Source of the DNA: Promethearchaeota archaeon
GTDB taxonomy: Archaea; Asgardarchaeota; Lokiarchaeia; Sigyniarchaeales; SOKP01
Length of the DNA: 32,000 bases
NCBI GenBank assembly: GCA_030606485.1
Contig: JAUWGH010000011.1
Location: 1 to 32,000, forward strand
Direction: 5' to 3'
Shown: in pieces, positions 1-32,000 of the stretch
Position numbering within the stretch: position 1 is the first letter of the stretch
Layout of the letters: each line of letters starts with the position of its first letter
Translations under genes and position numbers: made by a program
Notes under the pieces: model-generated
What the model was told of the DNA's origin: nothing
Seen by the model: the letters and a program-made list of their open reading frames with translations, nothing else
Database searches by the model: none

Positions 1-552
1 GATGATTTCTTTTATACACTCTATGATATATCAAATGAGCAATGGATTGGTGATCCAAATGGAATATTACTTGAAAATGGATATGCTACAATTGAATTAG
101 AGAATGCATTCTATTTAATTACTGTGTTTGTGAATGATACAGAAGGAAATGTTAATAGTACTTTTGTTTATTTTACAGTTGCAATTGATGCAATGATTAT
201 TACTCCTCCTCCAGAATTTTGGTGGATAGTTGGTATTTGTTCTACAATTGGAGCTGGTGCTATGGTTTCGGTAGTGGTAATTAAAAGGAGAAAATCCAAG
301 GCTCAAAAGTATCATCATGATAAAATATTTAAAAAACAAAAAGGTGGCATCTTGATATTTCAAGATAAGTTAGAGAAATTAGAGAAAGATTTAGAAGAAA
401 AATTAGTGGGTCTTAAAGCACCACCTCCACCACCCAGAAGGGACTTAAATAAGAAAAACCTTAAAGATACAGTTCTACCAAAAGAACTTAACTCAGAGAT
501 TTCAGAAAAGTCAGTTAATCAAGAAATAAAAAAAGATGAATTAGAAGAGTAA
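1..552 (+). CDS. C-terminal part of a single-pass surface/membrane protein (Ig-like beta-rich ectodomain end, TM helix, charged cytoplasmic tail with APPPPPRR); 5'-truncated by the window
   Basis: Frame +1 is open from base 1 (DDFFYTLYDISNEQWIGDPNGILLENGYATIELENAFYLITVFVNDTEGNVNSTFVYFTV), so GTG 124 is not the true start. NDT and NST sequons precede the TM segment FWWIVGICSTIGAGAMVSVVVI, which is followed by the basic stop-transfer KRRKSK. Confidence 0.8.
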   Translation, partial: DDFFYTLYDISNEQWIGDPNGILLENGYATIELENAFYLITVFVNDTEGNVNSTFVYFTVAIDAMIITPPPEFWWIVGICSTIGAGAMVSVVVIKRRKSKAQKYHHDKIFKKQKGGILIFQDKLEKLEKDLEEKLVGLKAPPPPPRRDLNKKNLKDTVLPKELNSEISEKSVNQEIKKDELEE

Positions 553-687
553 AAGGATAATTGAATATTTTTTTTTTAAACTTAAATCTTTAAAATAAAG
601 ATTCAAAAGGCAATAATTTATTTTTCGTCAATATGTTGTTTTAAAAGAAAAGCAAAAAGTAAAAAATAGTAAATGTTAGCATAATAT

Positions 688-1380
688 ATGGAATTAAAGA
701 AAGCAGATATTACTTTTTTGATTCTTATCATTATTATTACTATTTTTTCTATTGATTTAATTTTCTTTCCAGAACATAGAGAATTGATTGAAAATATTTC
801 AAGTACGGAACCTTTTCAGAATATGGAATCCGCTCTAATTATAACTTTTGTAGTTTGTTTGATTGGAAACCTCTTACCTGTTCCAACGCCATATACATGG
901 GTTGTTTGCTATGGAAGTGCTCCTTTTATCGGGTTAAATCTTTTTATCCCTATTTTAGTTGGAATTATTGCATCTCTTGGTTGTTTAGTGGGAGAAATGG
1001 GGGGTTATTTAGTAGGACGTGGAACTGCTGAATTTATTGATATAGAAAGCAAGGAAACTTTAACAGGATTAAGAAAGTATTTAGTAGATCATCCAAAAGC
1101 AGCACCACTTATGATATTTTTATTTGGACTCACACCACTTAATGATGATATACTGATCGTTCCATTAGGTTTAATAAAATATTCCGCCAAAAAGACAATA
1201 TTTTTCTGTTGGTTAGGTAAATTAGGATTGATGTTAATATTTGCATATGATCCTTTTAGTATATGTGGATTTTTGGGAGGAGAAAATTGGATTCTTAGCA
1301 TTTTAAGCTTGTACGGGATAATAATTGTAGTATATCTCCTAATAAGGGTAAACATTTTTAAGATATTAAAGAAAAAATAA
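688..1380 (+). CDS. DedA/VTT-domain (SNARE-associated Golgi protein-like) membrane protein
   Basis: Hydrophobic protein with DedA-type motifs GNLLPVPTPY, GEMGGYLVGRG and FGLTPLNDDILIVPLGLIKY. Confidence 0.75.
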   Translation: MELKKADITFLILIIIITIFSIDLIFFPEHRELIENISSTEPFQNMESALIITFVVCLIGNLLPVPTPYTWVVCYGSAPFIGLNLFIPILVGIIASLGCLVGEMGGYLVGRGTAEFIDIESKETLTGLRKYLVDHPKAAPLMIFLFGLTPLNDDILIVPLGLIKYSAKKTIFFCWLGKLGLMLIFAYDPFSICGFLGGENWILSILSLYGIIIVVYLLIRVNIFKILKKK

Positions 1381-1741
1381 AAAAAATTGAATTTAGAGAA
1401 TTTTATTTCAAAATTGATTAAAATTATCAATTTCTCTTTATATTTTTTTATTAAAATCAGTAAAAATTTTTAATAACTATGATCGTATATAATAAAATGA
1501 TGGGTTTTAATTTTCAAAAGGAATTATGGAAATCCATAAAGATTACAAAAATGATCACTATTTTTTTAAATCTGCATGAAATAGCTCATCGTATTTATCA
1601 CTTTTATATCTGCTCTTGATTTTAGTAAGAAATCCCAGAATAATGGGAAGATTTTAAAAATCAGTTTAATAATAATATGAAAAGAGTCATAAGGTTTAAA
1701 TATTAATTTATAAATTAATTTGTTATTTATTTAAATAGTTA

Positions 1742-1777
1742 TTTATATAAAAATAGATAAAAAAATCAAGGTGAAAA
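1742..1777 (+). promoter_or_regulatory. TATA-like box (TTTATATA, 1742-1749) and Shine-Dalgarno (AAGGTGA) upstream of the small ORF at 1780
   Basis: Direct reading of atttatataa...aatcaaggtgaaaaaaATG. GGTGA is the archaeal SD core. Confidence 0.55.
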
Positions 1778-1779
1778 AA

Positions 1780-1920
1780 ATGGGAACAACAAGTATAGAT
1801 AAACCTGTATTTTATCCAAACTTTATAGAAAATTATGGAAAAATTAAGTTTGCAGAGAATGATAATTTTTGGGTAAATGATTTTTATGATTCCTTTGTAA
1901 AATATTTTTTTAAGGAGTAA
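1780..1920 (+). CDS. Small hypothetical protein, 46 aa (MGTTSIDKPVFYPNFIENYGKIKFAENDNFWVNDFYDSFVKYFFKE)
   Basis: Manually translated from ATG 1780 to TAA 1918-1920. It has a strong SD and a TATA box upstream and falls below the ORF-track length cutoff. Confidence 0.6.
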   Translation: MGTTSIDKPVFYPNFIENYGKIKFAENDNFWVNDFYDSFVKYFFKE

Positions 1921-2043
1921 GTAAGTGAGATAATAATTTTTTTTTAATTTTTTTCTTCTAAAATTATAATGAAATTGTTTTTAAGTAGATAAATCTATTT
2001 ATTAAATAATTCGGAGAAAATTTCATTATAAACGATTACATTA

Positions 2044-2556
2044 ATGAATCTGAAATCCTTAGATGTAGCAATGGCTGCCATAACTGCTGCCTTATATATT
2101 GTTTTAGGCTATTTATTTCAGCCAATTTCATTTTTTGAAATTCAATTTAGAGTAGCTGAAGTTATGGTTGGGATGTGCATTTTATTTCCGATACCGGGGC
2201 TAATTGGCAAAATTATTGGTGTGTTTTTTGTCAATATGACTTCTCCTTTTGTACCCCTTGATTTTATAAGTTGTATTGTGAATATTCCTGCTTTATATTG
2301 CATTATTTTATTTAAAAAACTTGGGAAAGAGGGAAAGCTGATACGATATATTGGTGGAATATTTTATGCTTTAATCATTTCATGTTATGTGGCGTGGCTT
2401 ATAGGATATTGGTTCAGTCTACCTAGTGAGCTTTTCCCTCTGAATTTTTTATATGTATTCATATCCGAAGTAATATTAGCAACGTTGGGCATATACATTT
2501 TTTCAATTATTGAAAAAAGAGTAGATTTTCAAAGATATGAACCTTCTCAAGATTAA
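2044..2556 (+). CDS. queT: QueT-family (queuosine-precursor) ECF transporter S component
   Basis: N-terminal AAITAALYIVLGYLFQPISFFEIQFRVAEVM matches the QueT signature (AALY...PISF..IQFRVAE). The protein is about 170 aa with multiple TM helices. Confidence 0.8.
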   Translation: MNLKSLDVAMAAITAALYIVLGYLFQPISFFEIQFRVAEVMVGMCILFPIPGLIGKIIGVFFVNMTSPFVPLDFISCIVNIPALYCIILFKKLGKEGKLIRYIGGIFYALIISCYVAWLIGYWFSLPSELFPLNFLYVFISEVILATLGIYIFSIIEKRVDFQRYEPSQD

Positions 2557-2559
2557 TAT

Positions 2560-3657
2560 TTAAATGAAGACCTCATTAACAATATCTTCAATAGGTTTGA
2601 ATATATTCAAATTGCCATCCCATGTTTTTAAAATGTTAAAAAATATTTTTTCGATTCTTTGGACAAAGTTTTTTAAAGTAATTCGAATTGATTCAAGATC
2701 TTCTTCACAAACTAGCACTCCAATAATATATTTTCCCGGCTGGAATATCATGGTCTTTCCTTCTTTTTCAATAATAGAGATATCCTTTTTATCAGTGATT
2801 GATTCTAATATGATTTGAACACTTGATAAAGCCCCCGAAGCTACAATTTCATCAAAAGATTTCCTTTTTTCTCGAAAGTGTTTAGTATATAGACAGAGTC
2901 CAGATTGCATAATTATATAAATAGAATCTATTTTTTCTTTCCAAAAGTATTCAGTTATTGATGATATAGAGAGAAAATATAGAGAAAGTAATACCAACCC
3001 GATTATTTGAAAGACAGCACCTATTAATCTACCAACCAAACCAAATAGATTTACTATTACATCCGTGGTTAATGCATAGCCAATATTGAGGAAAATAAAT
3101 CCACTAAATAATTCAAATAAATGCCATTTGAAGTTTTTCAATACCTTTTTTAATTCCTTACTAGTACTAACTTTTATCAAATAATGGAAGAAAAATACAA
3201 AATATATCATCCAAGAGAAAAAAAATGAGAATGTTTTTGTAAATACTGATTCAATAAAAAAACAGATAACAAAGAGAATCATAAATACTGTAAAAATAAA
3301 GGTAAATAGATATTTTTTAAAAAAGATTTGAAATTTTTCCATATTATAGATAAATAATAGTCCAGATATCATTTGTACAAAATAAGCAAAATTCAATAAT
3401 ATAAGTCGTATATGTAAATCTTCAACATAATAATCTGAAATAATATAAATTAACCACATAAGAGAATAGCCAAGACAAAACCAACTAAAAGCCTTCCATT
3501 GCAAATTAGATATTTCTTCTTTTTTATTTTTAGATTTAATCCAAAGAATAATACCAATTTCAAGAGCAAAAAAAATTACAATCTCTTCCATAATCAATAA
3601 AGGTTCTTGAAATGGCCCTTGTATCGGAAAATTAACTCCATTAAGCATAATTAACAT
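2560..3657 (-). CDS. 7TM membrane protein with C-terminal longin/roadblock-like cytoplasmic domain
   Basis: Seven hydrophobic segments lie in about the first 235 aa. The soluble tail IDSIYIIMQSGLCLYTKHF...SGALSSVQIILESI...IIEKEGKTMIFQPGKYIIGVLVCEE...LKNFVQRIEKIF...WDGNLNIFKP has the beta-beta-alpha-beta-beta-beta-alpha-alpha pattern of longin-like folds (by eye). Confidence 0.7.
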   Translation of the reverse strand: MLIMLNGVNFPIQGPFQEPLLIMEEIVIFFALEIGIILWIKSKNKKEEISNLQWKAFSWFCLGYSLMWLIYIISDYYVEDLHIRLILLNFAYFVQMISGLLFIYNMEKFQIFFKKYLFTFIFTVFMILFVICFFIESVFTKTFSFFFSWMIYFVFFFHYLIKVSTSKELKKVLKNFKWHLFELFSGFIFLNIGYALTTDVIVNLFGLVGRLIGAVFQIIGLVLLSLYFLSISSITEYFWKEKIDSIYIIMQSGLCLYTKHFREKRKSFDEIVASGALSSVQIILESITDKKDISIIEKEGKTMIFQPGKYIIGVLVCEEDLESIRITLKNFVQRIEKIFFNILKTWDGNLNIFKPIEDIVNEVFI

Positions 3658-3668
3658 TAAAATATGTT

Positions 3669-4820
3669 CTAATTCATTTTTAAAATATTTTTCATAATTG
3701 TATCAAAACTTGAAAATATCCTTTCTGTACTACTTCCATCTAGAAATTCTAAAATGGGAATTACATGTTTATACATCCATTGAAATTGATTTTTAATGGT
3801 TGTTAAAAAATATTTATTGCTATCCATTTCTCCTTTAACCAATAAAATAAAGAAAATATTAGAAATCGGCTCTTCTCCATATTCTAAAAGAATTGAAAAC
3901 CCGCCTTGTTTAATTTGTTTAATTTTCTTATCTTTTGTTTCTGCAACAGCAGTAAAGATTTCAATAATTCCAATCATTCCATGTGATATTAATTTTATAC
4001 TTTCATTAATATTTATGAGAGTTTTTTTTGAATTATCCATATCTTCTGTGTATGATGTGAAATTATATGAATATAGTTTTTTAAGTGTTTTTCGATTTAT
4101 AATAAAAAGGCTTATTAGATTTTGTTTCCAAAAAAATTCAAGAAAAACTGGAAATCTTAATGCTCCCAATAATAAAATTATTAATCCTAAACTTAGTGTG
4201 GTAATAAATGGTATAGCAATAATAGGGTTTTGTATTTGAGTTTCAAGATCACTTACTGGTATAAATCCAATAATTATCGCTGAAATAATTATTAATGCTC
4301 CTAAAAATATAAACCTCAATCTTTTTTTTATAATACCACTCGACAATCTAATTAGGTTAAGTTGGAAAATTAGAAAAAATAGAAAATCTATAGATATGAA
4401 AATAGTAGCAAAATGAAATTCAGTAGTTGCTGGATTAAATATAAAAATTGAAATAAATGGAAAAATATTCATAAATATCAATATTTTTGTTAATGTAGGG
4501 TTAATTATTTCTTTATACACTTTTGAGGAAATATGATATAGAATTAATACGCTTGCGATTAATACCAGTAAATAAACAATCCTTGCAAAAATATCTTTGA
4601 TAAAAATGTTAGTAATATAAAAATCGTTAATTATATCAAATAAACACCCGGTTATTGACAAGCCAAAAAATATTCCATAATATAGTAAAATCTTATTTAA
4701 TTCTATTTTTCTTTCTCGATGTCTATAATAATAATAAAGAAAATAGAAGGACATTTGATATCCAATAATAAATGATATAAAAATAAAGGGCAAATAAAAT
4801 GTTCTTAGTTCTACGGTCAT
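3669..4820 (-). CDS. 7TM membrane protein with C-terminal longin/roadblock-like domain (divergent paralog of 2560-3657)
   Basis: Seven hydrophobic segments are followed by LISLFIINRKTLKKLYSYNF...LISHGMIGIIEIF...IKQIKQGGFSILLEYG...IFFILLVKGEM...LTTIKNQFQWMY. The gene is co-oriented and 11 nt upstream of its paralog. Confidence 0.65.
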   Translation of the reverse strand: MTVELRTFYLPFIFISFIIGYQMSFYFLYYYYRHRERKIELNKILLYYGIFFGLSITGCLFDIINDFYITNIFIKDIFARIVYLLVLIASVLILYHISSKVYKEIINPTLTKILIFMNIFPFISIFIFNPATTEFHFATIFISIDFLFFLIFQLNLIRLSSGIIKKRLRFIFLGALIIISAIIIGFIPVSDLETQIQNPIIAIPFITTLSLGLIILLLGALRFPVFLEFFWKQNLISLFIINRKTLKKLYSYNFTSYTEDMDNSKKTLININESIKLISHGMIGIIEIFTAVAETKDKKIKQIKQGGFSILLEYGEEPISNIFFILLVKGEMDSNKYFLTTIKNQFQWMYKHVIPILEFLDGSSTERIFSSFDTIMKNILKMN

Positions 4821-4911
4821 AAACTCTGATTACTCGATTTTTTAAAAAATTATACTAATTATTTTATTATAAAACTAAAATTTTTTTAATCAAATTTGAA
4901 ATGGGCGTGAA

Positions 4912-4935
4912 TTCTAGATCTAATAAGATCTTGAA
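4912..4935. promoter_or_regulatory. Inverted repeat TTCTAGATCT-AATA-AGATCTTGAA in a divergent intergenic region; candidate operator
   Basis: The 10-bp arms match 9/10 across a 4-nt spacer, between the 7TM pair and the amidohydrolase. Confidence 0.3.
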
Positions 4936-5174
4936 ATTTTTTTTCTTATCCTTCTAGAGATATAAAACTACTATAGATAAATAAAATTAATTGAAAAATA
5001 AATAATTATTTAATTAACAATGAATATTAACTTTTTTCTATGCATAATATTTTATTATGAAATCCATTAAGTATAACTCAAAATTACAATTCGAATTTCA
5101 TTAGGTATATATATTGTAGAAAATATATTTATAAATTATAATTTTTGATAAGAAAAAATTTAGTGTTGGTAAAA

Positions 5175-6908
5175 ATGAGTAATAATAATTCTTTTGTAAA
5201 TTATGTTACTTTAGGTGGAATAATTCTTTTCTTTTTTACAGTATTAGTTGCATTATTTGCATGGATTACATATGGAACAATAGAAGGAGTGTTGGGATCA
5301 CTTGCATATATTATTGTAGGTGTGTTGAATATTTTTCCATGGATAATACCTTTTGCGGGAATTCCATTGGGGATTTTAGATATTCTTGGGTTTTTTGGAC
5401 AGGGGATGTATAGTTTAACATTAAATTTAGCGCATCTCAATCATAGTTGGATGCCTTTTTTATGGTATTGGGTTGTAGCTATTATTGCTAGTATAATCGA
5501 TATAGTATTTATGTTGCTCATAATTTCATGGCTAAGAGGATTAAAGTACAGAAAAAAAGAGCCAAAAACAAATATTGCGTTAATTAATTGTAATATTATC
5601 GATGGGAATCGCGATAGTGAAGTAATTAAAGATGGAGTAATTTTAATTAAAAATATTGTAAAAGAAAACGAAACGCCTGGTTTAATTGTAGGTGTTGGAA
5701 AAAAGGATGCAATTGAAATACCAGGGGATTATAAAAAGATAGATCTTAAAGATGCCTATGTGCTTCCTGGATTAATTAATGCCCATTGTCATTTATCTGG
5801 TAGTGGAAAACCAATGAAAATAATGAATCTTAGTGATAAAATGCTGAGTATTTTAATGAAACTATTTAAAACACCTTTAGGAAAGATTCTTCTTATTAAA
5901 ATGATGAAAAAAAATGTTTTAAACGCTTTAAATGCCGGTGTAACAACGCTTAGGTCATTAAGTGATCCTTTTTATTTAGATGTAAAATTAAGAAAGAAAA
6001 TTGAAAAGGGAAAATTTGTTGGGCCTAGATTAATTTGTGCTGGTCAAGGAATTTGTATTACTGGTGGTCATGGAGCTATAATGGGTTATGTTGCAGATTC
6101 AATACCTGAAATAAGGAAATGTATTAGAAAAAACCTTCGAAAAGAGGTTGATTGTATAAAAATCCTTTCAACTGGGGGTGTTATGGATGCTAGAAAAGTG
6201 GGAGAGGCTGGAAGACCTCAGATGACCGTCGAGGAAATTGAGACCGCTTGTTTTGAAGCTCACCGGGGAGGTTTATTAATCGCAACCCACTGTGAAAGTA
6301 CAGAAGGAATTAAAGAAGCTCTCTTAGGCGGTGTTGATACAATTGAACATGGAGCTGAAATCACAGACGAACTCGTACCATTATTTAAAAACAACCCAAA
6401 ATCTCTACGAGGGTATACAGCGTTAATACCCACCGTCATAGCAGGTATGGGGATGGCCACACTCCCGATTAAAGTAACAAAAATAACACAAGTGAAACAT
6501 GAAAATGCGAAGCTGATAGAAATAGGAATGATTAAAGGATTACAAAGAGCTTATAAGGAAGGTATAAAATTAGGCCTTGGAACGGATGCTTCAGTTCCTT
6601 ATTCTACTCATTATGAGGTTTGGAAAGAATTAAAACATTATCTTAAATATACAGATATGACATCCCAAGATGCGATATATTTTGCAACAAAAAATAACGC
6701 AGAAATAATCGGGATCGATGATATAACTGGTACTATAGAGACTGGAAAATCGGCAGACCTTCAAGTTGTTCCTGGGAATCCTCTTGAAAATATTGATTTT
6801 CTTGGAGAAGTTTTTAAAGTAATAATACAAGGGAATTTAATCAAAAACCCTAAAGTGAAAAAAATAAAGAAACTAAAGGAATTTGAACCAATAAAATTAT
6901 CCAGTTAA
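5175..6908 (+). CDS. Amidohydrolase-superfamily metallohydrolase (prolidase/carboxypeptidase-like subtype) with an N-terminal membrane domain
   Basis: Motifs VLPGLINAHCHL, AGVTTLRSL, GPRLICAG, TGGHG, IKILSTGGV, ATHCE, TIEHG, GTDA and GTIETGKSADL. About 120 hydrophobic residues precede the enzyme. ATG 5175 is preferred over the track start at 5145. Confidence 0.85.
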   Translation: MSNNNSFVNYVTLGGIILFFFTVLVALFAWITYGTIEGVLGSLAYIIVGVLNIFPWIIPFAGIPLGILDILGFFGQGMYSLTLNLAHLNHSWMPFLWYWVVAIIASIIDIVFMLLIISWLRGLKYRKKEPKTNIALINCNIIDGNRDSEVIKDGVILIKNIVKENETPGLIVGVGKKDAIEIPGDYKKIDLKDAYVLPGLINAHCHLSGSGKPMKIMNLSDKMLSILMKLFKTPLGKILLIKMMKKNVLNALNAGVTTLRSLSDPFYLDVKLRKKIEKGKFVGPRLICAGQGICITGGHGAIMGYVADSIPEIRKCIRKNLRKEVDCIKILSTGGVMDARKVGEAGRPQMTVEEIETACFEAHRGGLLIATHCESTEGIKEALLGGVDTIEHGAEITDELVPLFKNNPKSLRGYTALIPTVIAGMGMATLPIKVTKITQVKHENAKLIEIGMIKGLQRAYKEGIKLGLGTDASVPYSTHYEVWKELKHYLKYTDMTSQDAIYFATKNNAEIIGIDDITGTIETGKSADLQVVPGNPLENIDFLGEVFKVIIQGNLIKNPKVKKIKKLKEFEPIKLSS

Positions 6909-6969
6909 AAATTTCTTTTATTTATTTCTTTTTTATTATTTAAATTTTAATTTTAGTGTTTAAGAATTA

Positions 6970-7518
6970 TTATTCTCTCCATCTTTTAACATGTTCCCCA
7001 GAAACTCCTAATAAATCCATAAGTCTATTGATTGTATGTTCAATTAGATCATTAATAGTCTCTGGTTTTGTATAGAAAGCTGGCATTAAAGGAGCAATTA
7101 TCACTCCCAATTTGGCCAATTTACTCATATTTTCCAAATGGATTGGTGAGAGTGGAGATTCTCTTGGGCATAAGATTAACTTTCTTTTTTCCTTCATACA
7201 TACTTCAGCTGCTCTGATTATCAAATTATTTGCAATTCCGTTCGCAATTAAGCCCAAGGTCTTCATTGAACAAGGAATCACAATCATTGCATCAAAAAGG
7301 TGGGAACCACTGGCAATTGAAACATTATAATCATTGAATTCATATACCTTGCCGTACTTACTCAACTCAGCTAGGAAATACGGGTTCTCTTGCTTAATAA
7401 CCTCCTTTCCAACTTCAGAAACAATAATCTCAAGCTCTGCTTTTTTAAATAGTTTTTCAATAAACTTTTGAGCATATATAGCTCCAGATGCGCCAGTAAT
7501 TCCAACTATTACTCTCAT
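6970..7518 (-). CDS. ubiX: Flavin prenyltransferase UbiX
   Basis: VGITGASGAIY, SIASGS, PCSMKTLGLIANGIANNLIIRAAEVCMKEKRKLILCPRESPL and PAFYTKPETI are UbiX/Pad1 signatures. Confidence 0.93.
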   Translation of the reverse strand: MRVIVGITGASGAIYAQKFIEKLFKKAELEIIVSEVGKEVIKQENPYFLAELSKYGKVYEFNDYNVSIASGSHLFDAMIVIPCSMKTLGLIANGIANNLIIRAAEVCMKEKRKLILCPRESPLSPIHLENMSKLAKLGVIIAPLMPAFYTKPETINDLIEHTINRLMDLLGVSGEHVKRWRE

Positions 7519-7520
7519 TA

Positions 7521-8708
7521 CTAAATTATTTCCAATTTTTTCCCGATTCTTTCAATGGCACCTAATGCATTATCTAAATCTTCCTTTGAGAGCAATGCAT
7601 TCATCTGAACCCTTATTCTTGAGAGCTCTTTAGCAACCATGGGAAAGACGATTGGTGTTACGTAGATTGATTCCTCAGTAAATAACAACTCACCTAGTTT
7701 TTGGGCTTTACCTGGATCCCCTACAATTAATGGAATGATCGGAGTTTGTGAATTTCCTGTATTGAAACCCATTTTTTGAACCTCCTTCTTGAAATAATTT
7801 GTGTGATCCCATAATTTTTTTACATGCTCTGGTTCATTTTCAACTACATCAACTGCAGCAATGCAAGCTGCAACCAATCCGGGAGGATGAGCAGTACTAA
7901 GTAGATATGTCCTGCTTTTATTGGTAATATATTCTATCAAATCTTTTGAACCTGCTACTGTTCCACCAAAAACACCAAAACCTTTACTCATTGAACCGCC
8001 TTCAATATGTACTTTTCCTTGTAATTTAAAATGAGCAACTATTCCTCTTCCTTCTCCCAAAACACCTTCACCATGGCAGTCATCAACAAACACCATTGCC
8101 CCATATTCTTCTGCGAATTTTGAAATTTCGTCTAATGGTGCAATATCACCATCCATTGAAAACACTCCATCTGTGATAATAAGGATTCTTCTTGCTCCAC
8201 TTTTATCTGCCTCTTTTAATTGAACTCCTAAGTCAGCTACATCAGTATGTTTATACACTAACCTCTTAGCACTTGTTAATCTTACTCCATCAATTATCGA
8301 ACCATGATTTAATTGATCAGAAATTACAACATCCTCTTTTCCGATTAATTGAGGAATTACCCCTGAATTAACTGCATAACCCGTCTGACATAAAATTGAT
8401 GCTTCAACTTCTTTAAATTTAGCAAACTTTTCTTGAAACTCTCTTGTTAAATCAAACGTTCCCGCAATAACCGGTACTGCCCCTGCACCCGCACCATATT
8501 TATTAATTGCGTCAATTGAAGCCTGCACAACTTTCGGATGTGTCGCAAGACCAAGATAATTATTAGTGTTGAGCATTAATACCTGCTTACCATCTACAAC
8601 AGAGTGTGGTTTTGAAGAAGCTTCAAGATGCCTAATAACCCAATTTAAATTACTATCATATATATTTTTTATTTCCTCTTTAAGAAATGCTTCTGGTTCT
8701 CTTTTCAT
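7521..8708 (-). CDS. kbl: PLP-dependent alpha-oxoamine synthase, most likely 2-amino-3-ketobutyrate CoA ligase (glycine C-acetyltransferase)
   Basis: NNYLGLA, DQLNHGSIIDG, ITDGVFSMDGD, VDDCHGEG and GSMSKGFG (PLP Lys). The divergent threonine dehydrogenase gene supports Kbl over BioF. Confidence 0.85.
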   Translation of the reverse strand: MKREPEAFLKEEIKNIYDSNLNWVIRHLEASSKPHSVVDGKQVLMLNTNNYLGLATHPKVVQASIDAINKYGAGAGAVPVIAGTFDLTREFQEKFAKFKEVEASILCQTGYAVNSGVIPQLIGKEDVVISDQLNHGSIIDGVRLTSAKRLVYKHTDVADLGVQLKEADKSGARRILIITDGVFSMDGDIAPLDEISKFAEEYGAMVFVDDCHGEGVLGEGRGIVAHFKLQGKVHIEGGSMSKGFGVFGGTVAGSKDLIEYITNKSRTYLLSTAHPPGLVAACIAAVDVVENEPEHVKKLWDHTNYFKKEVQKMGFNTGNSQTPIIPLIVGDPGKAQKLGELLFTEESIYVTPIVFPMVAKELSRIRVQMNALLSKEDLDNALGAIERIGKKLEII

Positions 8709-8882
8709 TTAATCATCTTTTATTATTTTGATTTATATTTGTAAAAAAATCTATGTTTAAAACTAATTTTCTGAAAACATATAAGTTTTTCCAAAATTTA
8801 ATTCATTAATATTTCTAAAAAAATAAGTCATAAGACTTTTTTATTTGACTAACCTATGATTATTATCTAAATTTAATCCATT

Positions 8883-9842
8883 ATGAGACTGATAAAAATT
8901 AAAAGAATTCTTGTAATTGGGTCATGCGGTCAAATCGGTAGTGAACTTGTTCCGGCACTTAGAGAGAAGTATGGGAGTAAAAATGTAATTGCAACTGGAA
9001 GACGGACGCCTCCACCTAAAAGCATGCGTGAATCGGGACCGTTTATCTATCTGGAAGCCTTGAATCGTGATGCTCTCGCAAAAGTGATGTATGAGTATGA
9101 GATAAATACAATCTATCACATGGCTTCGATCCTTTCAGCAACTGGAGAAAAAATGCCTCAAACAGCTTGGGAGATAAACATGAATAGCCTAATAAATGTT
9201 CTTGAAATTGGAAGAAGATATAAAATTGAACGTATTATTTGGCCAAGCTCAATTGCCGCTTTCGGACCAACCACTCCGAGAGAACAAACACCAAATGACA
9301 CCATTCTCCAACCCACTACAATGTATGGAATAACAAAAGTGGCCGGAGAACTGTTAGCAGAATACTACTTTAAAAAATTCGGTCTCGACACTCGCTCAAT
9401 GAGACTCCCGGGCATTATCAGTAGTGAAACACCCCCAGGAGGGGGAACAACCGATTATGCCGTAGAAATCTTCTATGAAGCGATCAAGAATAAACGCTAC
9501 ACCTGCTTTGTTAAAGAAGACACTGTTCTGCCAATGATGTACATGCCAGATTGTATAAAATGTATGATCGATTTAATGGAAGCGGATGGTTCAAAATTGA
9601 CCCGTCATATATATAATGTGACGGGATTGAGTTTCTCTGCAGGGGAATTGGCAACTGAAATCAAAAAGCACATACCTGAATTCAAAATCGAGTACAAACC
9701 AGACTTTAGACAAGCAATTGCTGATTCTTGGCCTAAAACTATCGATGATTCCTTAGCACGTGAAGAATGGTCCTGGAATCCAAGCTATAATCTTACAACA
9801 ATGACAAAGGATATGCTTGAAAAACTAAATAAAAGATTGTAA
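8883..9842 (+). CDS. tdh: L-threonine 3-dehydrogenase, SDR/NAD-dependent epimerase type
   Basis: GSCGQIG Rossmann motif, IYHMASILSATGE, PSSIAAFGP, catalytic YGITK, PGGGTTDYAVEIF, LPMMYMPD, YNV and RQAIADSWP are characteristic of SDR-type TDH. Confidence 0.9.
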   Translation: MRLIKIKRILVIGSCGQIGSELVPALREKYGSKNVIATGRRTPPPKSMRESGPFIYLEALNRDALAKVMYEYEINTIYHMASILSATGEKMPQTAWEINMNSLINVLEIGRRYKIERIIWPSSIAAFGPTTPREQTPNDTILQPTTMYGITKVAGELLAEYYFKKFGLDTRSMRLPGIISSETPPGGGTTDYAVEIFYEAIKNKRYTCFVKEDTVLPMMYMPDCIKCMIDLMEADGSKLTRHIYNVTGLSFSAGELATEIKKHIPEFKIEYKPDFRQAIADSWPKTIDDSLAREEWSWNPSYNLTTMTKDMLEKLNKRL

Positions 9843-9942
9843 ACGATACAACGATTTCTTGTTCTCCTTTAAAATCAACTCCATATTAAAAAAAAATATA
9901 ATTTTTATTTATAATTTTGGATTATATCCATTGAAGATATCT

Positions 9943-10266
9943 TTATTTGGGCATTGCTAGTCCTACTAACGGCAATGCTTCCTTTCCGGACATGAAAGTT
10001 TCTATTTCATACCTAAATCCTTCGATGTCTGAATACTCAAGTAACATTTGAATAGACAGACTCATAGCTTCTTCATATTTCCCTTTTTGTATTTCACTAA
10101 TAGCAATAACTTTCATGCCATCTTGAGTTGGTCTCACACCCACTCTTAATATAGGTTTTGCGATAGATGGATCATCAGGATATTTTTTAGTAACTTCTAA
10201 AAATTTTTTCCCAACCTCTGCTGATTTACCAGATGGAAACCAGCTGGTTGTTACCATCAATACCAT
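9943..10266 (-). CDS. Small hypothetical protein (about 107 aa), tandem paralog 1
   Basis: The SD GAGGTGA precedes ATG 10266 (the track's GTG start lies inside the SD). It shares TSWFP, KKYP, DGMK and EGFRYEIET with 10454-10774. Confidence 0.85.
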   Translation of the reverse strand: MVLMVTTSWFPSGKSAEVGKKFLEVTKKYPDDPSIAKPILRVGVRPTQDGMKVIAISEIQKGKYEEAMSLSIQMLLEYSDIEGFRYEIETFMSGKEALPLVGLAMPK

Positions 10267-10291
10267 TAGTTTCACCTCATTTTAAATTTTA

Positions 10292-10315
10292 TTTAATAAA
10301 ATTGGATTTTGAAAC
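10292..10315 (-). repeat. Copy 1 of a 24-nt direct repeat TTTAATAAAATTGGATTTTGAAAC (plus-strand reading) in the leader of paralog 1
   Basis: Identical to 10799-10822. A minus-strand TTAAATAC box lies at 10337-10344. Confidence 0.85.
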
Positions 10316-10453
10316 AAAGAATAATTAAATTATTATGTATTTAAGTCTTTACATTTTCGTCAAGCTACAATTTAATTGATTCCTTCAAAAAAAAGGAAAA
10401 AAAAGAAAATTAGATATGAGAGATATTTTCAACACTAATTTTTTAAATTAGAA

Positions 10454-10774
10454 TTATTCTGGCATTCCTAGACCTACCATTGGCATGGCTTCTGCTCCTG
10501 ATAGATAAGTTTCAATTTCATATCTGAATCCTTCGACAGCACCAAACATAAGCATGCGTTTCATTTCAATATTTAATAACTTTTCTAAATCACCTTTTTT
10601 AGCTTCAGTGATAGAAATGGTTTTCATACCATCTTTAGTAGCCCTCGCACCTACTAATAAGACAGGTTTTTCAAAAGATTCCGTAGGATATTTTTTCATA
10701 ACTTCAATGTATTTCTTTCCAGCCTCAGCTGCTTTGCTAGGTGGAAACCATGAAGTTACCATAATTAATACCAT
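10454..10774 (-). CDS. Small hypothetical protein (106 aa), tandem paralog 2
   Basis: An SD-like GAAGGTA precedes the ATG. It is clearly homologous to 9943-10266 along its full length. Confidence 0.85.
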   Translation of the reverse strand: MVLIMVTSWFPPSKAAEAGKKYIEVMKKYPTESFEKPVLLVGARATKDGMKTISITEAKKGDLEKLLNIEMKRMLMFGAVEGFRYEIETYLSGAEAMPMVGLGMPE

Positions 10775-10798
10775 ATTTTTTACCTTCTTTTAATTTTT

Positions 10799-10822
10799 TT
10801 TAATAAAATTGGATTTTGAAAC
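10799..10822 (-). repeat. Copy 2 of the 24-nt leader repeat
   Basis: Identical to 10292-10315. A minus-strand TTAAATAC box lies at 10842-10849. Confidence 0.85.
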
Positions 10823-11035
10823 GATTATATATTAAATTGGTGAGTATTTAAACTTTTTACAATTTTTGATAATTATTCAGATAGAAAATTAAGAATCAAA
10901 TGATACTATCAAGAAAAATATAGTTATATTGTTTTTTTAAGAAATTAACAAAATTTATTTTCAAAACTTAATTTATTTAAATAAATTACTATTTAGAAAT
11001 TAAATCTTCCATCTAAATTTATTAATTTGGTAATT

Positions 11036-12568
11036 ATGAGCGAGAAAATGAATGTATTATTTATAATGACCGATCAGCAACGAGCTGATCATTTAAGTTG
11101 CGCTGGAAATCCTGCATTAAAAACACCAAATATTGATAGTATAGGAAAAGATGGTATTCGATTCACCAATGCTTTTTGTGCTAATCCTATGTGTATGCCA
11201 AATAGAGCAAGCATGGTTACAGGGTTATATCCAATGGTGCATGGTGTTAGAAGCAATGGAATTAATTTATCTACAGAAATTCCTACTCTAGCCAAGGTTT
11301 TGAAAAAAAGGGGGTATCATACAGCTGCTGTAGGAAAAATGCACTATCAATTTTGGACACCTCCATATAAAATGAAAACTAAATCAACAGAATGTATTGG
11401 TGATTGGTTCGCTGAGAAAGTAGGTAATAATCCTGTACGAGAAAATTTCCCTATCCCATATTATGGATTTGAGGATGTAGAAATGGTACTAGCACATGGT
11501 ACCATGTGCAGCGGACATTACTTTAATTGGTTAAAAGAAAGAAATCCCAAGTATATACCACATTTGAAAAAAAAATATCTGAAATTTCTAGATAATTTTT
11601 TTACATTATTTTGTGATCTTGATTTATCGGAAGAGTATTATAACACTACCTACGTAAAAGAGCGATCTATTGCCTTCCTTGAAAGGTATGCCCATGGAGA
11701 TTACGAGAACAAACCATTCTATTTGCATTGTTCATTTCCAGATCCACACCATCCAGTCTGTCCACCAGGAAAATATAAAGATATGTATAATCCTGATAAA
11801 ATTAATTTCCCCTCGAGTTTTGATGATATCGAGAATTTACGTAATCATCCATTTTTAGGACCACTTTTAGAGGAACCTGTTATTAGAGGGGCGATGTTGC
11901 GTGAATCAACGGAGGAAGAAGTTCGAAATTTTATGGCTTTAACTTATGGATCCTTAACTATGGTCGATGATGCGGTAGGGGAAATTTTAACCACTTTAGA
12001 AAAGTTAGGTTTGACTGATAATACAATAGTAATGTATACAAGTGATCATGGAGATTTAATGGGAGAGCATGGAATGTTGTTAAAAGGACCTTGCCCTTAT
12101 AATTGCTTATTAAACGTCCCTTTACTGTGGAAAGTACCTGGTTTGACAAAACCGTCAGTTTCAGATTCTTTGGTAAGCTCAATTGACTTCACACCGACTA
12201 TTCTCAACATTTTGAATATTAAAGAACGACATCAACCTCCAAATATGCAAGGTCTTGATATAACCTCAATTTTAGAAGATCCTAACAAAAAAGTTAGAGA
12301 TTGTTTTTTAATTGAGGAGGACGAAGAAGTCGGTCCTTACGGTCCTCTTTACACAAGAGTAAGACATTTAATTACAGATACCCATAAGCTAACAGTTTAT
12401 GCAGAATTACCCAGATTTGGGGATTTATTCGACCGTAAGAACGATCCAGACGAGATAAATAATTTATGGTATGATGAGAAGGAACTACAATGCAAAATGT
12501 TGGATAAAATACTTCATGAAAGCCTTAAAATGCAAAGTCGTTATCCTAAAAGAGTATCTGCTACATAA
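11036..12568 (+). CDS. Formylglycine-dependent (Cys-type) sulfatase family hydrolase
   Basis: NVLFIMTDQQRAD, the CMPNRASMVTG (CxPxRxxxxTG) signature, VGKMH, SFPDPHHP and YTSDHGDLMGEHG. ATG 11036 is preferred over TTG 11027. Confidence 0.92.
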   Translation: MSEKMNVLFIMTDQQRADHLSCAGNPALKTPNIDSIGKDGIRFTNAFCANPMCMPNRASMVTGLYPMVHGVRSNGINLSTEIPTLAKVLKKRGYHTAAVGKMHYQFWTPPYKMKTKSTECIGDWFAEKVGNNPVRENFPIPYYGFEDVEMVLAHGTMCSGHYFNWLKERNPKYIPHLKKKYLKFLDNFFTLFCDLDLSEEYYNTTYVKERSIAFLERYAHGDYENKPFYLHCSFPDPHHPVCPPGKYKDMYNPDKINFPSSFDDIENLRNHPFLGPLLEEPVIRGAMLRESTEEEVRNFMALTYGSLTMVDDAVGEILTTLEKLGLTDNTIVMYTSDHGDLMGEHGMLLKGPCPYNCLLNVPLLWKVPGLTKPSVSDSLVSSIDFTPTILNILNIKERHQPPNMQGLDITSILEDPNKKVRDCFLIEEDEEVGPYGPLYTRVRHLITDTHKLTVYAELPRFGDLFDRKNDPDEINNLWYDEKELQCKMLDKILHESLKMQSRYPKRVSAT

Positions 12569-12650
12569 ATTAAAATAATGTTCTTATTTTAGATTTTAGT
12601 TTTATAAAAGATGATTTTATTGAAATAAAATATTCACTTGAATTCGAATC

Positions 12651-14060
12651 ATGAAATTAAAGATATTGTTTGTAAGTGATCTACACAGTAGGTATGAGGA
12701 GATGGCAAAAATTGCATCTATTATTGAGGAGATAAAAGATGAGAACACTATAATTTTAGATATAGGTGATAATGCAGACTTTTCACGGTTAGAAACTGAA
12801 GGTACCCAAGGTAAAATAAGCACGGATATTCTTAATGAGATTGGATTTCATGCCAGAGTATTTGGAAATAATGAAGGGTTTGTAGAAATTGAGATCGGTA
12901 GAAAAATGGCTGAGAATTCCTTGTGTCCTGTTATTACTTGTAATATGTATGATATTAATGGTCAAAAGCTTGATTATCTAAAAGATTATGTAATTATCGA
13001 CATGAAAGGATTAAAAATTTTAATGATTGGGGTAACCGCACCATATAATGAATTTTATCATCTTTTTGGAATTCATATGAAAGACCCTCTAGAAGAGATA
13101 AAGCGGGTTCTTTCCAAATTAAGTAAAGAAAAATACGATCTTCTGATCCTCCTTTCACATCTTGGATTAACTCACGATAAAGAATTAGTCACTAAAATTG
13201 CAAATATTGATATAATAATCGGAGGGCATTCTCATACAGTTCTTACAGAACCAATTAGAGAAAATGGTACCATTATCTGTCAAGCTGGAGGTTATGGAGA
13301 ATATCTAGGTGAACTAGTTATAGACTACGATAAAAAAAGAAATATAATTAAAGAATTTAAAGGAAAACTAATCCCAGCAGCAAATTTTCCACCACATCCT
13401 AAAATTAGTGATATAATCCTTCGCAATTCTAAAGAGGCAGAAAAATTCTTGTCCCGACCTTTATATTCTATTATTGTTACATTAAAACATTCATTAACCG
13501 AAGAAAACGAGATTGGAAATCTTTTAGCTGATGCATTAAGAGAAATGTTCAATAGCGATATAGGAATAATAAACAGTGGTGTTTTAAATCAAGGAATTGA
13601 AAAAGGAATTATTACAAAAAGCCTACTTTTTAAGATATGCCCCTCACCATTAAACCCAACCCTTGTAGAACTAAAAGGGAGCGACCTCTTGATAACCTTA
13701 GAAAAATCTCTCCTTACTAGATATCAACTAATGGATGGAGAAGGAGCTGGATTTAGAGGAAAATATCTCGGAAACATTCAAATATCAAATAATGTTCGTG
13801 TTGCTTTTAATCCTAATAAAAAACCATTAAATAAGATTAATTATGTTAAAATTAATAATACTCTTTTAGATCCTCAACAATGGTATAGAGTAGGGACTTC
13901 TGATTATCTTCAACGTGGAACAGGTTATACGGATTTGAGCAATTGCAAACACGTAAAATATCATCCCGATTGGTTGCGTGATATACTTGAAAAATATTTG
14001 AGTAAGAAGAAATTCATAAAAATGGCATCTTTTAAAAGGTTTATCCCGCAACCAAAATAA
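12651..14060 (+). CDS. Bifunctional metallophosphoesterase/5'-nucleotidase family protein
   Basis: SDLHS, DIGD, GNNE, LLSHLG and IIGGHSH motifs, plus a C-terminal 5'-nucleotidase substrate domain (GNLLADA, IGIINSG, CPSPLNP, YRVGTSDYL). No signal peptide is evident. Confidence 0.88.
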   Translation: MKLKILFVSDLHSRYEEMAKIASIIEEIKDENTIILDIGDNADFSRLETEGTQGKISTDILNEIGFHARVFGNNEGFVEIEIGRKMAENSLCPVITCNMYDINGQKLDYLKDYVIIDMKGLKILMIGVTAPYNEFYHLFGIHMKDPLEEIKRVLSKLSKEKYDLLILLSHLGLTHDKELVTKIANIDIIIGGHSHTVLTEPIRENGTIICQAGGYGEYLGELVIDYDKKRNIIKEFKGKLIPAANFPPHPKISDIILRNSKEAEKFLSRPLYSIIVTLKHSLTEENEIGNLLADALREMFNSDIGIINSGVLNQGIEKGIITKSLLFKICPSPLNPTLVELKGSDLLITLEKSLLTRYQLMDGEGAGFRGKYLGNIQISNNVRVAFNPNKKPLNKINYVKINNTLLDPQQWYRVGTSDYLQRGTGYTDLSNCKHVKYHPDWLRDILEKYLSKKKFIKMASFKRFIPQPK

Positions 14061-14272
14061 ATATCTTAATTTTTTATTAATTCGCAATGCTTTAGTTAAA
14101 TTCTTTATTCACTAACTAACAAGTTCTATAGAATTTAATTAATCGGTAAAGAATTTAAGTTAAGTTATCTATTTTGATCAAATTTAAATAAATGAGATAT
14201 TTTATCAATGCTAAAGGAAAAAAGATTATTAATTTTTTAGCTAAAAATATTTGCATTCAATTCTATTAAGGG

Positions 14273-14644
14273 ATGAAAAAGGTGGATTATTGTCCTAATT
14301 GCGGCGAAAAAATAGAAGGGACAGAAATATATTGCCCTTTTTGTGGATCTTTATTTCAAGAAACTGTTGAAGTGGAGAAGAAAGAAAAAGAAAGAGAAAT
14401 TGCAGATTTAAAACAAAAAATTGCCCAGTTAGAAAAACAAGTAGGAGCTTCGAAAAAAAATGAAATAGAAATACTTAGAAGTGAAGTCTCGGATCTGCAA
14501 CAACAATTAATATTGCAAAAAACTCAACAAGTAGAAATAAAACCTGTAGAAAAGAAGAAAAAAACAGATGAAGGATGTTCTAATTGCTTATGTTGCATAA
14601 TTCTTATAATTATTGTGGCAACAATATTTTATTTTTTATCGTAA
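14273..14644 (+). CDS. Zinc-ribbon, coiled-coil, C-terminally anchored membrane protein
   Basis: N-terminal CPNCG...CPFCG, heptad-rich EIADLKQKIAQLEKQV and EIEILRSEVSDLQQQL segments, and a C-terminal GCSNCLCC followed by IILIIIVATIFYFLS-stop. Confidence 0.75.
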   Translation: MKKVDYCPNCGEKIEGTEIYCPFCGSLFQETVEVEKKEKEREIADLKQKIAQLEKQVGASKKNEIEILRSEVSDLQQQLILQKTQQVEIKPVEKKKKTDEGCSNCLCCIILIIIVATIFYFLS

Positions 14645-14656
14645 ATAAGTAATTTA

Positions 14657-15529
14657 TCATTTATATTTTAATAGAAAATCCACTAGTTCTAGATTTTTCC
14701 TAAACAAATCATAAATCTGCGTGCTTTGTTTCCCTTTCATCAATTTAAGCAACTCCTTGATGTTATAATCTGTTTCGCCAATTTCTTTTTGAAGCTCAGG
14801 TAATAGTTCGAATAGTAATTGTTGATTTAAAACTTTACCATTATAGCGACGTCCAGCCAAATTACTCGCAAGAAATAAATATATTGGTGAAATTGCTTCT
14901 GGTGGATCTGCTTTAAGGCTTGTTTGTCCTAAATCTTTCATATCTTCTATCAACTTAGTTTGGATTGCTCCTGGCAAAATAACACTCACTTGAATATTGT
15001 TGTGACCCACTTCGGCTTGCAGACATTTAGCCATAGTAGTAACAGCTGCTTTAGAGGCAGAATAAGCAACTTTATAACCACTGAAATAAACATTTCCTTG
15101 AACCGAGGAGGTCATAATGATTTTTCCCCCACCATGTTCGACCATATTAGGAAGAATTTGCTTAGTCATTATATAGGATGCCATGAAGTTTAGATTGAAT
15201 AATTTCTGAGCTTTTTCAAGAGGAAAATCGATCATTGTGGAATAATGGGTCATACCAGCATTATTTACGAGAATATCACATCTATTGAAATTTTCAAAAT
15301 ATTTTTTGGCGCACTCCTTCACATTCTCAAGTATAGTTAAGTCAGTTGGGATGGAGAAACATTTTACACCATAACTTTCAATTTCTTTATGAGTCTGATC
15401 TAATTCATTCTTTTCAAGAGCCGTAATCGCCACATGAGCACCATTTTTTGCAAATTCAAGCGCAACAGCCCTTCCAATACCACGCCCTCCACCAGTCACT
15501 AAAGCGTATTTTCCTTCCAGAAGTTTCAT
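14657..15529 (-). CDS. Classical short-chain dehydrogenase/reductase
   Basis: VTGGGRGIG, DILVNNAG, TSS and catalytic YSASK. ATG 15529 follows the track's TTG start. Confidence 0.9.
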   Translation of the reverse strand: MKLLEGKYALVTGGGRGIGRAVALEFAKNGAHVAITALEKNELDQTHKEIESYGVKCFSIPTDLTILENVKECAKKYFENFNRCDILVNNAGMTHYSTMIDFPLEKAQKLFNLNFMASYIMTKQILPNMVEHGGGKIIMTSSVQGNVYFSGYKVAYSASKAAVTTMAKCLQAEVGHNNIQVSVILPGAIQTKLIEDMKDLGQTSLKADPPEAISPIYLFLASNLAGRRYNGKVLNQQLLFELLPELQKEIGETDYNIKELLKLMKGKQSTQIYDLFRKNLELVDFLLKYK

Positions 15530-15663
15530 CAAATCATTCTCTCCAGTTATTTTTAATTAGTTGATAATTAAAATCAATTTTATCAAAATAAATTATTCTT
15601 TTTTAAAAAAATTGCTGTAAGATAAAAATTTCAGAAGAAATGGCCTTATTATTTTCTATAAGA

Positions 15664-16599
15664 TTATACACCAAATAGTAAAATTAAGATCCATAGAAGA
15701 GAAAAACTGATAATAATACTTAAATTCACTAGCATACTAATTATCTTTTGGTCATACTCAAATTCTACAGAAAACGGAATAACTGCAAGACCTATTGGTA
15801 AAACTAATGAAACAGTGATAACTACTCTATATAGATGAGGAAATTGGTCGATGGGTAAGAAAAAGAATAATGAGAGACCAATAGAAAGTCCAATTAAATA
15901 GCGCATTATGAGAACTTTTAAAATTACGTTCCATTCTGCTTTTTCAAATTTGAAACTCAAATAAATGCCTAATAAGAGCAATGTTAAAGCCGTGTTTGCT
16001 CTTGCGAAAATATCCAATATATCTGTAATAAAAATTGGCATGATGAAACCCGAAAAATTTATTGTAAGGGCTATAACATAACTCATTAAAGGTGCTGACT
16101 TTAGTAAGCGTTTGGCAACATGTTTAAAATCCACATTTTTTTCTTCATTATTGAGTGCTGGTGAAAAAATGCAACCAACGATATAACAGAATAAAAATAC
16201 TGTTAAAGCATTACCCGCATCAACTAGAACTATATATTGTAATCCCTCTTCGCCCCAAATCCCTTCTACTAATGGAAATGCTAAATGAACAACATTAAAT
16301 CCAATCACAGTCATTAATATTAGCCCTTTTATATTTCTCGGATAATTTCTAAATAAAATAAGGGCAATACCTAGCATTCCAAGTCCAAAAATTATGTGAA
16401 TTAACGGTATTAAACTCAATGATAAATTAAATTCAATGGTGCTTGTTACCTTTAAGATAATTGCCGGTAACGTGACATTAAATATGATTTTTGCAATAAT
16501 CTTGCCATTTTCTTCTTTAATTATATTTGCTTTTTTAAGAATAAAACCAATTAAAATTATCGTTAATGATAAAAGGAAAGTATAATTTACATCTGCCAT
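15664..16599 (-). CDS. AEC (auxin efflux carrier/malate permease) family transporter
   Basis: About 10 TM helices, with FNVTLPAII and GFNVVHLAFPLVEGIWGEEGL (the AEC N.G..G.P-type segment). Confidence 0.8.
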   Translation of the reverse strand: MADVNYTFLLSLTIILIGFILKKANIIKEENGKIIAKIIFNVTLPAIILKVTSTIEFNLSLSLIPLIHIIFGLGMLGIALILFRNYPRNIKGLILMTVIGFNVVHLAFPLVEGIWGEEGLQYIVLVDAGNALTVFLFCYIVGCIFSPALNNEEKNVDFKHVAKRLLKSAPLMSYVIALTINFSGFIMPIFITDILDIFARANTALTLLLLGIYLSFKFEKAEWNVILKVLIMRYLIGLSIGLSLFFFLPIDQFPHLYRVVITVSLVLPIGLAVIPFSVEFEYDQKIISMLVNLSIIISFSLLWILILLFGV

Positions 16600-16824
16600 T
16601 TTTTATTATTCTACATATTTTTTCGACTCAATAGAACTATTTAGAATAATTAATTGGTCTATTAATTCATTTTCTTTTTATTTAATCCGCAAAACTTTTT
16701 ATTTTATAGACATATTTGGAAGAAAATAAAGAAGAAAGATGTAATAATAGAAAGGCTTTATCCGATAAAAAATTTTAAATAATGTCATCAGTAAATTAAA
16801 TTATTAATATAAGAGATAATTGAA

Positions 16825-17742
16825 ATGAAACCAAATCTTCTTTCAGAGAAAAAAGTAATTATAACCGTTGCGATAACCGGAGGGATACATGGAAAGTGGG
16901 CGACCTCTTCGCTACCGATAACTCCAGAGGAGCAAGCTCAAGATGCTTTGGAATGTTATAATGCAGGTGCATCAATACTCCATCTTCACGTACGTGATCA
17001 TGATGGTCAAAATACAGCCGATATAAATGTATATAATGAAGCAGTAAAATTAATTGGTGAGAAGTGCCCAATTATTAGGCAGATCGGTAATGGAATTGGA
17101 GCACGTCTAGAAACAACTACAACTATAACAAGATATGGTAGAAAAGCGGTAAAATCCAAGATTGTGCAACCATCACTGGAAGCAAGACTGAACCTACTTA
17201 CAATTGAGCCTATACCTGAAATGTTCACTATTAACGCTGGATCATTTGAATTCAGAACTCCTTATGGTGGGGGGTTATTCGATAATCCAATGGATTTTAA
17301 TAGAAAATTTGTTAAAGGATGTAAAAAATTGGGTTGTGGTATTGAGATTGAAGTATATGATTTAAGCCATATTGCTAATATTATGGAACTTGTCGATAAA
17401 GGCATATTAATACCACCTCTGCACTTTAGCCTTGTTTTGGGAATTAAAGGGGGCGCTCCTGCAACGGTAAAGAATCTATTAAGCATGATTGAGCTACTTC
17501 CCGAGGGATCAACGTGGCAAGTTGTTACAGTTGGTAAATTCCATTTACGAACCACTCTTATCGCTATGTCAATGGGGGGTAATGTTAGAACTGGGCTCGA
17601 AGATACTATTTATTACCAGAAGGGGGTACCAGTAAAAAGTAATGCACAACTAGTGGAACGCATGGTTAGATTAGCCCGAGAAATAGGAAGAGAACCAGCC
17701 ACAGTTGATGAGGCAAAAAAAATGTTGGGATTAAAAAAATAG
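16825..17742 (+). CDS. BKACE (3-keto-5-aminohexanoate cleavage enzyme-like, DUF849) family protein
   Basis: IITVAITGG, LPITPEEQ, AGASILHLHVRD (Zn HxH), EIEVYD and GGNVRTGLEDTIY. Confidence 0.92.
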   Translation: MKPNLLSEKKVIITVAITGGIHGKWATSSLPITPEEQAQDALECYNAGASILHLHVRDHDGQNTADINVYNEAVKLIGEKCPIIRQIGNGIGARLETTTTITRYGRKAVKSKIVQPSLEARLNLLTIEPIPEMFTINAGSFEFRTPYGGGLFDNPMDFNRKFVKGCKKLGCGIEIEVYDLSHIANIMELVDKGILIPPLHFSLVLGIKGGAPATVKNLLSMIELLPEGSTWQVVTVGKFHLRTTLIAMSMGGNVRTGLEDTIYYQKGVPVKSNAQLVERMVRLAREIGREPATVDEAKKMLGLKK

Positions 17743-17878
17743 TTAATATTAATCTAAGAATTTTTATAGAGCGATTTTCTATTATTTTTATTAAATTCAA
17801 GATTCCTGCTTTAAAAAATGATTATAACTAATTAATTGATAAATAGAAAAAAAAAAATTAAAAATTAAAAAAGAAAAT

Positions 17879-19279
17879 TTATTTTGGCATTAATTCTGGA
17901 TATTGTTTCAATTCTTCTCTTATTCTTTCAAGTTTTTCTCCATGTAAGGTATAAAATTTCATGGTAACAATTCCGATAGTAAGTGCAATTGCAGGAAATA
18001 CAAATATTAGTACTTTTAAGCCAATGATGGTTAATGCAGGATCGCTTGTTACCGGCGTATAAGTTTTATCCCAACCAGTCCCAGAGAAAACTACCCAAAT
18101 AGTTAACATAGTTATAATTATTCCCAATCGATGGATAAAAGCATTAACACCATAATAACTTGCAGATCTCTTTACACCAAATTTAAGTGCATCTTCTTCT
18201 ATTACATCTGCATGTAATATATCTACGTAAAATAACGCTCCAGATAATGGAATTCCGTTTAAAGCTGTAATAATAACTCCTAAAATGAGAAATTCTTCAC
18301 CTGAAACTAAAACAAATGGAAATAATGCGCAAATCCAAAGAGCCAATGTTACCATGAACGCATTTCGCATACCTATTTTTGCTCCAAGTTTTCTATGTAA
18401 AGGCATAATTAAAGCAGCAATTACGAATGAAAGCATTAACGATATTCCGATTATTATGGAATTACCTGAAAGTCCAAAAACATGTACAAAATACAAAGTT
18501 AAAATGGTCGGTAAAATATTAAAAACATACCATACACATGTATTTGCTATTACGAATTTTATAAATTCCTTATTTGTAAATGTAATTTTCAATGATTTAA
18601 GAAATGATGGCCTTTTTTCAAATTGTTCTTGAACTTCTTCTTTTTCCTTAATACCCCGCAAGAAAAAAGGTAAAGACAGTACTGCAGTTAAAATTGCTAA
18701 AACTACTCCAGCAGTAATATAATTTAATTTAATACCTTCAATTTCAGCAGGAGTCTCAGGAACTAATTTTGGAACAAGTATTGTAGGTAGAAGCGAAGCA
18801 ATTATTAAAGCAACAACTGTTAATCCCTTTACGAATAAATTAACAGCGCCTCTTTTTTTTTCCGTAGTAAACATCTCGGGAAAAAGTGCATTTACATTTA
18901 CATCAAAAAGTGTATAAACAAATTCAAATAGAAAGATGATGAATAAAAAGTAGAAAGCTTCCATTCCTGTAGGGACAGTGAACAATAATATCATCATTAA
19001 GCAGAGAGGACCTATTGAGAGAGTTAAATAAAATTTCCGTTTGCCCCATTTACCTTTTTGTTTTGTTCTATCTGATAATGCACCTAAAACAGGATCATTT
19101 ACTGCGTTCCATATTCCCCATAAAATATAAATAAGCGTCATCACGGTTATATCGAGTCCAATTACACAAAAATAAAACGTAAAAATTAAGAACTGAAAAG
19201 CTTGATAAGTTAATTGGTCAGGTATAGCACTTAAACCGAAACAAAATTTGTCTTTAAGACCTAAAGTATCTTCACTCAT
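17879..19279 (-). CDS. MFS transporter, glycoside-pentoside-hexuronide (MelB-like) family
   Basis: IWNAVNDPVLGALSDRT, ALFPEMF, LHADVIEED...KRSASYYG and about 12 TM helices. Confidence 0.88.
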   Translation of the reverse strand: MSEDTLGLKDKFCFGLSAIPDQLTYQAFQFLIFTFYFCVIGLDITVMTLIYILWGIWNAVNDPVLGALSDRTKQKGKWGKRKFYLTLSIGPLCLMMILLFTVPTGMEAFYFLFIIFLFEFVYTLFDVNVNALFPEMFTTEKKRGAVNLFVKGLTVVALIIASLLPTILVPKLVPETPAEIEGIKLNYITAGVVLAILTAVLSLPFFLRGIKEKEEVQEQFEKRPSFLKSLKITFTNKEFIKFVIANTCVWYVFNILPTILTLYFVHVFGLSGNSIIIGISLMLSFVIAALIMPLHRKLGAKIGMRNAFMVTLALWICALFPFVLVSGEEFLILGVIITALNGIPLSGALFYVDILHADVIEEDALKFGVKRSASYYGVNAFIHRLGIIITMLTIWVVFSGTGWDKTYTPVTSDPALTIIGLKVLIFVFPAIALTIGIVTMKFYTLHGEKLERIREELKQYPELMPK

Positions 19280-19439
19280 TTTTTTTCTTATCCTTTTTTA
19301 TTTAAAATTTTTATTAAATGATACTACATTTTTTTGTATTTAAAATTATTGTAAGAGAAAAAAGTGAATAGTAATATATTTATTATACAAAATGCAATTT
19401 TTCATAAACCTAATTAATTAGATTAGAAGATATTTTAAA

Positions 19440-20240
19440 ATGAGTTTTGTAAAAAATTTAGATGAAATAGAAAAAAAAAGAAAAGAAACGTATGATTTCT
19501 ATTCTGCGGAAATGTTGCTTGTTTTATGGGAAACAAAACCGGAAATTGTCCAACGATTACTTCCACCACCTCTAAAACCAGCTCAAATGCCCATTGCTCA
19601 TGCATTAATTGCTAACTATCCCAAAACTAATTTTGGATTACCCTATTTAGAGAGTGCACTTTTTCTGAGGGCTGAATTTAATGGTGAAGAGGGTAGTTAT
19701 TGCCTTGCAATGCATGTTACGGATGATATGGCTTTAGCAGGTGGGCGTGAATGGTTTGGATATCCCAAGAAAATGGCAAATATCCATTTAAAACGTGATG
19801 GAAAGGATGTTGAAGGATGGTCAGAACGCCTTGGAACACGTTATTTTGAGGTACGAGCAAATTTAAGCGGTAAATTAAATGATATGGAAGCTCCGAAGAT
19901 CTTAATCGGAATTGGGATGGTTCCTAGTAAGATGAAGAATATAGTAAATGTCAGTTTTAATTACAAACATTTTCCTGCGCCTGAGATGCGTGGGTTCGAT
20001 TATAAACCCCGTTTAATTAGAGAGGAGGTAGAGTTCCGTCCGAAATCAATGGAGATGGGTGAGGTTGAAATTGAGCTTAAGTCTTCAATACATGACCCAT
20101 GGGGTGAAGTAGAAATTGTTAAAGTGCTGGGTGCATTATATATCGTGGGTGATAACTCCATGCGGTCAGGTACTGTTGTAGCCGAGGTAGAACCAGATAA
20201 ATTCGAACCATATGCATTCTTAAAGTGGGACTGGTATTAA
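19440..20240 (+). CDS. Acetoacetate decarboxylase-like superfamily protein
   Basis: VQRLLPPPL, YLESALF and GREWFGYPKK, the last carrying the Schiff-base Lys motif (GRE.W/.G.PK). Confidence 0.88.
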   Translation: MSFVKNLDEIEKKRKETYDFYSAEMLLVLWETKPEIVQRLLPPPLKPAQMPIAHALIANYPKTNFGLPYLESALFLRAEFNGEEGSYCLAMHVTDDMALAGGREWFGYPKKMANIHLKRDGKDVEGWSERLGTRYFEVRANLSGKLNDMEAPKILIGIGMVPSKMKNIVNVSFNYKHFPAPEMRGFDYKPRLIREEVEFRPKSMEMGEVEIELKSSIHDPWGEVEIVKVLGALYIVGDNSMRSGTVVAEVEPDKFEPYAFLKWDWY

Positions 20241-20338
20241 TTTGTATCTAAAATTTCTAATAATTGGAATATAAAAGAGAAAAAAAAATTATATTGTCTG
20301 ATTTTTTTGTTGAAAAGTAGAAAATTCTATTAAATATT

Positions 20339-20593
20339 ATGGCGAATGTAAAATTAAATAATAAGAGGTTGCTTGAAAAACTTCAAGCAGAAATTACTCT
20401 AAAATTAGGGAAAAAAATGTCTCAACAGGAAGTATTAGACAAAAGTATTGAATTTACATATAGTAGACTTAATGAATTCTTTGTTGAAAACATTGATCAA
20501 CCTGCTGTGACTAAAAAATTCATAGAAAGACTTAGAGAAAGTGCAAGTGATGCGCCTCTTTATCATTTAGATAAGTCTGATGGCGAGGATTAA
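20339..20593 (+). CDS. Small hypothetical protein resembling archaeal RHH-type (VapB-like) antitoxins
   Basis: The N-terminal NVKL strand, the helices LLEKLQAEITLKLGKKMSQQEVLD and an acidic tail resemble archaeal PIN-toxin partners by eye. Confidence 0.5.
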   Translation: MANVKLNNKRLLEKLQAEITLKLGKKMSQQEVLDKSIEFTYSRLNEFFVENIDQPAVTKKFIERLRESASDAPLYHLDKSDGED

Positions 20594-20618
20594 AGAAAGA
20601 GTATCTAATGACTAAAAT

Positions 20619-21440
20619 TTATTTATTCAAATTTTCGCTTTCTTTTTGAAATGCTGAAATAAATATAATCCCAATTATAATTAAAACAATTCCAATAACT
20701 TGAATCCAACTAAGACTTTCACTTAAAGCTAAAACACTTATTAATGATGCCAAAATAATGCTAGTAGAAATAAAACAAGGCACAACTTGATTGGCTTTTG
20801 CTTTAGTAAAGGCATATTGCGTTATAAGTAAAGTTAATGGCGCAAAAATAAATGTAGCTATTGTGAAATATAGTGTCATTTCGGGAATAGTTGTAATACG
20901 CTTTGAAACAGTTTGCAATGCATTGGTGGTTCCTGCTGTAAGTGCAATAATTATTCCAACTAATTTGTAATCGTTTAATTTAGATATAAAAATTAGTAAT
21001 ATCTCAATTACGAGAATAATTATTGAAAAACACAAGAAAAAAGGTAGGTCGAAATGACTCATGCTAAGGCTTCCAACATTTATGTTAAACAGTGTTACTA
21101 AAACAGTTCCCATAATTATGAAAAAAACACCCCTAATTTCATTCGTGGTTATATGTTCTTTTAAAATATAATGAGAGAAAAGTAAAAGAATGATTAGCCC
21201 AACGCCTTCTAATGGAGCTATTATATTAATTGGAGCAAAAAATAAAGCAGCCCATTGGATGAACATGTACAAGCTTGTTAAAATAGTTCCAACGACCCAT
21301 ATTCCAGAATTTTTCTTCTTAATCGAGCAATCTTCCTTAAAACCTTCAATTGCATACTTTTGGATTCCTTTCCCTATATCAAGAAAGATATAAGCAATTA
21401 ATCCAAAAATTAATCCAATGATAATATTTTCATTAGCCAT
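20619..21440 (-). CDS. DMT superfamily transporter (NIPA/Mg2+ transporter-like)
   Basis: GKGIQKYA, WVVGTIL, ALFFAPINIIAPLEGVGLII and TQYAF...NQVVP follow the NIPA-type pattern. ATG 21440 is preferred over GTG 21449. Confidence 0.75.
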   Translation of the reverse strand: MANENIIIGLIFGLIAYIFLDIGKGIQKYAIEGFKEDCSIKKKNSGIWVVGTILTSLYMFIQWAALFFAPINIIAPLEGVGLIILLLFSHYILKEHITTNEIRGVFFIIMGTVLVTLFNINVGSLSMSHFDLPFFLCFSIIILVIEILLIFISKLNDYKLVGIIIALTAGTTNALQTVSKRITTIPEMTLYFTIATFIFAPLTLLITQYAFTKAKANQVVPCFISTSIILASLISVLALSESLSWIQVIGIVLIIIGIIFISAFQKESENLNK

Positions 21441-21467
21441 TATAAACACATCTCTTTTAAAGGCAAT

Positions 21468-21794
<327 letters not shown>

Positions 21795-21883
21795 TTATTA
21801 AATATTTTTAATAATTCTTCACTATATTATAAAAATATATAAAACTTATTTAAATAATAAAAGCAAAATCTAATCTAGAAAAA

Positions 21884-22507
21884 TTAAGAAGTAAATTTCA
21901 ATTTATAAGTGTTATATACTACCACTCCTACGAAACTAAGGGAACTAAAAACCGTAAACCATTCTATTATTGGAAAATATAAAGGAATAAACACTATAAT
22001 TAATAAAATAAGGTTAGTAGCAGCTATAACGAAACCATAATATGCAAATGGTTTTAGAAAATTAGGATGTTTTAAAAACGAGAAATTACCCAATATTAGA
22101 ATTAAAAGGATCAAAATAAAAAAAATTGATCCCCAGAACTGATGTTCTTGCGGAAATTCTTCAGAAAATACCCCAATCATCATTAATGAGATTGCTGAAA
22201 AGAATCCTAATATTTGGGTTGCTACCAAAATGGCTTTAACCCTCTTTTCATTAGTATACCACTTATTTAAACCTGCGAAAAATGGGAAGAGAACTATTCC
22301 CGTGAAAATACAACCTAAATTATAAAAAATCGCACCCTGAGGGTTATAATTCATCATTGAATTTCCCAAATCACTTAACCAATGGGTTAATGGTGAAAAT
22401 GGACTTGAAAATAAAGCAAAAGATGTAAATGTAAATATACAATAAATTGCAATAACTGAAATACCTGCAATGCAACTAATCGGCCATTTTAATAGATTCC
22501 ATTCCAT
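21884..22507 (-). CDS. DUF998-like membrane protein
   Basis: FSPLTHWLSDLG, FYNLGCIFTG, MIGVFSE...HQFWG and IIEW, with about 5-6 TM helices. Confidence 0.7.
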   Translation of the reverse strand: MEWNLLKWPISCIAGISVIAIYCIFTFTSFALFSSPFSPLTHWLSDLGNSMMNYNPQGAIFYNLGCIFTGIVLFPFFAGLNKWYTNEKRVKAILVATQILGFFSAISLMMIGVFSEEFPQEHQFWGSIFFILILLILILGNFSFLKHPNFLKPFAYYGFVIAATNLILLIIVFIPLYFPIIEWFTVFSSLSFVGVVVYNTYKLKFTS

Positions 22508-22563
22508 TACTCATACTTCCATTTAATAGAATTTTGTCAAAAAATTATTAAAACACTTTAATT

Positions 22564-22971
22564 TCATTCTTTGGAAATTTTATTAAATTTTATCTCTTGA
22601 ACCTCACCAGAATTTTTTTGTATCAAATCTTTTATAATATCTTCAGAGTTTCCGTAATCTTGACTATATGTCATATAACAACTTACATTTTTTCCCTTCA
22701 TATCCAAATTATTGAGTAAAGCCTTTATAGCTGGAGCAGGTTTTCCACCCCATATAGGACCGCAAATAATTATTTCATTGTAATTTGCAACATCAACATT
22801 TATTTTTTTTGCTTTTTTAGCTAACCTTTTTTTACCCATTAAATATTGAAATCCTCTAAAAATACTTCCAGAAGCGAATTCCAGTAAATCATAATTTTCC
22901 TTTTCTGCAATTTCCTCTGCAATGTGTCTATTATGACCTAAAAGTGAGAAATAAATTATTATTGAATTCAT
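22564..22971 (-). CDS. Short flavodoxin-like protein
   Basis: IIYFSLLGHNRHIAEEIA (FMN loop variant of YFS.TGNT) and IIICGPIWGGKPAPAI. Confidence 0.8.
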   Translation of the reverse strand: MNSIIIYFSLLGHNRHIAEEIAEKENYDLLEFASGSIFRGFQYLMGKKRLAKKAKKINVDVANYNEIIICGPIWGGKPAPAIKALLNNLDMKGKNVSCYMTYSQDYGNSEDIIKDLIQKNSGEVQEIKFNKISKE

Positions 22972-23200
22972 TTTTTTTCAATAGATCATTATTTTATAGA
23001 TTTTTTAAACTAATTATCTTGAGTGAAAAACAGATAAAGATATATAAATTACTTCTAGAGACCAATTTTTAGCCCAATACTCAAATCTTATTATGGAAAC
23101 TTTATATGATTACTTATTATATTAATATCAAAATATTGTGAGTTGAAAAACAATTAATAGCAAACTAAAAGCGATTACTTCACCCCCAAGCCGAGAAGAA

Positions 23201-24316
23201 TTGTCCAATCGCTTGGAAAAGGTAAGAAGTTTAATGCACAAAGAAGGTCTGGATTATTATATCTCCTTCAACCCAGTGAATATTTATTATTTAACTAACT
23301 TTGCTAATAAAGTACATGAACGCCCCTTTATTCTTATAATAGCAACAGAGGGAATTCCGAAAATGCTAGTTCCACTATTAGAGAAGGGTCATGTCGAGAC
23401 GAGATCAAGGTGTGAACTTGAATTTATAAGTTATTATGAGTTCCCAGCGCCTGAAGGGCAAAATTGGTATGATCATTATCGCAACCTTATTGAGGATGAT
23501 GTGAAAGTAGGAATTGAATCTGCTATGCCTGCTGGGATCGCAGAAAAAACGCCCGGAAAGAAAATTATTATTGATATTATCGATGAGGTCCGTATTATAA
23601 AAACAGAATATGAGATCGGGCGTACTGTCCATGCCTGCCGGGTTGTAAATAAGGGTCATAAAAAGTTACTAAAAATTTGCAAACCTAAAATGTTGGAATT
23701 TGCATTATATCAAGAGGTCACCAATACAATGACGACCAAGATAGTAACAGATATCCCCAATGCAAACTTCATAATGACCAATACTGCAGGTGCTGTTTGG
23801 CCACCGTCCTTTTCTCATGAGCCCCATATCGTTCCGAATATCTTTGCCGAGATGGAAGAAGGAGGACCCCATGTTTCTATAGTATCTGCTCAAGTAGATG
23901 GCTATGGTGTGGAAATTGAAAGAACATTCTTTTTAGGTTATGTTCCTGAGAAAGCAAAGGAACCTTTTGAAGTCATGTTTGGAGCAAGAGCTCTCGCCTA
24001 TGACTTTGTAAAACCAGGAGTTATAATGAGCGAGATTGATAAAAAAGTTCGTAAATTTATCACTGATCGAGGATATGGTGATTATATCATACATCGGACA
24101 GGTCATGGTCTAGGAATTACCGGACATGAGGCGCCCTATATTGCAGAAGGATATGATCGGAAACTTAAACCCAATATGGTAATTAGCATTGAACCTGGAA
24201 TTTATATACCCGGCTTGGGAGGTTTTCGACACTCTGATACCGTATTAATAACGGAGGATGGGTATTTAAAATTGACAAAAGCTCCCGAAAAACTTGAAGA
24301 CTTGATCATTGAGTAA
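23201..24316 (+). CDS. M24 (Xaa-Pro peptidase/creatinase) family protein with non-canonical metal ligands
   Basis: A creatinase/prolidase N-domain (NIYYLTNF), IIKTEYEI, GYGVEIERT, HRTGHGLGITGHEAP, SIEPGIY and GFRHSDTVLIT. TTG start. Confidence 0.88.
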   Translation: MSNRLEKVRSLMHKEGLDYYISFNPVNIYYLTNFANKVHERPFILIIATEGIPKMLVPLLEKGHVETRSRCELEFISYYEFPAPEGQNWYDHYRNLIEDDVKVGIESAMPAGIAEKTPGKKIIIDIIDEVRIIKTEYEIGRTVHACRVVNKGHKKLLKICKPKMLEFALYQEVTNTMTTKIVTDIPNANFIMTNTAGAVWPPSFSHEPHIVPNIFAEMEEGGPHVSIVSAQVDGYGVEIERTFFLGYVPEKAKEPFEVMFGARALAYDFVKPGVIMSEIDKKVRKFITDRGYGDYIIHRTGHGLGITGHEAPYIAEGYDRKLKPNMVISIEPGIYIPGLGGFRHSDTVLITEDGYLKLTKAPEKLEDLIIE

Positions 24317-24328
24317 AAATTAATTTTA

Positions 24329-25117
24329 TTATTTTCTATTCACGTAATTTAAAAAGGCTTTAACGATCATATGAAATTTAGGATCTGAAACAACGGTCCC
24401 ATGGTCTTTACCTTGAATCTGGAAATGACATGCATCTGGAACTAATTTTGCGATCAATGTTTTATCGCCTGGCAAAAAATCATCAGAACCCATCACGGTC
24501 ATAACAGGTACTGAAATTTTTTTAAGAACCGCTTTAACCCGTTTCTGAGTCGTAGGTATTTTTTCTGATTCTTGGTCAAAACCTGTCATTACAGCTGCCA
24601 ATGCATTCAAATCAGCACCCGTTGATTCTGCAAATCTACGAAATTCTTGACCTACTGGATCTTTAACTTGTTCTATACTTTCTGCCTTTAACGCATTTAT
24701 ATAAGAATCATATCTAAGCGTTGTTTGTTCATCATTTGGGGAAGGTAATACAAAACCTCCTAGAATTGCGCAATTAATTCGACTAGGCTCGCTGAGTAAC
24801 AAATTCAATGTGAGCGAAGAACCCATTGAATAACCAAAGAAATTTGCTCTATGGATCGATAAATGATCCATCAATTTAGAGATATCTTCCATCATTTTTA
24901 CGCCGTATTGAGCTGGCTCTTTGGGTTTATCACTTTTTCCATGACCTCGACAATCCATCAGAATTAATCGATTCTCATCCTTTAATGCATTTATCCAATT
25001 TGTTATTTTCCAATTAAAATCAATATTCGCTGCAAATCCATGAATCATGAATAAATCTGGACCCACTCCTTCAATCTCATAATAGAGCTTAACTCCTTCA
25101 TTATCAAAATATGGCAT
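24329..25117 (-). CDS. Alpha/beta-fold hydrolase
   Basis: IHGF oxyanion segment, MDCRGHGKS, nucleophile elbow GYSMG, GSDD acid and DHG histidine. Confidence 0.88.
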   Translation of the reverse strand: MPYFDNEGVKLYYEIEGVGPDLFMIHGFAANIDFNWKITNWINALKDENRLILMDCRGHGKSDKPKEPAQYGVKMMEDISKLMDHLSIHRANFFGYSMGSSLTLNLLLSEPSRINCAILGGFVLPSPNDEQTTLRYDSYINALKAESIEQVKDPVGQEFRRFAESTGADLNALAAVMTGFDQESEKIPTTQKRVKAVLKKISVPVMTVMGSDDFLPGDKTLIAKLVPDACHFQIQGKDHGTVVSDPKFHMIVKAFLNYVNRK

Positions 25118-25263
25118 GATTAACTAACTTTCTCTTCTCAAATTAGAAATAAATTATATATTAAATTACAATAAATATTATTTAATCCTTTGCTCATTAA
25201 TTCTAAAAAATTAATATATCATAAGATTGAAATTTAGTGCTTTAATCTGGCGTTATGGAGGTT

Positions 25264-26694
25264 TTATGTTTTTAATTTTTGCTCTTGGGAAAGTTTTTGA
25301 AGATATTCGCGTTCTTTTTGCTCGTGTAATTCCATGATGTATTTTTTCTTTTTCAGCCATTCAGGTCCATCTAATGGATACCAATGTAAAGTAAATGCAC
25401 TTATACCAATTAATATAGCTGGAAGTATACAAAACGCAACTAAAATGCCAATGATGGCTAGTTCAGATTGAGGTTGTTTAATAGGAATCCCATTTTCTAT
25501 AATTGGATCAACAAATCCAAATATTGTTAAAAATCCTAGAAACATCCAATTGGCAATAGAAATCGCTGGCTTTGTAACAATTGCATTAACTCCACCATAA
25601 ATCGCTTCTCGGCGTTTTCCGGTGATTAATTCATCATTATCAATAACATCTCCCATTAAAACAGCATTTGCGATCAATGCTCCGGCGAACCCGAAACCTA
25701 TGCAAAACATTGGTACTGCTGCCATAGAGGAATTTCGACCAAAAAAAAAATAAATTGTAAAACTGATTGAAATTAGGGATAAACATATGATCATTGTCTT
25801 TTTTGAACCCCAAGTGGCTATTTTTTTGAGATTAAATCCCAATCCAAATACAATTCCAATGATAAGAGCAAGCCCAAACAATATTAAATCTTGACCTACG
25901 ACTACATAGTCGATGTAATAAAGTAAACCTGTTTGTAAAGTAGGGTATATTAACGTAATACAGAAAGAAGGTATCATTAAAATCCAAAAAGGTTTATTCT
26001 TTAGTGTTAATCTTAAGCCATCTATAAAGGGTTCATGGGGTTGCATTTGTGCGAACATGTTTTCTTTAATGAAGAATGATGTTATAAAAAGTATTAATGT
26101 ACAACTGAAACCAATGACAAGTATCACAATACTAAATATTGCGGGGATTCCTTGCTGTCCAGTTAGAAGAATAATTGGAAGCACAATTCCTATTACTATA
26201 CTTATAAAACCAATTACATTATAATACACCATGAGACTTGCTCGTTCCTTAGCTGTCACGGCAATCTCATTCGGGAGAGAAAAGAAACAGCAACCAACGA
26301 TAGTAAACATCGTATCTAAAATAAATAATACTAATAAAAAATTAAAAAAAAGAGCTATCTGATTATCTAAAGGAGCAATAGGAAACCAACAAAAAATAAA
26401 GGCTAATCCATAAAAAATTGACCCATAACGAATGTAAGGAATGCGCCGCCCTATTTTAGTTCTAGTATTATCGATGAAGTATGACGCGATAGGGTCATTT
26501 ATTGTGTTCCAAATAGCAAATATTAACCAAGCAATTCCTAAAAGTGTTGCATCCGCACCTAATTTCTGATTATAAAAAAATGTGAGATTTGCAAAAACAA
26601 ATCCATTAAGAATGTTATTAGCAAATCCTCCAAAACTAAAACTAAGTTTTTCTTTTACTGATACGTGTTCTTCGGGTAGATCTATTTTTTCCAT
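25264..26694 (-). CDS. MFS transporter, GPH (MelB-like) family, second paralog
   Basis: IWNTINDP, DNTRTKIGRRIPY and LMGDVIDNDELITGKRREAIYGGV. Confidence 0.9.
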   Translation of the reverse strand: MEKIDLPEEHVSVKEKLSFSFGGFANNILNGFVFANLTFFYNQKLGADATLLGIAWLIFAIWNTINDPIASYFIDNTRTKIGRRIPYIRYGSIFYGLAFIFCWFPIAPLDNQIALFFNFLLVLFILDTMFTIVGCCFFSLPNEIAVTAKERASLMVYYNVIGFISIVIGIVLPIILLTGQQGIPAIFSIVILVIGFSCTLILFITSFFIKENMFAQMQPHEPFIDGLRLTLKNKPFWILMIPSFCITLIYPTLQTGLLYYIDYVVVGQDLILFGLALIIGIVFGLGFNLKKIATWGSKKTMIICLSLISISFTIYFFFGRNSSMAAVPMFCIGFGFAGALIANAVLMGDVIDNDELITGKRREAIYGGVNAIVTKPAISIANWMFLGFLTIFGFVDPIIENGIPIKQPQSELAIIGILVAFCILPAILIGISAFTLHWYPLDGPEWLKKKKYIMELHEQKEREYLQKLSQEQKLKT

Positions 26695-26773
26695 ATTTTA
26701 TTTTCGTTGATAAATTATATAAATATTATATTCTAATTTGGTTTATCTTTTGAATAATAAAATGTCATAAGAA

Positions 26774-27988
26774 TTAATTCAATGCTTGATCTATTAATTC
26801 TAAAAGATCAACCATTTTCATATTGGAATTCAATGCTTTTATCGCATCGTCAATATTTCTGAAACAGAAGGGGCAGATGCTTACTAGGTTTTGTGCCCCC
26901 GTTTCTTCCGCTTCTTGAACTCTACTCTTCGCAATCTCTAAAGCTAACTCGGGAAACGCTTTTTTAACACCCCCTCCAGCGCCACAGCATTTAGCGTTTT
27001 CTTTAATAGTTGCCATTTCTACTAGATTTGCCATTTTTCTTAGTAATTCTCTCGGTTCTTCGTAAAGGGGGGTATCTCCTGAGTTTCTTCCTGTATGACA
27101 AGGATCATGGTAAGTTACATTGATTCCTAAATTATTTAATTGAATATTTTTTTCATTTATTATTTTGTATACAAGTTCAATTGTATGAACTACATTAATA
27201 TCTAAATCTTTAAGTAAATCAGCATAATCTAGTTTTAGGGTCCTATAACAACCTGCGCAACTGGTAATAATCGTTTTAATTCCACTTTTTTGAAACAAAT
27301 CAAGATTTTTATCACTAACATAATTAAACGCTTTCCGATCTCCTGTTCGCATTGCAACACTACCGCAACACACTTCATTCTCTCCAAAAACGGAAAAATC
27401 AACTCCTAATTTTTTAAGAACTTTTGCCGTGTTTATAGCTACTGTTTGAATTTGTGGAGTTAAAGCAGTAGTACACCCAACAAAATATAAGACGTCCGCT
27501 TTCTCAGAACTTGCATCTTTTATCTTGAAATCAAGTTTTTCTAGCCAATCATTTTTTTGTTTATTATCCCGTTGATATGGATTTAATAAATCAGTCATTG
27601 CTTGATTCATTTCCTTATGTCCATCTAAGGCATAACCTGCATCCACTAATTCTGCTCTTAAAGCTTCATAAAAAGAAGCATTATCTATATCATAAAAACA
27701 GGCTTCTGAACAAGCATTACAAGTAGGGCATTGATAAATTACCTCCGCCATATCTTTACTCAATTCTAATTTACCCTGCCAGAGAGAACGGATAATTTGC
27801 ATTTTCCCTCTACCAAAAAAAGGTTCAAAGCCCGGAGTATGGTCTCTTGCCACACAAACGCCCCATTTTGGAGGGTCTGAGGAAAAATCAGTTGCTTCTC
27901 GACAATCCCCGCAAGAGATACATTGCAATATCATTTGCTCCAATTCACTTAAATGTTTATACTTTTCCTTTAAACTTATTTCAGTCAT
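26774..27988 (-). CDS. Fe-S protein with 4Fe-4S dicluster and two CCG domains (GlpC/GlcF/HdrD-like)
   Basis: CISCGDC, CPTCNACSEAC, YFVGC, VCCG...SCAGC and YHDPCH...KCCGAGGG...CPFC. Confidence 0.92.
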   Translation of the reverse strand: MTEISLKEKYKHLSELEQMILQCISCGDCREATDFSSDPPKWGVCVARDHTPGFEPFFGRGKMQIIRSLWQGKLELSKDMAEVIYQCPTCNACSEACFYDIDNASFYEALRAELVDAGYALDGHKEMNQAMTDLLNPYQRDNKQKNDWLEKLDFKIKDASSEKADVLYFVGCTTALTPQIQTVAINTAKVLKKLGVDFSVFGENEVCCGSVAMRTGDRKAFNYVSDKNLDLFQKSGIKTIITSCAGCYRTLKLDYADLLKDLDINVVHTIELVYKIINEKNIQLNNLGINVTYHDPCHTGRNSGDTPLYEEPRELLRKMANLVEMATIKENAKCCGAGGGVKKAFPELALEIAKSRVQEAEETGAQNLVSICPFCFRNIDDAIKALNSNMKMVDLLELIDQALN

Positions 27989-27999
27989 TATTTTACCCT

Positions 28000-29529
28000 T
28001 TATTGCTCATCTCTAATAATATATTTAGTAATATCATCTTTATAACTGTACATGTGGAATTTATTTGGACTTAATAAAAAATTCGGATCTACTGTTTTTT
28101 TCATATCCTTAAAAAATTGCGTAAATTCGGGTGAGTAGGCACCTGCTTCGACTATTGATTGTGAAATTGACTCTCCAAGCCAGTAATGCACTGCCCCATA
28201 TTTCACCTGAGCTCTTAATTTTTTGTGCCACATATTCATCGCAATTGGATGTTGTTCATCCGTATTATCAACACTAAACCCTCCCGCAAACACACAATTT
28301 CCATTAGGCAAAAGATGGATGGAAGAAGCAAATAAAGAAAAACTAGATGCTGGAAATTCGCTTCTATATTTATTATCAAACTCAGCACTCAATTTTATTT
28401 TTTCTGGAGCTGATGAAATTGGAACTTTATGGCATGTTACGCATGAAATTCTGGGTGGAGCAAGAGAAACAAATTTATTAAAATAATTATAAGAATACTT
28501 TAAATTAAACTTCCAATCTTTAGCTAATTCAGCACTTAAATCAATTTCTTGCCATTCAAATTGTCTAGAATCATTCTTCATAATCTCATCAACTTTTTCA
28601 CGATAAATATCTAAAATTCGTTCATCAAATGCTTCCAAATATACTGAAAAAACAGGTCCCCTTAGTTTTGCTCTTTTAGGCGGTTTTTTTTTTGCTTGAG
28701 ATGCAAGAAGTCGAACTATAACTAGTGGTGAGATATATAAATCATGCAATCCATCACTAACTTCTTTACGTAACTTATACATTAATTCGAATAGTTTATT
28801 ATAATCATTTTTAGAAAGCATGTAAGTTCTTAATATTTTTATTGGAGAATTTGGAAATAATCTTAGAAATGCTTTAGTTTTAATACCCATAGTTCCTACA
28901 TCTCCCATAAAAAGTCCGGTAAAATCCGGAGCGACCCCATATCTACAAAATGGTTTTGCATACTTATTAACCGCTGCTCCCGTTCTTATAATGGTTCCTT
29001 TAGGATTGGGCAATACAACTTCAACTCCTAAACAAATGTCCGGAACTAAACCATATTTAGTGGAACCAAATCCTGCAGTGCTATTTGAAAGAGCACCTCC
29101 TACAGTTGCAGCATATCCACTTCCTGGACCAAGAACGCCTGTAGTTAAGCCTCTTTTATATAATTCCGAAACTAAAGCACCCCAGGTTACTCCACATTCA
29201 ACTTCACAATAAAAATCAAATTCATTAATTTCCAAAATTTGATTCATTCTTGTAAGGTCAATAAGAATACCTCCCTCCGAAACAGACCCTCCAACTAGAT
29301 CAGCACCTCCACCCCTTGGAACCATATGAATTTTGTATTTATTGGCGATTTTTACAATTTCAGAAACTTCTTCCGGTGTTTCAGGTCGAACTATCATATC
29401 AGCCCATCTATCAGGAAAAGCAGGATCTACATTTCTTGAATATGACGCTTTCATAAAATCCTTGTCAGTAATAAATTCCGATCCAATGTAATTCTCAATT
29501 TCCTTGTATGCATTTAAAATATTAGACAT
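28000..29529 (-). CDS. FAD-binding oxidoreductase (VAO/GlcD/D-lactate dehydrogenase-like)
   Basis: IVRPETPEEVSEIVKIAN, PRGGG, IDLTRMNQI, ATVGGALS, KYG, GLFMGDVGTMGIKT and a C-terminal KKTVDPNFLLSPNK. Confidence 0.9.
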   Translation of the reverse strand: MSNILNAYKEIENYIGSEFITDKDFMKASYSRNVDPAFPDRWADMIVRPETPEEVSEIVKIANKYKIHMVPRGGGADLVGGSVSEGGILIDLTRMNQILEINEFDFYCEVECGVTWGALVSELYKRGLTTGVLGPGSGYAATVGGALSNSTAGFGSTKYGLVPDICLGVEVVLPNPKGTIIRTGAAVNKYAKPFCRYGVAPDFTGLFMGDVGTMGIKTKAFLRLFPNSPIKILRTYMLSKNDYNKLFELMYKLRKEVSDGLHDLYISPLVIVRLLASQAKKKPPKRAKLRGPVFSVYLEAFDERILDIYREKVDEIMKNDSRQFEWQEIDLSAELAKDWKFNLKYSYNYFNKFVSLAPPRISCVTCHKVPISSAPEKIKLSAEFDNKYRSEFPASSFSLFASSIHLLPNGNCVFAGGFSVDNTDEQHPIAMNMWHKKLRAQVKYGAVHYWLGESISQSIVEAGAYSPEFTQFFKDMKKTVDPNFLLSPNKFHMYSYKDDITKYIIRDEQ

Positions 29530-29753
29530 TTTTTAACTATGATTTTCAAATTTAATAATATAAAATTAGAACTTGTGATTTAAATAAGTTTATTTACTCA
29601 TCAAATATTTAATTCTCGAATAAAATTGAATCTAATTTCCCTATATTTATTTGATTAAAAATTAGTGAAATTTATTATTAGGCGCTTACTCCCTCATAAT
29701 GATCATTACTCTTAACAAGTGAAGCTTTAACCTTCATTGTTATAAATCCCCTT

Positions 29754-30530
29754 TCATTTAGAATTAATTATTAAATTAAGGGTTTCTTTCATTTTCCTAG
29801 CTTTATAAGAAACAAACTCACCATTGCATATAATACAATAAGTGCCATATGCATTAATCGAATTTTGCTGTGCTTCCTTACAGTCTTTCAACACTTTCTC
29901 TTGAAAAGGTATATTTTTAAAATGTGCATATTCTTTTAGTTCCTCAACGATATCATAAACATAAGGACATTGATGAGAATTGAAAATAGTTATCCCTTCG
30001 TTATATTCCTTTAAAGTTTCCTCAGATAATGGAAAAAACTTAGGTAAAGGTGCATCGTCTGCAAAAGCTTTAGCATATAATACGTAATTAGGGGTTATCT
30101 CATCTACCTTTTCAAATCCATGCTTAAGGAATAATGCTTTTTTAGGCAACCAACCTCCTTTCTCAGCGGTCATAATTACAACACCAAATAATCCTTGCCC
30201 TTTTGCATCCTTGAAACATTCTTCTAAGAGTTTTGAACCATGTCCTTTCTTCTTATGCTTACCTACGACCCAAAGGCAATGAATTACCATCCAGCCATCC
30301 GCTTGAATTCCACGCCAATTATACTCACCTGGAATGTATTCAATAAAACCTCGTGATGTTAATTTATTAGATTCTTTAACTAAGAGAAGCTTGTATTTTA
30401 ACCCTTCTTTAAATCGTTCTTTTATCCATTTGGCCTTATTTTGATAGCCCTTTTCCTTGCTTTGCGATTTCTTGCAAAATAACTTATATTCATCCATATT
30501 TTCTTCATTAATATCAATTATTTTTGCCAT
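29754..30530 (-). CDS. GNAT-family N-acetyltransferase with YoaP-like C-terminal domain
   Basis: GFIEYIPGE, IHCLWV, KKGHGSKLL (acetyl-CoA loop), FLKHGF and C-terminal HQCPY. Confidence 0.8.
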   Translation of the reverse strand: MAKIIDINEENMDEYKLFCKKSQSKEKGYQNKAKWIKERFKEGLKYKLLLVKESNKLTSRGFIEYIPGEYNWRGIQADGWMVIHCLWVVGKHKKKGHGSKLLEECFKDAKGQGLFGVVIMTAEKGGWLPKKALFLKHGFEKVDEITPNYVLYAKAFADDAPLPKFFPLSEETLKEYNEGITIFNSHQCPYVYDIVEELKEYAHFKNIPFQEKVLKDCKEAQQNSINAYGTYCIICNGEFVSYKARKMKETLNLIINSK

Positions 30531-30574
30531 ATTTTTTACCTCCTTTTTATCTTAAAAAAAAAAGATTTGAATAT

Positions 30575-31075
30575 TTATTGTGATTCTTCTTCGAAAAATC
30601 CTTGTTCAGCTGCCCATTCAGCCGCATCTTCATACCATTCTGGCCACCCTTTAAGCCATGGAGGTATAAAAGCTTCTCTTACTCGATCACAAACAGGGAA
30701 ATAACCTTTTATATCAATAACAGGCGTTCCATCAAAAGCATCTATAAATGGTATTTTTACTAATCCTTTATCATGATTAACTTCTAAAATATTCACTGCT
30801 GTTAAAGCAATGGGGTTTGGGCGAAATTCTGCTCTGGTAGCAAATACACCAGTAACAGGGGGATTTTCACCGTAGGGAGGAGTAACTTGCATAGTATTAC
30901 GGCTCTCCTTATTATCATTTATATGAGCCCACCAGAAAACCTGTGCATGACTAAAATGCTCTAATTCTTTAAGTGCAGGAATAAAAGGCTTTAAAATTTC
31001 AATATAAAATTCTCCATTAATTTGTTTAACATATCCAATTGGATATATATTAAATTCTTCTTTTTTTTCGTTCAT
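30575..31075 (-). CDS. trmO: TsaA/TrmO-like SAM-binding beta-barrel protein (tRNA m6t6A37 methyltransferase family)
   Basis: YPIGYV, LKELEHFSHAQVFWWAH, GVFATRAEFRPNPIAL and IDAFDGTPVIDIKGY. Confidence 0.85.
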   Translation of the reverse strand: MNEKKEEFNIYPIGYVKQINGEFYIEILKPFIPALKELEHFSHAQVFWWAHINDNKESRNTMQVTPPYGENPPVTGVFATRAEFRPNPIALTAVNILEVNHDKGLVKIPFIDAFDGTPVIDIKGYFPVCDRVREAFIPPWLKGWPEWYEDAAEWAAEQGFFEEESQ

Positions 31076-31200
31076 GATTTATTTCCTCTAAGTCTGTTTT
31101 CTATCATTTTCAATTTTTTTTAAAAATATAAATACAACAAATCAATTTCATATTTAAATATTCACATTTGTTAGGATTTTATTCATTTTTTTTAGGAAGA

Positions 31201-31237
31201 TTTAAATATGAAATATGCCATTACTATATCAGTAATG
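31201..31237 (+). promoter_or_regulatory. TATA box (TTTAAATA, 31201-31208) followed by a perfect 7-5-7 inverted repeat CATTACT-ATATC-AGTAATG (31219-31237); candidate operator
   Basis: The palindrome is read directly from the sequence. It lies just downstream of the TATA box, near the expected start site, and upstream of the GyrI-like and ArsR-type genes. Confidence 0.55.
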
Positions 31238-31254
31238 AAAAGGCTGTGTGTGCT

Positions 31255-31767
31255 TTGAACAGAGAACCAAAAATAATCGATGAAAAAAGCTATAGACTAC
31301 TAGGATGCGTTTTTTATGGTGATCCTTTCCATTCTGCGAAGGAATGGACAATAGAAAATGAAATAGGTAAAACTTGGCTGCGTTTTGGGAACCTTTCTAG
31401 AAAATATTCAATTTTACTTAAAAAAATTAACGTAAATCCTTATGTGGCATATGAAATACATATAGAACCTGAAGAATACAAGAAAACTAAAAAATATGAT
31501 GTTTTTGTGGGTATTGAAGTAAAAAATTATGAAGAAGTACCCGTGGAGATGTTTGTTAAAATTCTTCCAAAAACAAGCTATGTGATGTTCATTACTAAAG
31601 GCAGAGATTTCAGCGAAGGCGAATATGTTTTTAAAAAGTGGTTACCAAATTCAAATTGCGAGCAAGCATATCCATATATAATTCAATCTTACGATAGAAG
31701 ACGATTCAAGGCACTCGATGATGAGGAGTCCGAAATTGATTGGTATATTCCAATTAAAGAAAAATAA
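31255..31767 (+). CDS. GyrI-like small-molecule-binding domain protein
   Basis: YDVFVGIEV, KILPKTSYVMF, YVFKKWLPNS and IDWYIPIK follow the GyrI/AraC effector pattern. The start is uncertain: TTG 31255 (MNREPKII) is preferred because the track's extension from 31168 overlaps the promoter. Confidence 0.8.
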   Translation: MNREPKIIDEKSYRLLGCVFYGDPFHSAKEWTIENEIGKTWLRFGNLSRKYSILLKKINVNPYVAYEIHIEPEEYKKTKKYDVFVGIEVKNYEEVPVEMFVKILPKTSYVMFITKGRDFSEGEYVFKKWLPNSNCEQAYPYIIQSYDRRRFKALDDEESEIDWYIPIKEK

Positions 31768-31793
31768 AGAAAAATATAACCATTAAATTTAAT

Positions 31794-32000
31794 ATGATTG
31801 AAAAAATAACACCAAATGAATTAAAAGAATCACTTGAACAATCATTCGATGATATTTTAGCTATTATAAAAGCTATGGGAAACCAAAATAGGTTAAAAAT
31901 TCTCATAACTTTACTTTCTGGAGAAAAATCATTTCAAACTCTTATGAGTGAAACAAATTTGCAAAAAACGGCATTATCAAATCATCTTACATTATTATTC
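31794..32000 (+). CDS. ArsR/SmtB-type winged-HTH regulator, 3'-truncated by the window
   Basis: Manual translation gives MIEKITPNELKESLEQSFDDILAIIKAMGNQNRLKILITLLSGEKSFQTLMSETNLQKTALSNHLTLLF. The KAM.N..RLKIL...LS.HL pattern is typical of ArsR. Confidence 0.8.
   Translation, partial: MIEKITPNELKESLEQSFDDILAIIKAMGNQNRLKILITLLSGEKSFQTLMSETNLQKTALSNHLTLLF

Follow-up and report, generated by a model that had tools for sequence, protein, structure and literature searches.

The A-B locus

The window, that is, the whole stretch of 32,000 nucleotides analysed here (positions 1 to 32,000 of contig JAUWGH010000011.1, assembly GCA_030606485.1 of a Promethearchaeota archaeon), contains two genes, A and B, which encode membrane proteins with soluble C-terminal tails (Table 1). 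As had been noticed when this DNA was read from its letters alone (below, the sequence-only reading), the two genes are co-oriented and 11 nt apart; both open reading frames indeed exist on the minus strand. Such a spacer fits a single A-B transcript, and the AT-rich region in front of gene A probably holds the promoter of this putative unit. At several of the related loci, the upstream position that this intergenic region takes here is filled by the gene of a small GTPase. The gene order amidohydrolase, A, B, QueT is conserved across the genus. Relatives of the pair at 83-94% identity come from Promethearchaeota/Promethearchaeia MAGs, in support of an Asgard origin, and a single-protein scan recovered relatives from MAGs of the same genus only.

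Table 1. Features of the A-B locus (positions in the window)
Feature	Position	Strand	Basis and remarks
Gene A (P0001), 383 aa	3669..4820	-	upstream member of the pair; ORF and translation; placed in clade A by the family tree
Gene B (P0002), 365 aa	2560..3657	-	downstream member of the pair; ORF and translation; placed in clade B by the family tree
Membrane domain of gene A, residues 1-222: seven helices, N-terminus outside	4155..4820	-	hydropathy, AF2, K+R
Gene A, residues 223-383: juxtamembrane helix and longin domain	3672..4154	-	AF2 secondary structure
Membrane domain of gene B, residues 1-232: seven helices, N-terminus outside	2962..3657	-	hydropathy, AF2, K+R
Gene B, residues 233-365: juxtamembrane helix and longin domain	2563..2961	-	structure superposition, weak Sybindin match
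Gene A junction motif PVFLEFFW (P224-x3-E228-x2-W231), TM7/longin	4128..4151	-	conservation; coordinates confirmed by translation
Gene B junction motif SSITEYFW (E236-x2-W239), TM7/longin	2941..2964	-	coordinates confirmed by translation
11-nt spacer from the stop of A to the start of B, coding strand AACATATTTTA	3658..3668	-	sequence read
AT-rich intergenic region, 324 nt	4821..5144	.	between gene A and the divergent amidohydrolase gene

Seven-helix membrane bodies

Hydropathy analysis reveals seven hydrophobic segments in each protein, and the AlphaFold2 models contain seven long helices in both cases, namely, at residues 3-33, 40-68, 72-97, 108-127, 133-159, 162-186 and 199-220 of P0001 (pLDDT 81.6) and at residues 17-43, 52-77, 81-107, 117-135, 137-165, 167-195 and 199-230 of P0002 (pLDDT 76.6). 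Lysine and arginine residues number 2 outside vs 11 inside in P0001 and 0 vs 12 in P0002, which places the N-terminus outside and the tail inside. The count of seven helices per protein given in the sequence-only reading is thus borne out by two methods that agree, the topology being N-out/C-in.

When considering such a protein, the possibility of a true receptor has to be weighed: the seven-helix bundles would bind an external ligand or sense a property of the membrane, and the ensuing change would cross the E-x2-W junction, so that the longin dimer would serve as a signal-controlled GEF or GAP. The N-out/C-in topology is in line with this possibility, and so is the retention of the seven-helix body in more than 1000 representatives of the family, although a single helix would anchor the tail. 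Furthermore, the most conserved stretch of the family, the P-x3-E-x2-W motif (P 93%, E 96% and W 98% in 172 sequences; in gene B, Ser replaces the usual Pro, and E236 and W239 are invariant in alignment A1), lies exactly at the TM7/longin junction, the expected point of coupling. The best structural matches of the membrane body are GPCR-type bundles (VIA-align: designed GLF_18, Z 13.6; ADGRL3, Z 13.1; GPR156, Z 12.8; rmsd 3.6-4.2 Å), with AdipoR2 and the channelrhodopsins at Z 11-12, but by the tool's own guidance Z values under about 13 are common for helical bundles, and a Z of about 13 for the GPCR fold falls within this generic range. Likewise, the membrane parts evolve faster than the tails within the genus, as could be expected of receptors under diversifying selection; relaxed constraint, however, explains this equally well. 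Against a receptor also speaks that the family conservation analysis detected no conserved polar or charged residue inside the membrane helices, that the outer loops of A and B are 5-18 aa long, with no ectodomain, and that no 7TM family of Pfam matched P0001, P0002 or any of 41 full-length A members at E values up to 0.05-10. The sensing of an external signal, as proposed in the sequence-only reading, is so far without support, since conserved polar residues are missing from the helices and the outer loops are so short, and the membrane parts are, in addition, fast-evolving; we consider a receptor function unlikely.

Longin fold of the tails

The tail of B comprises about 132 aa; that of A is longer, at about 160 aa, part of which is an insert modelled with low confidence (residues 261-296). 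In both models, the secondary structure elements follow the longin order, beta-beta-alpha-beta-beta-beta-alpha-alpha (AF2/DSSP); specifically, the tail of P0002 has strands at residues 243-250, 255-260, 294-298, 301-307 and 311-317 and helices at 269-287, 322-345 and 350-364. The P0002 model was also used for superposition on solved structures by VIA-align, which matched its tail with Sec22b (residues 242-365, Z 13.1, rmsd 2.3 Å, 116 of 137 residues aligned), VAMP7 (Z 13.1), synbindin (Z 12.2), AP sigma (Z 11.7-11.9) and the Lokiarchaeal longin 8yqg (Z 11.1). Foldseek returned no match at E <= 0.001 with the full-length model; its top matches were all longin or roadblock proteins, and the roadblock structures rank below the longins. 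A roadblock/LC7 domain of the MglB type, which has the order alpha-beta-beta-alpha-beta-beta-beta(-alpha), a packed N-terminal helix and one C-terminal helix, was rejected, as the tails have at least two C-terminal helices and nothing helical precedes beta1 except the short juxtamembrane linker. Hence, where the sequence-only reading had left the choice between a longin-like and a roadblock-like pattern, the order of strands and helices and the superposition decide for the former, and the same order disagrees with the latter. As modelled, the tails belong to the longin fold.

At the sequence level, Pfam yielded nothing above the cut-off for either the whole proteins or the tails. The tail of P0002 matches Sybindin weakly (E 0.007, 16.8 bits against a cut-off of 25), and the sub-threshold matches among 41 B tails are all with longin families, namely, Sybindin (9 tails, best E 1.8e-4), Clat_adaptor_s (4), Fuz_longin_1 (2) and Intu_longin_1 (1); no longin model of Pfam matched the A tails at all. 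A profile of B tails found a single match among the PDB sequences, TRAPP Trs23 (E 0.0026), and an Atlas shape search listed eukaryotic TRAPP Sybindin/Sedlin, with a TM of 0.72 given for that match. The tail of gene A scores E 1.4e-51 against the tail profile. Within the genus, the tails show omega values of 0.15-0.33, that is, a stronger constraint than in the membrane parts.

A family of paired paralogues

Judging from their sequences, A and B are old paralogues. The strong divergence that had been pointed out between them is real: the tails share 24% identity (BLASTP, E 7e-6) and the proteins about 18% overall, yet homology over the tail is clear (hhalign of the A and B tail profiles, 99.1% probability, E 9e-19), and the proteins can be aligned over their whole length. 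Their family is unannotated, has 1187 representatives in the protein library and no Pfam match above the cut-off, and turned up in 164 of the 301 genomes sampled from the phylum. Conservation of the pairing, on which the sequence-only reading had made its proposal depend, is evident: gene A precedes gene B in every two-gene locus sampled in the family of the window and in two neighbouring families (f1, f2, f4), and the A and B clades show mirror topologies, which include paralogous pairs inside one genome. Taken together, the fixed order and the mirror trees argue, indirectly, for an A/B heterodimer.

The literature searched contained no description of a 7TM-longin fusion; possible coverage by asCOGs (Liu et al. 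2020) lies outside that search. A 2026 preprint mentions Asgard 7TM and GPCR-like structural clusters but does not state whether longin tails are part of them.

In the genome under study, the same tail is also fused to a body of about 11 membrane helices (tail HMM E 6e-19), which weakly matches MFS_1 (E 1.6e-5, below the cut-off). The tail is therefore a module that is joined to different polytopic bodies. This second fusion, together with eukaryotic SLC38A9, a transporter body linked to the Ragulator-Rag roadblock/longin system, would be compatible with an inside-out arrangement, in which the longin tails and a bound GTPase govern, from the cytoplasm, a membrane body that is itself the effector (a transporter or channel, for example). 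The seven-helix body, however, lacks the conserved polar residues of a pathway and matches no transporter family, and seven-helix bundles that pack like GPCRs are atypical of transporters; we regard this arrangement as improbable.

Small GTPases next to the pair in related genomes

Among 21 pair loci having 20-kb flanks, about half (10) have a small GTPase gene within 1.5 kb, vs 0 of 17 single-gene loci. In terms of density, 13 GTPase ORFs are found in 83.6 kb of proximal DNA vs 2 in 237.6 kb of the distal flank; with the own-genome rate of 1.73 GTPase genes per 100 kb, the binomial probability is 3e-7, a value to be read with the caveat that the related genomes are not independent. The GTPase gene takes at least five arrangements relative to the pair (same strand upstream, same strand downstream, divergent, convergent, and 0.9-1.3 kb upstream), and more adjacent cases are found at G156:C56, G117:C8, G317:C21, G301:C12 and G318:C139. 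Seven adjacent GTPases form one clade, the split of which mirrors the two lineages of the pair. Another 14 GTPases of the subfamily score highly, only 3 of them next to a pair. The linked GTPases are Ras/Rab-like (PF00071, E 3e-39), carry no cysteine lipidation motif and are devoid of the usual catalytic glutamine, DxxGQ being replaced by WDFxGE.

A predicted complex of both tails with the GTPase

A complex of the A tail, the B tail and the adjacent GTPase was predicted for the trio of a relative (locus L037, with the GTPase gene at 11176-11709) and scored 0.86 vs 0.37 for the best control. In the calibration, 58 of 80 solved complexes attained the mark that the trio passed, as did 2 of 110 mismatched pairs; unlike the calibration runs, the trio run comprised three chains and used alignments made for this analysis. 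The contacts agreed between runs by at least 97%, with a partner pLDDT of at least 84. In the model, residues 27-44, 55-59 and 66-78 of the GTPase rest on the alpha1 helices of both tails, the A-B interface lying outside the score; by their position relative to the P-loop and WDFxGE, these contacts were assigned to the putative switch I, interswitch and switch II. Since complexes of longins with GTPases have already been solved, resemblance to known structures may account for the high score. The columns of the predicted GTPase contacts are not more conserved than the other tail columns, a comparison that is uninformative because those other columns include the buried core. A W-x-G loop specific to B contacts the GTPase in the trio model, and the residues surrounding it are kept in P0002 (LKTWDGNL).

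At the level of the family, adjacency and the predicted trio complex thus support a link to small GTPases. As regards the output to a GTPase that the sequence-only reading had envisaged, a link is seen in the relatives, where about half of the pair loci adjoin such a gene and the trio model passes its controls; the genome and genus of the window have neither an adjacent GTPase nor a member of the linked clade.

The GTPase situation in the genome of the window

The synteny comparison revealed no GTPase beside the pair anywhere in the genus. The nearest one lies 53 kb away from the pair in the window; tblastn detected no GTPase pseudogene remnant next to this pair, and, in a quick tree (SH-aLRT 90), the pair-linked clade has no member in this genome. 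Four unlinked GTPases of the WDFxGE/GGKxD type are present (C10:640296-640874, C8:39290-39841, C5:211205-211756 and C8:362286-362828), which makes them candidate partners of the pair; no other 7TM-longin genes were found near these four. The 7-TM neighbour of C8:362286 was rejected as a family member, as it does not match the family profiles; it carries a GSNDETMANVVG motif, which we take to be of the PiT phosphate-transporter type.

It could be argued, accordingly, that the pair operates in this genome without any GTPase, the tails being dimerisation or adaptor modules for another cytoplasmic partner and the adjacency in relatives being a lineage-specific addition. Longin domains do serve outside GTPase control, namely, in SNARE regulation and as sigma and zeta subunits of adaptors, and longins of the SNARE-regulation and adaptor types rank among the best fold matches of the tails. 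Apart from the missing adjacency in the genus and the missing clade, the 0 of 17 adjacency among single-gene family members, which belong to other Asgard families, points the same way. However, both genes are intact, with tails under purifying selection, P0002 keeps the residues around the loop predicted to contact the GTPase, and the four WDFxGE/GGKxD GTPases remain in the genome. We therefore regard a GTPase-free role as rather improbable.

Proposed mechanism

Because a GTPase gene adjoins about half of the related pairs examined, the probable role of the pair, as predicted here computationally, is that of a platform, embedded in the membrane, on which a small GTPase docks or is regulated. 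In its specific form, to which we give somewhat better than even credence, the 7TM paralogues would form, by their paired longin tails, a membrane-fixed platform that binds the switch regions of a Ras/Rab-like GTPase. TM7 of each bundle passes via the P-x3-E-x2-W junction into the cytoplasmic longin domain; the longin tails of A and B most likely pair side by side, resembling Bet5-Trs23 (TRAPPC1-C4) and Mon1-Ccz1; and the paired tails, being fixed to the membrane, would bind the GTPase by its switch regions. Such a platform might bring the GTPase to the membrane, govern its nucleotide state, or do both. Both the heterodimerisation and the binding of the GTPase are what we infer from the evidence given above.

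Relation to known systems

Among the closest parallels is the TRAPP core Bet5-Trs23 (TRAPPC1-TRAPPC4, Sybindin PF04099), a platform of a Rab GEF. Common to both are the longin fold, two paralogous subunits that are presumed to pair, and a GTPase predicted to sit on the alpha1 face via its switch regions; moreover, the only sequence-level signals point to TRAPP, with 9 of 41 B tails matching Sybindin and no PDB sequence other than Trs23 being matched. Unlike the proteins described here, the subunits of TRAPP are soluble and have Bet3-type subunits as partners, whereas each longin here is the C-terminal tail of a 7TM protein, has no adjacent TRAPPC3/V4R partner and scores below the Pfam cut-offs. 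The bacterial MglB-MglA system, in which a roadblock homodimer acts as GAP/GEF for a Ras-like GTPase, shares with the proposed platform the prokaryotic setting, a dimer drawn from one superfamily and genetic linkage to a small GTPase, but MglB is a soluble roadblock protein with a different order of helices and strands. Ragulator-Rag with SLC38A9, as well as the longin GAPs FLCN-FNIP and GATOR1, share with the proposed A/B heterodimer the principle of a roadblock/longin heterodimer platform that controls a small GTPase at a membrane near a polytopic protein, and the MFS-like paralogue with the same tail echoes the transceptor idea known from SLC38A9. In eukaryotes, however, attachment to the membrane comes through a lipidated scaffold (LAMTOR1) or through a transporter that is a protein of its own, without covalent fusion, and the Asgard GTPases linked to the pair are Ras/Rab-like, not Rag.

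With GPCRs, which are GEFs for heterotrimeric G proteins, the pair shares the seven helices, the N-out/C-in topology and a predicted output from the cytoplasmic side to a GTPase, and GPCR-type bundles are the best fold matches of its membrane body; it differs in having no 7TM similarity in Pfam, no conserved polar residues within the membrane and Z values within the generic range, and its output would reach a small monomeric GTPase by way of the fused longin domain. Among solved structures, the tail superposes best on longin SNAREs (Sec22b, VAMP7, Ykt6; Z 13.1), which are likewise membrane-anchored proteins with a longin domain. A SNARE-like role was nevertheless rejected: SNAREs consist of an N-terminal longin, a SNARE coiled coil and one C-terminal membrane helix, whereas here the domain order is reversed, the membrane helices number seven and the models contain no coiled coil. 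A signal-recognition SRX-like role was also rejected, there being no SR-beta-type context. As to gene linkage, Tran et al. 2024 (PMC10933270), who studied Asgard roadblock/longin proteins, state that the GTPase genes of MK-D1 do not, in general, share operons with genes for roadblock or longin proteins. The 7TM-longin pairs depart from this pattern, since about half of them adjoin a GTPase. As modelled, the 7TM-longin pair would be a variant of the known theme of longin GTPase platforms, with a predicted GTPase function.

Implications

Asgard genomes encode dozens of small GTPases and likewise dozens of longin and roadblock proteins. To our knowledge, it is largely unclear which regulator serves which GTPase and by what route GTPases without a lipid anchor reach the membrane. 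Dey et al. 2016 (PMC4917890) reported that CAAX motifs and prenyltransferases are missing and asked whether operons could reveal the targets of the GTPases; according to Tran et al. 2024 (PMC10933270), gene order is seldom informative. The 7TM-longin family offers a concrete, testable case: a longin platform built into the membrane, with a conserved A/B pair and, at about half of the loci, a neighbour from a defined, glutamine-lacking GTPase subfamily, in a family that reaches more than half of the sampled Asgard genomes.

A bolder, and doubtful, version would make the pair an archaeal receptor-to-small-GTPase device, in which a sensed ligand or membrane state switches the fused longin heterodimer between states of GTPase binding or nucleotide exchange. 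If this were true, Asgard archaea would possess a membrane receptor in direct control of a Ras/Rab-like switch; the device would also supply the missing membrane anchor for GTPases without lipid modification and would rank, in functional terms, as a forerunner or analogue of GPCR-G protein and SLC38A9-Ragulator-Rag signalling. The platform reading that we prefer has implications of its own: should the platform bind or regulate its GTPase, it would be the first matched pair of a membrane regulator and a GTPase in Asgard archaea and would bear on the origin of GTPase-controlled membrane identity before eukaryotes.

A tandem pair of seven-helix proteins

In the AT-rich window (G+C 22-38%), genes A and B, encoding P0001 and P0002, are minus-strand open reading frames in head-to-tail order, the stop codon of A being separated from the ATG of B by an 11-nt spacer, AACATATTTTA, as the sequence-only reading had proposed. 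The remaining window genes encode metabolic enzymes and transporters, and no GTPase, roadblock or other signaling gene is found among them. The 147-aa frame antisense to gene A is open in same-genus relatives too, owing to its overlap with the conserved gene, and is most likely spurious.

Features of the pair, of its own genome and of related loci
Feature	Location	Strand	Description
Gene A	3669-4820	-	ORF, 383 aa, P0001
Gene B	2560-3657	-	ORF, 365 aa, P0002
7TM parts	2962-3657, 4155-4820	-	
Upstream of A			324-nt intergenic region shared with divergent amidohydrolase gene
Downstream of B			QueT transporter gene, convergent with B
Antisense ORF	3796-4239	+	147 aa, within gene A
Own genome, sister-group GTPases	C10:640296-640874, C8:39290-39841, C5:211205-211756, C8:362286-362828		
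Own genome, transporter-like paralogue	C5:294514-296163 (L002:298-1947)	+	550 aa
Own genome, third protein	C5:315470-316549	+	seven hydrophobic segments, longin-like tail
Own genome, soluble longin-like protein	C6:120534-121286	+	helix-turn-helix-like C-terminal part
Own genome, GTPase-domain genes	C6:116467-117423, C6:113203-114540		3-6 kb from preceding gene
GTPase upstream of pair	G225, G204, G071, G159, G228, G246, G099	same	gaps 53-130 nt
GTPase downstream of pair	G138, G030, G279	same	
GTPase divergent from pair	G213, G216; G156:C56, G117:C8		last two from family-wide GTPase search
GTPase convergent with pair	G279:C77, L005		
GTPase farther upstream of pair	G113, G267, G183		0.9-1.3 kb
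Three tandem pairs, two GTPases	L005:2116-10746		GCA_019058315.1, JAHPZH010000002.1
GTPase arrays	L087:4070-6698 (G207:C10), L091:4015-6794 (G279:C250)		four tandem genes each
GTPase with in-frame TAA	G279:C77:3344-3856		convergent with pair
GTPase lacking usual start	L036:11225-11779 (G225:C9)		adjacent to pair
ORFs 3' of GTPase-A-B	L037:7099-8492 (G204:C7)	same as trio	239-aa multi-TM ORF, 151-aa soluble longin-like ORF

The seven helices ascribed to each protein are borne out by hydropathy, which reveals seven hydrophobic segments apiece, and by AlphaFold2 with family alignments, which yields seven long helices in P0001 (mean pLDDT 81.6, pTM 0.74) and in P0002 (76.6 and 0.67). The lysine and arginine residues of the connecting loops are distributed between the two sides as 2 vs 11 in P0001 and 0 vs 12 in P0002, which puts the N-terminus outside and the C-terminal tail in the cytoplasm; the outer loops comprise only 5-18 residues. 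The best VIA-align matches of the P0002 body (residues 13-233) are GPCR-type bundles, namely, a designed GPCR-like fold (Z 13.6), ADGRL3 (13.1), CD97 and GPR156 (12.8 each) and GABA-B (12.5), with AdipoR2 and channelrhodopsins at Z 11-12, values of a size that, as the tool itself warns, is common among helical bundles. Because 0 of 41 members match 7TM Pfam families and no polar residue within the TM helices is conserved over 172 sequences, we regard the GPCR likeness as a matter of arrangement and do not take it to indicate homology. No stretch of the family is more strongly conserved than P-x3-E-x2-W at the TM7/longin junction (P 93%, E 96%, W 98%). That the bodies sense an external signal, as proposed earlier, is conceivable and seems rather unlikely.

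The tail is a longin-fold domain

In the AlphaFold2 models, TM7 is followed by a short juxtamembrane helix and then by beta-beta-alpha-beta-beta-beta-alpha-alpha; of the longin/roadblock-like fold suggested from sequence, the longin order of strands and helices thus stands and the roadblock order does not. Foldseek comparison of the whole P0002 model with the PDB gave weak E-values, the top matches all being longin proteins (zeta-COP, AP sigma subunits, VAMP7, and Sec22b with TM 0.72 by target) or roadblock proteins (Asgard Roadblock3, MglB, LAMTOR). In an exhaustive VIA-align search with the P0002 tail (residues 242-365), Sec22b aligned over 116 residues (Z 13.1, rmsd 2.3 A), along with the VAMP7 longin domain (13.1), synbindin (12.2), AP sigma (11.7-11.9), Sedlin (11.1) and the solved Lokiarchaeal longin 8yqg (11.1). 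No sequence-level match of the tails reached the Pfam cut-off; the matches below it point to longin families without exception, with Sybindin at E 0.007 for the P0002 tail and, among 41 B tails, Sybindin in 9, Clat_adaptor_s in 4, Fuz_longin_1 in 2 and Intu_longin_1 in 1. The sole PDB sequence matched by the B-tail profile was the TRAPP subunit Trs23 (E 0.0026), and the matches listed by an Atlas shape search include eukaryotic Sybindin/Sedlin TRAPP subunits as well as Asgard proteins that join a similar domain to V4R or HTH domains. We therefore class the tail among the longin folds, with the sybindin-type TRAPP longins as its nearest detectable relatives.

A pair inherited as a unit

The two proteins are highly diverged, as had been noticed (24% identity over the tails, E 7e-6 by BLASTP), and the profiles of A tails and B tails match each other with 99.1% probability (E 9e-19); P0001 and P0002 can be aligned over their full length and, judged by these alignments, A and B are paralogues. 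When 1.84 billion cluster representatives were searched with a profile, 1187 proteins matched at E <= 1e-3, 336 of them at E <= 1e-30; among the 150 of the 1187 matches listed, nearly all are 350-390 aa long and align end to end. Where members carry a name, it is that of a hypothetical protein from Promethearchaeota or Lokiarchaeota, and Atlas clusters showing the whole architecture come from archaea (Thorarchaeota, Promethearchaeota) and have no Pfam family. A match at E <= 1e-10 is present in 164 of 301 sampled genomes of the phylum, including 60 of the 68 from f1, the window's family, and 55 of the 76 from f9. Families f1, f2 and f4 have tandem pairs, invariably A then B; in f8, f9 and f10 the genes are mostly unpaired and group in a clade of their own in the tree. 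In the maximum-likelihood tree, the topology of clade A mirrors that of clade B, including the two or three paralogous pairs of some genomes (e.g. G030, G019, G279), so the pair has been duplicated and passed on as a unit. The conservation of the pairing, on which the sequence-only reading had staked its proposal, is thus seen both in gene order and in the trees. Such inheritance is what a heterodimer would lead one to expect, and A and B quite probably heterodimerize.

In the genus, A and B are both intact and the gene order amidohydrolase-A-B-QueT is kept. Purifying selection acts on the tails (omega 0.15-0.33; QueT 0.15-0.24); the 7TM parts evolve faster (0.4-1.6, from few substitutions), which could reflect relaxed constraint or diversifying selection.

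Small GTPases beside the pairs

GTPase neighbors were first noticed at L005, a relative in which six genes make up three tandem 7TM-longin pairs, with two convergent small GTPase genes after them. We surveyed 20-kb regions around 40 family loci, adding L005 as the 21st pair locus. A small GTPase gene (~180 aa) lies within 1.5 kb of 10 of the 21 pair loci and of 0 of 17 single-gene loci. Around the pairs, the 83.6 kb of proximal DNA contain 13 GTPases and the 237.6 kb of distal flank contain 2; in the window's genome, ~65 GTPase ORFs are spread over 3.75 Mb (1.73 per 100 kb), and the enrichment has a binomial P of 3e-7, related genomes not being independent.

Seven of the adjacent GTPases fall into one clade, the internal split of which mirrors the two pair lineages. 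These proteins match Pfam Ras (E 3e-39). Where DxxGQ is usual they have WDFxGE, and hence lack the catalytic glutamine; NKxD is replaced by GGKxD, and the C-terminus has no cysteine. Out of sample, only 3 of 14 further GTPases scoring 243-257 bits with the linked-clade profile adjoin a pair (G318:C139, G317:C21, G301:C12), as do 0 of 6 lower-scoring ones. The linkage is thus strong viewed from the pair and partial viewed from the GTPase subfamily.

Several loci deserve separate mention. The L005 GTPases have canonical DxxGQ and NKxD, and their clade is not the one linked to pairs in the window's family. The arrays at L087 and L091 score 206-245 bits with the linked-clade (A4) profile and have no 7TM-longin gene nearby. 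The in-frame TAA of the G279:C77 gene may mark a pseudogene or a sequencing error. The L036 gene has no ATG, GTG or TTG ahead of its P-loop (...PIIGELAYK...) and so may be translated from an unusual initiation codon, for instance ATT or ATA.

At L037, the genes for the GTPase, A and B share a strand and are separated by 53 and 6 nt. The two tails were modeled with the GTPase as the scored partner, each chain with its own alignment. The trio scored 0.86 vs 0.37 for the best of three controls; of 80 solved complexes 58 attain this mark, and of 110 mismatched pairs 2 do, a calibration from which the present model departs by its three chains and custom alignments, and the proteins are those of a relative, not the window's. 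Contact agreement between runs was at least 97%, and partner pLDDT at least 84. Judging from where the P-loop and WDFxGE lie, the predicted GTPase contacts (residues 27-44, 55-59 and 66-78) are assigned to switch I, the interswitch strand and switch II; they sit on helix alpha1 of each tail and on a W-x-G loop that is specific to B and also present in P0002. In a weak comparison, conservation of the GTPase-contacting tail columns did not exceed that of the other tail columns. Solved structures exist for longin-GTPase and roadblock-GTPase complexes, so that the high score may partly reflect likeness to them. For the family as a whole, GTPase binding is predicted and appears reasonably likely; the platform could act as a GEF, a GAP or a plain anchor. 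Directly 3' of this trio lie two further ORFs, the soluble one matching the tail HMM at E 9.7e-5, which may be further components of the module.

The pair in its own genome

In the window's genus, no GTPase adjoins the pair; beside the window's pair there is no GTPase remnant, and the closest one in the genome lies at a distance of 53 kb. A quick tree places no own-genome GTPase within the pair-linked clade; four, which likewise carry WDFxGE and GGKxD, fall into its sister group. Most likely, the pair still serves one of these four in trans; less probably, it may now function without a GTPase. We give the prediction that the window's own copy binds a GTPase an even chance.

The same genome encodes a paralogue in which ~11 TM helices, weakly resembling MFS_1 (E 1.6e-5, below cut-off), precede a homologous tail (tail HMM E 6e-19), and which would therefore carry the same output module on a transporter-like body. 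It prompts a related idea, inside-out control of a transporter-like body. A third, strongly diverged protein (tail HMM E 3e-6) is unpaired, its nearest GTPase lying at 12 kb. A soluble longin-like protein, whose C-terminal part recalls the HTH_47 fusions of the Atlas, is encoded near two GTPase-domain genes.

That longin and roadblock proteins form platforms for small GTPases is well established (Levine et al. 2013, PMC3747258; Tran et al. 2024, PMC10933270). The preprint of Liu et al. (2020) lists many longin fusions of Asgard archaea, and a 2026 preprint mentions, without detail, Asgard 7TM and GPCR-like structural clusters. In the literature searched, we found no description of the 7TM-longin fusion, the A/B pairing or the GTPase-clade linkage. 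Taken together, the architecture of a membrane-embedded longin platform can be considered essentially shown.
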